Virus record (IMG/VR): IMGVR_UViG_3300022602_002120
Coordinates: 1 to 64,000 of that record
DNA from: a virus
Length of the DNA stretch: 64,000 bases
Reading direction: 5' to 3' (one strand)
Made by a program: the position numbers and the translations under genes. The notes below the pieces were generated by a model. That model was not told where the DNA came from. It ran no database searches and was given only the letters and a program-made list of their open reading frames with translations. Below are positions 1 through 64,000 of the stretch, in pieces (position 1 is the stretch's first letter; the number at the start of each line of letters is the position of its first letter).

Positions 1-677
1 GCTGAACCTTTACCTACATCACCGTAGCCTGCTACTACCGCTGTCTTACCGGCAATCATAACATCAGTAGCACGTTTAATTGAGTCCACCAGACTTTCAC
101 GGCAACCATACAAGTTATCAAACTTACTTTTAGTTACACTGTCATTAACATTAATAGCACGTAGTTTAAAACTACCGTTGGCAATAGCTTCGTTAATTTT
201 GTGAATACCTGTAGTTGTTTCTTCAGTAACACCGTAGATACCTTCTAGCAGTTCTGGATAGTTAACATGGATATACCAAGTTAGGTCATGTCCGTCATCC
301 AACAACATATTAGGTACCCAACCATCTGGACCTTTAACTGTTTGTTCTAAGCACCACCAGTATTCATCTTCTGTTTCACCTTTCCAAGCAAATACAGGAA
401 TGCCCAAGTCTGCTAATGCGGCCGCGGCATGATCTTGTGTTGAGAAAATGTTACAGCTGGCCCAACGTACTTCTGCACCTAGGGCCACTAGTGTCTGCAC
501 TAATACCGCAGTTTGAATAGTCATATGTAATGACCCTGTGATACGAGCACCTTTAAGTGGTTGACTTGCCTTAAGCTCATCACGAATGGCAATTAAGCCT
601 GGCATTTCTGTTTCTGCGATTGCTATTTCTTTGTGGCCCCATGCGGCTAGGCCAATCTCTGCGACTTTATAATCCAT
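1..677 (-). CDS. ahcY: S-adenosylhomocysteine hydrolase (adenosylhomocysteinase), 5' part; runs off the window edge
   Basis: Not in the ORF track. Manual translation from ATG at 677 gives [27 protein letters not shown]...[11 protein letters not shown]...[16 protein letters not shown]...[10 protein letters not shown]...[43 protein letters not shown], all hallmark AhcY motifs. Confidence 0.97.
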
Positions 678-880
678 TATTCAGTTACCTGTGCTGGGCC
701 ACGATTAGCTTTTTGTGTTGTTGCTGGATCACTGAACTTACGTGTCTTATTAGCTACATAACTAGCTTGAGCATCGATCATTGCTTTGCGAAAAATACTA
801 CGTGCTACTGGATCTTGAATGTTACCAAGTTTAATTTTGTTCATCTTGCCGAATTTAAATGTTGCGTTAGTTTTAGCCAT
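677..880 (-). CDS. Small basic hypothetical protein (67 aa)
   Basis: In-operon ORF; its TAA overlaps the ahcY ATG (TAATG). Confidence 0.7.
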
Positions 881-890
881 GCTAATCTCC

Positions 891-1130
891 TTATCGAATT
901 TTGTTTAAATATTCTGCGCCAATTTTACCTTCTGCGATTTCAATTAACGCTGTTACGTTAGCTTTGTTTTCGTATAGTACTTTGACTCCATTACGTTCTT
1001 GGAATACTCGTTGACTAGCAATTTCTCTAGCACGTGCTGCCGCACCTAGAATCATGTGGAATCTGTTTCCACCAAATGCATCTAAGCAACGGTCAATATT
1101 AACTTTTTCTACTGAGTTTTGTGGTTTCAT
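891..1130 (-). CDS. rpoZ: RNA polymerase omega subunit homologue
   Basis: VNIDRCLDAFGGNRFHMILGAAARAREI...KANVTALIEIAEGKI matches the omega pattern (NRFxLVLxAAxRARQ...KxTVxALxEIxxG). Confidence 0.85.
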   Translation of the reverse strand: MKPQNSVEKVNIDRCLDAFGGNRFHMILGAAARAREIASQRVFQERNGVKVLYENKANVTALIEIAEGKIGAEYLNKIR

Positions 1131-1162
1131 TGGAGATCCTATTAAATATACAGTCTTATAGT

Positions 1163-1993
1163 TTAACTAAAATAGTTCAAAGAGTCAATCTTTTTAAGAT
1201 TTTTAAGATAATCTTTTACTTTAATAGCATCAGAGGTAATCATATATTTTAAAGGTCGTGTTAAAAATTTAACTGTATCCATTCTTGACCAATTAATAGC
1301 ATAGAAATTTTCCCAAGTAGTGATTGCAGGCTGTGAAACTGCTGGATAATAGGTCCATCCGTCGGGTTGATTGGTTTTATATATACCCAGAATCTCAAAT
1401 TCGCTCAACCACTTAGGTTCTCCTAATTCTCTTAGATTAGGAATAGCATCGAGCCAACTGCATCCATTACGTTCTTCTATTAATTGTTTTAATCCAATCC
1501 AGTCTGCTTTACTATATGGCATTAACTCGTTTACTAAACTGTAATCTAATACACGTGTTAGTCCCGTAAGTTTTTCAGTCATTTCGGCATAGAGTTCTTG
1601 ATATGGATTCCATAGTTTTTCGGCTTTAAAATTAAGTTTACTATCTACGAAAAAATCAAACTGTTTGAGAGGAACTTGGTCGCAATCTTGTATTAAGAAA
1701 TAATCACTGTCAAAATGATCAAGTGCGCAAAATTTAAGTGCTTGTTGATAATACCAATGGTTATGTTTATAACGACTTAGATCGTAATGTTCTTCAAAAT
1801 AAAGATCATCTAATAATTTATATACAGAACTATCTAGTCCAAATTCTGCAAATACACTGTCTATTTTATGTTGTGGATAAGGGCTAATGATATATGTTAC
1901 GTCAGGTCTAGGATTCAATCTATCATCAAAACTTAAGGTAACAGCAGCTTCGTTGATCCTGCCAGGACCAATGAGTAAAATACGTGTTATCAT
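1163..1993 (-). CDS. Hypothetical protein, possibly glycosyltransferase-like (DUF6492-like)
   Basis: WYYQQALKF, a DxD motif in YFLIQDCDQV and SEFEILG resemble GT-A-like phage proteins. Confidence 0.5.
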   Translation of the reverse strand: MITRILLIGPGRINEAAVTLSFDDRLNPRPDVTYIISPYPQHKIDSVFAEFGLDSSVYKLLDDLYFEEHYDLSRYKHNHWYYQQALKFCALDHFDSDYFLIQDCDQVPLKQFDFFVDSKLNFKAEKLWNPYQELYAEMTEKLTGLTRVLDYSLVNELMPYSKADWIGLKQLIEERNGCSWLDAIPNLRELGEPKWLSEFEILGIYKTNQPDGWTYYPAVSQPAITTWENFYAINWSRMDTVKFLTRPLKYMITSDAIKVKDYLKNLKKIDSLNYFS

Positions 1994-1994
1994 T

Positions 1995-2465
1995 TTATCC
2001 TTTCGATTGTATAGCTACTAAATCAACTAATCCCCAGGTAATACTCATCCCCGGGCTGATATCCGGAACCGAGCACCAACTATTAAATTTAGGATCATCT
2101 ACATGGGGATTGAAAATAGTTACGTATGGTTGCCCGCCAAATCGTAGTGGTTTTCCTTTTACTGCCTGTTGCCAATTCAATGGTAAATGCACATTGTCTA
2201 AATAAAATTCAACCATATAAGTTTGAATAGGTCCAATTGATTCCGGACTGTTTGCTACAGTTAATGTTAAATTTGTTACACCATCCCATGTATCGGTTAA
2301 TATTTCAATTTGATCAGGAATAACTTTAGTTGGATCTTGATTAAATTGTGCCGTAACAGGTACATTTTCTGCTAATTTTTCAGCACTTAGTGATACATTT
2401 GTCCAAGCGTTACCTGTTAGCGGACTACCTTTACTTACATTGATTATAATTTTTAATTGAGGCAT
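1995..2465 (-). CDS. Hypothetical protein (156 aa)
   Basis: Tightly packed in-operon ORF. Confidence 0.7.
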   Translation of the reverse strand: MPQLKIIINVSKGSPLTGNAWTNVSLSAEKLAENVPVTAQFNQDPTKVIPDQIEILTDTWDGVTNLTLTVANSPESIGPIQTYMVEFYLDNVHLPLNWQQAVKGKPLRFGGQPYVTIFNPHVDDPKFNSWCSVPDISPGMSITWGLVDLVAIQSKG

Positions 2466-2476
2466 AGTTAGAACCT

Positions 2477-3838
2477 TTATTTGAAATAGAAAGCTAATTT
2501 ACCGCCGATGCGCGAACTGTAGTAATTCTTACCACCGTCCATTAGTACACGACCTTCAAAGTTTGGCGGATATACAGCAGTAAATCCTTGTAATACAGCA
2601 TCTTCTCCCTTCTTGGCCATCTTAGTATAAATTTGAATAATACTTGATTGATTTAATAGTGCAAGTGCTCCTTGACTAAATTCTTCACTCATGTTTACTT
2701 CGTTGGCTACCGTTTTTGCCACAGCGGCCATAATAGAGTAGCCTGTGTTAAATCCAACTACTTCAGCCTTAACTTTGTAGGGTGATAAAATTGCTTTGGC
2801 ATTTTTACTTAGTCCATCAAAATCAGTTTTGCCTGAATTAATATAATAGTCAACTTCTTGCAGTAGATATTGATCAATACCAGGTATACCTAGCTCAATG
2901 CCCAACATAAACGGACCTTCTTTAGCTGATTCACGAGCGATAATACTTACTACATGAATAGCATACTTGGCTGTTTCTAATAGTTCAGTGTTGCCTTCTT
3001 TCTGTGCTTTTACATAAGCATCGTATAGGTTTTTAGCACTGGCTTTAGCACCACTACCACCTTTACTACTAATACCAATCTGTTGTCCATTTGGTGCTGT
3101 TAAGAAACTATCGCACAAGGCAGCATTCATTGCCATTGGAAACTGTACCTTACATTTGCTCCAAGGTGCGCCTCCTGCTAATATTTGTCTAGCTTCTTCT
3201 GCTTGACCAGTAATAACTCCGCCAGCTAAGGCCACTGGTTGCATGATCTCACCAAAATAATCGCGCACAGCTTCCATTTGATGTGCCATACCCGGAAATA
3301 TAACTGCGCCATTACCTTGTGCTAGTGCTGTAAGATTTTGTGCAAATACATCTTTAACTGGATCTGGACTATTTGCTACTACTGTTTGAATAACTTGATT
3401 TACGTTATTAAACACGTTTTCTGTTTTAATAAGATTTTGTGGATCGAAACCTGCTTGTAGTTTTTGTGCACCTTTGGTAGCAAGTTTCCAGCCCGGTGGT
3501 ACTTGTTTGTTACCCCACACGCCCATCATGTCGTGTTTAGTGGCTTGTAGGTAACGACCCCAAAACACACGACCGCCATCTTCGTCATCTAGTTCAGCAA
3601 CGGCAAATGCACTACCACTGGGTGCATTAGTCCATTCAATTTGAGTGTTGTATTCTTTTTCTAATTGCGCAATTGCTTGATCACGTTCTTGCGGACTAGC
3701 ATATTTGCCTTGTTCTGCGCTAGGAAATCCAGTTGCTGAAACAAATTTAAATTCTTTTCCGTCTGCATTAACAAACGCATCGCCGGGAAGGCGTCCAAAT
3801 ATACCTTTGGCTTCAAAAACTAAATCATAAAATCTCAT
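2477..3838 (-). CDS. Hypothetical late protein (453 aa), possible internal head protein with a PD-(D/E)xK-like motif
   Basis: Late promoter at 3860-3865; N-terminus MRFYDLVFEA; LCDSFL...ISSK motif. Confidence 0.6.
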   Translation of the reverse strand: MRFYDLVFEAKGIFGRLPGDAFVNADGKEFKFVSATGFPSAEQGKYASPQERDQAIAQLEKEYNTQIEWTNAPSGSAFAVAELDDEDGGRVFWGRYLQATKHDMMGVWGNKQVPPGWKLATKGAQKLQAGFDPQNLIKTENVFNNVNQVIQTVVANSPDPVKDVFAQNLTALAQGNGAVIFPGMAHQMEAVRDYFGEIMQPVALAGGVITGQAEEARQILAGGAPWSKCKVQFPMAMNAALCDSFLTAPNGQQIGISSKGGSGAKASAKNLYDAYVKAQKEGNTELLETAKYAIHVVSIIARESAKEGPFMLGIELGIPGIDQYLLQEVDYYINSGKTDFDGLSKNAKAILSPYKVKAEVVGFNTGYSIMAAVAKTVANEVNMSEEFSQGALALLNQSSIIQIYTKMAKKGEDAVLQGFTAVYPPNFEGRVLMDGGKNYYSSRIGGKLAFYFK

Positions 3839-3862
3839 ATCTACACCTTATTATTAGTGTAT

Positions 3863-4603
3863 TTATCGACGTTCAATGTCGTCTTCAGTACAACGTGCGC
3901 CATATTGTATCTCAACGATACGACAAGGTTCACTGTATGGATTACTAAGTTGATGCCATTCACTAGGATGTATGTAAAAATAATCGTGTCGTGATAAGTT
4001 CGATGTACGGTTAAGATCGGCTACTTGGCATCGACCTTCTGTTACTAACCAATATTCACTACGATGCTGGTGTTTTTGCATACTTAAGCTCTTACCAGGG
4101 TTGATAGTCAACTCTTTAACTTTGGCACCAGAAACGTCATGTAATACACGATAATAGCCCCAATCTCGTTCAGTTTTAGGTGATTTCCACTCCTCTAGAA
4201 TCCAACTACTACTATTGAGCTTATCTTCTCCACCAACCCCAAACGCAAACTCTACATCTGGTTCTGTCATCTCTGGAATATTATCTTTTGTACGATCACC
4301 ACCATTGGCAAATATGATATGGCTATTAGGATACATCATTTTAACATTGCGGATAGCCTCGCGGCTACTACCGTCATCGTCATTAAACAATATGCAGTGG
4401 CTAACCATTTTAAGATTTTGTAAGATGTTAATACGTTCTGTACTAGGCATGAACGCACGACCTTTTTTACGAGTAAGCCAAGCATCGCTGTTAACCCCAA
4501 CTACCAGCATGTCGCCTAATGCTCTCGCGGCTTTAAAATAATTAATATGCCCGCTATGTAGGGGATCAAATCCCCCTGTTACTAACACAACACGATTAAC
4601 CAT
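3863..4603 (-). CDS. Cytidylyltransferase-family (HIGH-like) domain fused to a cupin (mannose-6-phosphate isomerase type II C-terminal-like)
   Basis: TGGFDPLHSGH, VGVNSDAWLTRKKGR and FANGGDR in the N-terminal half; KTERDWGYYRVL, SMQKHQHRSEYW and EIQYG..C.EDDIER in the C-terminal half. Confidence 0.9.
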   Translation of the reverse strand: MVNRVVLVTGGFDPLHSGHINYFKAARALGDMLVVGVNSDAWLTRKKGRAFMPSTERINILQNLKMVSHCILFNDDDGSSREAIRNVKMMYPNSHIIFANGGDRTKDNIPEMTEPDVEFAFGVGGEDKLNSSSWILEEWKSPKTERDWGYYRVLHDVSGAKVKELTINPGKSLSMQKHQHRSEYWLVTEGRCQVADLNRTSNLSRHDYFYIHPSEWHQLSNPYSEPCRIVEIQYGARCTEDDIERR

Positions 4604-5513
4604 TTTTATAACTCTTTCTTGTAGGTGGTTTGCTTTTTATCGGCACTGGTTTGAATGTTTCTGTTTTAACTTCTATAGCCTTAGGTTGTTCTATAGTTTG
4701 GATATCTGATTTAATCACTTCGCCGGGTAATACTCCTGTTATTTCTGTTGCTGGGGGTATTTCCATTTGTTGGCTAATATAATCAATAAAATATAGTTCT
4801 TTATCCAACCATGGCATTATTATTTCTTCTTGTTTTAAATATCCATTAGAATTCAAGCTATCCACTATGCTAGGATGCAGTAAATTTTTATCTATTAGGT
4901 CAAACCAAGTAGTTGTCTGTGGATCCATTGGCAAAATATCTGTTTTATATACAGCAATTTGTGTCCACGGATCTTGAAAACGTTTTAATAGATAAGCATC
5001 ACGACAATCAAATCCATTGACGGCTAACATGTATATTAACATAATAGGAGTGTAGTGATAATAACATCCATTATATCCTCTACTAATTTGTCTACCATGC
5101 TCAATGCCAGTATGTTGTGGTACACTTAATGCCAACATGCCATTTACATTCATGTGGCTATTCCATATTTTTAAGGTATGTAATGGATTAGTACTATATT
5201 GTAGACTATCGTGTGCCCATATAAAATCCACTGGTACAGGAAATAAAATCTCACTGTCGTAACTACTGTTTATTTTATGTATATTTTTAAGATCGGGGAT
5301 CTGTGCTAATTTTCCAGCATCAATATCTACAGCAAAACAATTAAAATTATATGGTTCAGGTGGATCATTATTATTCATTAGAGTTGCCCACCAAGTAATA
5401 TCCTTACCGATGCCGCAGCCCATATCAGCAATATGACGTATACTCTCTAAAAAAACATCGTATTGTTGAATTAAATTAAGTATACTTAAACTATGCCTAT
5501 CCAATTGTAGCAT
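4596..5513 (-). CDS. Class I SAM-dependent methyltransferase
   Basis: Motif I IADMGCGIG, acidic motif II FAVDID, DFIWAHDSLQY. Confidence 0.8.
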   Translation of the reverse strand: MLQLDRHSLSILNLIQQYDVFLESIRHIADMGCGIGKDITWWATLMNNNDPPEPYNFNCFAVDIDAGKLAQIPDLKNIHKINSSYDSEILFPVPVDFIWAHDSLQYSTNPLHTLKIWNSHMNVNGMLALSVPQHTGIEHGRQISRGYNGCYYHYTPIMLIYMLAVNGFDCRDAYLLKRFQDPWTQIAVYKTDILPMDPQTTTWFDLIDKNLLHPSIVDSLNSNGYLKQEEIIMPWLDKELYFIDYISQQMEIPPATEITGVLPGEVIKSDIQTIEQPKAIEVKTETFKPVPIKSKPPTRKSYKNG

Positions 5514-5952
5514 CCTCCATGCCTGCTGTGCGTAGACGTGTAATATGCCCTAGCATAAAGTTTTTACTTTCTAAGCCTTTCATAATACCTAGCCATTTGT
5601 TACGCAACAATGCTACTTCGTTAATGATAGTTTCCATGTCAATAACTTCATCTTCTGCTTCTGCGTATTTTTCAGCGTCGCGACTAGTTAAAGCACGACC
5701 ATATGCTTCAAGATATTTTTTGTAATGAGTTTGGCGAATTTTACGTAGCTGTATATTAAGATAGTTGAGAATAGCTTCAATCTCCTGCAATTGATTAAAG
5801 CGTTGTTCTGTAATACCGGGTAAATTGGCTAGATTTTTTTCTATATTACCATGAGTGCCAACTTCTTTTTTGGCCTGTGCTAGTTCATTTTCATAATAAG
5901 TTATGAAATCCGGAATATTACCTAAATTAGCTACTACCTTGTTATACCACAT
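5497..5952 (-). CDS. uvsY: Recombination mediator UvsY
   Basis: KYLEAYGRALTSRDAEKYAEAEDEV...GLESKNFMLGHITRLRTAGMED pattern; close to uvsX. Confidence 0.85.
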   Translation of the reverse strand: MWYNKVVANLGNIPDFITYYENELAQAKKEVGTHGNIEKNLANLPGITEQRFNQLQEIEAILNYLNIQLRKIRQTHYKKYLEAYGRALTSRDAEKYAEAEDEVIDMETIINEVALLRNKWLGIMKGLESKNFMLGHITRLRTAGMEDATIG

Positions 5953-7189
5953 ATTTTTCTAACCATGGGAATAAAACTTTCCAATTTGTATTTCTTCTAC
6001 GATCTAATTCATCTAAATACGTTAACAATTTCAATACTTCTTCTTTATTATATATTGATTTTTCGATCGTTGCAACTATACCTTCCATATATGTTTTTGC
6101 ATGGCCACCACGCCAGGTGTCGGTTTCCATTAAATTTAAAATTTTTAAAAAATCTTCCTTAAATTCATCTGGGCCTAAAATGGCAGGATGCAGATAACTT
6201 GGATATCCTATAAGAGCAAAATAATGTTCTATCTTTCGATCTTTTGTCCAATTATTAATTCGTTCTATTAAATCTGGTAAAGTCTTTATAGTTAAAATCG
6301 AAATTGTATTATTAACATTTAATTTAATCCATCGTTGGCTGATTAAATATTCAAAATTTTCTTGCCATTTGTCTAATTCAATCCCGAATCGAACAAATTC
6401 TTGTTCAGGTCCCCAGCAATCAATACTACATGTTATTTCTAATGTTTTTAATTTTCTAAGTTTTAATAAGTTTTTAAATCTATCAATATAATTAATTAAT
6501 TTAGATTTTGAAATTACTAGATTAGTTACAATATTAAATTCTAAATTAGGACAGGGATTATTTTCAAAAAATTCTATAAAAGTATCAAACTGCTTTTGAT
6601 AAAATGGTTCACCACCCAACAACTGTAGTCTTACTAATGTATGTGCATTACCTTTTAACCATAGCCAAAACTGTTCTTGAATTTCTTCATAATTGCTAAC
6701 TCTATGATGTTTTGTTTCTAAAATTAACCCGTTTTTATTAAAAGGTCCAAACTTTATCATCTCATTATGAATTTTAGAACTTAATTCAGGAATACAATAT
6801 ACACAACTTAGATTACACACATTATCAATATATACTTCTAATATTGTAGGCGAAACTGAAGTTGCAGATGGATTAATTTCAAGTTCATTTGGTGATAAAT
6901 TGGGCACATGTGAAAAGAATTGCCTATCACTTTGACCTATTCCAGTATTCTCTATATTTTCACAATATTCACACCCTGCCTTAGGCCACTTACCTTGCAG
7001 CATTGTTTCACGTTGTTGAATTTTTTCGGGTGTATTGTGAAAATTAAAGGTATTAATGTCAAACGGATGATCTTTAACCCTGTGACAACTAGAAGTTATT
7101 CCATAATGTAGAGTAACTTTTGAAAATGCCCATTTTAACTGACATGCTGTTTCTGTCTTAATTGGGAAAAACTTTTCAGACACGATCAA
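5942..7189 (-). CDS. Radical SAM protein
   Basis: CNLSCVYC (CxxxCxxC), LLGGEPF and SIDC...RFG; extra N-terminal Cys cluster. Confidence 0.9.
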   Translation of the reverse strand: MIVSEKFFPIKTETACQLKWAFSKVTLHYGITSSCHRVKDHPFDINTFNFHNTPEKIQQRETMLQGKWPKAGCEYCENIENTGIGQSDRQFFSHVPNLSPNELEINPSATSVSPTILEVYIDNVCNLSCVYCIPELSSKIHNEMIKFGPFNKNGLILETKHHRVSNYEEIQEQFWLWLKGNAHTLVRLQLLGGEPFYQKQFDTFIEFFENNPCPNLEFNIVTNLVISKSKLINYIDRFKNLLKLRKLKTLEITCSIDCWGPEQEFVRFGIELDKWQENFEYLISQRWIKLNVNNTISILTIKTLPDLIERINNWTKDRKIEHYFALIGYPSYLHPAILGPDEFKEDFLKILNLMETDTWRGGHAKTYMEGIVATIEKSIYNKEEVLKLLTYLDELDRRRNTNWKVLFPWLEKYVV

Positions 7190-7428
7190 TAATCTTCGTC
7201 TTCTTCGTCATCGTAGTCGGCTTCTTCAACTGTTTCGCCTAGATATTCTTCAACAGCACGTTTAAGATAGCTATCAGTACCACCCACAGCAATAAGATCG
7301 CGCTCTAAAATATTATGATCAGCTACCACGCTGATCAAATGATCAGCGGCAGCTTGACGATCTTTCGGATTGATATACTCTTTACAAGTTAACCAAACTT
7401 CTCCTACTACATCGATTTCAATGCTCAT
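7186..7428 (-). CDS. Hypothetical protein (80 aa, acidic tail)
   Basis: In-operon ORF with overlapping junctions. Confidence 0.75.
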   Translation of the reverse strand: MSIEIDVVGEVWLTCKEYINPKDRQAAADHLISVVADHNILERDLIAVGGTDSYLKRAVEEYLGETVEEADYDDEEDEDY

Positions 7429-7676
7429 TTTTCTCTTACTCCAACAGAAATAACTTCTGCCTGTGCTGGCAATACTAAAAATTCAACGTTATTAGGAATA
7501 ATCATTACCTTGTTGTTTGGTAACAAATATTTAACCTGACGCCCAAGTTCTTCCGCTAACGGCATAGTATATGAACTATCTGTGCGGACAATTACAATAT
7601 CGTCCGGTTTAATGTTCATTAATGTTGTTTCTGGTAAGCCTAATGCGTTATCTTCTAAAAATTTATTCATTTTCAT
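7425..7676 (-). CDS. Hypothetical protein (83 aa)
   Basis: In-operon ORF overlapping the end of uvsX. Confidence 0.7.
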   Translation of the reverse strand: MKMNKFLEDNALGLPETTLMNIKPDDIVIVRTDSSYTMPLAEELGRQVKYLLPNNKVMIIPNNVEFLVLPAQAEVISVGVREK

Positions 7677-8772
7677 TTCCTTCTAATTGTGCTGTGTTAT
7701 CAGACAATTCTTCATCTGAGACTTCGGCAGTTTCAGTACTTAGCAAAGGGTTAACGTTACTTGAAATTTCAGCCATAACTTTGTCTAAGCATTCATCTTC
7801 GTTACGTTCCCATGCCTTGCGGAATTTCTTAATAACTGTGCCGTTAACAAGTTTGTAAACTAAACTGTTACCTTCTTTAGTTAGTAAGTTTTTACTTTCT
7901 AACATATCTACCATACCTGAGTAAGGACTCATACCAGTTTCATATGGAATCTCTACTTGTACTGACTCAAACGGTTTAGCATATCTGGTCTTCATAATCT
8001 TACAAGCAGCACGGATACCGTTTACTGTTGAAGTTTTATTACCATCAGCGTCTGTTTTAAGTTTAAGTTTACGCATAGCTACAACGATACTTGATGCGTA
8101 GATAAAGCCTTGACCACCTGAAATCTTATCATCTGGGTCAAACATATCTTGACTTGCGTAGGTATGGTTAGTTGCTACTAGGCCTAGGTTTAATGTACCA
8201 AACATGTTTACACAGTTACGTACAAGTGCTGTAAGTGCTTTAGGTTTACGCCCCATGTCACCTTTCATTTCACCTGCTTCAAACTGGTTAACGTCTGTTG
8301 GAGTTAGCATCATACCCAAGCTGTCTAGAACAAACAATACTTTAGGACGATCTGCTTCATCTAAGGTGCGATACTCTTTAACGAAATCACTGATAACCTT
8401 GGCTACATCGTCAATCATAGCCATGTTCAGTTTTAGCAATTTGTCTTCTGAAGTGTCTACTCCTAACGCATGTAACCAAGCCTCATCAAGCGCATTTTCA
8501 GTATCAATTAAGATTACATAAATGCCCTGCTCTTGTGCGTGACGTACAATGTTACCTGAACAGATAAATGATTTACCTGCTCCTGATTCACCGGCAAACA
8601 CCGTTACTTTACCTAGCGGAATACCTTTGTTAAAGTCACCGCTTAATAGATAGTTTAATGTGTAGTTGCCTGTTGAGATCCAATCAGTTGGATCGTTAAA
8701 GCCAATGCCCATTCCTGGGATAGCTTTTGTAATACTCTTTCTGAATTTACTAATGTCGTATGGTTTTGCCAT
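7663..8772 (-). CDS. uvsX: RecA-like recombinase UvsX
   Basis: Walker A AGESGAGKS, LIDTENALD, VLDSLG, GGQGFIYASS. Confidence 0.95.
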   Translation of the reverse strand: MAKPYDISKFRKSITKAIPGMGIGFNDPTDWISTGNYTLNYLLSGDFNKGIPLGKVTVFAGESGAGKSFICSGNIVRHAQEQGIYVILIDTENALDEAWLHALGVDTSEDKLLKLNMAMIDDVAKVISDFVKEYRTLDEADRPKVLFVLDSLGMMLTPTDVNQFEAGEMKGDMGRKPKALTALVRNCVNMFGTLNLGLVATNHTYASQDMFDPDDKISGGQGFIYASSIVVAMRKLKLKTDADGNKTSTVNGIRAACKIMKTRYAKPFESVQVEIPYETGMSPYSGMVDMLESKNLLTKEGNSLVYKLVNGTVIKKFRKAWERNEDECLDKVMAEISSNVNPLLSTETAEVSDEELSDNTAQLEGNENE

Positions 8773-8797
8773 GTTGAATTATCCTTTGATTGAAATA

Positions 8798-8813
8798 GGG
8801 GGCATTGCGCCCC
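8798..8813 (-). terminator. Intrinsic terminator-like hairpin after gp32
   Basis: GC-rich stem GGGGGC/GCCCCC followed on the minus strand by TATTTC. Confidence 0.6.
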
Positions 8814-8824
8814 CATACGCTATC

Positions 8825-9847
8825 TTAGTTTGTCTTTTGACGATTGCGAATCATTGCAAGGATATCTTCGGCACGTTGAGCGCCACCCGCTGGTGTTGCT
8901 ACTGGTGCTGTTGGAGCACTTGCTACAGCTTCTGATTCAACTGAACGATCAGCTTCAAATGGTAAATCTTCATCTTCTGCTACAGGTGAAGCTACAGGTG
9001 CTGGAGTTGCTACAGCTTGTGGTGCTGGAGCAGCTTGTACCGTACCTGCTGGTGCGCTAACACCGCGTGGACGATAGTACGCACCCCAACGATCTGTATC
9101 GTATGCTTGACCATCTACTGATGCTTCAAACATTTCTTTGATAACTTTCAATTCAACATCGCTTGGTTTCTTAGGTAAGAAATCAGCCAGGTTATACAGG
9201 CCATTTTTCTCAATAGCTTCCGCTTCGTCTGAGTTTAGCGCACTTTCTTTACGCGACCATTTGCTTGTTGAATAGTCGGCATAACCACCTTTACTTGTCT
9301 TAGTAACAGTAAAGTCTAAACCACCTTGGTAGTCTGTTGGTAAGTTTTCTAACTCTGGATCAAGCAAGGCTGCTTTAACTAAGTTAAAAATTTGTGGGCT
9401 GATGATGAAACGTCGAATTGGGTTTTCAGATTTATCATCTGCTAACGGATTTTCACGAACAAACCCTTGGAACAAGTATGATTTCTTCTTCCAATATTTA
9501 CGACCCATTTCTTCTAGACTTGGATCTTTAAACCATGTACGTACTTCTGCTAGTACTGGACATGCTTCGCCATACATTTCTACGCATGGTACTTGTACTG
9601 TAACTGGTTTACTATCTGGTTGACCTTTAACGCCCGCAAAGGTCAAATTAATCATCAAACGTTCTTTCCAAAAGAAATCGTTCTTTTGATCTGCGTCTGG
9701 TAAAAATCTAATTCTTGACGAAGTGCCTTCTGGAATATTCCAGTGAGCGTAGATAGCGTTGTCTCCACCGCCTTGTTGGTTACCGCCTTGACCGCGGGTT
9801 TCTTGTGCTTGTAATTTTGCACGAATTTCTGCTAATGATGTTGCCAT
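8825..9847 (-). CDS. gp32: Single-stranded DNA-binding protein gp32
   Basis: IRFLPD, CPVLAEVRTWFK, KYWKKKSYLFQGFV, YADYSTSKW and an acidic C-terminal region. Confidence 0.93.
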   Translation of the reverse strand: MATSLAEIRAKLQAQETRGQGGNQQGGGDNAIYAHWNIPEGTSSRIRFLPDADQKNDFFWKERLMINLTFAGVKGQPDSKPVTVQVPCVEMYGEACPVLAEVRTWFKDPSLEEMGRKYWKKKSYLFQGFVRENPLADDKSENPIRRFIISPQIFNLVKAALLDPELENLPTDYQGGLDFTVTKTSKGGYADYSTSKWSRKESALNSDEAEAIEKNGLYNLADFLPKKPSDVELKVIKEMFEASVDGQAYDTDRWGAYYRPRGVSAPAGTVQAAPAPQAVATPAPVASPVAEDEDLPFEADRSVESEAVASAPTAPVATPAGGAQRAEDILAMIRNRQKTN

Positions 9848-9907
9848 AATGTTTTTCCTTTAATTTAAGTTGGTCTTTAAAATGCCTATAACGTAAGCAT
9901 GTAATAT

Positions 9908-9936
9908 ACTATACGTTATAATTATTTATCTTACAA
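9908..9936 (-). promoter_or_regulatory. Sigma70-type promoter (TTGTAA-17-TATAGT) overlapping a late TAAATA promoter, upstream of gp32
   Basis: -35 at 9931-9936, -10 at 9908-9913, TAAATA at 9923-9928. Confidence 0.65.
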
Positions 9937-9966
9937 GAGCTATTTTTAAATATTTTTAACCAAAAT

Positions 9967-9990
9967 AAAAGGCACCCTTGAGTGCCTTTT
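9967..9990. terminator. Bidirectional intrinsic terminator
   Basis: AAAAGGCAC-CCTTGA-GTGCCTTTT. Confidence 0.85.
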
Positions 9991-10012
9991 TAATTGATTT
10001 ATTATTGTTATT

Positions 10013-12376
10013 TTACTTTAGACCTGCTAGTTTACGCATTTCTGTTAGTACGTTTGTTTTTGATTGTACGCTTTCATATACACTATCGTCCTTGCCTTGA
10101 ACCCATGCTTTAGCGCCTTTTAATGTTCTAAGAACTTTCTCTTTTGTACTTTGTTCAGGTTCTCTTGGTTTTGCGCCTACGTTTTTCATTTTTTGATAAT
10201 GTGCATATTTGTCTTTGGCCATATAGTCATCGCCCACTGCTTCTTCCATGCTGTAGTCGTCGTTATATTGATCTTCGCCTAGAGTTGCTTTGACTTCTTC
10301 TTTAGTTTTGCCATATTTTTCGTAGAACTCTGTATCTGTTAATTGTTTTAAGTCAATGTCAAGATCTTTCATACGGCCTTCATCTACAGCATCATCACAG
10401 TGGCAATCTGAGCTTTCACATTTATCACAATATGCTTTGTGTGCATGTGTTAGCGGGCTAGATGAATCGCCCGGTGACATAGCTTCTAATGCTTCATTAA
10501 ATGCACGACTGTAGGTAGTATCTTGGTCAGCATTTTTTGCTAGCCAATCATAATGTTTTCTAAGTGCAGCCTTTTTACTTGGAGTTTCTTTTTTATAGAA
10601 TTTCGGATCCATAGAGCCTTCATCTACTTCACGTTCAATACCAGCATCACGGGCTAGTTGTTCTACCCAACCACTAACATCGCTAGAGCCAATTTCATGT
10701 ACAGGGCCAGCAAATTCAGCAATGTCTACTGCGGCATTTACAATACCTTCTGGGCCTAGTTTTCTTAATAATGCTAGCATTCTTTCATTGCCTTGGCTAC
10801 AACCAGTAAGAATTCTGCGTACAATAGCATTTGCAATAGCATCTATGCTATTATCATCTTCGTCTTCGTCTTCATATACCGCACCATCGGCACCATATTC
10901 ATCACCCTCTGTCATATCATGTGACTTGCCTTCTACCATGTCGCGTAGTTCTTCATTTGAAAGATGTTGTGCTTCTAAGGTGTCTAAATTTAAATAATCT
11001 AATAACTCACTTCTGGTCATTTTTTCAGTTGGTGCATCACCTGTGCCCGATTCTTCTAATTCGCCAGTGTCGCCTATTTCGTTTGTAAGTTCTTGATAAA
11101 CAGCAGGAACATTATTATGCAACCAACTAACAACTAGTTCGCGTGCATCAGCTTCTGGGTCTTGCTGTGCAGCATGTAACAATATTTCTTCTAACTCATT
11201 GCTATTAATAATATCACTAATTACATTAATAGCGTTAATTGCATCTACACCCAATGGAATTGGTTCAGCAAATGCGTCAGCTAAGTCATCAATGTTAATA
11301 GGCTCTATGCCCCATTGCTTAACTCCCTCTTCGTCTTCGTCCCAGCTTTCTGCTACTTTATTAGCCCAGCTCTCAAAACTTTCAGCAAATTTATTGGTTT
11401 TCTTCATATTGTAAGCCTTATATACTATAGGTAACGCATCACTCATACGTTCGTTGAATGTACGTTTAACAAATCTTTCTTTGAGAGCTTCAGCATCAAA
11501 ATCCTCTTCTGGGATAAAACTTGTGCTAGTTGCTACAAATTCTTCTTTACACTGTTGGTAGCCTTTACGACCACTCATTTTACCTAAGGTGTTTTTTAGT
11601 AAACTATGATATTCAAATGCAGCTTCTACCATACGTTGTGTTTCTTCATCTTCAAAAACACGGCGTACCATAGCAGCTTTAAATGGACGTAGTTTATTGC
11701 TTTCTTCAGCGATCTTAGTAATGTGTTGACCAAAATCATCATCGATACTACCACCTTCACTACAATGACGAGCCATAGCACGTGCATATCTTAGACTATT
11801 AATAGGTAATTTACGGCGTTCACCTTCTGAATTTTCTAAGTACATAGCACGGATTTTACGGCTACGAGCACCACGTTGTTCTGGATCTACATTATCACTA
11901 TGACGAATGATGATCTTTACAGGACCGTCATTTTCATAGCTTGAACGACTAGTGCCGTAGAGTCTGCTTTCGCTAACTACGTCATCTTTGTCATAGGTAT
12001 CATCTGCTTTTGAAATTTGTTTAAGGTCACGGTGTTTAAGTGTTGATCGTGTAATATCACGTGGTTCAAAACTTAATAGGTTACGTTTAGCAAATTCACG
12101 TAGTTCTTTTAAGAAATTGTACCATTCTTTACGTTGTTCGTCGTCTAGATCATGGCTAATGTTCTTACTAAAGTATACCTTTAGGCTAGTTTCATCGATG
12201 ATGCTAAGTGTAATGTTGCCATAGTTCTTACCATCAACTGTGTAATCAAAGTTAAAAAAGCGTGCTTCTTCTGGGTTTTGTGTAGCGTGAGCGTTATCAT
12301 CGCCCAAGCTAACATCTTCAAAGCGGTCACGGACTTTTTCAAATAGACCTTCTGCAATTTTGTTAATTTCTCTCAT
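10013..12376 (-). CDS. Large hypothetical late protein (787 aa), likely head/prohead-associated
   Basis: Late promoter at 12382-12387; acidic modular C-terminal half; ends MRKLAGLK like the scaffold. Confidence 0.65.
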   Translation of the reverse strand: MREINKIAEGLFEKVRDRFEDVSLGDDNAHATQNPEEARFFNFDYTVDGKNYGNITLSIIDETSLKVYFSKNISHDLDDEQRKEWYNFLKELREFAKRNLLSFEPRDITRSTLKHRDLKQISKADDTYDKDDVVSESRLYGTSRSSYENDGPVKIIIRHSDNVDPEQRGARSRKIRAMYLENSEGERRKLPINSLRYARAMARHCSEGGSIDDDFGQHITKIAEESNKLRPFKAAMVRRVFEDEETQRMVEAAFEYHSLLKNTLGKMSGRKGYQQCKEEFVATSTSFIPEEDFDAEALKERFVKRTFNERMSDALPIVYKAYNMKKTNKFAESFESWANKVAESWDEDEEGVKQWGIEPINIDDLADAFAEPIPLGVDAINAINVISDIINSNELEEILLHAAQQDPEADARELVVSWLHNNVPAVYQELTNEIGDTGELEESGTGDAPTEKMTRSELLDYLNLDTLEAQHLSNEELRDMVEGKSHDMTEGDEYGADGAVYEDEDEDDNSIDAIANAIVRRILTGCSQGNERMLALLRKLGPEGIVNAAVDIAEFAGPVHEIGSSDVSGWVEQLARDAGIEREVDEGSMDPKFYKKETPSKKAALRKHYDWLAKNADQDTTYSRAFNEALEAMSPGDSSSPLTHAHKAYCDKCESSDCHCDDAVDEGRMKDLDIDLKQLTDTEFYEKYGKTKEEVKATLGEDQYNDDYSMEEAVGDDYMAKDKYAHYQKMKNVGAKPREPEQSTKEKVLRTLKGAKAWVQGKDDSVYESVQSKTNVLTEMRKLAGLK

Positions 12377-12388
12377 AACAATATTTAT

Positions 12389-13957
12389 CTAGAATATAAA
12401 GAATGGCATTGGCTCAACTATGTCTTCTAAGCTATCTTTCATAGTAAAGTCAATTTGACTGTCAAAACTCTGCAATAACATAGCCATACGCACTACTAAT
12501 ATAAGTGCCATTACTAGGTCGTCTGTTTCACCTGGTTTTGCCGCAAAGCTAGGACCGTTAGCTACAAATGTTTTAAGTTCTGAAATTAAAGGTTTACTTA
12601 CAATAGTCATGCGCTTGGTTTCAATTAAGTTCTTTAATTTAGCACAGGCTGATATTTTAGTTGCATTAGTAGTGTTAAATCCTTTACGATATCTACGCCC
12701 AGAACCTGCACGCTTAGGTTCGCTTAGGAATACACCTTTAAGGTTTTCTTCACCAATTTCGTTAATAGATATCAATGCCGCTTCACCTATGGTATTATTT
12801 TCTACACTGTAATAGATATTATTCTGATTAACTGTTTCGTTTAAATAACGTAGAATTTCAGCCAGAATACCAACTTGTTGTTGTACTGGTGTACGATTAT
12901 GTTGCCACTCGCCTATTTGTCTAAAACTAGGTAACTCAAATATCTGTATAGCCGCCGGGTCACCACCTGTGCCTAGGCTAGGGTCATGTGCTACTATATA
13001 AGTGTATTGTGGTTCTGGCTTCTTATACCAACGTACTTGCCCTTGTCGTTCTATAGGATCTAGACCAGCCATTTCAACTAGATGTCCCGGATTAATTAAG
13101 GTTTCATCCCAGATAATAAATTCACAGTCCATTTCTCGGCGGAAACGCTCGTCACCTAACTGCGCACGTTGTTGATCAGCCCACTTGTCATCGCGGTCTG
13201 GGTGTTCTTTCCAAAAGCTTCTAAACGCTTTGAATCCATTAACCCCCACTTCTGTTGGATTGCCAAACTCATCAAAGCACTTATTCGCCCCTTTCCATAG
13301 GGTAGCAAATTGGTCTTCATCGCTGTTAGGCGTTGAAGTGATAATACACTTACCACCAGTTGCTAGTGTGGGACTAATCGAAGTCCAGAATTCTCGTCCT
13401 ATAGTAGGGCGAACAAAGGCAAATTCATCGCAATATAGTAGTGATATAGACATACCACGACCTGTGTTTTCAGTAGTTGTAGCTGAAACTATACGACTAC
13501 CGTTGTCAAAATCAATACTACCTTTGTTGTAACTCACAGCACCAGCACGTATAAAGTCCGGTACGCTTTCATAGGCGTAACGAATACGCTGCATAATTTC
13601 TTGTGAGCCTGTAAATTTATGTGCGGCAATTAGGATAGTACTATCTGGTACAAACATTGCATACCATAACAAGTAACCTGCGGCACTTGTTGACTTACCT
13701 GTTTGTCGGGGCATTAGCGAGATGCTATAGCGATAGTTATGATATGTATTGATTAAGCGTTTCTGGTAGTCGAATGGCTCGTACAGCATACGTCCTTTAG
13801 TAGGATGTTGTATGTAGAAGTAGTTACTCATAAAGTATTCAGGGCCTGTTACAGGATCTGAACATTTTACAAACTCTTGTAGTTGTTCGTGCGAAAAAGC
13901 CGTTGCTTGATGCGGCTTTTTAACTAGAACATTATCTGTACCTTTGCCTGTTGCCAT
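12389..13957 (-). CDS. gp17: Terminase large subunit gp17
   Basis: MPRQTGKS (Walker A), LLYCDEFAF (Walker B), IITSTPN, AHDPSLG and DDLVMA nuclease motifs. Confidence 0.97.
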   Translation of the reverse strand: MATGKGTDNVLVKKPHQATAFSHEQLQEFVKCSDPVTGPEYFMSNYFYIQHPTKGRMLYEPFDYQKRLINTYHNYRYSISLMPRQTGKSTSAAGYLLWYAMFVPDSTILIAAHKFTGSQEIMQRIRYAYESVPDFIRAGAVSYNKGSIDFDNGSRIVSATTTENTGRGMSISLLYCDEFAFVRPTIGREFWTSISPTLATGGKCIITSTPNSDEDQFATLWKGANKCFDEFGNPTEVGVNGFKAFRSFWKEHPDRDDKWADQQRAQLGDERFRREMDCEFIIWDETLINPGHLVEMAGLDPIERQGQVRWYKKPEPQYTYIVAHDPSLGTGGDPAAIQIFELPSFRQIGEWQHNRTPVQQQVGILAEILRYLNETVNQNNIYYSVENNTIGEAALISINEIGEENLKGVFLSEPKRAGSGRRYRKGFNTTNATKISACAKLKNLIETKRMTIVSKPLISELKTFVANGPSFAAKPGETDDLVMALILVVRMAMLLQSFDSQIDFTMKDSLEDIVEPMPFFIF

Positions 13958-13989
13958 ATACTTACTTATCCTGGCAGGACGTTAGACTG

Positions 13990-14298
13990 TTAAAACGGCT
14001 TTTCGCCTGTGAGATATGGTTTTGCGAACCATAAGCGGAACCACTCTGGTGTACCTGGTTGAATATTATTGTTATTTTGATAGTTAATCTTTTCTACCGC
14101 TGTAATACTCGGGTTACTACCTTCTAACCTAGTAGGGCTACCATACCCCTTATACTCAGCTAACTTACCAGCATTTCCTTCCATTCCTGCTAGGCGTCTT
14201 AGATCCACTATAGGATCATTAGCATCTAGTACAGCTTCTGGGATAAGGTCTTCTGTACTATAGAAGTCGCTAGAAGTTAGTTTGATATGATCAGCCAT
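13990..14298 (-). CDS. Hypothetical protein (102 aa)
   Basis: In-operon ORF containing LRRLAGM. Confidence 0.75.
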   Translation of the reverse strand: MADHIKLTSSDFYSTEDLIPEAVLDANDPIVDLRRLAGMEGNAGKLAEYKGYGSPTRLEGSNPSITAVEKINYQNNNNIQPGTPEWFRLWFAKPYLTGEKPF

Positions 14299-14723
14299 TA
14301 TTTAACACCTGCATTTTTCTTAAGAGCTTCTAGCTCTGGATGTGCGCCTGAATTATGCGGCACAGCACTAACCTTGCCAACATCGTCAGTTTCTTCGCTT
14401 TTATTTTTGCTCAGTTGATTAATTGGGCCAGCATCTGTCATTTCTGCTGCATCTTTAATCATATCAAATTCTTCATCGCTGAATGTCAGCAATAATGGAT
14501 CTCCAGCAAACGCACCGTTGCGTTCCATTTTACCACCTTTCTTACCATCAGCTACAGCCAGAGCGATTCCAAATCGATATTGTTTATACATACTGCCATC
14601 ACTTTTATTCATACTAATATCAGGCATACTAACTGGGCCTTTCATAGTAGCAGCATGATCGTGCTCTAATTTTTTAGGATCTGCACCTTCGTTGCCTTCT
14701 GTGATGATTTCATTAATTTTCAT
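14298..14723 (-). CDS. Hypothetical protein, possible internal head protein
   Basis: N-terminus MKINEIITE resembles the T4 capsid-targeting sequence. Confidence 0.6.
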   Translation of the reverse strand: MKINEIITEGNEGADPKKLEHDHAATMKGPVSMPDISMNKSDGSMYKQYRFGIALAVADGKKGGKMERNGAFAGDPLLLTFSDEEFDMIKDAAEMTDAGPINQLSKNKSEETDDVGKVSAVPHNSGAHPELEALKKNAGVK

Positions 14724-14815
14724 ATTATAACTTCTTAAGAATGTATTTTATACTTTTAACTACAGCTACGCATAGACAAATAAATGTATATTCTATGCGT
14801 AACTTTAAGCTCATA

Positions 14816-17275
14816 TTACTTTTTTACATCTTCGATCATGCTTTCGTATGATTTCCAAAGAGCTTCTTCTTTAACAGCCATTGGATTATCACCTCGATAT
14901 GGTTTGTCAGCATATGAACGTTTAGCGCGGTTTAAGTCAGTACCACTTGGAAATGCTACTTCTGGCTCACCTACTTCTTCACGTGGTGTATTTAAGTATT
15001 CAATATCGCGTTCTTTTTCTTCATCTAACTCTTCTTCCGGTAATTCAACTGTTGGTTCATCATCTACTTCTGCCATACCAGCTAGTTTACGCATTAAGTT
15101 CAATGCATCATCTTCTAATGTAGCTGATACAGTAATAGTAGCATCTTCTTTTACTGTGTAACGTTTACCGTCTACTTCGAACTCTTTAGCACCCGCAGCT
15201 TTAGCTCTAGCTAATGCGCCTGAGAATTCATTGCCTTCTTCCATTTCCTCTTCACGCACCGGGTTTAGCTTGCTCTTGTCATAGCTAACGCCTGGTTTTG
15301 CTGTTGGTGCAGCTGGTGTTGCTGTAGGGGCTTTTGGCATAGATTGGAACTGTTCACGCTCATCTAACTCACATGAACATGGGCTCATTTCACACACTGG
15401 ACATGCTGTAGTTTCGTGAGTCAATCCAGCTAGTTTAGCAATCTCATCCAACTCTTGCATACTGCCTCCTAGTTGACTATTAATAGGTGCACCACACTCT
15501 GCTATATCTTTACAGAAATGGCCATATGATGATGCTACGTCTTGAATAAAGTCTTCATCAGCTAATAATGTATTACGGGCAGAACGAGGTGTCATACCTT
15601 GTGCTACCATTTCATCATATACAGCTTGACGGAATTCGCTAGTAGCTGAATTTAAATGTGGATTTTCTTGTGCTAATGCTTTAGCCACTGTTTCATAAAA
15701 GTATTCTGTATTTTCTGCGATACGGCTTTCTTTTAATTTAACTTTAGATAAGTTTGGAGTAGAGTTTTTAACAGTGTCTTTAAATTCAACACCTTCTTCT
15801 ACTTGGCCTTTGTTGTGTGCTTTCCATGCTGTAGCGTAAGCAATACCTTTTTCTTTCTTAGTTAGTTTGCCGTCTTTACTATAACCTTGTTTAATATGTT
15901 TAACCATACGTTCAGCTTTAGCGCCTGGAGGTGCTTTTTCGTAAACATCAACTACTGGTTTACCTTTAGGATCCATCTTTGCTCCACGACCGGCTGGTTT
16001 ACCTTTGCCTGCTTCGCCGCGACCTGCGATATGACGACTAGCTGTTGAGATTGGGTTCTTAGCACTGCCTGAAGGTAATTGTTTAACTGTTCCGCCTTTA
16101 GCTTTGAAGTCACCCAATGCTTGATTGTATTCTTCTTGGCTGTATTCATCTAACTCTTCACTGTGACGTAGTTTGTTTAATACAGCGCCAGCAACACGTT
16201 CACCTGCGGCTTTTGAACCGTAACGTTCAGCAGCACCTTTAGCAATCTTACTAAAGTTTTTGCCTGGTTTGCCAATGTCTTTACCAGCACGTGCGGCTTT
16301 AGCTGAATAGCTAGCTTCACTAACACCGTGTTCACGTTTCTTCATAGCTTCAATAAAGTCTGCTAGTTTTTTACCTGGATTTTTTGCCATCCATTTGTCG
16401 TAGTTAGCTTTGAACTTAGGATGTTTAGGATTGTATAGTTCGTAAGGGCCACCACTTTCGTTTACATCTTTTTCTGGGTTATGGCCAACTTGTCCCGGAG
16501 CACCACCGTAGATTGTACCAGCAGCCATTAGTAATGGAGCCGCAATCATACCTAAATATGGACTACCAGCAGCGTATGCGCCAACCGTAGTACCTAGTAG
16601 GCCTGCTGTGTAAAGAGCCTGTACAATTTTGCCACCTAGTGTAGGAGCAATGCCTTCTTCAACTTGACCTTGTTCAGCTTGTTGAATAAGTTGTGGAGTA
16701 ATACCTAATGCTTTTGCTAGGGCCGCAGGATTGTTACCAACTTGTTTAACTGTAGCAGCTAGTTGTTGTTCTTCTTCTGGGCTTAGTGCTTGCAAGATAG
16801 CCTGTGCGCCTTTTTGTGCTTTAGGATCAGCACTTTCTTTAACTGCTTTTTTATCTTTAACAGCTTTCTTAAATGTTTCTTTCTTATTGCCGTCACCGTC
16901 AACATCTAAGAAGTCTGGTTTAGCAGCCTCATCTAGGTCATCTTTTTCTTCAGCATCTTTCTGTGCTGAACCACCGTAGGCTTTACCTTTAACAAAACGG
17001 CTAGCTGACTTAGGCTTTTCTACTTCTTTGTCTTTGATCTTACCTTTAGCGGCAGCTTTTTCACGAGCAGCTTCAATTTTATCTTCAATACCTTCTTTGA
17101 AAGTAGCGAATTTTTCACCCAAACTCTTAACAGCTTCACTAATACTACCGCGTGGTTCTACAGTTTCATAAACTGTTGGTTGTTTAACGCTTTCGTTTAG
17201 CTGAGTTGCTTCTTTTGCGTTATCATTTAGGCCTTTCATTATGCCTAAAATATTATACATTCTCATATCGCTCAT
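14816..17275 (-). CDS. Large modular, highly charged protein (819 aa), probable internal head/prohead protein
   Basis: Lys-rich modules separated by (L/V/I)xE(S/A/G) sites; two LAG(L/M) motifs. Confidence 0.6.
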   Translation of the reverse strand: MSDMRMYNILGIMKGLNDNAKEATQLNESVKQPTVYETVEPRGSISEAVKSLGEKFATFKEGIEDKIEAAREKAAAKGKIKDKEVEKPKSASRFVKGKAYGGSAQKDAEEKDDLDEAAKPDFLDVDGDGNKKETFKKAVKDKKAVKESADPKAQKGAQAILQALSPEEEQQLAATVKQVGNNPAALAKALGITPQLIQQAEQGQVEEGIAPTLGGKIVQALYTAGLLGTTVGAYAAGSPYLGMIAAPLLMAAGTIYGGAPGQVGHNPEKDVNESGGPYELYNPKHPKFKANYDKWMAKNPGKKLADFIEAMKKREHGVSEASYSAKAARAGKDIGKPGKNFSKIAKGAAERYGSKAAGERVAGAVLNKLRHSEELDEYSQEEYNQALGDFKAKGGTVKQLPSGSAKNPISTASRHIAGRGEAGKGKPAGRGAKMDPKGKPVVDVYEKAPPGAKAERMVKHIKQGYSKDGKLTKKEKGIAYATAWKAHNKGQVEEGVEFKDTVKNSTPNLSKVKLKESRIAENTEYFYETVAKALAQENPHLNSATSEFRQAVYDEMVAQGMTPRSARNTLLADEDFIQDVASSYGHFCKDIAECGAPINSQLGGSMQELDEIAKLAGLTHETTACPVCEMSPCSCELDEREQFQSMPKAPTATPAAPTAKPGVSYDKSKLNPVREEEMEEGNEFSGALARAKAAGAKEFEVDGKRYTVKEDATITVSATLEDDALNLMRKLAGMAEVDDEPTVELPEEELDEEKERDIEYLNTPREEVGEPEVAFPSGTDLNRAKRSYADKPYRGDNPMAVKEEALWKSYESMIEDVKK

Positions 17276-17279
17276 TTTC

Positions 17280-17951
17280 TTATCCTTTTACTGGGCTTGG
17301 GATTTTATTTTGTTTGCTACCAATAGGGTCTACTTTGCCTTGTGGAATACTATTAGTTGTTTTAGCATATGATGGATCTTTTTCACCACCAATTGTTTTA
17401 TCATTACCTGCAATTTCAAATTTAGCTGGTTTATTTAATTCTTTAAGAATTGTACCTGCTTCACTGTAGAACTTGCTAGCGGCTTTTTGATCTTCATTTG
17501 CTTCTGGATATGGTTTAACTAACTCTGCATCACCTTCAACAAATTCTTTGATTTCGCTTTGTCCATCTACATTCCAGCGCCATATTTCTTCAGGATGATT
17601 TTTAGGAATTACTCTAACTTGAGCCAGTGGACATCCTAGACGTTCGCTAACAATTTCACGCAATTGTACATCGTTAACTGGATATTTAAGACTAGCATCC
17701 ATTAAGAAAATTTCACAGTTTTTTATGCTTGGAAAATCAATGTCATCTTCTTTAATAGGTAAACGTTTAATAGCACCAATGCTTTCTACATCAAAGCCAG
17801 CTAGACCTACTTTTAATCCCTCTATCTTTTCTGCTGGATCGCAATTAGCTACTTTGATACGGAATTCGTAGATTTTTTGTGATTCACTAAGGTAGTTTAA
17901 AAAATTCTTCATATTATAAGATCCATATATAGTGTTATTTATCAAAAACAC
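17280..17951 (-). CDS. Hypothetical late protein
   Basis: Late promoter at 17936-17941; likely true start MKNFLNYLSES. Confidence 0.7.
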   Translation of the reverse strand: MFLINNTIYGSYNMKNFLNYLSESQKIYEFRIKVANCDPAEKIEGLKVGLAGFDVESIGAIKRLPIKEDDIDFPSIKNCEIFLMDASLKYPVNDVQLREIVSERLGCPLAQVRVIPKNHPEEIWRWNVDGQSEIKEFVEGDAELVKPYPEANEDQKAASKFYSEAGTILKELNKPAKFEIAGNDKTIGGEKDPSYAKTTNSIPQGKVDPIGSKQNKIPSPVKG

Positions 17952-18448
17952 TAGGTTTTCGTGTTAAGTATTTGCTTAAGTAATTCGTTACGGTCTAATA
18001 CCACACCTTGGCCATCTTCAGCGTCAATGATCTTATCACCGTCTGATTTCTTATTAGCCTGTTCAATTTGCATGTCTAAGCGTGCTTTTTTAAGTTGTAG
18101 GTCTACCATACGTAGTTTTTTATCTAACTTAGCTTGTTTAGCTGTAATGGCATGTCCTAATAATGTACCTGCTGTGGCTAAAATATGCCCGCTAAAGCGT
18201 GCTTCAACGTTCATACCTAGGTCTATCAGGTCTTGAAATTTGTCTTTGGCTAGATCAGCAAGCTCATCTAGCTCTTTATCGCTAGTGTCTAAGTCTGCTA
18301 CAAATGGTAATGCTGCATCAATCTTATCAATGGCTAAGTCGGTTTCTTCTATTAGCGCACGATTTTCTTCAATGGTATGTTCTGCAGCGTCTGTAGTTAC
18401 ATCATCTGCAGGTGGTAAATTAAATAATTCTGATAGTTTTTGTGTCAT
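17951..18448 (-). CDS. Probable terminase small subunit (gp16-like)
   Basis: Helical, acidic, 165 aa; late promoter at 18456-18461; near the large terminase; resemblance only. Confidence 0.5.
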   Translation of the reverse strand: MTQKLSELFNLPPADDVTTDAAEHTIEENRALIEETDLAIDKIDAALPFVADLDTSDKELDELADLAKDKFQDLIDLGMNVEARFSGHILATAGTLLGHAITAKQAKLDKKLRMVDLQLKKARLDMQIEQANKKSDGDKIIDAEDGQGVVLDRNELLKQILNTKT

Positions 18449-18470
18449 AGTATTGTATTTAATACTATTT

Positions 18471-18902
18471 TTATCGTTTGAGATTTTTAAAGATATCGTG
18501 TTCTGTTACTACACGGAAACGCATATTATTAGCCTTACACCAAGCATCTGCTGCAGCCCACTTGGCCATGTTAATTGCTACACTGTATTTGTCTTTAAGT
18601 GTCTTAGCACTTTCCATAGTGGTTTGTGTTAACGGTTTGATTTCAACAACTTCTACATGTTGTCTTTTGTTAGCGTCTTGATATACTATGACAAAATCGG
18701 GAACATAGATAGTCTGTTTACCTAGTACAGGATTAAAATATGGAATTTGTATGCTTTCACTGGCCCACTGTGTAACCGCTGGGTTATTGTCACAAAAATT
18801 CATAAATGCAAATTCCCAGCTACTACGATATGTAGGTACTCTTTTACCTATATATTTTTCTGCATTTTTAATTGTAAATTTACCGTTAGCGTATTTGGCC
18901 AT
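18471..18902 (-). CDS. gp4: Head completion nuclease gp4 (TnsA-N-like PD-(D/E)xK)
   Basis: GKF..KN.EKY.G, YRSSWE, WASE...IPY, YVPDF, VEIKP. Confidence 0.92.
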   Translation of the reverse strand: MAKYANGKFTIKNAEKYIGKRVPTYRSSWEFAFMNFCDNNPAVTQWASESIQIPYFNPVLGKQTIYVPDFVIVYQDANKRQHVEVVEIKPLTQTTMESAKTLKDKYSVAINMAKWAAADAWCKANNMRFRVVTEHDIFKNLKR

Positions 18903-19423
18903 TATGCTAGAATCATTCTCGAAACGTAAGGACTAGTTTGGGGACTATTACTAATACCTAATAGGCTAGTGCCCACGCGGTTAAGGTTAAGCAGCATAGT
19001 TAGATAAGCATCTAATTCAGTTACAAACGCAGGAGGAGTTGAAGGTCCTGGTTTAGCATAGTTTTTAGTACCTGTTGACCATGTACCTGTTTCAGGATCA
19101 AATACATAGTCATCCTGTGAACCTTGATTAGTTTCTTGACTATATTCACTAATAGGATTAGTTATATTTCGCTTATCGTTTAGAGCTTTTAATTGATCAA
19201 CAATAGTCATTGGATCTAGATTTTGTTGTAAAGCTGTGTAGATCACTGAGGCAGCTAAATTTCTACCAGTATCTGCATTGCCTGTAATACGCTGGAAGAA
19301 GGCCACTACAGCATCGTTAATCGATGGACTAGTACCCACAGCCGCATTATAAAAGTTATTGAAGTAATTTGTAGTACTTGGATTATTAGTGGTTTGACCA
19401 GGTAAATTTCCGTTGATAGCCAT
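18902..19423 (-). CDS. Hypothetical structural-region protein
   Basis: In-operon ORF with an overlapping junction. Confidence 0.7.
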   Translation of the reverse strand: MAINGNLPGQTTNNPSTTNYFNNFYNAAVGTSPSINDAVVAFFQRITGNADTGRNLAASVIYTALQQNLDPMTIVDQLKALNDKRNITNPISEYSQETNQGSQDDYVFDPETGTWSTGTKNYAKPGPSTPPAFVTELDAYLTMLLNLNRVGTSLLGISNSPQTSPYVSRMILA

Positions 19424-19424
19424 T

Positions 19425-20444
19425 TTATTGTCCTAGAAGATTTAGTACACCATTGCCGCCGCTAGCACGAGCAATACCTTGTTGTACTGTTGCGCTAGTC
19501 GGAGCAAACACAGGACTAAATGGATTTTGTCCTTTGAGGATACTATTACCTATATTGCTCAAATCAAGGGCAGGTGTTTGTTGAAGCTGTGTATTGCTGC
19601 CTGTAAAAATATTCATAGCATTAATACCATTTTGTACCGTTGCGCCAAGGTCCCCATTTTGAATACCAGAAATAACACCTTCTATAGATCCAATCGCGGC
19701 GCCAGCATTACGTAGTGGACTAGGTGTATTGTCGTAATGAACTTCATCAAAGCCCATTACTGTGCCGTTGCTTACTGGGCCAGTTTCGTATAATACAGAT
19801 TCAAATTGGACTGTCATTTGATGTTGCATCGGTGAATAATCACCTGCATCGTGCTGTCCATGAGCAAATGCGGTGATCATTGGTCTAATCAAGTAGTATG
19901 AACTAAAACGCTTTTGATGTAGACTATAAATTCTAATAGCATTGATGTAGGATTGATTACCATCATTAGCCTGTGGACTATAACCCCACATCTGCTGTTG
20001 ACGAGTTTTATATTTGCTATCGTAATTATATGTTTGTTCGTTACCTAAATAATCGCTGTCTCTGTAGTAATATGAAAAGTATTTTTGCCAAAACAATCTA
20101 ACTACATCGGCACTGTCATCATGAAAGGTAATATTAACAGGATCGTAGGTAACACGTTCTTGTTGTACCATCTTACGATTATAAGCATTATAGGTTTTAT
20201 TTTGTATAGTAAATTTAGGTAGTGTAACACTCTTAGCCATTAGACCAGTTTCTATCAAACTTAGTGTATCTGTACCTGCGATACTTTGATTTACATCAAT
20301 AAACACATGATACAGATTACCTATCTTAGGGCTTAATCTATATAAGCTGTCAACAAAGGTTCGTGCGCCATGTTGATAGTCCCTAACACTTTGGTTAGGT
20401 GCTATGCTTTGTAATAGTTCACCAAAAATATTGTTGCTAGACAT
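19425..20444 (-). CDS. Tail-tube-fold protein (gp19/gp48/gp54-like)
   Basis: AKSVTLPKFTI...YNRK...YDPVNITFHDD pattern; follows the tube gene; late promoter at 20463-20468. Confidence 0.7.
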   Translation of the reverse strand: MSSNNIFGELLQSIAPNQSVRDYQHGARTFVDSLYRLSPKIGNLYHVFIDVNQSIAGTDTLSLIETGLMAKSVTLPKFTIQNKTYNAYNRKMVQQERVTYDPVNITFHDDSADVVRLFWQKYFSYYYRDSDYLGNEQTYNYDSKYKTRQQQMWGYSPQANDGNQSYINAIRIYSLHQKRFSSYYLIRPMITAFAHGQHDAGDYSPMQHQMTVQFESVLYETGPVSNGTVMGFDEVHYDNTPSPLRNAGAAIGSIEGVISGIQNGDLGATVQNGINAMNIFTGSNTQLQQTPALDLSNIGNSILKGQNPFSPVFAPTSATVQQGIARASGGNGVLNLLGQ

Positions 20445-20473
20445 AATGTATCCTATATACATTATTTATCGTC

Positions 20474-20502
20474 AAAAAAAAGCCCAGAATTAACTGGGCC
20501 TT
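20474..20502 (-). terminator. Intrinsic terminator after the tail tube gene
   Basis: GCCCAG/CTGGGC stem followed by a T7 tract on the minus strand. Confidence 0.8.
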
Positions 20503-20524
20503 TATAATGTATTTTTCGTCTGGA

Positions 20525-21142
20525 TTAACCAGTGATTACTGTACCTAAAGTACGTGTTACTGAAGAACCAATGCCTGAACCTGTAGGTGTTTGTAATGCG
20601 TTATCATAACGGATTGTTAAGGCAATTTGAATAGGTGTATTTTCACCATAGTTAACATCGCCATAATCTGCTGTTGACAAGTAGCATCCATACAATTCCC
20701 AAGTTTCAAGAACGTTAGGTGTATTAGCACCATTACCACCATCAAGAATTTCAAGTAATGTTTGGAATTTGTAGTCAATACCAGAACTTGCTGATGCTTG
20801 TTCCATAAAGTCAAATTGTTTCTGCATTTGTTCGCCAACACGTTTAGAAACTTCACCACTTGCATCATCACGCAAGTTACATGTAACTTCAGCCCAGGTT
20901 GGTTTACCAGCTAGATACACACGACTATTGTAAATAGGTATTTCAATAGCGTCAAAGCTCACACTTGGACGTTTAAAGTCAACAACTTGTTTTGTTAGTT
21001 CTGTCGTTGGTTGTGTAACGCCAAAGTTTAGAAAAGTAACGCGGAAGCGGAACTTTAATTTTGGCATTAACAAACCTTGTGAACTAGCACTTTGGTCTGT
21101 TGATAACGGCACTGTAAAATTTGTTAATGATGATGTTGCCAT
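20525..21142 (-). CDS. gp19: Tail tube protein gp19
   Basis: PKLKFRFRV, YLAGKPTW.....LRDD, WELYGC, LTIRYDNA; follows the sheath gene. Confidence 0.85.
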   Translation of the reverse strand: MATSSLTNFTVPLSTDQSASSQGLLMPKLKFRFRVTFLNFGVTQPTTELTKQVVDFKRPSVSFDAIEIPIYNSRVYLAGKPTWAEVTCNLRDDASGEVSKRVGEQMQKQFDFMEQASASSGIDYKFQTLLEILDGGNGANTPNVLETWELYGCYLSTADYGDVNYGENTPIQIALTIRYDNALQTPTGSGIGSSVTRTLGTVITG

Positions 21143-21196
21143 CTTTTCTTCCTTTTAATACTTCTTTATAGTATTTATTATTTTTTCACTTACAAT

Positions 21197-21218
21197 ATGG
21201 GAGAGTCACCTCTCCCAT
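21197..21218. promoter_or_regulatory. Hairpin between sheath and tube genes
   Basis: ATGGGAGAG-TCAC-CTCTCCCAT, a 9-bp stem with no clear U tract. Confidence 0.5.
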
Positions 21219-21230
21219 TATGTACGTATA

Positions 21231-24200
21231 TTACTGAATTGTTAAAGCTGCGCCAGTGTTTTGTAAACGTACTGGAATGTAAATAAACTCAATTGCTTTA
21301 ACTGGTTGTATAGCAATATCAACCCACAACTCATTAGCATCAATACGTGCCGGAGTGTTGTTTGTTGTATCACAAACTACCAAGTAGTCATAGATACCAC
21401 GTTTAGCAACTAAATCATTGAACACAGCGTTAAATGCTGCTTGAACTTGGTTGCGTGTAATAGTATCATTTGGTTCAAAGATGAACGGTTGAGCAACTTT
21501 GTTAAGTACTGTACGTAAGTAAACTACTAAACGAGCTACGTTAATACGATCTAATGCACTTGATTGCGAAGCACGTGTTTTTTGACCGTATGCAACTAAA
21601 CCTACGCCCGGTAACACTGTTAATGGATTAACATTGTTTGCGTAAAGTACATCACGTAGACCGTTTGTTACACCAATACTTGTGTATACATTGTTGTTTG
21701 TGCGATCAACATAACCAATTGAGCTTACATTGTCAATTAAACCACGACGTACACCAGCTGGTGCAAACCATGGATAACTTACAGCGTCACTACGGATCAA
21801 TGTACGTAGCATCATATGGCTTGGTGGAACAACTACACTGTTACCATCTAAGTTAGTAGCTAAACCGCTTGGATAGTAAACACCTAAGTATTCACTATGG
21901 CTTACTAAACCAGTTTCACCATTGTCTGCTGCAAGAGCTTCGTTGTCTGACCAGTTGTTTAATGTTGTGCTGTCTGCCGGTAAGTCAATTGGGCTATCAC
22001 CGATAATGAACGCTGTATCTAAACGATCATTATTTAGAGTGATCATGTCGCCAATTAATTCTGTGTAACCAGGAGCACAAATTAAGTTAAATGCTGTTTG
22101 TTCTTCACGTAGTGTTGTGCTTGAAGCAATAGCTGATTTCAATGCTTTTACAACTACTGAACGTTGTGCTTTGTAGCCAAAGTATGGAACGCCTGTGGTT
22201 GGATCATCACCACTGTGTGTTACCCAAGCATTTTGTACTGTACCACCAGTAACAGCTAATTGAGCTGTTGTGAAGTAGTCAGGGTTAAATTGTTTAACAT
22301 TGTAACCTGAACGGCGTGTGTTAAACAACAATGTACCACGAGCGTATAATTGGTATTCTGGAGCATCTGGATCTAAATAATCACTTGTTAACAAGCTAGC
22401 TGTTGTTGGCAAGTCGGCTGTAATTGGATCTACATCACCTGTTGCTGACCAACGTGCATCTGCAAATAAGATACCACTTGCATCAACGCTATCTGCATTG
22501 TCAATTAGATCCCATGTAGCACCGTTATAACGATATAGTACAGGGAAGTTAGCTAAATTGCCACTGTTAATCCACAAATCGCCCGGAACCACTGGCGTAA
22601 CACCATCGCTTTGTGTTGTTGGTTGACTTGCAGCAATAATTACACCATTAGGGTCAGTTGCTGTTAGTGTATAACCACGAGCATCTGTACCTACGTTACG
22701 GTAACCTCTCCAAGCACTACCATCGTGAATCATGATATCTACTTGTGTTGGATCACTAAAGTACCATAATGCACCTTGACTTGGATTACTGTATGGTGCT
22801 GTAGCTCCATAGAAGTAAGTCAATGCTGTCCACGGACTTGCTAGGTATACTGTACCTGCTGAAATTACTTGTACATGTGAGTCTGTAAATAGACCTGCTG
22901 TAGCAAGTGGAGTACCTACCAATTGCGTCATTTGTATTGTACCGCCAGCTAAGTGACTAATAAAGATCTCACCGCTTGAGTTAAAGCCTGCTGTGATGTT
23001 TGGTAAGTTAGCACCTAAAATACCGCCAACCATACTAGCTGCTGTGTTTGCATTTAATGTAACTGTAGCTGTACGCAATGTTGCAGAACCCGGTACGCTA
23101 ACAGCTAGGCTAAAGCTATCATTTTGGTGATATGAACCAGCTGCACCCGATACTGTACCTGTAATAGTTACTACACCTGATACTGTTTTAATATAAGGTT
23201 TAAATGTACCAGTAGTTGTACTTAAGGTGTCGTATTTAACATAGATAGAACCTGCCGCTAGACCTGCACCGCCACCTACTGGGTCTAAACCGTAGATTGC
23301 AGCCGCATCGCTTGAATATAAAGGAGCAGCCAATTGGTTCCATGAATCTAAGCTAGCACTGTATTCTTTAATAGCCCAGCTTGCGCCGTTACCAGTTGCT
23401 GATGTTTTAAACCAAATACTACCGTTTGGACGGGTATTTGTGTCTGATTCGCGCCATGCTGGTGGGTTAGTGTAGTCACTAAATTGTACAGCAGGACCAT
23501 TGTATGTATAAATGTTACCACTACCTGTAATTGAAATAGCTAGGTTTGCATCTAATAAACCTGCGCTAGATGCAGCATCGATAGCATTGATAGCTGTACC
23601 TTTAATAATTTGTAGTGTATCTGGTGTCGATGTAGCTGTGTCGATAGTACCACGAACGTTACCAGCTGCATTACTATAAATGATTGTATTACTGTTAACA
23701 AAAATTTCAACTTGTGGGTTAGATGAATTAGTAACGTTAGCTGTTACACCTTTAATTGTAGCTGCATTAATAGCTGTAGCCACTGCAGATGCTGTTGTAC
23801 CCGAAACTGTAACTGTGTTACCGTTAATAACTAGTTTACTACCACTGGTAATTGTTGGACTAGCAACACTACCTGTAATTGTTGAAACTACTGATCTCCA
23901 ACCATCACTACCTACTAGATACCAGTTATTATCATAACCTTTGTAGTAGATTGGATTGCTTGAACTTGTAGCAACTACAGCGTAGTCGCCAATCGCACCG
24001 AATGTGCTTAAAGGCACACCTGCGTTTAGATATGTTGGATCTGTAATTACTGTGATACTACCTTGTTGATTTGTGAAACCATCTTCTTGATCCCATTCAA
24101 ACACGCCCCAGTTAGTTGCGCTAGTATCTGTGTCTAACCAATAGGTACCATCAACTGGTGTACCAGTTGGACGAGTACTTGTACCTGCTAGTTCTGCTAA

Positions 24201-24545
24201 GTTAACGTTAGCACGTTGAATGTAAATTTGGTTTGTTACGCCTAATGCTGAGTAAGCAGCTAATAAGCCATACTCGTTAAGTTGACTATCATTAACTGGA
24301 TTACCTGATGCGTCAAGCTCAAAATTAGGACTACCAAAAATGTTAACCAAGTCACGTTGACTGGTAACTGTAATAATTTTTTCTGCATTAGCAATAGTTG
24401 TTCCTGTCGCTAGCGAATTGCTAGGAGTCATTTTATCTTGCGCGGTTGCAAGTAAAATAAATGGAACAGTACCAGCTTGTGTAGACGTATATTGGCTTTC
24501 ATCAATTATGGTAACTGATACGCCAGGTGAAGTTAATGCTGCCAT
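21231..24545 (-). CDS. gp18: Tail sheath protein gp18, enlarged (1104 aa)
   Basis: SPGVSVTIIDES; C-terminal VPPS, PWFAPAG..RG, YGQKT, ALDRINVARL, FEPND, IQPVKAIEFIYI. Confidence 0.96.
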   Translation of the reverse strand: MAALTSPGVSVTIIDESQYTSTQAGTVPFILLATAQDKMTPSNSLATGTTIANAEKIITVTSQRDLVNIFGSPNFELDASGNPVNDSQLNEYGLLAAYSALGVTNQIYIQRANVNLAELAGTSTRPTGTPVDGTYWLDTDTSATNWGVFEWDQEDGFTNQQGSITVITDPTYLNAGVPLSTFGAIGDYAVVATSSSNPIYYKGYDNNWYLVGSDGWRSVVSTITGSVASPTITSGSKLVINGNTVTVSGTTASAVATAINAATIKGVTANVTNSSNPQVEIFVNSNTIIYSNAAGNVRGTIDTATSTPDTLQIIKGTAINAIDAASSAGLLDANLAISITGSGNIYTYNGPAVQFSDYTNPPAWRESDTNTRPNGSIWFKTSATGNGASWAIKEYSASLDSWNQLAAPLYSSDAAAIYGLDPVGGGAGLAAGSIYVKYDTLSTTTGTFKPYIKTVSGVVTITGTVSGAAGSYHQNDSFSLAVSVPGSATLRTATVTLNANTAASMVGGILGANLPNITAGFNSSGEIFISHLAGGTIQMTQLVGTPLATAGLFTDSHVQVISAGTVYLASPWTALTYFYGATAPYSNPSQGALWYFSDPTQVDIMIHDGSAWRGYRNVGTDARGYTLTATDPNGVIIAASQPTTQSDGVTPVVPGDLWINSGNLANFPVLYRYNGATWDLIDNADSVDASGILFADARWSATGDVDPITADLPTTASLLTSDYLDPDAPEYQLYARGTLLFNTRRSGYNVKQFNPDYFTTAQLAVTGGTVQNAWVTHSGDDPTTGVPYFGYKAQRSVVVKALKSAIASSTTLREEQTAFNLICAPGYTELIGDMITLNNDRLDTAFIIGDSPIDLPADSTTLNNWSDNEALAADNGETGLVSHSEYLGVYYPSGLATNLDGNSVVVPPSHMMLRTLIRSDAVSYPWFAPAGVRRGLIDNVSSIGYVDRTNNNVYTSIGVTNGLRDVLYANNVNPLTVLPGVGLVAYGQKTRASQSSALDRINVARLVVYLRTVLNKVAQPFIFEPNDTITRNQVQAAFNAVFNDLVAKRGIYDYLVVCDTTNNTPARIDANELWVDIAIQPVKAIEFIYIPVRLQNTGAALTIQ

Positions 24546-24650
24546 GTTAAGTATTCCTTTATGAATGTTACTACTTTAAACTATTTATAATTTTTTGGTT
24601 AAATTAGTGGTATAAGGTGCCCTTTTAAAGGTTCACCCATAAATACTAGT

Positions 24651-25001
24651 ATGGAATACAGAAAATTATGTCAGATTTGTGGTAAAAAACCCTGTGCAGT
24701 CAACTATAAGCTATGGGACAAGACTTATTATAGAAGTCGATGTGACAGTTGTATCCGTAAAAAGAAGAAATTACCTATACCTATCCCAAGTTGGCATAAG
24801 GCAGGCTACAAAAAGAAACCACACTGTGAAAAGTGTGGCTTTAAGGCAAAGTATAAAGATCAGCTATTTGTCTATTACATCGATGGTGATCTAAACAATA
24901 ACGAGCATAGTAATCTGCGTACCATATGCTCTAACTGTCAGTATGAAGTTGCTCATGAAGGACTAGGCTGGCGTCAAGGGGACTTGGTCCCTGATTTTTA
25001 A
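24651..25001 (+). CDS. Zinc-finger/HNH-like protein with a degenerate active site
   Basis: Four CxxC pairs; YYIDGDLNNNEHSNLRTICSNCQ; late promoter TAAATA at 24640-24645. Confidence 0.8.
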   Translation: MEYRKLCQICGKKPCAVNYKLWDKTYYRSRCDSCIRKKKKLPIPIPSWHKAGYKKKPHCEKCGFKAKYKDQLFVYYIDGDLNNNEHSNLRTICSNCQYEVAHEGLGWRQGDLVPDF

Positions 25002-25625
25002 CAGTTGTTCTACTTGTTCGTACAAGTCCTCAATAGTACTATCGTTAGTAATAATCTTATCGAACTTGCTACCAACCCAACTATACTCGCTGGCATGAAC
25101 GCCCGCTTCGTCTAGGTGATGCTTGCCAATTGCCCAGCCGATGTACTTTTGACCTTTGTTGTAGTTTTTAGCATGTTCATACCATTCAGGTTCCGGACCG
25201 CGTTTAACTCTAAGTACCTTAGCACCAATGTTCTTAAGTGCTTTGATTTCATTTGGAAAGCGACAGTCGGTGATAACGATGTCATCTTTGCTGTTCATCA
25301 AGCGGTTTTCTAAGCTAGCTACCCACATGTCGTCATGGAAGCCTTTACGCACTACTTCTGTGCCCCAATACTGTAGGACCCAGCGTGGTGTGATGTCTTG
25401 CTTTAGTCGTTTGCTCCACCATTCATCTTTAGTTTCGCGCCATTCGCGGCTTTGCTTAGTACGACCTTCTAATAGTTCGCGGTCCCAACCAAACACTACG
25501 CTCACAGCATCTTTAAGGCTGTTGGCGAAACTTTCTCTTTTGTAACCGTGGAAATTAACTAGATAATCAGCAATGGTGTCCTTGCCAGAACCCATAAAGC
25601 CGCAGATGGCGATGATAGAACTCAT
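24963..25625 (-). CDS. gp1: Deoxynucleoside monophosphate kinase (T4 gp1-like)
   Basis: GFMGSGKDT P-loop, SFANSLKD, TPRWVLQYWGTE, ITDCRFPNE. Confidence 0.93.
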   Translation of the reverse strand: MSSIIAICGFMGSGKDTIADYLVNFHGYKRESFANSLKDAVSVVFGWDRELLEGRTKQSREWRETKDEWWSKRLKQDITPRWVLQYWGTEVVRKGFHDDMWVASLENRLMNSKDDIVITDCRFPNEIKALKNIGAKVLRVKRGPEPEWYEHAKNYNKGQKYIGWAIGKHHLDEAGVHASEYSWVGSKFDKIITNDSTIEDLYEQVEQLLKIRDQVPLTPA

Positions 25626-25686
25626 GAAAACTCCTAATTGATATACTATTGTATTACAGTTAGATTACTATGTCTAGATATTTTGG

Positions 25687-26604
25687 TTAGCCAGTTATCC
25701 AAGTCAATGGTTGGCCGCCATCTACAAAGTTTTTAATTTGTTCATCTAACTCTTTAAGTAATTCCATACCTTCTTGTTTTAATGCAGCACCATTAAGGCT
25801 AGTACCGCCTTGTGGGCCAGCAATACTTTGGAATTTTTCACGTGCTTGACCTATGCTTAGAATAGTTAGAGCATAAGCATAGTCTTGGATCCATGGAAAT
25901 ACCTGAGGATCGTTTAATAACATAATATCGGGTTTGTAATTGTATACGTGTAGCATTACTGTTTCAGCAATTGTATTTGCAGCGCCTGTGCCGCCAAATG
26001 GTTGTTTACGAACTAGAGTAAGCTTCTTGGTAACTTTATTCCAGTAAAAGTTCATAAACCCACCAAACATCTTCATTGCTAGCTTTTGATAGTCAACAAA
26101 TAGTTCATAGTTAGTTAAACCACCAACACGACCAGCTACTAACATATAAGTGTTTAAGTAGCCTGATGCAAATGGTTCAAATTGACTGGCTGTTGTACCT
26201 GTAACTGATCCGATACCACGACGATAAATCTGTTTAACATCTGTAATATAGTTAGGTAGAATGTATTCTTGTGTTTCAGGATAGATATCTAAGAACGCAT
26301 AGCTTTCTTCTACAGCATTCGAACTCTTTTGACGATAGCGGATAAATGCCTGCTTGATACCCATGTCGAAGTGTTCTTTGTCCGCTTCAACATCAATCAT
26401 ACCATAACCTAATCGTAGACGAATATAGTCAACGATGTCGTTTTGTAGACTTGATACTGTGGTTAATTGTGCTTGTAGATTAGCATCAAACGCAATATGA
26501 CCTGCGCCTGTACCAGTATTGGCACTAAAAAGACTGTCTGTTACAAGACTACCATTGGCCGTTAGGTCCGTGGTAGCTGAAATTTGTGCTGGTATTAAAG
26601 ACAT
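25687..26604 (-). CDS. gp13: Neck protein gp13
   Basis: IVDYIRLRLG...DVE, WIQDYAYAL, KF....GPQGGTSLNG; late promoter at 26626-26631. Confidence 0.85.
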   Translation of the reverse strand: MSLIPAQISATTDLTANGSLVTDSLFSANTGTGAGHIAFDANLQAQLTTVSSLQNDIVDYIRLRLGYGMIDVEADKEHFDMGIKQAFIRYRQKSSNAVEESYAFLDIYPETQEYILPNYITDVKQIYRRGIGSVTGTTASQFEPFASGYLNTYMLVAGRVGGLTNYELFVDYQKLAMKMFGGFMNFYWNKVTKKLTLVRKQPFGGTGAANTIAETVMLHVYNYKPDIMLLNDPQVFPWIQDYAYALTILSIGQAREKFQSIAGPQGGTSLNGAALKQEGMELLKELDEQIKNFVDGGQPLTWITG

Positions 26605-26656
26605 TTAAATTATCCTGTTGTCAAGTATTTATCGTCAACAACAGGATAATTTTTGT

Positions 26657-27865
26657 TTATGCTACTTTAAGTAAGATTGTGTCTTCGTTGATACGTCCGT
26701 TAAGTTTAACTTCTGTAGTTTTAATATTTTCTAAAAACTTACGCAATTCAACTTTACTGGCAGCCATGAACTCTTTTAATTGTACTTCGGGTTTACGAAT
26801 AGTTTTTTGTGTGCTTTTGATATCATTGTATCCTGTAATAGTAGTGCCTTTAACATTTAACGCACCACCCATTTCTTCAGCAACATAACGACCAAGTTTA
26901 CGTGTTTTAACATTGTAAACCCACAATACCTGTGCGCCAATAATGTCTACAGGACTAACACTCACTAATTTAAGTGTAGTATCATTCTTTAGATATTTAA
27001 GTTTGGCAACAAGTTTTTCTTTTTGCGGAGGTTTACGTACACTTGCTTTTTTAGTTGCCCGTTTAACCTGTCCATATTGAGCGAACCCATCAAACAATGC
27101 TGTATAGAAAGCTTCTAAACGTTTGTAGTCAGCTGTTTTAAGGTGTGCGTAAGCATCGACTGTGTCTTCATCTTTGCTGGTTTTTGCCGCTAGGAACTCT
27201 GCGCGACTACGTTCAAACGGTGCTAAGATTCTAGCTAGTGTTGCTGGTGCTACACTCTTAGCCAACAAATACTCGTATGCTTTAGGGTCAACTGTCTTGC
27301 CTGCAAACAATTGATCTTCTAGCTCTAAGAAATGTAGTTGGTGCTTGTCTGCTATTGCGTTCATACGATCTTGTATTGTAGGTACCTTTACGTCAATCTT
27401 AGGGGCCTTTGCATCAGCTTTTACTGATTCATCATCTTCGGCAAGTTCTTCCTGTAGTTTGATAACTTTCTTCACAGTGTCTAACAAGTATTCTACATGA
27501 CGATCACGTAACGGCATACCTTGTGTATGTGCTTTAATAATAGCGCAGGCTGTAAGTGGAGTTAGGCCATCTTTGGTTTTAGCATAGTAATCAATAGTTG
27601 CTTTGTCTAAGTGATGATATTCGCTATCTTTACCTGTGTGTTCACGCAACCAAGCTACAAAATATTTCTTTAGGTCTTTAACACCGTAGAAATAATTATA
27701 GTAGCGCATAGCTTTACGAAATTGATGATCAAATTCTTCGTCTGTAAACTCTAAGGCACGATCGTGATCCCAAATTACTTCACTACCTGTATACTTTTCA
27801 TCTAAGAAAATAGGATCTTTAGTTACTTTAGCTTTCTTCTTTGCACCATCAATTTTAATTGCCAT
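26657..27865 (-). CDS. Hypothetical protein (402 aa)
   Basis: Long ORF with SD; last gene of a sigma70-driven operon. Confidence 0.85.
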   Translation of the reverse strand: MAIKIDGAKKKAKVTKDPIFLDEKYTGSEVIWDHDRALEFTDEEFDHQFRKAMRYYNYFYGVKDLKKYFVAWLREHTGKDSEYHHLDKATIDYYAKTKDGLTPLTACAIIKAHTQGMPLRDRHVEYLLDTVKKVIKLQEELAEDDESVKADAKAPKIDVKVPTIQDRMNAIADKHQLHFLELEDQLFAGKTVDPKAYEYLLAKSVAPATLARILAPFERSRAEFLAAKTSKDEDTVDAYAHLKTADYKRLEAFYTALFDGFAQYGQVKRATKKASVRKPPQKEKLVAKLKYLKNDTTLKLVSVSPVDIIGAQVLWVYNVKTRKLGRYVAEEMGGALNVKGTTITGYNDIKSTQKTIRKPEVQLKEFMAASKVELRKFLENIKTTEVKLNGRINEDTILLKVA

Positions 27866-28028
27866 TAGTCATTTCCCTTTCTAACTCACGTTTAACCATT
27901 TTGTATGCTGTCTTATCGTATATATCCAAGTCATCCCATTCACTATTCATTTGTGTTAGAGCTTTCCATAGATCACGATTGTAAAATTGTACCGCTGAGT
28001 ACGCTTCTTCTATAGTCATAATTAGCAT
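27855..28028 (-). CDS. Small hypothetical protein (57 aa, MLIMTIEEAYSAVQFYNRDLW...)
   Basis: Below the ORF-track cutoff; found by manual translation; overlaps both neighbours. Confidence 0.55.
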   Translation of the reverse strand: MLIMTIEEAYSAVQFYNRDLWKALTQMNSEWDDLDIYDKTAYKMVKRELEREMTNGN

Positions 28029-28201
28029 TATTTTTGTAGTGTGTATTTAATTAAAATATTTTTTGCTTCTGTAACATCAGTAATAGGTTCTAACTTATCT
28101 AATGTAATTAGTTCATTATGTAGATTAATAGTACGTTGTGCTTGATATAATCTATTATATTTTCCGTCTGGATAAGACGGTTGTGTCCAAGAGTGTTTCA
28201 T
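28028..28201 (-). CDS. Small hypothetical protein (57 aa, MKHSWTQPSYPDGKYNRLY...)
   Basis: Manual translation; TAATG coupling to the next ORF. Confidence 0.55.
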   Translation of the reverse strand: MKHSWTQPSYPDGKYNRLYQAQRTINLHNELITLDKLEPITDVTEAKNILIKYTLQK

Positions 28202-28203
28202 TT

Positions 28204-28473
28204 TTATCCCGCAAGTAATACAGCAAATGTCATCATACGTTCATAGTTTGCTATCTCTTCATTGACTTTGTCAACCAGTTCTTTATGTAATCTGGTCTGC
28301 TTACCCAATCTGCGGCAGTTAATTTCTTCTTTGCTTACGTCTTTAACCATAAGTCCAATATTATGACTAATATTCCACATTTCGTGGCTGTATCGCTTCA
28401 TACTACGTATTGGCGCTTCTATGCGTTGCTGTACTATAGCCCAATCCATACTTGTTTGTATCTTATTTTCCAT
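28204..28473 (-). CDS. Hypothetical early protein (89 aa)
   Basis: First ORF after a consensus sigma70 promoter. Confidence 0.7.
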   Translation of the reverse strand: MENKIQTSMDWAIVQQRIEAPIRSMKRYSHEMWNISHNIGLMVKDVSKEEINCRRLGKQTRLHKELVDKVNEEIANYERMMTFAVLLAG

Positions 28474-28479
28474 TTTTGT

Positions 28480-28508
28480 ATTATACTATCTATTTCTCTA
28501 GATGTCAA
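28480..28508 (-). promoter_or_regulatory. Consensus sigma70 (early) promoter TTGACA-17-TATAAT
   Basis: tgtcaa at 28503-28508, attata at 28480-28485. Confidence 0.85.
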
Positions 28509-28541
28509 TCAACGATAAATACTAGATAATAGGATTACGTA

Positions 28542-30005
28542 ATGCCAAGACTTTCACTTTATAGACCAACCAAAGGTAGTGATTATCAATTTTTTGATAG
28601 AACTATCAGCGAAATGTTTACTGTGGGCGGTGTTGATATTAATTTGCACAAATATTTAGGTCCACTAGATACCGGTAACATCAATGCTACCGAGCCCGGC
28701 GGCACTGGTCTTACTAGTATTCAAGACATGTTGTTCTTAGAAAACCGCGACCGTAAATATGATACCAGCATATATACAATGCGTACACAGTTTCGTATCA
28801 ACGACAGTGACTTTGACTTAACTCAATTTGGCTTATTCCTAACTGGCGATACTATATTTGCTACATTTCATTTAAATGACATGATTGACACGTTAGGTCG
28901 TAAGATTATGGTTGGCGATGTTGTAGAAATGCCATTCTTAAAAGACTACTATCCTTTAGATGATGCAATGTCTGCGGCACTTAAACGATACTATGTAGTA
29001 CAAGATGCTACCCGTGCAGCAGAAGGGTTTAGTCCACTATGGTACCCACATCTATGGCGTGTTAAACTACAACCTCTAGTAGACAGTCAAGAATACAAAG
29101 ATATTCTTAATAGTTTACCAGCTAATGATCCTAATGGTGATGGTATATTGAATCCTGGTGATCAAACATTAGGTAATCTATTAAGCACCTATAACACGCT
29201 TCTTGGCATCAACGATGCGGTTGTTAGTCGTGCAGAGCAAGATGTACCAGAAAGTGGGTATGATACTACATCATTCTACACAGAAGCTGTTGATAGTAAT
29301 GGTAATCCAGTAGATCCATCAGCGGCAGATGCTAGCACAGCTACTCATACAGTAGATGGACAGGTAGTAGATGCTAGTTCTACTGTAGATGATGCTAGTT
29401 ACCAAACCCTAACTTCAGTAACCAAGGTAGAAGGTTACCTAACTGGCGACGGTCTACCACCAAATGGTGCTACAGTTGCCGCTGGCTTGAGCTTTCCTTT
29501 TAACCCGCACGAAGGTGATTACTACCTACGCTTAGATTATGTACCTAATAGACTGTTCCGTTACGATGGACGTCGTTGGGTTAAAGTGGAAGATGCTGTG
29601 AGAACTAACCTAACACCTGGCGCACAAAATACAACTCAACTTAGCGGCTTTATAAACAATACCAACCAGTTTATGGGCAATGCTGCAGCATGGGATGCTA
29701 TACGTGTAGCAAATCCATATACTCCTTCAGCTAATGCAGCCACTGTATCATTTACTCTAAGTAACGTAAATCCATATGGTACTGTACTTACTGTAGTACC
29801 TTATGCTAGCACATATGGTGTACGTACACAATTAAACGGTCTACCTATAACTAATACTGTAAACAACATTGGCGGAAACGTATCATTTACTGTATCTACT
29901 GTGTTAGCAATCGGTGATCTATTAGAATACACTGTCTATAGACACGTGGTTAATGAACGTCAGAGCTTGAGTCAAGCCTTACGTCCTTCAGCGGATAACA
30001 TATAA
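28542..30005 (+). CDS. gp14: Neck protein gp14-like with C-terminal extension
   Basis: LFLENRDRKYD, FDLTQFGLFL, GRKIMVGDVVE; late promoter at 28516-28521; precedes gp15. Confidence 0.75.
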   Translation: MPRLSLYRPTKGSDYQFFDRTISEMFTVGGVDINLHKYLGPLDTGNINATEPGGTGLTSIQDMLFLENRDRKYDTSIYTMRTQFRINDSDFDLTQFGLFLTGDTIFATFHLNDMIDTLGRKIMVGDVVEMPFLKDYYPLDDAMSAALKRYYVVQDATRAAEGFSPLWYPHLWRVKLQPLVDSQEYKDILNSLPANDPNGDGILNPGDQTLGNLLSTYNTLLGINDAVVSRAEQDVPESGYDTTSFYTEAVDSNGNPVDPSAADASTATHTVDGQVVDASSTVDDASYQTLTSVTKVEGYLTGDGLPPNGATVAAGLSFPFNPHEGDYYLRLDYVPNRLFRYDGRRWVKVEDAVRTNLTPGAQNTTQLSGFINNTNQFMGNAAAWDAIRVANPYTPSANAATVSFTLSNVNPYGTVLTVVPYASTYGVRTQLNGLPITNTVNNIGGNVSFTVSTVLAIGDLLEYTVYRHVVNERQSLSQALRPSADNI

Positions 30006-31408
30006 TGGTAGCAAGTCAACAGTTTTTTTACGATGGGCAGATAGAACGCTTCTTGGCACAGTTTATTCGTATGCTCAGTGGGTTTCAAGTAGAGTTTGGC
30101 AAGGACCGTAACGGTAATACTACTCTACAACGTGTTCCAGTTTATTGGGGTGATAGTAGCCGTCAAGTACAAACTATTATCAATCAGAACTCGGGCGGCA
30201 ATATGCTACCTACTGTGCCAGCAATGACTGTGTATATTAATGCCATGACCTATGATCGTGATCGTGTTCAACAGCCAGACTTTGTTGGCAAGATGAATAT
30301 TCGTGAACGTTATTACAATGAAGACACCCAGGAATATGAAAATCGTCAAGGCAATGCCTTTACTATTGAACGTATGATGCCTGTGCCTTATACTTTAGAA
30401 CTTAAGGTAGACATTTGGACTAGCAACACTAAACAAAAGCTACAACTATTAGAACAAATTATTCCATTATTCAATCCTGCACTAGAGATTCAGTCAACTG
30501 ATAACTATATCGACTGGACTAGCCTCAGTGTTGTTTATTTAGAAAGCCCAAATTGGACTAGCCGTAGCGTTCCGATTGGTACAGAAAACCCAATCGATGT
30601 TGCTACACTTACATTTAAACTACCTGTGTGGATTAGTACCCCAGCTAAGGTTAAAAAACTTGGCGTTATTCAAAAGATTATTGCTAACATACACGATGGT
30701 GATGGCAACTTAAGCGATGCTGTGCTAAATGATGGTAATCTTTTAGGTGCTCGTCAGTACTTTACACCTATGATGTATGGCACATTGCTAATTGGCAATA
30801 CCTTAACTCTATTAAAGATCAGCGAATTTGCAGATCCTAGAGATCCCACTACACAAACACAAACTAAAATTGGTACTAAAGACAGTTGGCGTAGTCTAAT
30901 CAACGTCTACGGTGAACTAAACAATGGTATTAGTCAAGTTAGACTTCTACAAGAAGATGGCATCACTGAAGTTATTGGCACTGTAAGCTATCATCCAACC
31001 GATGATACTTTATTAATCTTTAATGTCGACGTAGATACTAAACCAGGTAATACTCTATCTGCTATCAATGCCATTATTAACCCTAGCACTGTAAATCCTA
31101 ACAGTATTTCTGCTGTTAGTGGTACTAGCTATTTGATTTTAGAAGACATCGGTAGTTACGCTAACCCTACGGGCTATGGCGCTATTGCTTGGCGTGGCGC
31201 AGATGGTCAAGATCTAGTAGCACATGCTAACGATATTATAGAATACAATGGGTCGCACTGGACAGTAATATTTGACAGTCAGACTGATCAGAGTTTACAA
31301 TATGTAAGTAACCTGACTACAGGTACTCAATACAAATGGAATGGTGTTCAATGGTTAAAAAGTTACGAGGGCGAGTACAAAGAGGGCCTGTGGACTCTGG
31401 TATTATAG
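30005..31408 (+). CDS. gp15: Tail terminator / sheath stabiliser gp15-like with C-terminal extension
   Basis: FFYDGQIERF, RVPVYWGD, PVPYTLELKVDIWT, QLLEQIIPLFNP. Confidence 0.85.
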   Translation: MVASQQFFYDGQIERFLAQFIRMLSGFQVEFGKDRNGNTTLQRVPVYWGDSSRQVQTIINQNSGGNMLPTVPAMTVYINAMTYDRDRVQQPDFVGKMNIRERYYNEDTQEYENRQGNAFTIERMMPVPYTLELKVDIWTSNTKQKLQLLEQIIPLFNPALEIQSTDNYIDWTSLSVVYLESPNWTSRSVPIGTENPIDVATLTFKLPVWISTPAKVKKLGVIQKIIANIHDGDGNLSDAVLNDGNLLGARQYFTPMMYGTLLIGNTLTLLKISEFADPRDPTTQTQTKIGTKDSWRSLINVYGELNNGISQVRLLQEDGITEVIGTVSYHPTDDTLLIFNVDVDTKPGNTLSAINAIINPSTVNPNSISAVSGTSYLILEDIGSYANPTGYGAIAWRGADGQDLVAHANDIIEYNGSHWTVIFDSQTDQSLQYVSNLTTGTQYKWNGVQWLKSYEGEYKEGLWTLVL

Positions 31409-31818
31409 AAGGTGTAGGCACATTCATATATAGTATTAGTACTCAACGTTACCTTTTCTTACTACGCAATACTAAAAAATATGCAGGAACCTGGGGATTA
31501 GCCGGGGGCGGCATCGAAGCTGGTGAACATTTACTGTCTAGCTTATATAGAGAACTCGACGAGGAACTAGGCTACGATTTCTCAAACACTAAAGTTATTC
31601 CGATTGAAAAGTTCACTAGCGACAATAATAAATTCTCATATCACACGTTTTTAATAGCCATTGATGATGAATTTGTACCTGTACTTAACAACGAGCATCG
31701 TGGATTTTGTTGGGTAGGTCTAGAGGATCATCCAAAACCCCTGCACCCAGGAGTTTGGCGTACTATCAATTTTTCAAGTGTTGTAGATAAAATTAAGACG
31801 TTAGAAGCGGTCTTATAG
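31390..31818 (+). CDS. NUDIX hydrolase
   Basis: Complete Nudix box GGIEAGEHLLSSLYRELDEELG; likely GTG start after AGAGGG. Confidence 0.9.
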   Translation: MDSGIIEGVGTFIYSISTQRYLFLLRNTKKYAGTWGLAGGGIEAGEHLLSSLYRELDEELGYDFSNTKVIPIEKFTSDNNKFSYHTFLIAIDDEFVPVLNNEHRGFCWVGLEDHPKPLHPGVWRTINFSSVVDKIKTLEAVL

Positions 31819-32547
31819 GTCGCACTCTAATACAAGATTTCTAAAATTAATTTGTCTAAAATTTAAACAAGATTTTAATTGTTCTGGAATAGGATTGCTA
31901 CCCGCCGGTGTAACCCAGACCCAATCTACGTCATCGTAGGTATCGAATAATGCTTTATGATTTGTTAACCATTCGCTGTGATCAATTTCAAAATCATTAG
32001 CATCGTATCCAGCAGTGCCAGCATAGACATTGTTATTCCAACCTGCTTCGTGACCATCAAATCCTATTAGGTATATCTTTTTATGCTCGTCAAATGCCGC
32101 AATGTAAGCCGCAGTAGTACCAGCATCCGCATAGATATCGTACGGGATTAGATAAAATTTGCCAGGATGTTCTAATAAGTGAATAGCACTAGAATAAACA
32201 ATATGTCCTTGTGTATATGTGCCATTTGCTATTTCAGCTACAATACCATTATTACCCACCGCTACTAAAAAATCTGGTTCAAAATCTCTATAAAGTGCGT
32301 TACACCCATAGGTTTGTACAGTTCTTGACCCTAATAATCCGCTAGGCTTTTTAAAATTCTGTAGATCAAATCCTAAACGATTAGTTCCATTGCCTATTAC
32401 AATAGCTGTGTTAGAAATCTGTCTGTTGGTAATACCACTAGGAACAGTTTCTGTGGTTGTTTTCCACATACTGTCCTCTAGTCTACGTTCAACAATGATT
32501 TCTTCGCCTACATAACCTCTACGGAACTTTTTATTTACGTGTATCAT
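31813..32547 (-). CDS. Hypothetical protein, MptE/DUF115 or GT29-like fold
   Basis: AIVIGNG, YGCNALYRDF.PDFLVAV, IYLIGFD. Confidence 0.6.
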   Translation of the reverse strand: MIHVNKKFRRGYVGEEIIVERRLEDSMWKTTTETVPSGITNRQISNTAIVIGNGTNRLGFDLQNFKKPSGLLGSRTVQTYGCNALYRDFEPDFLVAVGNNGIVAEIANGTYTQGHIVYSSAIHLLEHPGKFYLIPYDIYADAGTTAAYIAAFDEHKKIYLIGFDGHEAGWNNNVYAGTAGYDANDFEIDHSEWLTNHKALFDTYDDVDWVWVTPAGSNPIPEQLKSCLNFRQINFRNLVLECDL

Positions 32548-32556
32548 TGATTACCT

Positions 32557-35500
32557 TTATACAATATAAGTTGTCATTACTTTAACATTACTATTTGTCA
32601 GACTATTACTTGTATAGTAAAGGTTAACGTTGCCAGAACTAATGCTACATGAGAATACACCCATTATATTACCAACTACACCATATGTTGTTAAGTATGG
32701 AGTAACAGTATCTTGAGTTAATAATATCTCTGCTGCTTCTGCTGTATTTCCAGTTTTAACCTGCACAATATACTTGGCTGTTGTATAACTTGATGTTGGG
32801 AATGTATCAATTACTACAGGAGTACTTGCTGTTGGAATATTAACCACTGGTTGTGTGTATGTAACTTTATTGCCTGTTAGGTAGTTAAAGTTACCTGAGG
32901 TATCAACGTTGATACGTTCAATTGTACCTGATGCATTAGTACCTGACCAAATTTGTGATCCGCTCGCATCACATAAGAATTGATTTAGGCCGTTACCACT
33001 AGTAATTGATGATACTACAGTAGTAGTTGCTAGTACACGAGCGTCAATTACATCATCTGGTGCCGGCGGTTCTGTAAATGTCAATGTTGATCCGCTTACT
33101 GAATACGCCAGTACTGGGAATTGTATCACACCATTAATACTTACGATTGTGGCACTAGTTGTCGAACTTGCTTGCAAGGTAAAGGATGTGTTAGTACCGT
33201 CTACGTGACCATATGCTCCTGAATTACCTGAGAATTGACGATCACTAATAACAGTAAACACAGAACCTGCTGTCTGCCATTGGCTACCATCGTAAAATTC
33301 TAACTGTGAAACTGTGGAGTTAAAACGCATCATACCTGCTACGTCAACGTTACCGCCACCACCGCTTGGACGTTGCGCTGTTGTACCTACAGGTACCATC
33401 ATTGAGTCTGTTGATTGTACTTTAAATGATGCACCAGGTGTTGTGCTTACACTGCCTGTGCCGTTGTAGCCACCACCGCCCACTGTAACTGCTGCATTGT
33501 TTGGATCTGCGTAGATTAATCCAGTGGTTGTAGAACCCATTACTACAAATGGATCATGTCCTTGTGTGCTGTTAAACACAGCGCCACCACCTGCACGTAC
33601 ATTGCCAGCTATACCAACCCCACCGTCTACACGTAGCGCACCAGTGTTAGTTGTTGTACTTACAGTAGTATATTTCAACCAAGCATTACCGTTATTGCTC
33701 ACGTTACTATGGAAGCGCATAACTTCTGCTGTGCTTTGGAAGCTACCAACACCAAATACAATATCGTTAAAGTTACCTGTTTGGCTAGTTGCTAGAACTA
33801 AGTTACCACCCCATGTACTGCTTTCCGGCTTAACAAAAAAGTAACCATCGTTTGGTTTAGTAATTGTGTAGTTGCCATCATTAAACGCATTGCCGGTGAA
33901 GCCCATGTCTGCCCAACCAGCAGTGTCGTTACCTGCGCTTGAGTATGCAGCGTAGTCTGCTGAACCTGTATTAGCAGTGTTCAATATAGCCATTTGTGCG
34001 TATGTTGATCCGTTATCAACTGCTACTACTGTTGGGTAGTTTAATGCTATACTAAATGCAGTCGCTCTGCCAACATAGATGTTTTTACCAGCGTAGATAT
34101 TACCAGCGGCACTAATACCACCTTGTGTAATAATTGCACCAGTTGTAGTTGATGTTGTATCTGTAGTGGAGTTTGCCCAAATAACACCTGTAGCAGCAAG
34201 CACTGTAGCATCTACACGTGTAGCCAACACATTACCAGTTACATTCAAATAACCAGTTACTGACTCATTACCGTTAACTGTCATTGCGTTAAACACACCT
34301 GCTGTTGCTAAAACGTTACCAGTTGTGTTAATTTGACCTGCATTTAGTTGTGGAGTTGAAATATTACCTGCGGCATTAATGTAGCCACTAATAGTTTCAT
34401 TTCCATTTACTGTTAATCCATTTAATACACCATTTTGTGCAATAACGTTACCTGAGGTATTCAATTGACTTGCAGTTACCACTGCAGCCATTACGTTACC
34501 AGTTACATTTAAATAGCCAGTTACTGATTCATTACCATTTACAGTAAGTGCGTTAAACACACCTGCTGTAGCTAGCACGTTACCAGTAGTGTTTAGTTGA
34601 CTTGCAGTTACCACGGCAGCCATTACGTTACCAGTTACATTCAAGTAACCAGTTACTGATTCATTACCATTGACTGTCAATGCGTTGAATGTGCCAGCAG
34701 TTGCTAAAATGTTGCCTGAGGAGTTAATAAAGCCACTTGATACTGTTAATGTACCATTTTGTGTTGTTGCTCCATTAACTGTCAAACCACTTAATGTGCC
34801 ACTAGCACCTAAAATATTACCAGTTACATTCAAGTAACCAGTTACTGACTCATTACCATTAACTGTTAGTGCATTAAATACACCGGCAGTAGCTAATACG
34901 TTACCTGTAGTATTAATTTGACCTGCATTTAGTTGTGCTGTCATTACGTTACCAGTTACATTCAAGTAACCAGTAATTGTTTCATTGCCATTAATTGTTA
35001 ATGCGTTAAATGTTGCAGCTTGACCTAGTACGTTACCTGTACTGTTTAGTTGTCCTGCTACTAGTGTTCCGCCGATACCAGCACCGCCTGCTACAATTAA
35101 AGCACCAGTGCCTGTTGTAGTTGCGGCTGTTGTATTAACTAAGTTTAAGTTACCAGCTTTAATTGGATCGTAAACAGTAGTACCATCAAGCGTGATATAG
35201 CTTGCACTTGGCTCTGCCAGGTTACTTACAAATTTCCAAGTGTTATCTGTAGGATCACGGAATACGCTAGTATGTTGGTATTGGTTGATTGTACCTAGAC
35301 CTACGCCAGTGAACGCACTGTAGAAACCAATATCATAATTGTATGGTGTTGTTACATTTGGTCTTAGATATAGTAGCGGATCTTGTACAGTAATAACGTT
35401 AGCTTGAACACCAATGATGTTGCTAACAAATAAATTACCGCCAATCCAAACGTCTTGGCTGAAGCTTGCGCCACCAGCAACCTGCAATGCACCAGTTGAT

Positions 35501-37320
35501 GCACCAGTTGCTTGAGTAGTGTTTGTTATTGTTGTAATGCCACCAACACCTAGTGTGTTGTTAATTTGTGTAGCACCACCAATAGTTGCTGTAAGTGCAA
35601 TATTCGCTGCACCTGCAACACTAATACCACCGTTAGGTACTACAATAGCACCTGTACCTTGTGTAGTAGTTGCTATACTTGCGTTAGCCCATAGACTGTT
35701 CGAAACCCCCAATATACTCAATGTACCAGTAGCACCCAAAATGTTACCAGTTACATTCAAGTAGCCAGTTACAGTTTCGTTGCCATTAACTGTTAGGGCG
35801 TTAAATGTACCAGCTTGTCCTAATACGTTACCAGTTGTATTAATTTGACCTGCATTTAGTTGTGGGGTTGAGACGTTACCAGCACTGTTAATATATCCAG
35901 TTGATGTAATACCACTAAATGTGCCTTGTGCGCCTAATATGTTGCCAGTTACATTCAAGTAACCAGTCACTGACTCGTTTCCATTTACCGTTAATGCGTT
36001 AAATATACCCGCTGTTGCTTCTACATTACCTGTAGTATTAACTTGGCCTGCATTTAACTGTGGTGTCGAAATGTTGCCTGCAGCATTAATATAGCCACTA
36101 ATAGTTTCATTTCCGTTTACTGTTAATGCGTTAAATGTACCAGCTGTTGCTAGAACATTACCTGTTGTATTAACCTGTCCTGCATTTAGTTGTGCAGTTG
36201 AAATATTGCCTGTGGTGTTGATATAACCGTAGGCTGAAATATTACCATTGACACGTAAGTCGTTGTATATACCAGCAGTGGCAATAACGTTACCTGTCGT
36301 ATTAATTTGTCCTGCGTTTAGTTGTGGTGTTGAAATATTACCACTGGTATTAATATAACCAGTTGAATTTATAGCACCAAACACACCAACAGCGGCACTT
36401 ACATTGCCTGTTGTGTTGAAATATACAGGGCCGCCTGCCGAAGTTTGTGTAATATTACCTACTACGTTAACCCATGATCCGCTAACTTGGCCTGCTAGAC
36501 CCAGTGAAGTATTACCAAATACGCTTAAGCCAGTTGATAGTACATTGCCTGGTGTATTAAAGTTAGCAGCAAACACAGTAGCATTACTATTAAATCCGCC
36601 TGCGCCTACTAGAATATTTGATACGTTAATAACTGAGGAATTTGTAGTACCGTTGACAGTTAATGCGTTATGTACTGCACCTGTTGATAATACATTACCA
36701 GTTGTATTAATTTGACCTGCGTTTAGTTGCGGAGTTGATATATTACCTGCGGCATTGATGTAACCACTAATGGTTTCATTGCCATTTACTGTAAGTGCGT
36801 TAAACACACCACCGCTGGCTAATACGTTACCACTTACGTTTAAACTTGCGGTTGTAATTATGTTTGTTACAGAAATAGTACCAATGTTTGCTTGACCTGG
36901 TACATTTAAGCTACCAACACTTAAACGTGATAAGCCTGCGCTGTTAACGTTACCGTAGGTTGTACCTGTTTCGTTAGTAGCAATAAGACGGAATTCGCCA
37001 AAGTACTCACTCCAGATAATAGCTTGGTTTTGACTAGTACCACGATTGAAAATTAAACCTTCATCGTAACTATTAGTACCACTAAAACCATTGTTTAGTA
37101 CTACCAATGGATCGTTAACGTAAGTGTTGGTACTAGCAATAGTTGTATATGAGCTAGAACCTAATACAAACAAGTTACCCGAAATTAATAAGTCACCTGG
37201 TACTGTTACGTTACTAGAAAATAGTGAACCTGTAATAGATCCGTCTGCAATTTTCTGACTAGCAATAATAGTTTTGCTATAGATTTGATTATTCAGTATT
37301 CTGGTTAATGCACCTGACAT
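32557..37320 (-). CDS. Long tail-fibre-like protein (1587 aa) with internal repeats
   Basis: G/N/T/V-rich; about 10 copies of NALTVNGNE-type repeats; C-terminal modules shared with neighbouring genes. Confidence 0.8.
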   Translation of the reverse strand: MSGALTRILNNQIYSKTIIASQKIADGSITGSLFSSNVTVPGDLLISGNLFVLGSSSYTTIASTNTYVNDPLVVLNNGFSGTNSYDEGLIFNRGTSQNQAIIWSEYFGEFRLIATNETGTTYGNVNSAGLSRLSVGSLNVPGQANIGTISVTNIITTASLNVSGNVLASGGVFNALTVNGNETISGYINAAGNISTPQLNAGQINTTGNVLSTGAVHNALTVNGTTNSSVINVSNILVGAGGFNSNATVFAANFNTPGNVLSTGLSVFGNTSLGLAGQVSGSWVNVVGNITQTSAGGPVYFNTTGNVSAAVGVFGAINSTGYINTSGNISTPQLNAGQINTTGNVIATAGIYNDLRVNGNISAYGYINTTGNISTAQLNAGQVNTTGNVLATAGTFNALTVNGNETISGYINAAGNISTPQLNAGQVNTTGNVEATAGIFNALTVNGNESVTGYLNVTGNILGAQGTFSGITSTGYINSAGNVSTPQLNAGQINTTGNVLGQAGTFNALTVNGNETVTGYLNVTGNILGATGTLSILGVSNSLWANASIATTTQGTGAIVVPNGGISVAGAANIALTATIGGATQINNTLGVGGITTITNTTQATGASTGALQVAGGASFSQDVWIGGNLFVSNIIGVQANVITVQDPLLYLRPNVTTPYNYDIGFYSAFTGVGLGTINQYQHTSVFRDPTDNTWKFVSNLAEPSASYITLDGTTVYDPIKAGNLNLVNTTAATTTGTGALIVAGGAGIGGTLVAGQLNSTGNVLGQAATFNALTINGNETITGYLNVTGNVMTAQLNAGQINTTGNVLATAGVFNALTVNGNESVTGYLNVTGNILGASGTLSGLTVNGATTQNGTLTVSSGFINSSGNILATAGTFNALTVNGNESVTGYLNVTGNVMAAVVTASQLNTTGNVLATAGVFNALTVNGNESVTGYLNVTGNVMAAVVTASQLNTSGNVIAQNGVLNGLTVNGNETISGYINAAGNISTPQLNAGQINTTGNVLATAGVFNAMTVNGNESVTGYLNVTGNVLATRVDATVLAATGVIWANSTTDTTSTTTGAIITQGGISAAGNIYAGKNIYVGRATAFSIALNYPTVVAVDNGSTYAQMAILNTANTGSADYAAYSSAGNDTAGWADMGFTGNAFNDGNYTITKPNDGYFFVKPESSTWGGNLVLATSQTGNFNDIVFGVGSFQSTAEVMRFHSNVSNNGNAWLKYTTVSTTTNTGALRVDGGVGIAGNVRAGGGAVFNSTQGHDPFVVMGSTTTGLIYADPNNAAVTVGGGGYNGTGSVSTTPGASFKVQSTDSMMVPVGTTAQRPSGGGGNVDVAGMMRFNSTVSQLEFYDGSQWQTAGSVFTVISDRQFSGNSGAYGHVDGTNTSFTLQASSTTSATIVSINGVIQFPVLAYSVSGSTLTFTEPPAPDDVIDARVLATTTVVSSITSGNGLNQFLCDASGSQIWSGTNASGTIERINVDTSGNFNYLTGNKVTYTQPVVNIPTASTPVVIDTFPTSSYTTAKYIVQVKTGNTAEAAEILLTQDTVTPYLTTYGVVGNIMGVFSCSISSGNVNLYYTSNSLTNSNVKVMTTYIV
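34230..36800 (-). repeat. Imperfect ~17/33-aa coding repeats (GQINTTGNVLATAGxFNALTVNGNExxxGYxNxxGNI)
   Basis: Repeats visible in both protein and DNA, e.g. recurring ccagttacattcaagtaaccag and gcatttagttg. Confidence 0.85.
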
Positions 37321-37427
37321 GGAAAACTCCGCTTTAAATTATATTTTACACTATTATTTGCCTGCGGTTCCATATCCCCAAGGCCTACGATGTGTGGTTT
37401 AATGTATTTATGCTGAGTTTGGGAAAA

Positions 37428-38876
37428 CTAAAGTGGGTAAAAATTGCGGCTAACTGTAAGATAAGTGTTAGATATCACAGGAGTATATTGAATTTGAACA
37501 TTACTACCGCTGATGCTTGCTGATATATTACCTAGCACATTACCAATAGTAATCACCCCATAGGTTGTCGAAGTTGCTGTAGTACCGTTATGTGTAACTA
37601 AGGTTTCGTAACTTTGTACATCACCGGCATTAACAGCTTGAATTACGTATTTTGCAGTTCTATAACTAGTGGTACTATAACTATCAATGGTTGCAGCCAC
37701 ATTAGGTGTTGCTATTAAGGTATTGGCTAGATTGTTATAGAATCCAGTGGTCTGGATGTTACCAACCATGTTTATATTATATCTGTCTAAGGTTACAGAT
37801 GTGTAATTATTAAAACTCAATCCGCCAACAGTAACAGCACTAGGTGCCATTAAACGTACTTCAATTGAATCCGTTGTTAATGGAATTTCAGTAAATTGAA
37901 TTTGGTTATTATTAATGATATTATATGAATAACCAGGTTGTTGAATAGTACCGTTGATGCTTACAAACACACCAGATGAAGTTGTATTAGAACTTAGTGC
38001 ATAGGTATTACTTGTGCCATCAGGGTTGATAGTCTGACTACTAATTGTTGCCTGTCCTGGTGATATCCAGTTAGTACCGTCATAGTATTCAATTGTTTTA
38101 CTTGTGGTATTAAAACGTGTATATCCTACATAAGCACTACTTGGTCTAGATGATTGATCACCAGCTGGCAGTCCCAATGCATCGGTACCTAAAATCTGTA
38201 CAATACCTGTGCCAGGTGCATTTAATACAATATTGCCGTTGGTCTCTTTAGTTGAAATAGTGTTACCACTAAATGTAAAGTTGCCTAAAATAGCATTACC
38301 AATATTGCTAGGCGTGGGTAATCCTAGATTGCCCGCATAAACCCCGCCGCTGATATAAACACTATTACCTGCAAAGCTAATAGGGCTACCACCGCTATAC
38401 GGTGTGTTGTTGCTGTTAAAGTTTAAGATACCTGCTTGATAGTCAAATACCCATAGGTCATTACTACCACTACCAGTGGCAAATACCTGTGTACCTTTAC
38501 TAGCTACGTTAGCAGCATTACCACTAGGTGCAATATAGACTTTAATTTGATAAGTTGATCCAAACTCTGGTGGTACCCAGAATGTACGTCCTGTTTGCCA
38601 TGTCAATGTTGGAGTAGGAATGCCTGCTGTGCTAGTACATTCTACAGGAAATGCTGTCGGATATACTGTTACAACACTGCTATTACTTGACGGAATAACT
38701 CCGGGAATTTGATCAGAATTTTGTAAGATTTTATCAGCACGAATTTGTAGCGGGCTTGGATTAGGTTCGTTAGTTGCGTCGATGTTACCACTAATATCAG
38801 TCTTAGCGGCACCGTAGACTATTTTCTTCCAAAGATAGTCAACCTTCTGCGAATCTGGTGCGTTCTGTATCGCCAT
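37428..38876 (-). CDS. Fibre/baseplate-associated structural protein (482 aa)
   Basis: Shares three modules with the 1587-aa fibre. Confidence 0.7.
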   Translation of the reverse strand: MAIQNAPDSQKVDYLWKKIVYGAAKTDISGNIDATNEPNPSPLQIRADKILQNSDQIPGVIPSSNSSVVTVYPTAFPVECTSTAGIPTPTLTWQTGRTFWVPPEFGSTYQIKVYIAPSGNAANVASKGTQVFATGSGSNDLWVFDYQAGILNFNSNNTPYSGGSPISFAGNSVYISGGVYAGNLGLPTPSNIGNAILGNFTFSGNTISTKETNGNIVLNAPGTGIVQILGTDALGLPAGDQSSRPSSAYVGYTRFNTTSKTIEYYDGTNWISPGQATISSQTINPDGTSNTYALSSNTTSSGVFVSINGTIQQPGYSYNIINNNQIQFTEIPLTTDSIEVRLMAPSAVTVGGLSFNNYTSVTLDRYNINMVGNIQTTGFYNNLANTLIATPNVAATIDSYSTTSYRTAKYVIQAVNAGDVQSYETLVTHNGTTATSTTYGVITIGNVLGNISASISGSNVQIQYTPVISNTYLTVSRNFYPL

Positions 38877-41791
38877 TATGACACCGCCAATGTGGTAACT
38901 GTTTGACCACTTGCTAAAGCTATTCTAATCAATGCTACGTTGTTGGTTGCAGATGACATACTTACTGTACCTAGTGTCATTGTATATGCGGCATTTAATG
39001 CCACGTTGGCTGATACCAATGCTCCGCTACCGCAACCGTTTGATCCGTTACCGCCAGCTCCTGTATTAGCTCCAGGTTTACCACTACCAGCATAGCTAAC
39101 TGTAGCATCTAACCAACCATTTAATGTACTTGTACTATCAATTGCTGTTCCCGGTGCGGCTATCCATAATCCAGCAATCCCAGCCGGTGCTACTAAGTTT
39201 AAGTTAAAGTTTGAAATACCTGTACGTTGGAAGCCCATGGTAAAGTATTGATAACTTGTGCCGTCACCACTACGATTAGGTCCTACTGGCAGATATCCAG
39301 TGCTGTAATTAGCTGTTGAGTAACGTAGCACCCCTAAACGAATAGTAGCTTCTCTAGTACCAGCAACACCAGGATCACTAGTTTCATTATAAGTGTTTGC
39401 TGTAGACATAAAGTTTGTAGTGTTTACATAGCTAGGCGTATGTGTTGTACTTGATAAGAAGTATGTACTACGCACCGCTGGGTTTGTATTAGCTGATGTA
39501 TTTGCTGATATAGCAATTTCACTAATACCACTTTGTGCTGCTGTGTGTACTTGGATAGCTGTGTTTGTATAGTAGTTTGAACTAGTGCCATTAACACTAG
39601 TCACAGTTAATACTAAGTTTGCTATGCTACGAACAGCCGATGCAGTTACTGATACTGTTAGTGGGTTTAATGTATATGAACTGTATGCTCCAGTATTAGC
39701 GATAGGTGTACCACCACTTAACATTGTTACCGCAGTGTTGCTTACCGTTGCGTAGGTATACGTAGCCGCAGTGACTATGGCACTACTTGTACCTTCTTGG
39801 AATTGCCCTGTGCTGATGCTCACAGGACTGCCGTTATAATATGTTTGCCCTATCCAACTACTGATAGTAGTATTACCAACTAACACAGTAGGACTACCTG
39901 TATTATAATATGGTACACCAGAAACATATCTGTAAGTACCGTTGGTGCTAGGTATAGTAATACCAGATGCCGCTGTTGGAACTGATGTTATATTGTCAAC
40001 TACAAAGTCTACGTTACTAGTTCTACCAGTTGTTGAATGTATTATGCCGAATCTGTTTATGCCTATAGGTAATTTGCTACCAGTTGCGGTAACGTTGGCC
40101 GTAAAGCCAGACCCCCAACCTGGATAGTATATCGAGCTAGCAAAGGTTGTTGCAGCACCTGTTTGTGCAAATAAATTATAATCGCTAAGAGTAATGACCC
40201 AAAGATTGCCGTATAACCCTGTTGTTTGTGAGTTTGCAAAATTAACATTACCCGAGTCTACACCGTTGACTAAAGAAGCTAAAACTCCTGCATTAGCATT
40301 ATAAGTTAATGTGTTAGTTATTGTACCACCACTGGCACTAACAGTAGTTTGATTGTAGGTAGCGCGGTTAACTGAAGCTCCGACTGTTAATGTTGTTCCG
40401 CCTGTGTTATCTGTAACACTAGCTGCTAGGTACGGACTTGTACCTACACTTGTGCCGTATGTTAATGATCGTGTACTTACACCATATGGTGTAGCTGGTA
40501 CGTTGGCATAGACTTTTAATGCTACGTTTGAGTATAGCGGTAAGATTGCTGGGTTAGCAAGATTATCTGTTAGTAATGCTAGATTAACACCCCATTGCCC
40601 TGAGCCACTATTTCCATTATATGTATAGGCCAAGTTAGCACCTAATACCCCGCCAGGACTTGTATTGTTTGCTATGTTAGATACTGTACCATCACCCCAC
40701 AGTACTGACCAAGTTACTGTGCTGGTATTTGTGTTGGTTGTGGTATTTTGTAGATAAATTGTATTACCTTGGATGGCATATAAATTATTACCACTAAGAA
40801 TTGTTCCACCTGTATTAGTTCTATACAGATTGTAACTCATCACTGGGTTAGGACCGTAAATCTGTATGTACCCAGGAATTTGGAATGCCGCTGAATTACT
40901 TGGCACAGCACCATTGGTGTTGGTTGCTGTAACCGCTACAGTAAACGGAGTACCCGCATTAGTAGCGTAGGTATGTGTGGCTGTAGTAGAACTTGTTGTA
41001 GTATTTGCACTTCCGTCACCCCAACTAATTACATATTGGTTAACATTACCTTGCGGTACCATTGTTAATAAAATAGTTTGACCTTGGCCACCTGCTGTTA
41101 CATTGCTTGAGAATGTAACTGTACGAACAAAGGTATTAGTAAACAAGTTTTCTGCCACTGAATTTAAAATATCAATAGCATCTGTAACAGTAGTAGATGT
41201 AGTAAAGCCTAAATAGGCTGCATTGTTGCCAGCTAAGTTACCATCTGACGGAGTACCTAACGGAATTACATTGCCTATAACATCTGCAGAAATTGCACTA
41301 TCAACGTATGATTTAGTTGCAGCATCTGTACCTGTAATTGGAGTTGCAACGTTGATAATTCTATTGTTACCAGCGTTTAGATTGCCGCCAACAAACAAGT
41401 TGCCTATGCTTACGTTAGCTACTACTAGATTGCCGGAAATAGTTAAGTTTTGTAGTACACCAACATTAGTGATATTAGGTTGATTTGCAGTTACTAACGT
41501 ACCTGTAAGATAGTTAGATTGCACATTAGCAAAATAACCAGTGCGCCACCAATTAGTTGTAGTCCCGAGATCGTAACTTACATTGGCCCCAGTATAAACA
41601 TGTCCATTGCTAGTATTAATGTTACCGCTAACATCTAAATCGTATTGCGGTGCACTGTTGTTAATACCAATACGGTAGTTTGTTACGTCCCAGTATTGTA
41701 GAGTTAGGCCAGATGAGGTTATACTAAGGTCTGTACCTTGGCGGTCTAAATTACTTAGTAGTGAATACCCCGGAATGCGACTGATTGCCAT
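38876..41791 (-). CDS. Structural protein with PKD-like Ig domains (971 aa)
   Basis: ISWGDGS...THTY and VLWGDGT PKD signatures; INVATP....DAATKSYVD fibre motif; late promoter at 41815-41820. Confidence 0.7.
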   Translation of the reverse strand: MAISRIPGYSLLSNLDRQGTDLSITSSGLTLQYWDVTNYRIGINNSAPQYDLDVSGNINTSNGHVYTGANVSYDLGTTTNWWRTGYFANVQSNYLTGTLVTANQPNITNVGVLQNLTISGNLVVANVSIGNLFVGGNLNAGNNRIINVATPITGTDAATKSYVDSAISADVIGNVIPLGTPSDGNLAGNNAAYLGFTTSTTVTDAIDILNSVAENLFTNTFVRTVTFSSNVTAGGQGQTILLTMVPQGNVNQYVISWGDGSANTTTSSTTATHTYATNAGTPFTVAVTATNTNGAVPSNSAAFQIPGYIQIYGPNPVMSYNLYRTNTGGTILSGNNLYAIQGNTIYLQNTTTNTNTSTVTWSVLWGDGTVSNIANNTSPGGVLGANLAYTYNGNSGSGQWGVNLALLTDNLANPAILPLYSNVALKVYANVPATPYGVSTRSLTYGTSVGTSPYLAASVTDNTGGTTLTVGASVNRATYNQTTVSASGGTITNTLTYNANAGVLASLVNGVDSGNVNFANSQTTGLYGNLWVITLSDYNLFAQTGAATTFASSIYYPGWGSGFTANVTATGSKLPIGINRFGIIHSTTGRTSNVDFVVDNITSVPTAASGITIPSTNGTYRYVSGVPYYNTGSPTVLVGNTTISSWIGQTYYNGSPVSISTGQFQEGTSSAIVTAATYTYATVSNTAVTMLSGGTPIANTGAYSSYTLNPLTVSVTASAVRSIANLVLTVTSVNGTSSNYYTNTAIQVHTAAQSGISEIAISANTSANTNPAVRSTYFLSSTTHTPSYVNTTNFMSTANTYNETSDPGVAGTREATIRLGVLRYSTANYSTGYLPVGPNRSGDGTSYQYFTMGFQRTGISNFNLNLVAPAGIAGLWIAAPGTAIDSTSTLNGWLDATVSYAGSGKPGANTGAGGNGSNGCGSGALVSANVALNAAYTMTLGTVSMSSATNNVALIRIALASGQTVTTLAVS

Positions 41792-41829
41792 TAATAATTA
41801 TCCAACCTTTACACTATTTATCTGGATAA

Positions 41830-42273
41830 TTAAGCTATGTTTGAAACTGTGCTTGCGAATCCGCTAATGATTGTGATAGTTGCGCCGCTACTTGGGGGGC
41901 TACTAAAAATAATATTTCCTGTGCCATCGAATGTATAGTTGGTGTTAGGGATCTGATACACTGATCCTGCATGAACTATAACTTTAAGTTCGTCGCCTGA
42001 CACAAACGGCACCGGCGGATTCCAAAAGCGTGTTTTTGATCCATCAGCTCCTATTGGACTAAATGAAGATATAGTAACATTGCCTTGTGTGGCCACAGCA
42101 TTCCACCCGCCTACACCGGATGTGTTAGAAAAGAATTCTAACTTGTTTGTAGTGGTGTTCCAACGTACTTGCGCATTAGCGGCTGGGTTAGGCCCAACAG
42201 TACTAGTCCCAGTTGGCACACCTAGAGCATAAGCCGCACCACTGAATACTTGATTTTTAAGCATGCGTCCCAT
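41830..42273 (-). CDS. Small structural protein sharing fibre modules
   Basis: VPTGT...RWNTTTNKLEFF and ADGSKTRF...YQIP..NY modules. Confidence 0.65.
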   Translation of the reverse strand: MGRMLKNQVFSGAAYALGVPTGTSTVGPNPAANAQVRWNTTTNKLEFFSNTSGVGGWNAVATQGNVTISSFSPIGADGSKTRFWNPPVPFVSGDELKVIVHAGSVYQIPNTNYTFDGTGNIIFSSPPSSGATITIISGFASTVSNIA

Positions 42274-42276
42274 GAA

Positions 42277-42582
42277 TTAGATTCCTACGTAGTTTACTGT
42301 TGCACTAATTGAACCACCCGAGTTAGCTCTAATATAATCACCGCTAGCTAAAACTAATTTTTCTTTGTCAACAACATAGGTATCTGACGGAGCAATTTGA
42401 ATTTCTTTATATACAATGTTAGCTGTAGTGCTATATGGAGCTCCATTACCAGTAACCCAAACGTTCAAGTTAGCTGCACCTGATCCCCAATTACAAAAAT
42501 ACATAGTTGAAATAACTGTATTGCCTGTACTTGCATAGATATTACTTGTTGCTAGTGTAAGTGTTGTGCTAATTAATGCCAT
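42277..42582 (-). CDS. Small beta-rich structural protein (101 aa)
   Basis: In-operon ORF in the fibre cluster. Confidence 0.65.
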   Translation of the reverse strand: MALISTTLTLATSNIYASTGNTVISTMYFCNWGSGAANLNVWVTGNGAPYSTTANIVYKEIQIAPSDTYVVDKEKLVLASGDYIRANSGGSISATVNYVGI

Positions 42583-42592
42583 TTAATAAATC

Positions 42593-43234
42593 CTATAAGA
42601 ATAACGAAAAGCCAAATGCTCTACGTTTTGTAACTAATTCTTCGTTACTAGATGCTGTACCTGTTACATATATCCCTGTTTGACCTGCGCCTTCGGCAGC
42701 GGCATTAACTACAGTACTACCTAATGCTGATGTGTATGTAACATTAGCATACTTCATTTGTAGCGCACCTTGCAAAGTGATATAAGAAGTTGCTGTAACG
42801 TTGGCATATATAGTATAACCGTTAACATTTAGGTTAGCACCTAATACAGGCGCTTTATCGTCAAATACTGTAGTTAAACCAGTGCCAGATGTTGTTATAT
42901 TTGCAAAATTGCCACCAGTTTGGTCACTAACTTGCCAACTCTTTACTGTTTCATTCCATTGGAATTTAACATTTGGTAGTGTACCGCGATCAATAATAAC
43001 ACCAGAAGTAGTACCTAATGTACTAACACCTGCGCCAGTTTCGCCGTCATTCAATGTAATAAAGTTATCAGTGATACTTAAAACATTGCTTGAGATTTCT
43101 GCTGTGTTGCCACGAACGTATAAGTTACCAGTAATGTATACTGTATCAGTATCTAAGGTAATGTTACTAGTAACACCAGTTTTGAATGGTGTTTGTATAA
43201 CTAAATTACCATTGAGTTTTTTAACTGTAGCCAT
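42593..43234 (-). CDS. Structural protein, fibre-head-like (213 aa)
   Basis: ITDNFITLN.G.TG....SGVIIDRG resembles the N-terminal VNDPLVVLN...EGLIFNRG of the 1587-aa fibre; late promoter at 43254-43259. Confidence 0.6.
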   Translation of the reverse strand: MATVKKLNGNLVIQTPFKTGVTSNITLDTDTVYITGNLYVRGNTAEISSNVLSITDNFITLNDGETGAGVSTLGTTSGVIIDRGTLPNVKFQWNETVKSWQVSDQTGGNFANITTSGTGLTTVFDDKAPVLGANLNVNGYTIYANVTATSYITLQGALQMKYANVTYTSALGSTVVNAAAEGAGQTGIYVTGTASSNEELVTKRRAFGFSLFL

Positions 43235-43276
43235 CTAAATATTCCGTTTACATTATTTATCACAAAAGTTAGAGAT

Positions 43277-43306
43277 AAAAAAATAGCGGCTTAGAGCCGC
43301 TATTTT
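43277..43306. terminator. Intrinsic terminator
   Basis: AAAAATAGCGGC-TTAGA-GCCGCTATTTT. Confidence 0.85.
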
Positions 43307-43319
43307 CATTAACTAAAAA

Positions 43320-44228
43320 TTAGTTATTTGTTGCGATTTGAACTGATACACCATTAACTGGTGAGTTAGGACTTACTACCCATGCTACTTTCTGATCAAT
43401 AACAAATTGTACACCGTTAATTGGGTGTAAGGTTGCTGTACGATCACATAAGTGTTTAACATAGTAAGTATTACCATCGCTGTCTGTGGCTGTAATAGTC
43501 ATCCAACCTGCACCTAACGGACCACCGTTTGTAACTACTAAAGCATTACCTGTTAGTACGCAATTATCTGTACCATCAGCGTTAGTTACATTGTAACGAC
43601 GAGCACCTTTCTGTGCGTTGATGTCTGCTAATTTAGCAATAGTTCCGCTAGAAATCCAAGCATTGGCCGCAATAACGTTAGCTGTAACATCTGGTGTGTA
43701 TAATACCGCTGTTAATGCACCACCGTAACCTACGTCACCGAATGCAATAGTAGTACCTGCTAACGGTGCTGTGTTAGCACTTGACATAGTAACTACATTA
43801 GTACCGTATACGTTAATAGATGTAATAGTTGCCGAGGCACTGAACCCTACGTTAGCTACCATACCTAAGTATAAACCAGATGTAGTTGAAACAGTAACGT
43901 TGCCGTTAGCTGGATATACAGAAGTAGCAGTAACTACCACGTTAGATGGTTTAACAATTGAAATAGCCGGAGCCGTTACATAACCACTACCTGATGTAAT
44001 TACTGACGTTGTTGCAATAACCCCGTTAGCAAATTCAGTATCGCCAACAACCGCTGTAATACCACCAATTGGACTTGGTGCTACTGTGAAGCTAATACCT
44101 TGTGAATATGCTGTTCCTGGATTAGTAATAGTTACACTAGCTAGACCTTCGCCGCCTGCACCATCAAATACTTCGCCATCATTGACGTTACCAACGCCAA
44201 AATATTTTCTTTTAATTGGTCTTCCCAT
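43320..44228 (-). CDS. Putative capsid/tail decoration protein (302 aa, starts MGRPIK)
   Basis: Beta-rich, with GSGYVTAP repeats; downstream of the capsid gene. Confidence 0.6.
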   Translation of the reverse strand: MGRPIKRKYFGVGNVNDGEVFDGAGGEGLASVTITNPGTAYSQGISFTVAPSPIGGITAVVGDTEFANGVIATTSVITSGSGYVTAPAISIVKPSNVVVTATSVYPANGNVTVSTTSGLYLGMVANVGFSASATITSINVYGTNVVTMSSANTAPLAGTTIAFGDVGYGGALTAVLYTPDVTANVIAANAWISSGTIAKLADINAQKGARRYNVTNADGTDNCVLTGNALVVTNGGPLGAGWMTITATDSDGNTYYVKHLCDRTATLHPINGVQFVIDQKVAWVVSPNSPVNGVSVQIATNN

Positions 44229-44238
44229 GATATTCTCC

Positions 44239-44661
44239 TTAGTTTGTAGCTACGTTAGCCATTGTAGATGTAGCTGCAATTTGAATATCATAAGCCCAAC
44301 GATTGCCATTCCAGTCGACTACCCAGTGATCTTGTAATTCTTTAGCATAGAATTGTGTACCTGTGTAGTCATAACATATAACACTTGCTTGACCGGCTGC
44401 TAGATTACCAATGTCTGTGTTACGTAGATACACTGTAGTGTTAGCGTTAAAACTTGAGCTGTCGGCTACATCAAATCTGTGTTTACTACGTTGTTTGTAT
44501 GCAAAACCGTGTGCATGTGTTGTGCCTGTTGAGTCTGCATATTGGAAATCGATTGTGTATACGCCTGTTACTGCGTATGGTGCACCAATTGTACCACCAA
44601 TGCCACTAGCATATCCGATATCGTTTGTACTGCCTGATGTTAATTTAATAGGACGTCCCAT
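44239..44661 (-). CDS. Putative decoration protein (140 aa, starts MGRPIK)
   Basis: Paralogous N- and C-termini with the next gene; late promoter at 44741-44746; SD AAGGAG. Confidence 0.6.
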   Translation of the reverse strand: MGRPIKLTSGSTNDIGYASGIGGTIGAPYAVTGVYTIDFQYADSTGTTHAHGFAYKQRSKHRFDVADSSSFNANTTVYLRNTDIGNLAAGQASVICYDYTGTQFYAKELQDHWVVDWNGNRWAYDIQIAATSTMANVATN

Positions 44662-44753
44662 TTGTTTTTCTCCTTATGGTTGGCGTTCTAGGCCTACGCG
44701 GTGGGTGCCGCATAAACTCCCCTTACGGAGCGAACACATATATTTATCGTAGC

Positions 44754-44782
44754 TTGACTTTTAACAGCTTAGATAGTATAAT
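44754..44782 (+). promoter_or_regulatory. Sigma70 (early) promoter TTGACT-17-TATAAT
   Basis: -35 at 44754-44759, -10 at 44777-44782. Confidence 0.85.
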
Positions 44783-44810
44783 TACGGTTCATTTGTATAA
44801 GGAGTTTAAT

Positions 44811-45137
44811 ATGACTTGGTACAACGCAAAATACAAAGGTGTTAAGCCCGTTTTTAAGGGCGGTGCTACTAACTACAATACTATTAACGCTACTAAGAAA
44901 TATGTAGAATATTTTTTAGACATACAAGACATGAATGAATTACTTAGAACTACTAAAAGTTTTGATATTAAAATGGATTTGTTATATTGTTTAGATAAGG
45001 CAGAAAGTAAACGTGCGTGGAATTTTAGGCATCCTAACTTTTGTCAAAAGGATGCTAACGTACTGCTACAAGCTGTAAGAAATGTTAAACGCAAAGATGG
45101 CTATGATATAACAGAACGTTTTGAGTATTATGCTTAG
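44811..45137 (+). CDS. Hypothetical early protein (108 aa)
   Basis: SD AAGGAG then ATG at 44811; own promoter and terminator. Confidence 0.8.
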   Translation: MTWYNAKYKGVKPVFKGGATNYNTINATKKYVEYFLDIQDMNELLRTTKSFDIKMDLLYCLDKAESKRAWNFRHPNFCQKDANVLLQAVRNVKRKDGYDITERFEYYA

Positions 45138-45139
45138 AT

Positions 45140-45170
45140 AAAAAAATAGCACCCGAAGGTGCTATTTTTA
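45140..45170. terminator. Bidirectional terminator between the capsid gene and the convergent early gene
   Basis: AAAAAATAGCACC-CGAA-GGTGCTATTTTT. Confidence 0.9.
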
Positions 45171-45194
45171 TTTTCATATCCTAAAGAATAAATC

Positions 45195-46364
45195 TTATTG
45201 GAATGATAGGTTGCTAATACCAATCGCTTCTAAGTAGTCAGCTGCATTACCTAGAGATGAAGCAGTATTTGTAAGCTCAGCATAACCATAACGTGTCATA
45301 AAGCCTACTACTGGTTCAAACGTATTTGGATCTAGAACAACACCAGAACTCATTAGAGGCACATATGGGCAATAGAACGCAGCTGCATCAGCTTCGCTAG
45401 AACCTTTGTAACCTACTAATACTGCTGTACCTGTTGCTGCAAATGAGTTAACATAGATCTTCATAGCATTGTTTAAAGTACCAACTAGTTTTGTGTTAGT
45501 TGGAGCTTCGAAAGTACCTTCTGTTGAACGAGCAAAAGCTGAAGTTGTAGCAGATTGTAGTACTGTTAATGCTTCTGGACTTACAACTGCCCAGTTAGCT
45601 GCACCGCGACGTGTACGTTGAGCGATCAAGTTTGCAGCGCGGTTAATTAAAACTGCTAGAGCTGCGTGCTCGTCACCTACGAATGTAGCTGTACCAGATA
45701 CTGTAGCTTGGTTGTAGTTGTATGTGTTACCTGAAAGTGCCATTAGAGATGCTAAAATCTCTTGGTCAATTTCAACTGTAATTTCTTGAGCCAAAGCTGC
45801 CATAATTTCAGCTTCAACATCTAAACCGTGCATACTTTGTGCATCTTGAGCTGCCTCAAATGTCCAACGTGCGCTTAATTTACGTGTTTTAGCTTCAACA
45901 ACTTGTTTCAAGATTTGTACGTTGATACGGTTACCAGGTACACCTTCAAGTGTTGATGTTGAAGCTGCTTTACCTGCTGTTGTACCAGAGTACGCTGTTG
46001 CAATCTTGAATGGACTTAATGCCTCATCACCACCGTTTGTGCTGTCGCCTGAAGTTGCAGTAACTTGATCAGCGTAACGAACACGTAGAGTGTGGATTTG
46101 AGCCACTGGGCCAGTCATTGGTTGTACACCAACGATTTCATTCGCAATAACTGTCGGCATTACACGACGAATTACTGGAAGAATAACGCGGTTTAATGTA
46201 GCTACGTTACCAACAGCAGTAGCGCCACTGGTTGCAGTTTCCATCAAGTGTTTCTTAGTATTTTCTAAGATAACAGCCATTGTAGTTCTTTTAGAACCTT
46301 GTAGACCTTCTAACAGGGCGTCTTTGGTCTCATTCCAACGGCCTTCTAATAGTTGGGTTGTCAT
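45195..46364 (-). CDS. gp23: Major capsid protein gp23
   Basis: VGVQPMTGP, RKLSARWTFEAAQD, EIDQEIL, FYCPYVPL, GFMTRYG. Confidence 0.97.
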   Translation of the reverse strand: MTTQLLEGRWNETKDALLEGLQGSKRTTMAVILENTKKHLMETATSGATAVGNVATLNRVILPVIRRVMPTVIANEIVGVQPMTGPVAQIHTLRVRYADQVTATSGDSTNGGDEALSPFKIATAYSGTTAGKAASTSTLEGVPGNRINVQILKQVVEAKTRKLSARWTFEAAQDAQSMHGLDVEAEIMAALAQEITVEIDQEILASLMALSGNTYNYNQATVSGTATFVGDEHAALAVLINRAANLIAQRTRRGAANWAVVSPEALTVLQSATTSAFARSTEGTFEAPTNTKLVGTLNNAMKIYVNSFAATGTAVLVGYKGSSEADAAAFYCPYVPLMSSGVVLDPNTFEPVVGFMTRYGYAELTNTASSLGNAADYLEAIGISNLSFQ

Positions 46365-46393
46365 TTCTTATTTTCCTTAAAAAAAGTTTACTA

Positions 46394-47491
46394 CTATTTT
46401 AGCCCTGCTAAACGTTTGATATCAATGACATTGTCACCGTTTTCAATTACGTCAATTTTAGCAGATTTATCACCTGTCACTTCTTTACGACTTTCAGCAA
46501 TCATCACTTTCTCAGCTTTGACTGTTGGTGCGTTGTTTAGAACTGCTGGTAGATACTTATCGTATGCAGTTTGTAGTCTTTCTGTCTGCACACTCTCAAG
46601 AAGACTGATCATTACTTCAGCTTTCTCTTTGTTTAATGGTTTTAATAACTCTGTCATTTTCTCTTTACGAGCAATGCTTTCGTTAATAACTCGAACTTCA
46701 CGGTTCTTAGTTTCAACTAATGCTTCTTTTTCAGCAATAACTTGTTTGCTTTCAGCTAATTGACGTTCTTTCTTAGCTAATTGAGCTTGAAGTTTAGCAA
46801 ATTCTTTGTTCTCATTTAAGTGAGTAACAGCAAATTCTGCTGCGTATGCTTCAAATAAGCGACGACCGAACATGTTCTCACGAGCAGTTTGGATGTCTTC
46901 TTTTAGTTGAGCTAATTCTGACCCTAGGTTTTGTGCTACTGCTTCTTTAACAAGTTTAGAGCTACGTTTTACAAATGCTTGTTGTAATTCAGCTAATTTT
47001 GATTTAGCTTCAGCAACAAGTTTAACTTTTGTTTCAACTACAGCTTGTTTGTCTTGTTCAAACTCTTTGATCTCTTCAGCTAATGCACGGATAACAAATT
47101 TTTCTAACTTAGCAATGCTTTCGTTTTGAACTTTTTTATCTGTACGTAACTCTTTGATCTCTTCAGCTAATTTACCAACCATAAAGTCGTTAAATTTACC
47201 TGTGCTTTCAACCATTTGACGTTTAAATTTCACGCGGTCTTCTGCAAGAGCTTGTTTCTCATCGGCGAACTCTTTAAGTTCAGCGGTAAGACTTTCAGTA
47301 ACCATTTTGTCTAGAGCTTCAACCATTACAGCTTTGTCATGTGAATAGCGGTTTGCGAATTCTTCACGCAATTCAGCGCGAATCGTTTCACGTGCTTCAT
47401 TAATTTGACTTTCCCAAGCTTCTGTAATAGCAGTTTGGGTAGACTCATTAATAATGCCGCTTTCCAACAATGGTTTGATAGCGTCTAACAT
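46394..47491 (-). CDS. gp22: Prohead core scaffold gp22
   Basis: Coiled-coil protein between protease and capsid genes. Confidence 0.85.
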   Translation of the reverse strand: MLDAIKPLLESGIINESTQTAITEAWESQINEARETIRAELREEFANRYSHDKAVMVEALDKMVTESLTAELKEFADEKQALAEDRVKFKRQMVESTGKFNDFMVGKLAEEIKELRTDKKVQNESIAKLEKFVIRALAEEIKEFEQDKQAVVETKVKLVAEAKSKLAELQQAFVKRSSKLVKEAVAQNLGSELAQLKEDIQTARENMFGRRLFEAYAAEFAVTHLNENKEFAKLQAQLAKKERQLAESKQVIAEKEALVETKNREVRVINESIARKEKMTELLKPLNKEKAEVMISLLESVQTERLQTAYDKYLPAVLNNAPTVKAEKVMIAESRKEVTGDKSAKIDVIENGDNVIDIKRLAGLK

Positions 47492-47500
47492 TCTGATCTC

Positions 47501-48142
47501 CTATTTAATTTTAAGATCTTTGATTAAGCGTGTTACATGCTCTTTCAAATACTTTTGTACTTTTTGATCTGCACTGGCTTCACGTGCCATTTCGAATACC
47601 TTACTGCCACCACGCATATTCATCAGTCCTTCGTAAATCGCTGTTGGATACGCATTAGGTGCGCTTGGTTGTGCAACTACATCTACTGTGACTATTTCAA
47701 AGTCACTTACTTTGCCATCAGCCTCGTTAACGTTACCGCTACCGCGACTAGATACGCCTAGTTTCACACCTGACTCTAACATAGTCTGAACTAACTGACC
47801 CATTGGAGTAGGTAAAATCTTTAATTTGCCAAAGCCATTAGGTCCATCCATCCACATATCTGTAATCATGTGGCTTACACGGTCTAGGTTAATTTTCAAA
47901 TCATCAGGGTGATCTACTTCGCCTAAAACGCTGTAGCCACCCTTGATTTGTTCATTTAACGTAGAAACGGCTTTTTCAATTTCATTTACAGGGTACACAC
48001 GCTCATTGTGATTACGTACACCACCTTGAATGAATATACCTTTCATATAACAGTTCTTGCCTTTGCCGTCATGTGAATCCTCAGTAAGGATCTCCAATCT
48101 TGCCGCATCGTATGTTAAGTTTTCTTTAAGGTATAAAGCCAT
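47501..48142 (-). CDS. gp21: Prohead protease gp21
   Basis: GIFIQG..RNHNERVYP, GEVDHP, GVSSRGSG, DVVAQPSAP. Confidence 0.96.
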   Translation of the reverse strand: MALYLKENLTYDAARLEILTEDSHDGKGKNCYMKGIFIQGGVRNHNERVYPVNEIEKAVSTLNEQIKGGYSVLGEVDHPDDLKINLDRVSHMITDMWMDGPNGFGKLKILPTPMGQLVQTMLESGVKLGVSSRGSGNVNEADGKVSDFEIVTVDVVAQPSAPNAYPTAIYEGLMNMRGGSKVFEMAREASADQKVQKYLKEHVTRLIKDLKIK

Positions 48143-48155
48143 TTTTGTTTCCTAA

Positions 48156-49082
48156 TTAAGCACGTGGTTTAAGTGTGCTTTGTTTGTTTACTGGACGACT
48201 ACCGTCATTACCAGCTAATTTACCTTCACCAGCGCCTTTCTTCTCAGCACCGTGGCCGCCGTCACCTTTACCGTCCCAAACTTTCTTGCTACCTGGTACG
48301 TTTTTGAATTGACCTGCGTGTGGTAAATCACCTTTCTTTTTAGCATTTGGATGTGGTGTTGTGCCATCTGGAGCAGTTTCTGCTTTACCAGTAGCAATGT
48401 TTTTGCCGCTAGCTGAACCGGCACCTAGTGGATTTTTACCTGCTACAATACCTTTATCATTAACTGTTGGTTTTTGGCTACGTGCACCTGTACCAGCTAA
48501 AGCACCTTCTGAATTACCAGGAGCTGCTACTTTTTCTACATATTCACGAACGATAGATTCATCCAAATCTTCGTCGTCTTCTTCGTCTTCGTCATCTTCT
48601 TCTTTTGACTCGTACATGCCTTCCATTTCATCTTCAGCACCAAATTCTTCTTCGTGGCCAAATTCTGGATCATCAATACCGTCATGATGTTCTGGCTCGT
48701 GAGCTTCATCAGCCATTAGTGCATCAAATTCAGCTTTAAGTTCGTCAAGTGCATCTTCAAGATCTAAAACGCGATCTTCGATTTCTGCTTCTTCGTGTTC
48801 TTCGCCGCCAAATTCTTCTTCACCGCCGAATTCACCTTCTGTGTCTTCATCGCTACCAAAGTCTTCATCTTCTTCTTCAGAAATGCCTTCTTCGTCTGAT
48901 GTAACTTCGTCAACTAAGTTTTCAACTTCGTTGCCGCCGATTGTTTCATCTAAATCTTCTTCTTCTACTAAGCTCTCATAGATGTCGCGAGATTTCTCAA
49001 CAACGATCTGATGGAATAATTCACGAGCTTTGTCATTTTCATCATTAATGATGAACTCAACTAACTGTTCGTATTTGTTCAT
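48156..49082 (-). CDS. Acidic prohead core protein (positional gp67/68 analogue)
   Basis: Very acidic N-terminal half and basic C-terminus; lies between portal and protease; TAAATA at 49146-49151. Confidence 0.65.
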   Translation of the reverse strand: MNKYEQLVEFIINDENDKARELFHQIVVEKSRDIYESLVEEEDLDETIGGNEVENLVDEVTSDEEGISEEEDEDFGSDEDTEGEFGGEEEFGGEEHEEAEIEDRVLDLEDALDELKAEFDALMADEAHEPEHHDGIDDPEFGHEEEFGAEDEMEGMYESKEEDDEDEEDDEDLDESIVREYVEKVAAPGNSEGALAGTGARSQKPTVNDKGIVAGKNPLGAGSASGKNIATGKAETAPDGTTPHPNAKKKGDLPHAGQFKNVPGSKKVWDGKGDGGHGAEKKGAGEGKLAGNDGSRPVNKQSTLKPRA

Positions 49083-49209
49083 TATGAACTCCTTGTGATA
49101 ATATAAGTTTCGAAACTTACATCTGTATGATGTATTATGTTTATATATTTACAAAATTTATTAAAAAGTGGGGTTTTATGCTATGTTTTTGAGTCAAAAC
49201 GAGAGATAA

Positions 49210-49434
49210 CTACATTCCACCTTGTTCTTGCGGTGGTGCTTTGTATTGAATTTGCACAGCGTCAATCTTCTTTTCATGTTCTAATTTACGAATGTCATTC
49301 ATGATTCTTAGACGATTTAGCTGTTTTAAAGTTAATTTAGTCTTGCGGAGGTCTTTGAGTTTGATAACAGAATTGTCATCTTTCTCATCATAATATCCCG
49401 CAGGAGTAGGTTCAAGAATTTCAAATAGGTTCAT
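49210..49434 (-). CDS. Small hypothetical head-region protein
   Basis: Likely start MNLFEILE, just after TAAATA at 49440-49445. Confidence 0.7.
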   Translation of the reverse strand: MNLFEILEPTPAGYYDEKDDNSVIKLKDLRKTKLTLKQLNRLRIMNDIRKLEHEKKIDAVQIQYKAPPQEQGGM

Positions 49435-49454
49435 AACGTTATTTACCAAAAATA

Positions 49455-51176
49455 TTATAAACCTAATCCGCCACCTTGTGAGCCAGCACCTGTGGGTGCG
49501 CTTTGAGGAGCACCTGCTTCTTGTGCGCCTCCTTGTGGCGTACCTTGTGCGCCTGCTTCCGGTGCTTCTTGTGGACTTAGAGTGTCCATATCTTGTTGCA
49601 GACCGGCATTTGTAACACCTACAGCACGTAGACCAGCTTGTGGTATTTCTGTATCTTCAACAGCACCGTTTTCTTGTGCCCATAATTCATCATTACGTTG
49701 CATTTCTTCTTCACTTAGGTCCAAGTAACGTTCTAATAAGAAACGTTTGCTCAAGTAAGGAATAGGCTCTAGCTGTGTAAATGTGCTAATACGAACTTGA
49801 TCGACTTCTGCTTGACGATACTTAGCAAAGTTTTGTGGTTCGTTAAAACGCAATTCAAATAGTGCATTATCAATATTAATACCTCTCCAACGCATAAACA
49901 TCTTAAATTCGTTGTCAAGTTTTTCTGCAATCATCTTTTGAAGGCGCATACAATATTGATTAAAGCGCCACTCTTGGATCAATGCTGTGGTTGTTTTACC
50001 GTCACTGAATGTACGTTCACCTTCATCTGTACCTGTAGGTAAGTATGAGCTAGGTATACGTAGACCACGGAACATTTTGTTAGTAAAATAACGCAGGTCA
50101 GTAATTTCACCTAGGTTTTGACCACCTGGGAATACATCTACGCTACTACCACGGCCGTCTGCTGTAACAGGGAAGAAATAATCCTCGTTCGTTGACAGTG
50201 GATTGTATGTAGCATCCATCATGTTAACACCGCCACCAGTTTGTGTAGGGATACGACGTTGGTGAATTTCATTTTTAACACGATCAACATAGGCCATGGC
50301 CATGTGGGTTGGCATGTTACCTACGTCAATTTTGAATACACGACGTTCTGGTGCACGTTGTATGCGGTAAATGATAATACTATCTTCTAATAGTTCTTTT
50401 TGTTTAAAAATCTTAAAGATACTTTCTAATACACTAGTACCGAATGGCCAATTTAGGTCTAGACCTTCTGTTAGACTTAGATGTACTACGTGTTCTGCAT
50501 CAATAACAGCTTCGTTTTTAGCATGACTAAAACGGCTACCCCCACTGTACGGAGTTTGCGGTTGTACATAACTACCACTAGGTCCACCTACTTGTGGGTG
50601 ATTAATAAATGTATCACTCGAGCTTAAGGCTGTGGCTGTTAAGTTTTGGAAGTTAATATTTAGATCTTTGATAACATATTGTTCCGGCTTCTTGCCTTCT
50701 GCTTCGTTAACAATAACCTTAGTTACTTTAAACATTTCTGTCCAGTATAACTTAAAGTCTTCTGGATCACGTAGGAATACTTGATCACCGTACTTAATAC
50801 AGTTACGGAATAGTTTAAACAGGCGTTTGTTTAGGTCGTTTAATGTTACCCACTGTTGTAGTTGATCTTTTAGAATCTTAACTTCGTTGTCTGTTGGATC
50901 TTCTTTGAAGAATAGGTCAAATCCTGTGCCGTTTTCAATGTTAGTTTGTGTACTAAACTCAGCAATAATGTCTAGGGCAGCATTAATTTCACTGTCCATG
51001 TCCATTTGCTCGTATTGGTTGTATCGTTCTGTACGATTTGGATGCCCAATGTACACTTCTGGTAGTTGACTCGCAAAGTTGCGATAGCCTGCGTCTGGTA
51101 AATTATTATTACCACCGCCCAGTGGGCTCATCATACCGCTAGTGTTAGCAGTCTTAAAATACTTTTTCCACGCCAT
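49455..51176 (-). CDS. gp20: Portal protein gp20
   Basis: MDMDSEINAALDII, LEDSIIIYRIQRAPERRVFKIDVG, EDYFFP, YFTNKMFRGLRIP. Confidence 0.96.
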   Translation of the reverse strand: MAWKKYFKTANTSGMMSPLGGGNNNLPDAGYRNFASQLPEVYIGHPNRTERYNQYEQMDMDSEINAALDIIAEFSTQTNIENGTGFDLFFKEDPTDNEVKILKDQLQQWVTLNDLNKRLFKLFRNCIKYGDQVFLRDPEDFKLYWTEMFKVTKVIVNEAEGKKPEQYVIKDLNINFQNLTATALSSSDTFINHPQVGGPSGSYVQPQTPYSGGSRFSHAKNEAVIDAEHVVHLSLTEGLDLNWPFGTSVLESIFKIFKQKELLEDSIIIYRIQRAPERRVFKIDVGNMPTHMAMAYVDRVKNEIHQRRIPTQTGGGVNMMDATYNPLSTNEDYFFPVTADGRGSSVDVFPGGQNLGEITDLRYFTNKMFRGLRIPSSYLPTGTDEGERTFSDGKTTTALIQEWRFNQYCMRLQKMIAEKLDNEFKMFMRWRGINIDNALFELRFNEPQNFAKYRQAEVDQVRISTFTQLEPIPYLSKRFLLERYLDLSEEEMQRNDELWAQENGAVEDTEIPQAGLRAVGVTNAGLQQDMDTLSPQEAPEAGAQGTPQGGAQEAGAPQSAPTGAGSQGGGLGL

Positions 51177-51234
51177 ATTTGTTTAACCTAGGTTGTATTT
51201 ATTATTTAACTAAAATTACAGTTTGCTATAAATT

Positions 51235-53838
51235 TTAATTAGTGTTTGCTGCTACTCTAGCTGTATGATCTACGTTTTGTTTCATTAGTCTAGCAATTTC
51301 TGCTAAATGAGCTGTAGCTTCTGCAGAACTAACATCACCGCGTTCCTCGTCGTCCCATTGTTTATATACTTTCTTAATAGGATCTGCTTCTGGACGTTTC
51401 ATAAACTCTTCTTGCAGTTGATTTACGTCAAAACCTTCAAAGCCTTTCATACGATCTTTAATCACACCCCAACGATCTTCATTCATGCTAACCTTTGGTT
51501 GATAATCGTTTTCTCCGAATCGCTGACCTTTCATTTCACGCATAGCATCAATAGCTGTTACCAGACTTTCAACTGTGGCATTACTCAATACGCTACTAGG
51601 TCCGTTAGTAGTAACCGGACTAGTTGCTGTTTGATTAAATCCTTGAAGTTGTTTAGCTATTTCAGCTTGCAATACCGGCGAGTTGACTACAGTTTTGTCC
51701 ATACCGTCATCGCCGGTTAGGTTTCCAGATTGTAACTTCATGGCATTTATTACATCAAGTAATTTACCAGTTGATACTGTACTTAATACACTACTCGGGC
51801 CACTAATAAGTTCAGGGCCGTTTTCACCAGCAATACCTAGTTTACCTACACCAATTGCACCACCTTTATCATGTTTAGCAACGGATTTCATGTAATCAGA
51901 TTGCCAATCACTAGGCTTATTAGCCTGTGCAGCATTTGCATTTTGTGTAGCAGCAAAATCTCTTATACGTTTTTCATATTCTGCTTGCGTTTCATTTGGT
52001 TGTTTTAAGAACGCTGTACTTGATGCTCCTACTCCTTCGGCTTTATTTTCGCCTGTAGCTACTTGTGTCATAGCCGCAGTTCTATTTTCTTTTGCGATCC
52101 CAGGAGTATGAGTTTTAATACCAAGATCAGCAAGCATATCCTGTACTTGGCTTAACATTGCTTTGCTTACTTCGGCAAATTTTGCTATAGCAGGTGTTAA
52201 TTCTTGTTGAAGTGCTTTTTTCAAATCTTGCGCAGCTTCTTCTGCGCCTGTTACACTCTTAGTTAGATCATCATTTGCATCTTTTTGTGTTACTCCAGCC
52301 TCTGCTCCATCTACAGCAGCTTTTGTATATTGATTGTTGGCATCAATTTGTTTAGACATTGATGCAGAAAGATCTTTTATAGCACCATCAGCAAAATATC
52401 CAGCACGAGCCAATCCTTGGTTAGAGAGAATAGATTTATTAATCGTTTCACCGTACTTGGCATTTAAATCTGCACCTTTTTTGTAAGTTAATGTATTACT
52501 TTCCCATGCTGCATATAATTCACTGGCTTTATCTTTAGCACCTCTTACTTGTGCTTCATACATTGCACCTTCTTCGTTAATAACTGCGCCATGTGATGCA
52601 ACACGATCTTTGAAATTTTTCAGCTCAAGATCTGTCATACTTGTCATAGCCTGCTGAATAGCAGCTTGTTGTTCAGGTGATTTTTTAGCCAATTCCTGTC
52701 TAAATATTAGTTCTTTAGATGCTTGTTCAGCAACTTCCATTTTCTTTTTAGCATCTTCACCTGTAATACTAGCAATTAAACGTAGATTTTCTGCATATTT
52801 TTGTGTAGCATCTTGCACATTCTTATCAGTAACTGTTTTACCAGTGATACGCATCTGTTTAGTAACATCGGCCATTAGACCTACTTGTTCTTCAAACCCG
52901 TAACCTAATTTTAATAGCTGTTCTTGTGCGCCCGATTCTTTTAGTGCCTTACCGACACGACCTAACATCTTAGTGCCTTCAGTTACACTAATGCCAGCTG
53001 ATGCAATCTTTTCACTGCTGGCTTTAACAACATTTGACATTTGCTCAATAGTTAAACCGGCATCTCCTGCGGCATTGCGCATACCAGTCATGCCATCAGT
53101 AAACAGAGCCCCGCTAGCCGACATTTGATTAAATGCTTTGTATGTTTTTTCTACTTCTTTGCTTAAGATCTCAACACCAAACTTAGCTAATTTAGTCATT
53201 GACTCTGAACTAGCGTCTAGTGCTGATCCGAGTATTTTTGCCGCGCCGCCGACTATAAATCCAAGTCCTTCAGTTTCGACTCCTGCAGCCATAGCTACAT
53301 CACCAAAGGTACTTAATAGCTTACCAGCGCCTTTAGCCGCAGATCCTGCCATGTCAATGCCTGCGGTCATCAGATCTGTAGATAATTGTGTTCCGCTAGC
53401 ATCGTCTTGAAGATTTTTTACAAATTGTGCTGTACCTTGAGCAGCTCGACCTAGTATGTCTTTAGTTGCTTTACTAGTTGCATCTGCATATTTCTTAGTG
53501 GCTTCTTCAGCCATTTTAGTAGCAGCGGTCTTGGCTAACTCTGCTTTCATTGATTTCTTAACCGCTATTTCAGCCGCATCAGTAGTTTCATCTAGATCTT
53601 CAATAGAATCATTGAGTTCATCAATTTTCTTTTTTAGGTCGTCATAGGTGGCTTTTTGCTTTTTAGCGTCTTTGGTTAACTTGTCAATTTCTTTTTGGAA
53701 TTTTTCAGCAGATTTTCCAGACTTTTCGTAGATATCGTTTAAGTCCTTGCTGTTTGCGCCAAATCGTTCTAGGAATTCAGCAAACGCTCTTAATTGTTCT
53801 TCATTCATGCTTTTATAGACCTTGGTTTTAGCTACCAT
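51235..53838 (-). CDS. Tape-measure-like protein
   Basis: Ala/Lys-rich helical; GGAIG..KLGIAGENGPELI motif; divergent from the gp26-like gene. Confidence 0.65.
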   Translation of the reverse strand: MVAKTKVYKSMNEEQLRAFAEFLERFGANSKDLNDIYEKSGKSAEKFQKEIDKLTKDAKKQKATYDDLKKKIDELNDSIEDLDETTDAAEIAVKKSMKAELAKTAATKMAEEATKKYADATSKATKDILGRAAQGTAQFVKNLQDDASGTQLSTDLMTAGIDMAGSAAKGAGKLLSTFGDVAMAAGVETEGLGFIVGGAAKILGSALDASSESMTKLAKFGVEILSKEVEKTYKAFNQMSASGALFTDGMTGMRNAAGDAGLTIEQMSNVVKASSEKIASAGISVTEGTKMLGRVGKALKESGAQEQLLKLGYGFEEQVGLMADVTKQMRITGKTVTDKNVQDATQKYAENLRLIASITGEDAKKKMEVAEQASKELIFRQELAKKSPEQQAAIQQAMTSMTDLELKNFKDRVASHGAVINEEGAMYEAQVRGAKDKASELYAAWESNTLTYKKGADLNAKYGETINKSILSNQGLARAGYFADGAIKDLSASMSKQIDANNQYTKAAVDGAEAGVTQKDANDDLTKSVTGAEEAAQDLKKALQQELTPAIAKFAEVSKAMLSQVQDMLADLGIKTHTPGIAKENRTAAMTQVATGENKAEGVGASSTAFLKQPNETQAEYEKRIRDFAATQNANAAQANKPSDWQSDYMKSVAKHDKGGAIGVGKLGIAGENGPELISGPSSVLSTVSTGKLLDVINAMKLQSGNLTGDDGMDKTVVNSPVLQAEIAKQLQGFNQTATSPVTTNGPSSVLSNATVESLVTAIDAMREMKGQRFGENDYQPKVSMNEDRWGVIKDRMKGFEGFDVNQLQEEFMKRPEADPIKKVYKQWDDEERGDVSSAEATAHLAEIARLMKQNVDHTARVAANTN

Positions 53839-53883
53839 AAATATAAAATATGGTACTATCAATTATTTATAGGAAATAAAAAC

Positions 53884-54750
53884 ATGAGTCAAACTCCATC
53901 GTTTAATCAAGCTAACCCATTAGCTAGACACTTTAGACAACCAGTGATCTACACTAAACTACCTAGTCGCGGTCAGTTTTGGCCAGAAGGTAGTATAGAC
54001 ATCCCTGTTACAGGTGAAATTCCTATTCTAGCAATGAGTACTAAAGACGAAGTTATTCTACGCACACCAGATGCACTGTTAAACGGGCAAGGTGTTATTG
54101 ATGTTATTCAAAGTTGCTGTCCAACTATTAAGAACGCATGGGAAACTCCTAGTATTGACGTAGACAGCATTATTATCAGTATTCGTATTGCTAGTTATGG
54201 TAATAATATGGAGTTTACCAGCACTTGCCCACACTGTAATACCCAGCATGACTATAGCGTTGATCTAGGAGTAGTTCTACAGGGCATCGAAACACCTAAC
54301 TACAGTAGAGGTGTTGACGTAGATGGTCTTAAAATTAAACTACGTCCGCAACCATACTTTAGTCTTAACAAAACTAACATCATTGCTTTTGAAGAACAGC
54401 AATTGTTACGATCACTACAGATGATTGAAGATAATTCAGACGAAGCACAGGCTAAATTTAATGCACAGCTGAATAAACTAATCGATCTTAACATTATGAT
54501 CACTGCCGACAGTACAGAAAGCATTACCACAGAAGACGGACAACTAGTAACTGATCGTAGTTTTATCAAAGAGTTCTACACAAACTGTGATAATAAAACA
54601 GTTAAAGCGGTTAAAGCTCGTTTAGATGAATATAACAAACAAGCCAACATTAAACCATTTAATGTTATCTGTAGCGAAGAAGACTGCGCTAAGCCATTTG
54701 ATATTGATATTATATTCGATTTTGCAAGTTTTTTCGGAAAAGGCTCTTAA
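53884..54750 (+). CDS. gp26: Baseplate hub assembly / tail chaperone gp26-like
   Basis: LPSRG.F, DEVILRTPDALLNG, IRIASYG, CPHC and C-terminal C..C motifs; late promoter at 53838-53843. Confidence 0.8.
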   Translation: MSQTPSFNQANPLARHFRQPVIYTKLPSRGQFWPEGSIDIPVTGEIPILAMSTKDEVILRTPDALLNGQGVIDVIQSCCPTIKNAWETPSIDVDSIIISIRIASYGNNMEFTSTCPHCNTQHDYSVDLGVVLQGIETPNYSRGVDVDGLKIKLRPQPYFSLNKTNIIAFEEQQLLRSLQMIEDNSDEAQAKFNAQLNKLIDLNIMITADSTESITTEDGQLVTDRSFIKEFYTNCDNKTVKAVKARLDEYNKQANIKPFNVICSEEDCAKPFDIDIIFDFASFFGKGS

Positions 54751-54965
54751 CTCTAGATAACGCCAGCGTCGTGTCCTTACTCGAAGGATATGACAAAGAA
54801 GTAAGAGCCTTAAAAGATGATGCGTTACGTATGTGTTGGTATATGCGTGGTGGGTTAAGTTATGATGATGCTATGTTGCTAAGTCAAACAGAAAAAGAAA
54901 TTATCAATAAGATAGTTAAAGATAATTTAGAAACTACCCAAAAGAGTCATTTGCCTTTCTTTTAA
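54708..54965 (+). CDS. gp51-like ORF, possibly reached by a -1 frameshift from the gp26-like gene
   Basis: Frame open from 54708; no SD before the GTG at 54771; slippery T-TTT-TTC at 54729-54735. Confidence 0.6.
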   Translation, partial: YYIRFCKFFRKRLLTLDNASVVSLLEGYDKEVRALKDDALRMCWYMRGGLSYDDAMLLSQTEKEIINKIVKDNLETTQKSHLPFF

Positions 54966-55059
54966 TAAAAGTCATTATATTACATACAAGAGTAGTTGTG
55001 TGGCATATATTCTAGACTAATCCATTTGTGTAGTATAATTCGTAATATATTCCATACAA

Positions 55060-55500
55060 GAAAGATGTCTCTGACATCTGCGTTATCGCTATCGCTCAAC
55101 GCTTTTTCTTCTAATCTAAATTACGTTAGTTATTTTGAATTACTGTACTGCTCTTAAACGTTATCATCCAGATTTGGTCATACTTCACCTATCCGAGGCA
55201 AAGTATAAGTCGCATCATCCGAGTTGACAGTCATACTAACTAAAAGAGATTGTTAATCAATAACACGGAGGCGGTCAGCCGGTACCCCCTACTCTAGCTT
55301 CTTCTGACGGGTGCTGTATAGCCATAGTTAGCTAACTATACTAGTCACGTGAGTTGTATTGCTTTTTCTTCAGAGCTCACATCATTTGGCGTTTAGGCCT
55401 AATTGATCGTCGGTGCCATCCAGTGTGTAGTCTACTCTACACGTTCCAAGTGCGGCCATTACGCGAGCACCATCTCCTCTGGATACAGAACTTAATCTGC
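55060..55500 (-). ncRNA. Candidate large structured non-coding RNA (family not recognised)
   Basis: About 550 nt with no ORF in the track; more GC-rich than its flanks; long-range closing helix and multiple hairpins whose G.U pairs form only on the minus strand. Confidence 0.65.
55063..55079 (-). terminator. Terminator-like hairpin at the 3' end of the candidate ncRNA
   Basis: AGATGTC-AGA-GACATCT followed by TTCTT on the minus strand. Confidence 0.55.
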
Positions 55501-55512
55501 AATAGGGCTAAT

Positions 55513-55950
55513 TTACTTCTTTATTACTAGATCTTTTACTGAATTCTTGCCAAGTTTAATTTGTATAATGCCGTTGTAGTTGTTTTCACGAAGTAATACA
55601 TGTTCTGTGAATTGGTAGTAGGCCTCTAAGTAGTTTGTTTCGCCTCTACTGTTACATAAATGAATTATGTCACGAGTAAAGTTTTCTTTGCCATGTGTGT
55701 CAATATCTGCTTGTAGTCGCGGACTAGATCCCCAGTAGGTCTTCCAATCTGTTTCTACAACTTCACGACGTTTGTTTTTCTTGCCTTTTAGAGGTGGTCT
55801 CTTTTTGATAGTAGTGAAATATTTGCGGCCAACATAATCGTGACCATTTATATTATTTGTAATTCTGTAGATAAAACCATAATAAGTGCCGATATCCTCG
55901 GATTCAAATGCTACACCGTTATAAATCCAAGGATAATCGTATGATGCCAT
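55513..55950 (-). CDS. Minimal GIY-YIG family nuclease (145 aa)
   Basis: GFIYRITNNINGHDYVGRK, YWGSS, LEAYYQF, NYNG; no C-terminal DNA-binding domains. Confidence 0.85.
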   Translation of the reverse strand: MASYDYPWIYNGVAFESEDIGTYYGFIYRITNNINGHDYVGRKYFTTIKKRPPLKGKKNKRREVVETDWKTYWGSSPRLQADIDTHGKENFTRDIIHLCNSRGETNYLEAYYQFTEHVLLRENNYNGIIQIKLGKNSVKDLVIKK

Positions 55951-55953
55951 AAG

Positions 55954-56145
55954 TTATTTAGCGGCTTTAGCTGCGTTTTTCTTCTCTTGAATTTCTGCAC
56001 GACGAGCTTTGGTTAGTTTACCTAGGTCGCCCAATGCACCACGAGCACGTGTTCCTGCCGCTGCTACACCTTTTTCTTCAAATTTAGCATGTTCTGTTAA
56101 GTATGCTTCATATGCTGCTACGATTTGTTCATGATTTGTTGCCAT
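55954..56145 (-). CDS. Histone H1-like Hc1-family small basic protein
   Basis: KFEEKGVAAAGTRARGALGDLGKLTKARRAEI resembles Hc1 (EKGNKAAAQRVR). Confidence 0.7.
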   Translation of the reverse strand: MATNHEQIVAAYEAYLTEHAKFEEKGVAAAGTRARGALGDLGKLTKARRAEIQEKKNAAKAAK

Positions 56146-56166
56146 TTTTTACTTCTCCTTGTGAAA

Positions 56167-57183
56167 TTACCATTCTGTTGCGTACTGCTGATTTACCACT
56201 GATATATTACATTTAGTCCTACATTCGGTCCTGGAGAAAATTTCAAACTCTTCGCTCCAATACTGGTCATTTAGGACCTCATTTAATGATCTTTGATTCA
56301 GATCAAACTGGTTCTTACTTACATCTAACCACTCGTTGTTATGTGAATATCTATTTGCTACCCAACAACAAGGAAATAAATGTCCTTGACTGTTGATAAA
56401 CAAACCCTTATTACCGATTCCACATAACGGAGTTACTTCGCCAAACGTTTCTGCTTGGTTATATAATCTTAAATTAGTTTTTGCACCTACTGTACTTTCT
56501 TTACGTTCATTGAATTGTGTAAAAATCCGTTGGAATCTGTAGTTAGTACTAATTAAGTTATCCTTGGGCTGTAATTGGTCGCTTTCTGGGTATATACTAT
56601 ATACTTTATTAAACTTTGTACTTAACGTCAACTGAAATTGATCAAACCCTAGTTCTTTGGCCAACAATTTCATATCATCTAATTTATCTTCGTTAAATTT
56701 AAATGCAATAGCATCCCAGGTCATATAAACATGACTGCTATTGCGTAAGGTAGTAACGCCTTGAATGATACTCGACCAATTGCTGTTTATACGATATTGT
56801 TCGTTACTGCCTTGATCCCATCCATCCAAACTAAAGTGAATATGATCATTATGATCTAATGCTTGCCCTAGTCTAGCCCACCAGTCAACATTTTTATAGC
56901 TACCGTTGGTAACAATAACAAATTTCACTGGTTTAACACTTTTAATATATTCGATCACGTCTATTAAGCTATGTGCATATATAGGATCACCATCGTCGCC
57001 ACAAAACGTAATCTTTTCTACGTTGTCTTGTATAAATTCTGGAGTAAAATTCTTCTTAAAGAAATTTAAACTTAATTCTGTGTTTACTAAGGTGTCGGGA
57101 ACTTCTGTGCGAGCACAGCGCGGACATTTTAATGTACACTTACTGGATATTTCGATATGCCAATGCCACGTTGCTAATTTCAA
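56167..57183 (-). CDS. Radical SAM protein with a Cys-rich C-terminal (twitch/SPASM-like) domain
   Basis: CTLKCPRC, FCGDDGDP, FSLDG, C...LFINSQGHLFPCCW. Confidence 0.9.
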   Translation of the reverse strand: MKLATWHWHIEISSKCTLKCPRCARTEVPDTLVNTELSLNFFKKNFTPEFIQDNVEKITFCGDDGDPIYAHSLIDVIEYIKSVKPVKFVIVTNGSYKNVDWWARLGQALDHNDHIHFSLDGWDQGSNEQYRINSNWSSIIQGVTTLRNSSHVYMTWDAIAFKFNEDKLDDMKLLAKELGFDQFQLTLSTKFNKVYSIYPESDQLQPKDNLISTNYRFQRIFTQFNERKESTVGAKTNLRLYNQAETFGEVTPLCGIGNKGLFINSQGHLFPCCWVANRYSHNNEWLDVSKNQFDLNQRSLNEVLNDQYWSEEFEIFSRTECRTKCNISVVNQQYATEW

Positions 57184-58073
57184 AATTCGACCTCACGTTG
57201 CCATTGGTTTGAGTAACTTGTACCATTTAAGTTTTTTGTACAGGTTGCAACACAAGTTGCATTAGGTGATATCGAATCCCAGGATTCTTGCACAATGTTA
57301 AAATAGTCAATAGTGTGACTAGTATTGCCCAACCAGCAACACGGATACACTATACCCTTGGTAGAAATATATAGACTTTGTTCTTTAAGAGCAACACAAT
57401 CAATAGTTCCGATATTTACACTAGGATTTTTCCATCCGGTAGGGGGATTTAAAAAAGATATAGGGTGATTAGTATGCCGACGACTAACTTTAGCTCGAAA
57501 CCATTTAAATCCTAATTCTTTTGCTAATGTTTGTGCTTGATCTACCTGATGTTGATTATGTTCAAATACTAACATTTCCCAGTGAGCTCTACCGCCGGCG
57601 GCAATAAATGCCTGCGCATTTTCTATAACCTTATCCCAACCAACATTTACTCTGTATATGTGATTGGTATCGTTTAATCCGTCGATACTAAAAATTACAT
57701 AATCTTTCTGATAAGATAACATTGCACCTAAAGAACTCCACCAAGTAGTAGACCGTAGACCTCCATTAGTATTCATACCTAATGTTATTGTGGGATTTAA
57801 TTTACGAAAATAGCTATAAATTTCTAAGGTGTGCTTGCCTGCGGCAGGATCGCCATAATTTCCACACATATACATCTTGTCTAATGCTTTGATAGTATCT
57901 TCTGAAATAGCATCTGCTATATTATCTACAGTTAAATGGTGCAGCACAGACTTATCAAACGTAGGATCAGTTTCTCTGCTACATTGCGGACATGCAGCAT
58001 TACAAGCATCTGTAGGTTCTACGTGTAATATTTTAGGTAACATCAACATCAGTATTATATGTAGTAAATCCAT
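57180..58073 (-). CDS. Radical SAM protein, tandem paralogue (true start probably 58049 or 58043)
   Basis: CNAACPQC, MCGNYGDP, FSIDG, LYISTKGIVYPCCW. Confidence 0.9.
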   Translation of the reverse strand: MDLLHIILMLMLPKILHVEPTDACNAACPQCSRETDPTFDKSVLHHLTVDNIADAISEDTIKALDKMYMCGNYGDPAAGKHTLEIYSYFRKLNPTITLGMNTNGGLRSTTWWSSLGAMLSYQKDYVIFSIDGLNDTNHIYRVNVGWDKVIENAQAFIAAGGRAHWEMLVFEHNQHQVDQAQTLAKELGFKWFRAKVSRRHTNHPISFLNPPTGWKNPSVNIGTIDCVALKEQSLYISTKGIVYPCCWLGNTSHTIDYFNIVQESWDSISPNATCVATCTKNLNGTSYSNQWQREVEF

Positions 58074-59808
58074 TCTCTTTTACTACTGTTAAAATATTGT
58101 TTACACGACCCGCTAGTTCATCTTTATGCGATACTAACCAAATAGATTTGTTATTCTCTCTGGTCATTTTCTTAAGGATAGCAAGAGCATTTTCTACACC
58201 CGACGTATCCATACCGCTGTCAACAAGTTCGTCGATAAACAATAAGTTAATTGGTTGATATAAACTTTCCCACACATCACGGAATGCCCATGATAAGCTA
58301 AGGATAAGTCTATTGCGCTCTCCACGGCTTAAGTTATCAAAATCTAACTCTCTGCCTAATTCTTCAATTTGTACACTTAGATCATTTAAGAATTTAACCT
58401 GATGTGGTAATCCAATTTTATCTAAGTAGTGGCTTAAGCGAGCATTTAAATAGCTTAAGTTCTGATCAATAATGCGTTTACGAATATAACTGTCTTTATT
58501 AGTTAGTAATTTATGTAGGAACTCTTGGTGTTCTTTAATACGTACTAGTTCATTCATATTAGTATAATCAATTTCAGCAAGTGCTGTAGTGCGCATTTCA
58601 GCTATCTGTTCTGTATAAGGATCAGTTTCTGCTTGCTTACTTATTAATTGTGTTTGTAAACTAGCCACAGTACTACGATGATGGATAGCATCTTCTTCTT
58701 TATCATAGTAAACTTTAGGTGGCGCACCTAATTCTCCTAATGCTGATTTGGCATCGCCTAGGTCTAATAGTAATTTCTCAGCGGTACTATAAGCTAAAGC
58801 TGACTCCTCTAATGATGCTTGTTTAGTTGCTAATACTTCTTCATGCTTGCTATCGTGTAAGTCTTGACCGCAAGCATAACATTTGTGATTGTTTAAGTCG
58901 GCAATTTCTTTGTCTAATTTTTTAATAGTTTTTTGCTCGCGATCCATATCGTTGCTAGCACGCTGTAAAGCTGTGTTAAGGTCTGTTAGGTCTCTACGCT
59001 TTTGATTGTATGCTGTGAGTTTTTTGTGAGCAGCAATTTCAGCGTCAATGTCGATGTGGGATAATTCTTCAATGGCAGCTACTAGCTTTGACACATCCTC
59101 AATATGTTTAGTAGTCCACATAGTTTGGCGACGTTCTAAGCTAACAATCTGTTCTTCGATACGCTTATTAGCATCAGTAATTGCTTTGATGTTAAATTCT
59201 TCTTGAGTAATCGCATCTCTGGTTGCTTTACTTTGCTCTTTAAGTGCTTCTGCTTTTTCACTTAATAGAGTAATACCAAGTAATTGTTCAATAATAGCAC
59301 GCTGATCATTCGCCTTAAGACTTAAAAACGGTTCTGTGTAGGTGTTAAGTGCAACAATGTGCTTGAACATGTCATGAGACATGCCTAGCAAGCGTTCAAT
59401 TTCGGCTTGTGTTTCTCGACTGTCACCTTGACTGTTATCATCTTTAGCTTCTTGTTCGATATCTCCAATATAAAACTTCATTACATTATGTTTACGACCG
59501 CGCTCAATCTTATAGTCGACCCCATTTACTTCAAAATCAATAGTAACTAACATGTTCTTAGCGTTAGTTTTATTGATCAAGTTATCTTTACGAATATTAG
59601 TTAGAGCATTGCCGTATAAGGCATAACTTAATGCGTTAATGATAGTAGTTTTACCTGTACCATTACGTGCTCCGCTGTCATCACCACCTAAGTCAATATT
59701 CTCGCCTAGGACTAAGGTCAAGTCCTTGCGATCAAAGTTGACGGCCTGCGTAGCATTACCCACACTCATAAAGTTTTTAACTGTAAGATATTTGATACGG
59801 AAACTCAT
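58033..59808 (-). CDS. gp46: Recombination endonuclease subunit gp46 (SbcC/Rad50-like ATPase)
   Basis: NGTGKTT, CYAC zinc hook, LSRGE signature, LLFIDELVD. Confidence 0.95.
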   Translation of the reverse strand: MSFRIKYLTVKNFMSVGNATQAVNFDRKDLTLVLGENIDLGGDDSGARNGTGKTTIINALSYALYGNALTNIRKDNLINKTNAKNMLVTIDFEVNGVDYKIERGRKHNVMKFYIGDIEQEAKDDNSQGDSRETQAEIERLLGMSHDMFKHIVALNTYTEPFLSLKANDQRAIIEQLLGITLLSEKAEALKEQSKATRDAITQEEFNIKAITDANKRIEEQIVSLERRQTMWTTKHIEDVSKLVAAIEELSHIDIDAEIAAHKKLTAYNQKRRDLTDLNTALQRASNDMDREQKTIKKLDKEIADLNNHKCYACGQDLHDSKHEEVLATKQASLEESALAYSTAEKLLLDLGDAKSALGELGAPPKVYYDKEEDAIHHRSTVASLQTQLISKQAETDPYTEQIAEMRTTALAEIDYTNMNELVRIKEHQEFLHKLLTNKDSYIRKRIIDQNLSYLNARLSHYLDKIGLPHQVKFLNDLSVQIEELGRELDFDNLSRGERNRLILSLSWAFRDVWESLYQPINLLFIDELVDSGMDTSGVENALAILKKMTRENNKSIWLVSHKDELAGRVNNILTVVKENGFTTYNTDVDVT

Positions 59809-60821
59809 AGATGTCTGTAGATATCCAATAATAAATTAGGATCGTAATGATCACTGTTAATGTTTGTTAGATTATTTGTAACGATAGTATCAATACTTTC
59901 AAACTGTACATTACCTAGTTGAATATCTTGGCCGATATCCATATTTTTAGCAGGTATCAGTGTAAGCTCACGTAAATTATAAGTTCCTACAAAAGTTTCT
60001 TTAATAAAAGTAGCTTCTTCGTAGGTAATATCAACATCAATATTAACGCGACAGTGCATATCCTTCAGTAACAAGTTTTCTGGAATACGTAGAATATCAC
60101 TTAGATTGTACACACGATATTTAGGTTGGTCAGGCCAATTGTGAAACTCTGGTTCCTTGCCCCAATCTAAGATCATCATACCTCTGTCGTCGTCACTAGC
60201 ATCGGCATAATTATGTGGGAAACAATTACCGATATAGGTAATATTTTTAGAATGTTGACGCTTATGAAAGTGTCCGCTGAATACGTGTTCTATATGACCA
60301 AAATGTTCACCACGTAGTTCGCCGTGTTCTGGCATTTGTACCATAGCATTCATAAAGAAATGCGGCAATTCAAAATGCCCAAATACGTATTTGCCCTTTA
60401 GCTTAGGTATCCGCTTATGATCGTCGCCGACAAGCCAAGGAGCAATGACAACGTCACTGTCTGAAAACCAGTCATTAACAATTTTAACGTTGGGTAGGTG
60501 TTTTGCCCATTCCACGCTTTGTACGTCACGCTTGTCTCTATAGTAGAGATCGTGATTGCCAGGGATAAAATATACAATATCAAATGCGGCATTTAATAAC
60601 TCCAGGGCTTGTAAACTGTAGTTAAGAGTGACAATGTTAATTGCCGCACGATTATTATGCCAGTCGCCAAGGAAGAAACAGGTTTCACACCCTTCTTCTT
60701 TAGCTTTAGTAATAAACCATTTAACAAAGGTTAAACAATCGTCATTGTGTGCTTGGCTGTTAGACTTTAATCCGAAATGAATGTCAGTACAAACAGCCGC
60801 TTTTTTAAATAAATTAGCCAT
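59805..60821 (-). CDS. gp47: Recombination endonuclease subunit gp47 (Mre11/SbcD-like)
   Basis: TDIHFG, LGDWHN, PGNHD, GHFEL, SGHFH metallophosphoesterase motifs. Confidence 0.95.
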   Translation of the reverse strand: MANLFKKAAVCTDIHFGLKSNSQAHNDDCLTFVKWFITKAKEEGCETCFFLGDWHNNRAAINIVTLNYSLQALELLNAAFDIVYFIPGNHDLYYRDKRDVQSVEWAKHLPNVKIVNDWFSDSDVVIAPWLVGDDHKRIPKLKGKYVFGHFELPHFFMNAMVQMPEHGELRGEHFGHIEHVFSGHFHKRQHSKNITYIGNCFPHNYADASDDDRGMMILDWGKEPEFHNWPDQPKYRVYNLSDILRIPENLLLKDMHCRVNIDVDITYEEATFIKETFVGTYNLRELTLIPAKNMDIGQDIQLGNVQFESIDTIVTNNLTNINSDHYDPNLLLDIYRHL

Positions 60822-60873
60822 AGTTATAGTGTATACGAATCCTTGTAGTAAGGTCTAGTTAAATGTAGCCAAA

Positions 60874-61755
60874 TTATTCATCCGCACCCCAACCACCTCC
60901 ACCCCAATCGCCTTGTCGAGTGTACGAAGGAGTATAGTTGTTCATTTCTAAGATATCATCACGAATGTTTTGATTGCGCTTTTCGATGTTTAGAACACGA
61001 GTAAATGAATTTGTAATTGCAGCTGTATAATAAGCGAATGGATTTTGTGATTTGCTTTCGTCGAATTGAAGACCGATTTGACTTAATTGTAGTAGTGCTT
61101 GACTACGCATTTCGTCATTGTAGGTATAACCACGCCAGTTACTACGTGTAGCATAACGTTCGCATAATTTGATGAACATGTGTGCTAGTTTAGCTGTCAT
61201 AGCACCATGATCTTTACTAAACTTGCCTTTTTCTAAGTCACCTTTCCAATGGCTTTTGCCTACTAGATAAGGAGTATTATTTTCATCTACTTTATAGTGC
61301 ATGAATGGAGGGAAGTTACATTTAGTATACTTAGTTGCACCTTTAACTACAACTGGCTCGTCGTATTCGGTTTCAAAGTTGTCTTCATCTGCGTCGTATT
61401 CTTCTTGAGCTTTGGCATCAGCTTTCTTTTGCTTCGCTTCGTCGATGGGTATATGTTCCCAGGTCATAACACGGAACACTACATCTGTACTTGGAGTATC
61501 TTTTAAAGGGGAAGTGTATTCGTCTAATTTCTTTTTAACACCGTTGAGTAGATCTTGTTCTTGTAGTTCTTTACCTAAACGTTCTATACGGGCTTTGCGT
61601 GCTTCTTCTATATGTTTTTTAGTAATTTTGTCGACGCTAGGTACAATCATATCGTAGTCTTTATAACTAGGATCTATAAAACTACAAAACGTTGACTTAC
61701 TTTTGTGAATTTCTTTTAATATATCTTTATTATTTAGGTAATTTACCTTTCTCAT
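60874..61755 (-). CDS. gp55: Late-transcription sigma factor gp55
   Basis: YLNNKDILKEI, SNWRGYTYNDEM, FDESKSQNPFAYYTAAITNSF. Confidence 0.92.
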   Translation of the reverse strand: MRKVNYLNNKDILKEIHKSKSTFCSFIDPSYKDYDMIVPSVDKITKKHIEEARKARIERLGKELQEQDLLNGVKKKLDEYTSPLKDTPSTDVVFRVMTWEHIPIDEAKQKKADAKAQEEYDADEDNFETEYDEPVVVKGATKYTKCNFPPFMHYKVDENNTPYLVGKSHWKGDLEKGKFSKDHGAMTAKLAHMFIKLCERYATRSNWRGYTYNDEMRSQALLQLSQIGLQFDESKSQNPFAYYTAAITNSFTRVLNIEKRNQNIRDDILEMNNYTPSYTRQGDWGGGGWGADE

Positions 61756-61827
61756 GGTTAGAGGAATCCTTTTAATATACTACTATAATACAGTCAATAA
61801 ATACAGTAAAGCAAGAGGTTTTAGATA

Positions 61828-62880
61828 ATGGCATTAAATTTAGGTGGTTTATTCAACCAATCAGCTGGTAGCTCAACCACCCAGGCATTAACTGGGGGTA
61901 CTAGTGTATTCTCTTTATTAGATCCAAGCAATGCTCGCAACGCTATTTCTGGGCTATTGCCAGGCGGAATGAGTAGTGCTGCCAAAGCTACACCTAATAT
62001 AGGCTTCCAAACCGCTGGTGGAAATGGTGGTGCAACGGCCGCAAATGAAAATGACTGGCGAGTAAGAATAAGTTTATCTCCAGGAGCCAAGATTTGGTAT
62101 CAAGATCCAACATTGATATCAAATGCTCTAATGTATCCACTAGTTGAAACCAATGGTGTAGTGTTCCCATATACACCAGCTATTACTATCAACCATAATG
62201 CTAACTACAGTACTGCACAGCTTACACATAGTAATTATCCCGCGCATTTCTACAACTATTCAGAAGTGGCAGACATACAGATAGGCGGCGAATTTACTGT
62301 ACAAAACCCAAGCGATGGCCAATACCTAATGGCGGCCATATACTTTTTCCGTTCAGCAACTAAGATGTTCTTTGGACAAGGTGATAATGTAGGTAACCCA
62401 CCACCAATGGTATATCTAGATGGATATGGAAGTCACTACTTTCCGCATGTTCCTTGCGTAGTTACTAGCTTTCAGCATCAATTACCTGATGATGTAGACT
62501 ACATTCAAGTGCCTATCAGCAGAACTACTATGCAGGAGTCGCAGATTTCTCCATCTAGTGCTACAAATAATACAACACCAGACCTTGCAACCAACAGTAT
62601 CACAGGTCCTAACGGTGAAACGTATACTCCAAATTGGAACTTTACCGGATCAGCAACGGGTGATGCTGCCCTAGCAGCTAACAATAACACAATGAATACT
62701 ACAAAAACACAGTATAGTACTATTACAACTACTACACGCTTACCAACGAGAAGTAGCATTTCAATTACATTAAAACCAATGTATAGTCGTAAAAATCTTG
62801 CTGATAACTTTGATCTTAACAAATTTGCCCAAGGAATGTTGTTGGCTAATCCAACCACAGGTGCAGGAGGATTTATCTAA
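61828..62880 (+). CDS. Baseplate / tube-initiator protein (gp48/gp54-like)
   Basis: VVFPYTPAI...H.ANY, FFRSATKMFFG, PPP...L.GYG...F..VPCVVTSF; TAAATA at 61798-61803. Confidence 0.65.
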   Translation: MALNLGGLFNQSAGSSTTQALTGGTSVFSLLDPSNARNAISGLLPGGMSSAAKATPNIGFQTAGGNGGATAANENDWRVRISLSPGAKIWYQDPTLISNALMYPLVETNGVVFPYTPAITINHNANYSTAQLTHSNYPAHFYNYSEVADIQIGGEFTVQNPSDGQYLMAAIYFFRSATKMFFGQGDNVGNPPPMVYLDGYGSHYFPHVPCVVTSFQHQLPDDVDYIQVPISRTTMQESQISPSSATNNTTPDLATNSITGPNGETYTPNWNFTGSATGDAALAANNNTMNTTKTQYSTITTTTRLPTRSSISITLKPMYSRKNLADNFDLNKFAQGMLLANPTTGAGGFI

Positions 62881-63182
62881 TGACTGTTAATTATAGTAAA
62901 TCTAGCCCATACGCTAACACAAACTTTTACGGTTTCTTTTTAGATGTCGCTACATTGCCTAATATTCCTATAGATCCTACGGATGTACTATATGAAATTG
63001 ATGCTATCTATGAAAGTCGCCCAGACTTATTAGCCTACGACTTATATGGTGATCCTAGCCTATGGTGGGTATTTTGTATACGTAATCCTAATGTACTTCA
63101 AGATCCTACATATGATTTTGTTCCTGGGGTAACTATCTATATCCCGCAAAAACAAAATTTAGTAGCGGCTCTAGGACTATAA
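62880..63182 (+). CDS. Baseplate wedge gp53-like (LysM-like) protein
   Basis: RPDLLAYDLYGDPSLWWVF...N...DP.....G..I.IP. Confidence 0.8.
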   Translation: MTVNYSKSSPYANTNFYGFFLDVATLPNIPIDPTDVLYEIDAIYESRPDLLAYDLYGDPSLWWVFCIRNPNVLQDPTYDFVPGVTIYIPQKQNLVAALGL

Positions 63183-63187
63183 TATAA

Positions 63188-64000
63188 ATGTCAATAACTC
63201 CAGCACCATCACTTAGTCAGGTAATACAAAGTGCTAGCGGCTATTTAATAGCTCTAACCACAGGCGGTGAAACAGTTAAGCTAACTGGTAATGCCAATTG
63301 GCGCAACAACAATCCTGGTAATCTGCGCCCTACAGCATTTACAAGAGCTCAACCCGGTTTCATTGGTGTAGCTGATACAAGCAGCGGACAATTTGCTGTG
63401 TTTGACACTTATGCACACGGCGCACTAGCTCAGCAGACCCTATTGTTTAGTACTACAGCGTATGCAGGACTTACTATAGCTCAGGCAATTGCCAAGTATG
63501 CTCCGGCAACTGAGAATAATGTACAATCTTATATTTCATCTGTGGTTAATGCCCTAGGAGTTGCAGCCAGCACATTAATGAACGCATTGACCCCTAGTCA
63601 ACAGCAGACATTAGTGACATCTATGCAGAAAGTGGAAGGATATGTTCCAGGACAAGTACAAAAAATATCAGACCCTTCATCTTTAACTAATGCGTCTACA
63701 CCTAATCCGTCGGAGGCTAATTCTGCAGATGCTTCTCAAGTTTATGTAGTGAATAATTCGCCACCTATACCTAACAGATTAGCTAATTATGCAAACTACA
63801 TATATTCGTTAAGTTTACACATGTTAACAAATGAGGAATATAATAATATTGTAGTCACACAACAATATACTCCTAAGAATGTTATTATTGCCAGTGCTGG
63901 CCGTCATGGTGTTAATTTTCCTCGTAACCCTAATTGGAGTGAAGATTTTTACTTTGAAAACTTTACTATGCAGACTATTATTAGTCCCAATGATGAAAGT
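63188..64000 (+). CDS. Baseplate hub-like protein with an N-terminal lysozyme-like domain (truncated at the window end)
   Basis: Not in the track. ATG at 63188 gives ...WRNNNPGNLR...AVFDT...TIAQAIAKYAP..ENN...YI..V, then NRLANYANYIYSLSLHML. Confidence 0.7.
   Translation, partial: MSITPAPSLSQVIQSASGYLIALTTGGETVKLTGNANWRNNNPGNLRPTAFTRAQPGFIGVADTSSGQFAVFDTYAHGALAQQTLLFSTTAYAGLTIAQAIAKYAPATENNVQSYISSVVNALGVAASTLMNALTPSQQQTLVTSMQKVEGYVPGQVQKISDPSSLTNASTPNPSEANSADASQVYVVNNSPPIPNRLANYANYIYSLSLHMLTNEEYNNIVVTQQYTPKNVIIASAGRHGVNFPRNPNWSEDFYFENFTMQTIISPNDES

What the first reader, a model, noticed from the sequence alone, without database searches (positions are those of the whole stretch)
55060..55500. 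Unannotated ~450-nt structured RNA closing the gp55-gp47-gp46 gene run
This is the only large ORF-free gap in a tightly packed genome. Seen on the minus strand: (a) a 7-bp long-range helix, 55478-84 with 55166-72, enclosing ~305 nt; (b) an 11-bp hairpin at 55180-55206 (AUACUU-UGCCU/CGGAU/AGGUG-AAGUAU); (c) GGGGG(UAC)CGG-CUGA-CCG-CCUCC at 55267-55290, whose loop could pseudoknot with GUCAG at 55304-08; (d) further stems at 55251-65, 55316-41, 55349-80, 55412-71 and 55425-42; (e) a terminator-like hairpin at 55063-79. Stems (b) and (c) need G.U pairs that would be C.A mismatches on the plus strand, which points to an RNA rather than a DNA cruciform. A near-consensus late promoter (TAAATT) overlaps the upstream stop codon. 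I see no hallmark motifs of tRNA, tmRNA, RNase P or group I/II introns. It may be a new large phage RNA class or a diverged GOLLD/ROOL-type RNA (inference).
Basis: partly seen in the sequence, partly recalled or inferred. Interest (0 to 1): 0.88.

Follow-up and report, generated by a model that had tools for sequence, protein, structure and literature searches.

The report
Large twin-box RNA of lake phages
The gene-free stretch behind a small nuclease gene of this uncultured lake phage encodes a real, intricately folded non-coding RNA of about 445 bases. It carries the same 7-letter word twice, its relatives include the obscure Polynucleobacter-1 RNA and probable copies in cultured E. coli, Klebsiella and Yersinia jumbo phages, and its job is still unknown.

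Summary
Window 54966-55512 is the largest ORF-free gap. On the minus strand it encodes a ~445-nt RNA (about 55508-55063).

- **Structure:** on 109 non-redundant homologues, 79 of 99 proposed pairs show changes on both sides. 82.5% of cells pair, against 41-44% when partners are slid. Two pseudoknots covary.
most stems and the pseudoknot are right. The long-range helix (a), the 55412-71 stem and the 'late promoter' are not supported.
- **Rfam:** nothing matches in the window. Relatives link the RNA to Polynucleobacter-1 (RF01718): L105 has the window-type core plus an RF01718 5' domain, and L235 has a strong RF01718 hit followed by the same core, twin boxes and tail. RF01718 is therefore one version of the 5' module of a larger, undescribed RNA.
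- **Twin boxes:** two 7-nt boxes 51 nt apart (55220-55214, 55169-55163) are identical in 120 of 122 sequences across 17 variants. I found no complementary partner nearby.
- **Nuclease link:** the RNA is separable from the GIY-YIG gene. Other upstream genes occur, some members have their own promoter, and the gene occurs without the RNA in cyanophages.
- **Cultured phages:** probable homologues sit in jumbo phages such as EJP2, RaK2 and fHe-Yen9-03.

Function is unknown. My best guess is a trans-acting scaffold presenting a bivalent address. This scan found the family earlier on other DNA.

The parts
55063..55508 (-). Whole RNA, about 445 nt, from P1 to the end of the 3' hairpin T2
   Evidence: Conserved at 61-89% identity in more than 60 loci. 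79 of 99 pairs covary on A3. Model R1 gives 165 bits and a single copy in the 188.8-kb record.
55415..55508 (-). 5' domain: P1 (55508-06/55417-15), P2 (55500-497/55488-85), P3 (55484-79/55423-18), P4 (55471-67/55453-49), P5 (55442-37/55430-25)
   Evidence: Compensatory changes in every helix on A2. This is the position that RF01718 occupies in L105 and L235. RF01718 itself gives no hit here.
55349..55399 (-). P6 (55399-97/55390-88) and P7 (55380-76/55353-49, plus 55372-71/55356-55)
   Evidence: Top mutual-information pairs include 55379-55350, 55372-55355 and 55377-55352. See also helices 8-10.
55313..55346 (-). P8 hairpin (55341-33/55324-16, plus 55346/55313) with the conserved loop GCUAACUA
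   Evidence: All 9 pairs covary and the G.U pairs are conserved.
55239..55328 (-). Pseudoknot PK2: the P8 loop ACUA (55328-25) pairs with UAGU (55242-39)
   Evidence: 94-98% of cells pair. AU<->UA and CG<->UA changes occur on both sides in 30-44 sequences per pair.
55274..55308 (-). Pseudoknot PK1: GUCAG (55308-04) pairs with the P10 loop CUGAC (55278-74)
   Evidence: Matched variants GUCAU/AUGAC, GUUGC/GCAAC, GUCGC/GCGAC and GUUGA/UCAAC. 55305-55277 shows GC:69 and AT:48. The majority form GCCAG/CUGAC has one C.A.
55245..55295 (-). Three-way junction: J9 (AGAG 55295-92 / CUCU 55248-45) encloses P10 (55289-84/55272-67, plus 55280/55273) and P11 (55265-61/55255-51)
   Evidence: J9 and P10 pair in 100% of cells. 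55295-55245 shows AU:82 and UA:23. P10 switches G-C to A-U at two pairs.
55214..55223 (-). Box 1: CUC followed by the 7-mer GGAUGAU (55220-55214), displayed in the loop of P12 (55228-26/55211-09)
   Evidence: Identical to box 2 in 120 of 122 sequences across 17 variants. The flanks form a stem spanning the box in 83% of sequences, against 64% of shuffled controls.
55178..55208 (-).
   Evidence: Covarying pairs, for example CG:52 / UA:36 and GC:47 / UA:44.
55163..55172 (-). Box 2: UCU followed by the 7-mer GGAUGAU (55169-55163), in a single-stranded context
   Evidence: 42 parsimony changes, all joint with box 1. No flanking stem.
55103..55162 (-). A/U-rich linker, variable in sequence and length
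   Evidence: Poorly conserved in A2.
55063..55102 (-). 3' tail: T1 (55102-098/55084-080, plus 55095-94/55089-88) and T2 (55079-73/55069-63), followed by UUUCUU
   Evidence: T2 pairs in 96% of cells with 40-48 double changes per pair. The scan lists it as terminator-like. The tail is 75% identical to that of L235.
55513..55950 (-). Upstream neighbour, not part of the RNA: a 145-aa GIY-YIG-domain-only protein
   Evidence: Pfam SegE_GIY-YIG, E 2.8e-37. 46% identical to PSSM2_218. This is the neighbour in about 170 of 198 loci but is replaceable.

Best explanation
Shown: the gap encodes a discrete non-coding RNA of about 445 nt on the minus strand. It has a 5' domain, a three-way-junction core locked by two pseudoknots, a 13-bp hairpin flanked by two identical 7-nt boxes, a loose linker and two 3' hairpins. 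In this phage it is probably made as the 3' end of the gp47-gp46...GIY-YIG transcript, because I found no promoter of its own. In some relatives it has its own sigma-70-type promoter.

Inferred: it acts in trans as a folded scaffold, not as a message or a mere terminator. The scaffold presents box 1 in a hairpin loop and box 2 on a single strand to one partner that reads sequence. That partner is most likely a nucleic acid, bound twice or in turn. The boxes would then form a bivalent 'address' that can be re-set by mutation only if both copies change alike. The partner and the biological outcome are unknown.
For: RNA and fold:
- 37 of 78 predicted pairs are compensatory on 40 sequences.
- On 109 sequences, 79 of 99 pairs change on both sides, 82.5% of cells pair against 41-44% when slid, and 0 of 500 shuffles reach this.
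- Both pseudoknots covary. Conserved G.U pairs fix the strand.

Discrete unit, not tied to one gene:
- The core motif occurs in at least 119 viral contigs.
- Upstream genes include GIY-YIG, a PDDEXK_15 nuclease, a PNP_UDP_1 protein, and inserted SGNH-like, radical SAM or other genes. All end about 200 nt before the core motif.
- Consensus sigma-70 promoters (12/12 and 11/12 matches) sit directly before the RNA in L094 and L115.
- Probable homologues in EJP2, RaK2 and fHe-Yen9-03 lie in 700-1000-nt gene-free gaps with promoter-like sites, and in RaK2 the upstream gene is not GIY-YIG.
- GIY-YIG homologues occur in 472 isolate genomes; in the three examined (Melnitz-3, P-SSM4, P-SSM2) no RNA-sized gap follows the gene.

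Boxes as an address:
- They are identical in 120 of 122 sequences, with 17 variants and all 8 combinations of three binary sites.
- There are 42 parsimony changes in each box, and all 42 are joint.
- The flanks stay CUC and UCU.
- Box 1 sits in a loop and box 2 is unpaired.
- Boxes differ between phages whose GIY-YIG proteins are 100% identical.
- Two paralogues in one E. coli phage carry different boxes: CGUCAAA twice, and CGUCAG twice.
Against: - I found no partner. The complement of the boxes is not enriched or positioned within +-330 nt with wobble allowed, within +-7 kb, or in the 188.8-kb genome, where there are 20 sites against 24 expected.
- Identity could also come from box-box contacts inside the fold, with no outside partner.
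- There is no direct evidence of a discrete transcript. Only contigs of relatives in one freshwater RNA library cover the ORF and parts of the RNA.
- The window's copy has no promoter of its own, so a cis role for the operon is not excluded.
- The cultured-phage homologues score modestly (22-35 bits).
Confidence: 0.4

Rival explanations
1. RNA subunit of the neighbouring minimal nuclease. The GIY-YIG-only protein (PDDEXK in other clades) lacks a DNA-binding domain, and the RNA supplies targeting or control through its boxes, as omega-RNAs do for TnpB and IscB.
For: A nuclease gene lies directly upstream in about 180 of 198 loci, from two unrelated nuclease families. The protein has only the catalytic domain. 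Boxes change while the protein stays identical, as expected of a guide.
Against: Nuclease and RNA are separable. A PNP-type protein or other genes precede the RNA in some loci, and the RaK2 neighbour is unrelated. GIY-YIG homologues occur in 472 isolates, and in the three examined no RNA-sized gap follows the gene. Any box-complementary target would include the phage's own locus. I found no complementary target.
Confidence: 0.12
2. Cis-acting 3' untranslated element. It would stabilise the early/middle gp47-gp46 operon transcript against 3' exonucleases, end transcription before the convergent baseplate genes, or tune expression of the last gene.
For: The RNA always sits at the end of a co-directional gene run facing convergent genes. 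In the GIY-YIG clade there is no promoter of its own. It ends in two conserved hairpins. A metatranscriptome contig of a relative bridges the ORF/RNA border.
Against: About 300 nt of pseudoknotted core with invariant unpaired bases and matched boxes is far more than a stabiliser needs. Some members have their own promoter and different neighbours. T2 is followed by only two U in most relatives.
Confidence: 0.15
3. Precursor processed at the two boxes. The same endonuclease or ribozyme step cuts at the same place in both boxes and releases the ~51-nt unit holding hairpin P13, perhaps as a circle or as a nuclease-binding decoy like type III antitoxin repeats.
For: Two identical sites flank a conserved hairpin at a constant 51-57 nt spacing in most members (51 nt in the window and fHe-Yen9-03, 56 in EJP2; RaK2 is an exception at 100 nt).
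Against: Identity of the variable positions is not needed for cutting by a protein that tolerates them. I found no guide complementary to the boxes in cis. No known self-cleaving ribozyme matches. No skipped or joined form appeared in the RNA contigs.
Confidence: 0.1
4. The boxes are purely architectural. They contact each other, for example as parallel homo-purine pairs, so identity is a folding constraint. The RNA's function, such as binding a host protein, has nothing to do with an address.
For: Identity rather than complementarity is what symmetric homo-base pairs predict. There is no Watson-Crick partner anywhere nearby. The 51-nt connector with a hairpin allows a parallel arrangement.
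Against: Such motifs are rare in natural RNAs. The A/U position would not need identity. Box 1 sits in a hairpin loop and box 2 in a loose strand. The boxes are among the faster-changing columns, which is unusual for a structural core.
Confidence: 0.15
5. Not an RNA at all: a DNA-level element (origin, cruciform or recombination site) or the decayed C-terminal domain of a homing endonuclease.
For: The site lies between convergent genes next to recombination genes. Full-length Seg-type enzymes have a C-terminal DNA-binding domain that is missing here.
Against: Strand-specific G.U pairs, compensatory changes in 79 pairs, and two covarying pseudoknots. No reading frame is conserved across the indels. 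Homologues of the 145-aa protein have the same length.
Confidence: 0.02

Closest known systems
Polynucleobacter-1 RNA motif (Rfam RF01718; Weinberg et al. 2010, PMC2864571)
   Same: Same genomic arrangement. The 2010 supplement places most examples downstream of a gene family with possible homology to PSSM2_218. PSSM2_218 is 46% identical to the window's GIY-YIG protein. In L235 the RF01718 hit (97.8 bits) starts right after such an ORF. It is followed by the core (R1, 56.4 bits), the twin boxes CUC-AGAUAAU and UCU-AGAUAAU, and a tail 75% identical to the window's. L105 joins an RF01718-positive 5' domain (39.2 bits) to a core 64% identical to the window over 355 nt. Both come from fresh water.
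   Different: RF01718 models 141 nt, only the 5' module. The window's 5' domain gets no RF01718 hit at E<=10, even when searched alone, and lacks the motif's 3' three-way junction. Among my 198 loci only L105, L121 and L198 have it. The roughly 300 nt conserved here (core, two pseudoknots, twin boxes, tail) is not in the model and not in any paper I could find.
GOLLD and ROOL (large ornate RNAs, often phage-borne)
   Same: Large, intricately folded, pseudoknotted RNAs of unknown function carried by phages. Both came to light by comparative genomics of lake and other metagenomes.
   Different: No sequence or structure match at E<=10 in the window or in six divergent members. This RNA is smaller. 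I found no association with tRNA clusters. Twin identical boxes are, to my knowledge, not a described feature of those RNAs.
Omega-RNAs / HEARO RNAs of TnpB and IscB (nuclease-associated guide RNAs)
   Same: A structured RNA encoded next to a small nuclease gene. It has short variable segments that change while the protein stays the same.
   Different: The nucleases here are GIY-YIG or PDDEXK, not RuvC/HNH. The RNA and the nuclease occur apart. The variable part is two internal 7-mers, not a terminal guide of 16-20 nt. No target was found, and no transposon ends are evident.
Type III antitoxin RNAs (ToxI-like tandem repeats)
   Same: Direct repeats with identical processing-site sequences flanking a folded unit. 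Phage versions are known (from my own knowledge, not tested here).
   Different: Only the 7-10-nt boxes repeat, not whole units. They sit inside a large unique fold. There is no ToxN-like gene nearby.

Membership tests
Polynucleobacter-1 (RF01718) | Score at or above the Rfam gathering threshold (37 bits) with the family's covariance model | tested here: not met
   No hit at E<=10 on 54500-56400 or on the 5' domain alone, 55380-55525. Relatives L105 (39.2 bits) and L235 (97.8 bits) pass.
Polynucleobacter-1 (RF01718) | Location directly downstream of a PSSM2_218-type gene | tested here: met
   The window's RNA starts about 5 nt after the stop codon of a 145-aa protein that is 46% identical (E 4e-32) to PSSM2_218.
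Polynucleobacter-1 (RF01718) | The 3' three-way junction of the motif (CACUA..CC-loop-GGA..GAAGAUC..) | tested here: not met
   The signature is absent from the window and from 195 of 198 loci; it is present only in L105, L121 and L198. The 2010 note says the 3' half 'is not always detected'.
Polynucleobacter-1 (RF01718) | Homology of the rest of the molecule with RNAs that carry RF01718 | tested here: met
   Window against L105: 64% over 355 nt, E 3e-20. Core model R1 hits L105 (88.7 bits) and L235 (56.4 bits) just 3' of their RF01718 hits.
GOLLD / ROOL | Match to the Rfam models | tested here: not met
   No hit at E<=10 in the window, or at E<=5 in L094, L115, L147, L186, L007 and L111.
Group I intron carrying a GIY-YIG homing endonuclease | Intron core on both sides of the ORF inside a split host gene; match to the intron models | tested here: not met
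   Only 3 nt separate the ORF from the upstream gene. No split gene is seen and there is no Intron_gpI hit.
tRNA / tmRNA / RNase P RNA | Detection by ARAGORN or the Rfam models | tested here: not met
Nuclease guide RNA (omega-RNA-like), as a way of working | Obligate co-occurrence with the nuclease, and a target complementary to the variable segment | tested here: not met
   Co-occurrence is not obligate. No complementary target was found in cis or in the genome. Binding and cleavage cannot be tested with these tools.

The most novel reading that the evidence does not exclude
The twin boxes are a programmable address. The folded RNA uses two identical 7-10-nt seeds to recognise a nucleic acid. 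It would act together with the adjacent minimal nuclease or another effector, for example to tell the phage's own genome or transcripts from those of co-infecting relatives. That would be an RNA-directed recognition system unrelated to CRISPR or OMEGA. In jumbo phages, several differently addressed paralogues per genome would give several specificities.
Probability: 0.1. Interest if true: 0.9.

Novelty: new variant of a known kind. Interest (0 to 1): 0.74.

Why it matters
- **A larger RNA behind an orphan motif.** The 141-nt Rfam motif Polynucleobacter-1 has not been discussed in any paper of the searched library since 2010. Here it turns out to be one module of a much larger, doubly pseudoknotted RNA found in hundreds of aquatic phage contigs.
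- **An unusual evolutionary signal.** Two short segments stay identical to each other while changing dozens of times. Ordinary base pairing does not explain this, and it points to a sequence-specific function that can be re-set.
- **A route to experiments.** Probable homologues sit in cultured E. coli, Salmonella, Klebsiella and Yersinia jumbo phages, apparently in 4-5 copies per genome. That makes the question testable at the bench.
- **An annotation error.** In RaK2 an annotated antisense ORF overlaps the candidate RNA.

Tried and rejected
- **Pattern error.** My first collection pattern had one base too many and found nothing. The corrected pattern worked.
- **Known RNA classes.** tRNA, tmRNA, RNase P, group I/II introns, GOLLD, ROOL and HEARO gave no hits.
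- **Coding.** No frame is conserved across indels. The '[A/G]UG...UGA' mini-frame shifts between relatives. Most boxes read as a sense codon followed by a stop codon, which recalls the T4 gene 60 hop, but there is no ORF or start in frame.
- **Box partner in cis.** I searched for the exact complement within +-3 kb and +-7 kb on both strands, and for a wobble complement within +-330 nt. Nothing rose above permuted-box controls. A site in the GIY-YIG start region (GAUUAUCC) does not covary.
- **Box partner in the genome.** ATCATCC occurs 20 times against 24 expected. A 12-nt match at 179392 lies in a J-domain HPD codon run and is chance.
- **Metatranscriptomes.** Contigs of relatives in run X22 cover the ORF and parts of the RNA. 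Contigs cannot show ends, strand or level, and DNA may be present in the library. Uncovered parts mean nothing.
- **Isolates by BLAST.** The window, L007 and L147 RNAs gave no match among phage isolates. Only the covariance model reached them.
- **Other isolates.** PA5oct, Melnitz, P-SSM2 and P-SSM4 gave no convincing R1 hit. PA5oct has no gap after gp46, and its RNA-seq-defined ncRNA002 and ncRNA004 do not match (6 bits or less).
- **Supplement search.** The supplement of the 2023 survey of 10,000 viral RNA candidates (PMC10690425) is not held as text. I could not check whether parts of this RNA are listed there.

Full report
**1. What is at the site.**
The window comes from a 188.8-kb IMG/VR myovirus record found in lake-water samples. 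On the minus strand the genes run in this order:
- gp47, then gp46 (58033-59808)
- two radical SAM/SPASM proteins
- a 63-aa Hc1-like protein
- a 145-aa protein consisting only of a SegE-type GIY-YIG domain (55513-55950; Pfam E 2.8e-37)

Facing them on the plus strand are a gp26-like baseplate hub gene and a 64-aa ORF ending at 54965. The 547 nt in between form the largest ORF-free stretch of the window. G+C is raised there, up to 0.46 against about 0.35 in the flanks. ARAGORN finds nothing, and Rfam finds nothing there even at E<=10. Folding energy alone is unremarkable: z = -1.64 on the minus strand and -0.66 on the plus strand.

**2. Is it a conserved RNA?**
Loci found through the baseplate gene and through the GIY-YIG protein all keep the gap. 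The most distant of them share only 39% identity in the baseplate protein yet keep a 77%-identical core. That gave 198 loci in all.
- On 40 sequences, RNAalifold found 37 of 78 pairs with compensatory changes.
- I then wrote a full model with 99 pairs and two pseudoknots and counted it on 109 sequences that are less than 97% identical. 79 pairs change on both sides. 82.5% of cells pair, against 41-44% when the partners are slid by 1-3 columns. The covariation score is 0.337 against at most 0.104, and 0 of 500 shuffles reach it.
The P8 loop ACUA (55328-25) pairs with UAGU (55242-39). AGAG (55295-92) pairs with CUCU (55248-45), closing a three-way junction.
- Conserved G.U pairs fix the strand as minus.

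The 'late promoter' is not conserved: ATAAATA is present in 0 of 186 loci.

**3. The twin boxes.**
Two 10-nt segments lie 51 nt apart on either side of hairpin P13. They are CUC-GGAUGAU (55223-55214) and UCU-GGAUGAU (55172-55163).
- Their 7-nt cores are identical in 120 of 122 distinct sequences, although 17 variants occur. All eight combinations of the three commonly variable positions are seen.
- On a tree built from the rest of the RNA, each core changes 42 times by parsimony, and the joint character also changes 42 times. Every change is therefore shared. Recombination could inflate that count. Even so, the eight matched combinations cannot arise without repeated double changes.
- The flanks stay CUC and UCU.
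- Box 1 sits in a hairpin loop and box 2 in an unpaired stretch.
- The boxes are not complementary to each other. I found no complementary partner within the RNA, within 7 kb, or enriched in the genome.
- Phages with 100% identical GIY-YIG proteins carry different boxes, so that protein does not co-evolve with them.

**4. Relation to the neighbouring nuclease.**
One search classified the upstream gene in the 198 loci.
- The GIY-YIG gene lies directly upstream in about 147 loci.
- In about 25 loci another gene is inserted between it and the RNA: SGNH-like, a second GIY-YIG-like gene, radical SAM, or others.
- In 9 loci (10 counting L186, added by eye) the upstream gene is instead a PDDEXK_15 nuclease.
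- In 3 loci it is a PNP_UDP_1 protein.

All these genes end about 200 nt before the core motif, so the RNA has a fixed 5' border. The PNP-type clade has consensus sigma-70 promoters (12/12 and 11/12 matches) ending at that border. Conversely, homologues of the GIY-YIG-only protein occur in 472 isolate genomes, mostly T4-like cyanophages. In the three I examined (Melnitz-3, P-SSM4, P-SSM2) the gene is followed at once, or after at most 149 nt, by other ORFs, with no RNA-sized gap. Gene and RNA are thus frequent neighbours but separable. That argues for an RNA gene in its own right.

**5. Comparison with what is known.**
Earlier notes of this scan on other genomes named Polynucleobacter-1 (RF01718) as the closest family. 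I tested this myself.
- RF01718 does not hit the window, its isolated 5' domain, or six divergent members.
- L105 has the exact window-type core motif and a core 64% identical to the window over 355 nt (E 3e-20). It scores 39.2 bits (threshold 37) in its 5' domain.
- L235 was found with a pattern taken from the RF01718 consensus. It scores 97.8 bits directly after a GIY-YIG ORF. It then continues into a P10-like hairpin, twin boxes (AGAUAAU twice, with CUC and UCU flanks) and a tail 75% identical to the window's.
- My core model R1 scores 56.4 bits just 3' of that RF01718 hit in L235.
- The 2010 supplement says the motif lies downstream of a gene family with possible homology to PSSM2_218 and was not found in purified phages. 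PSSM2_218 is 46% identical to the window's protein.
- No later paper in the library mentions the motif.

RF01718 is therefore one version of the 5' module of this larger RNA. The window's copy has a different 5' module and fails the Rfam membership test. The conserved core, the pseudoknots and the boxes appear to be undescribed.

**6. Cultured phages.**
BLAST found no isolate, but model R1 did.

| Phage | Place | Bits | E-value |
|---|---|---|---|
| E. coli phage EJP2 | L257:768-970 | 34.6 | 2e-6 in 3.4 kb; 8e-4 genome-wide at 32.1 bits |
| Klebsiella phage RaK2 | record 7197-7339 | 23.3 | 0.04 genome-wide |
| Yersinia phage fHe-Yen9-03 | L258:888-1070 | 22.3 | 6e-4 in 3.4 kb; 0.06 genome-wide |

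The scores are modest, but the hits share specific features.
- They lie in gene-free gaps of 700-1000 nt with promoter-like sites.
- They keep the CCGUUG../..CAACC pseudoknot and the GGRAG/CUUCC hairpin.
- They carry a G+C-rich hairpin flanked by twin boxes: CGUCAAA twice in EJP2, GCGUCAG twice in Yen9-03, and UCUUCAAGAAAU twice in RaK2.
- A second EJP2 copy has CGUCAG twice.
- The EJP2 region matches 71 isolate genomes of Escherichia, Salmonella, Klebsiella, Erwinia, Serratia, Yersinia, Xanthomonas, Pectobacterium and Cronobacter jumbo phages, at 4-5 places per genome.

I regard homology as probable, not proven. The window's own record, estimated 53% complete, has one copy. PA5oct, the nearest isolate by gp46 at about 50% identity, has no gap after gp46. 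I found no convincing hit in it, and its published ncRNA002 and ncRNA004 do not match.

**7. How it most likely works.**
Shown: a discrete, elaborately folded RNA whose two boxes are held identical by selection.
Inferred: it acts in trans as a scaffold that shows the same 7-nt word twice to one sequence-reading partner. I put this at 0.4. The rivals are:
- the boxes contact each other inside the fold (0.15)
- a cis-acting 3' element of the operon (0.15)
- an RNA partner or guide of the adjacent nuclease (0.12)
- a precursor cut at both boxes to release the 51-nt hairpin unit (0.10)
- not an RNA at all (0.02)

Expression evidence is thin. Contigs of relatives in one freshwater metatranscriptome cover the ORF and parts of the RNA, and one of them bridges the border.

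**8. Verdict.**
This is a real feature. It is a new variant of a known but unstudied kind, with an unexplained and unusual covariation signal, and it is now testable in cultured phages. This scan reported the family earlier on other DNA. I reproduced the Polynucleobacter-1 link, the twin boxes and, in part, the enterobacterial-phage copies.

Noticed in passing
window 44659-44732 (-): A freshwater-2 RNA (RF02980, 52.4 bits) sits in the leader of a late gene, just after an ATAAATA late-promoter-like site. It shares the run UAGGCCUA(A/G)AACGCCAA with the large RNA's P6 region (about 55401-55384). In the wider family that P6 stretch varies, so the likeness may be chance.
   Followed up: partly
window 27866-28203: The second-largest stretch without an ORF of 60 aa or more (338 nt). 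Not examined.
   Followed up: no
L016, L020, L023, L033, L046, L055, L057, L076, L085 and others: The junction between the GIY-YIG gene and the RNA is a gene-insertion hot spot. About 25 loci carry an extra gene of 230-390 aa there (SGNH/GDSL-like, a second GIY-YIG-like gene, radical SAM/SPASM, or others). Each ends about 200 nt before the core motif.
   Followed up: partly
L094 and L115, about 235 nt before the core motif: Consensus sigma-70-type promoters (TTGACA-17-TATAAT, 12/12; TTGACT-16-TATAAT, 11/12) lie directly upstream of the RNA in the clade whose neighbour is a PNP_UDP_1 protein.
   Followed up: partly
L256:973-1626 (RaK2 record 6672-7325, minus strand): The annotated CDS RaK2_00014 (ORF014w) runs antisense across the candidate RNA in an otherwise gene-free stretch of about 1 kb. 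It is probably a mis-annotation.
   Followed up: partly
L257, L261 (EJP2), L258, L262 (fHe-Yen9-03); Enterobacterial jumbo phages appear to carry 4-5 paralogous copies of the RNA per genome. Two EJP2 copies have different twin boxes.
   Followed up: partly
L208 (JBBALV010000052.1, 6 kb): The only hit among 185,579 species genomes is a short contig of a 'Flavobacterium sp.' MAG with phage-like content (a PNP-type gene plus the RNA). This may be mis-binning or a hint to the host. The 2010 paper also reported the motif in a Polynucleobacter genome.
   Followed up: no
window 55954-58073 (-): Two tandem radical SAM/SPASM genes and a 63-aa Hc1 (histone H1-like) gene lie between gp46 and the GIY-YIG gene. 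They are absent from several related loci.
   Followed up: no
L170, L117, L176, L036, L048, L071: Lineage-specific insertions of 40-60 nt sit inside the RNA, in the P11 loop or after P3. This shows which parts tolerate expansion.
   Followed up: no
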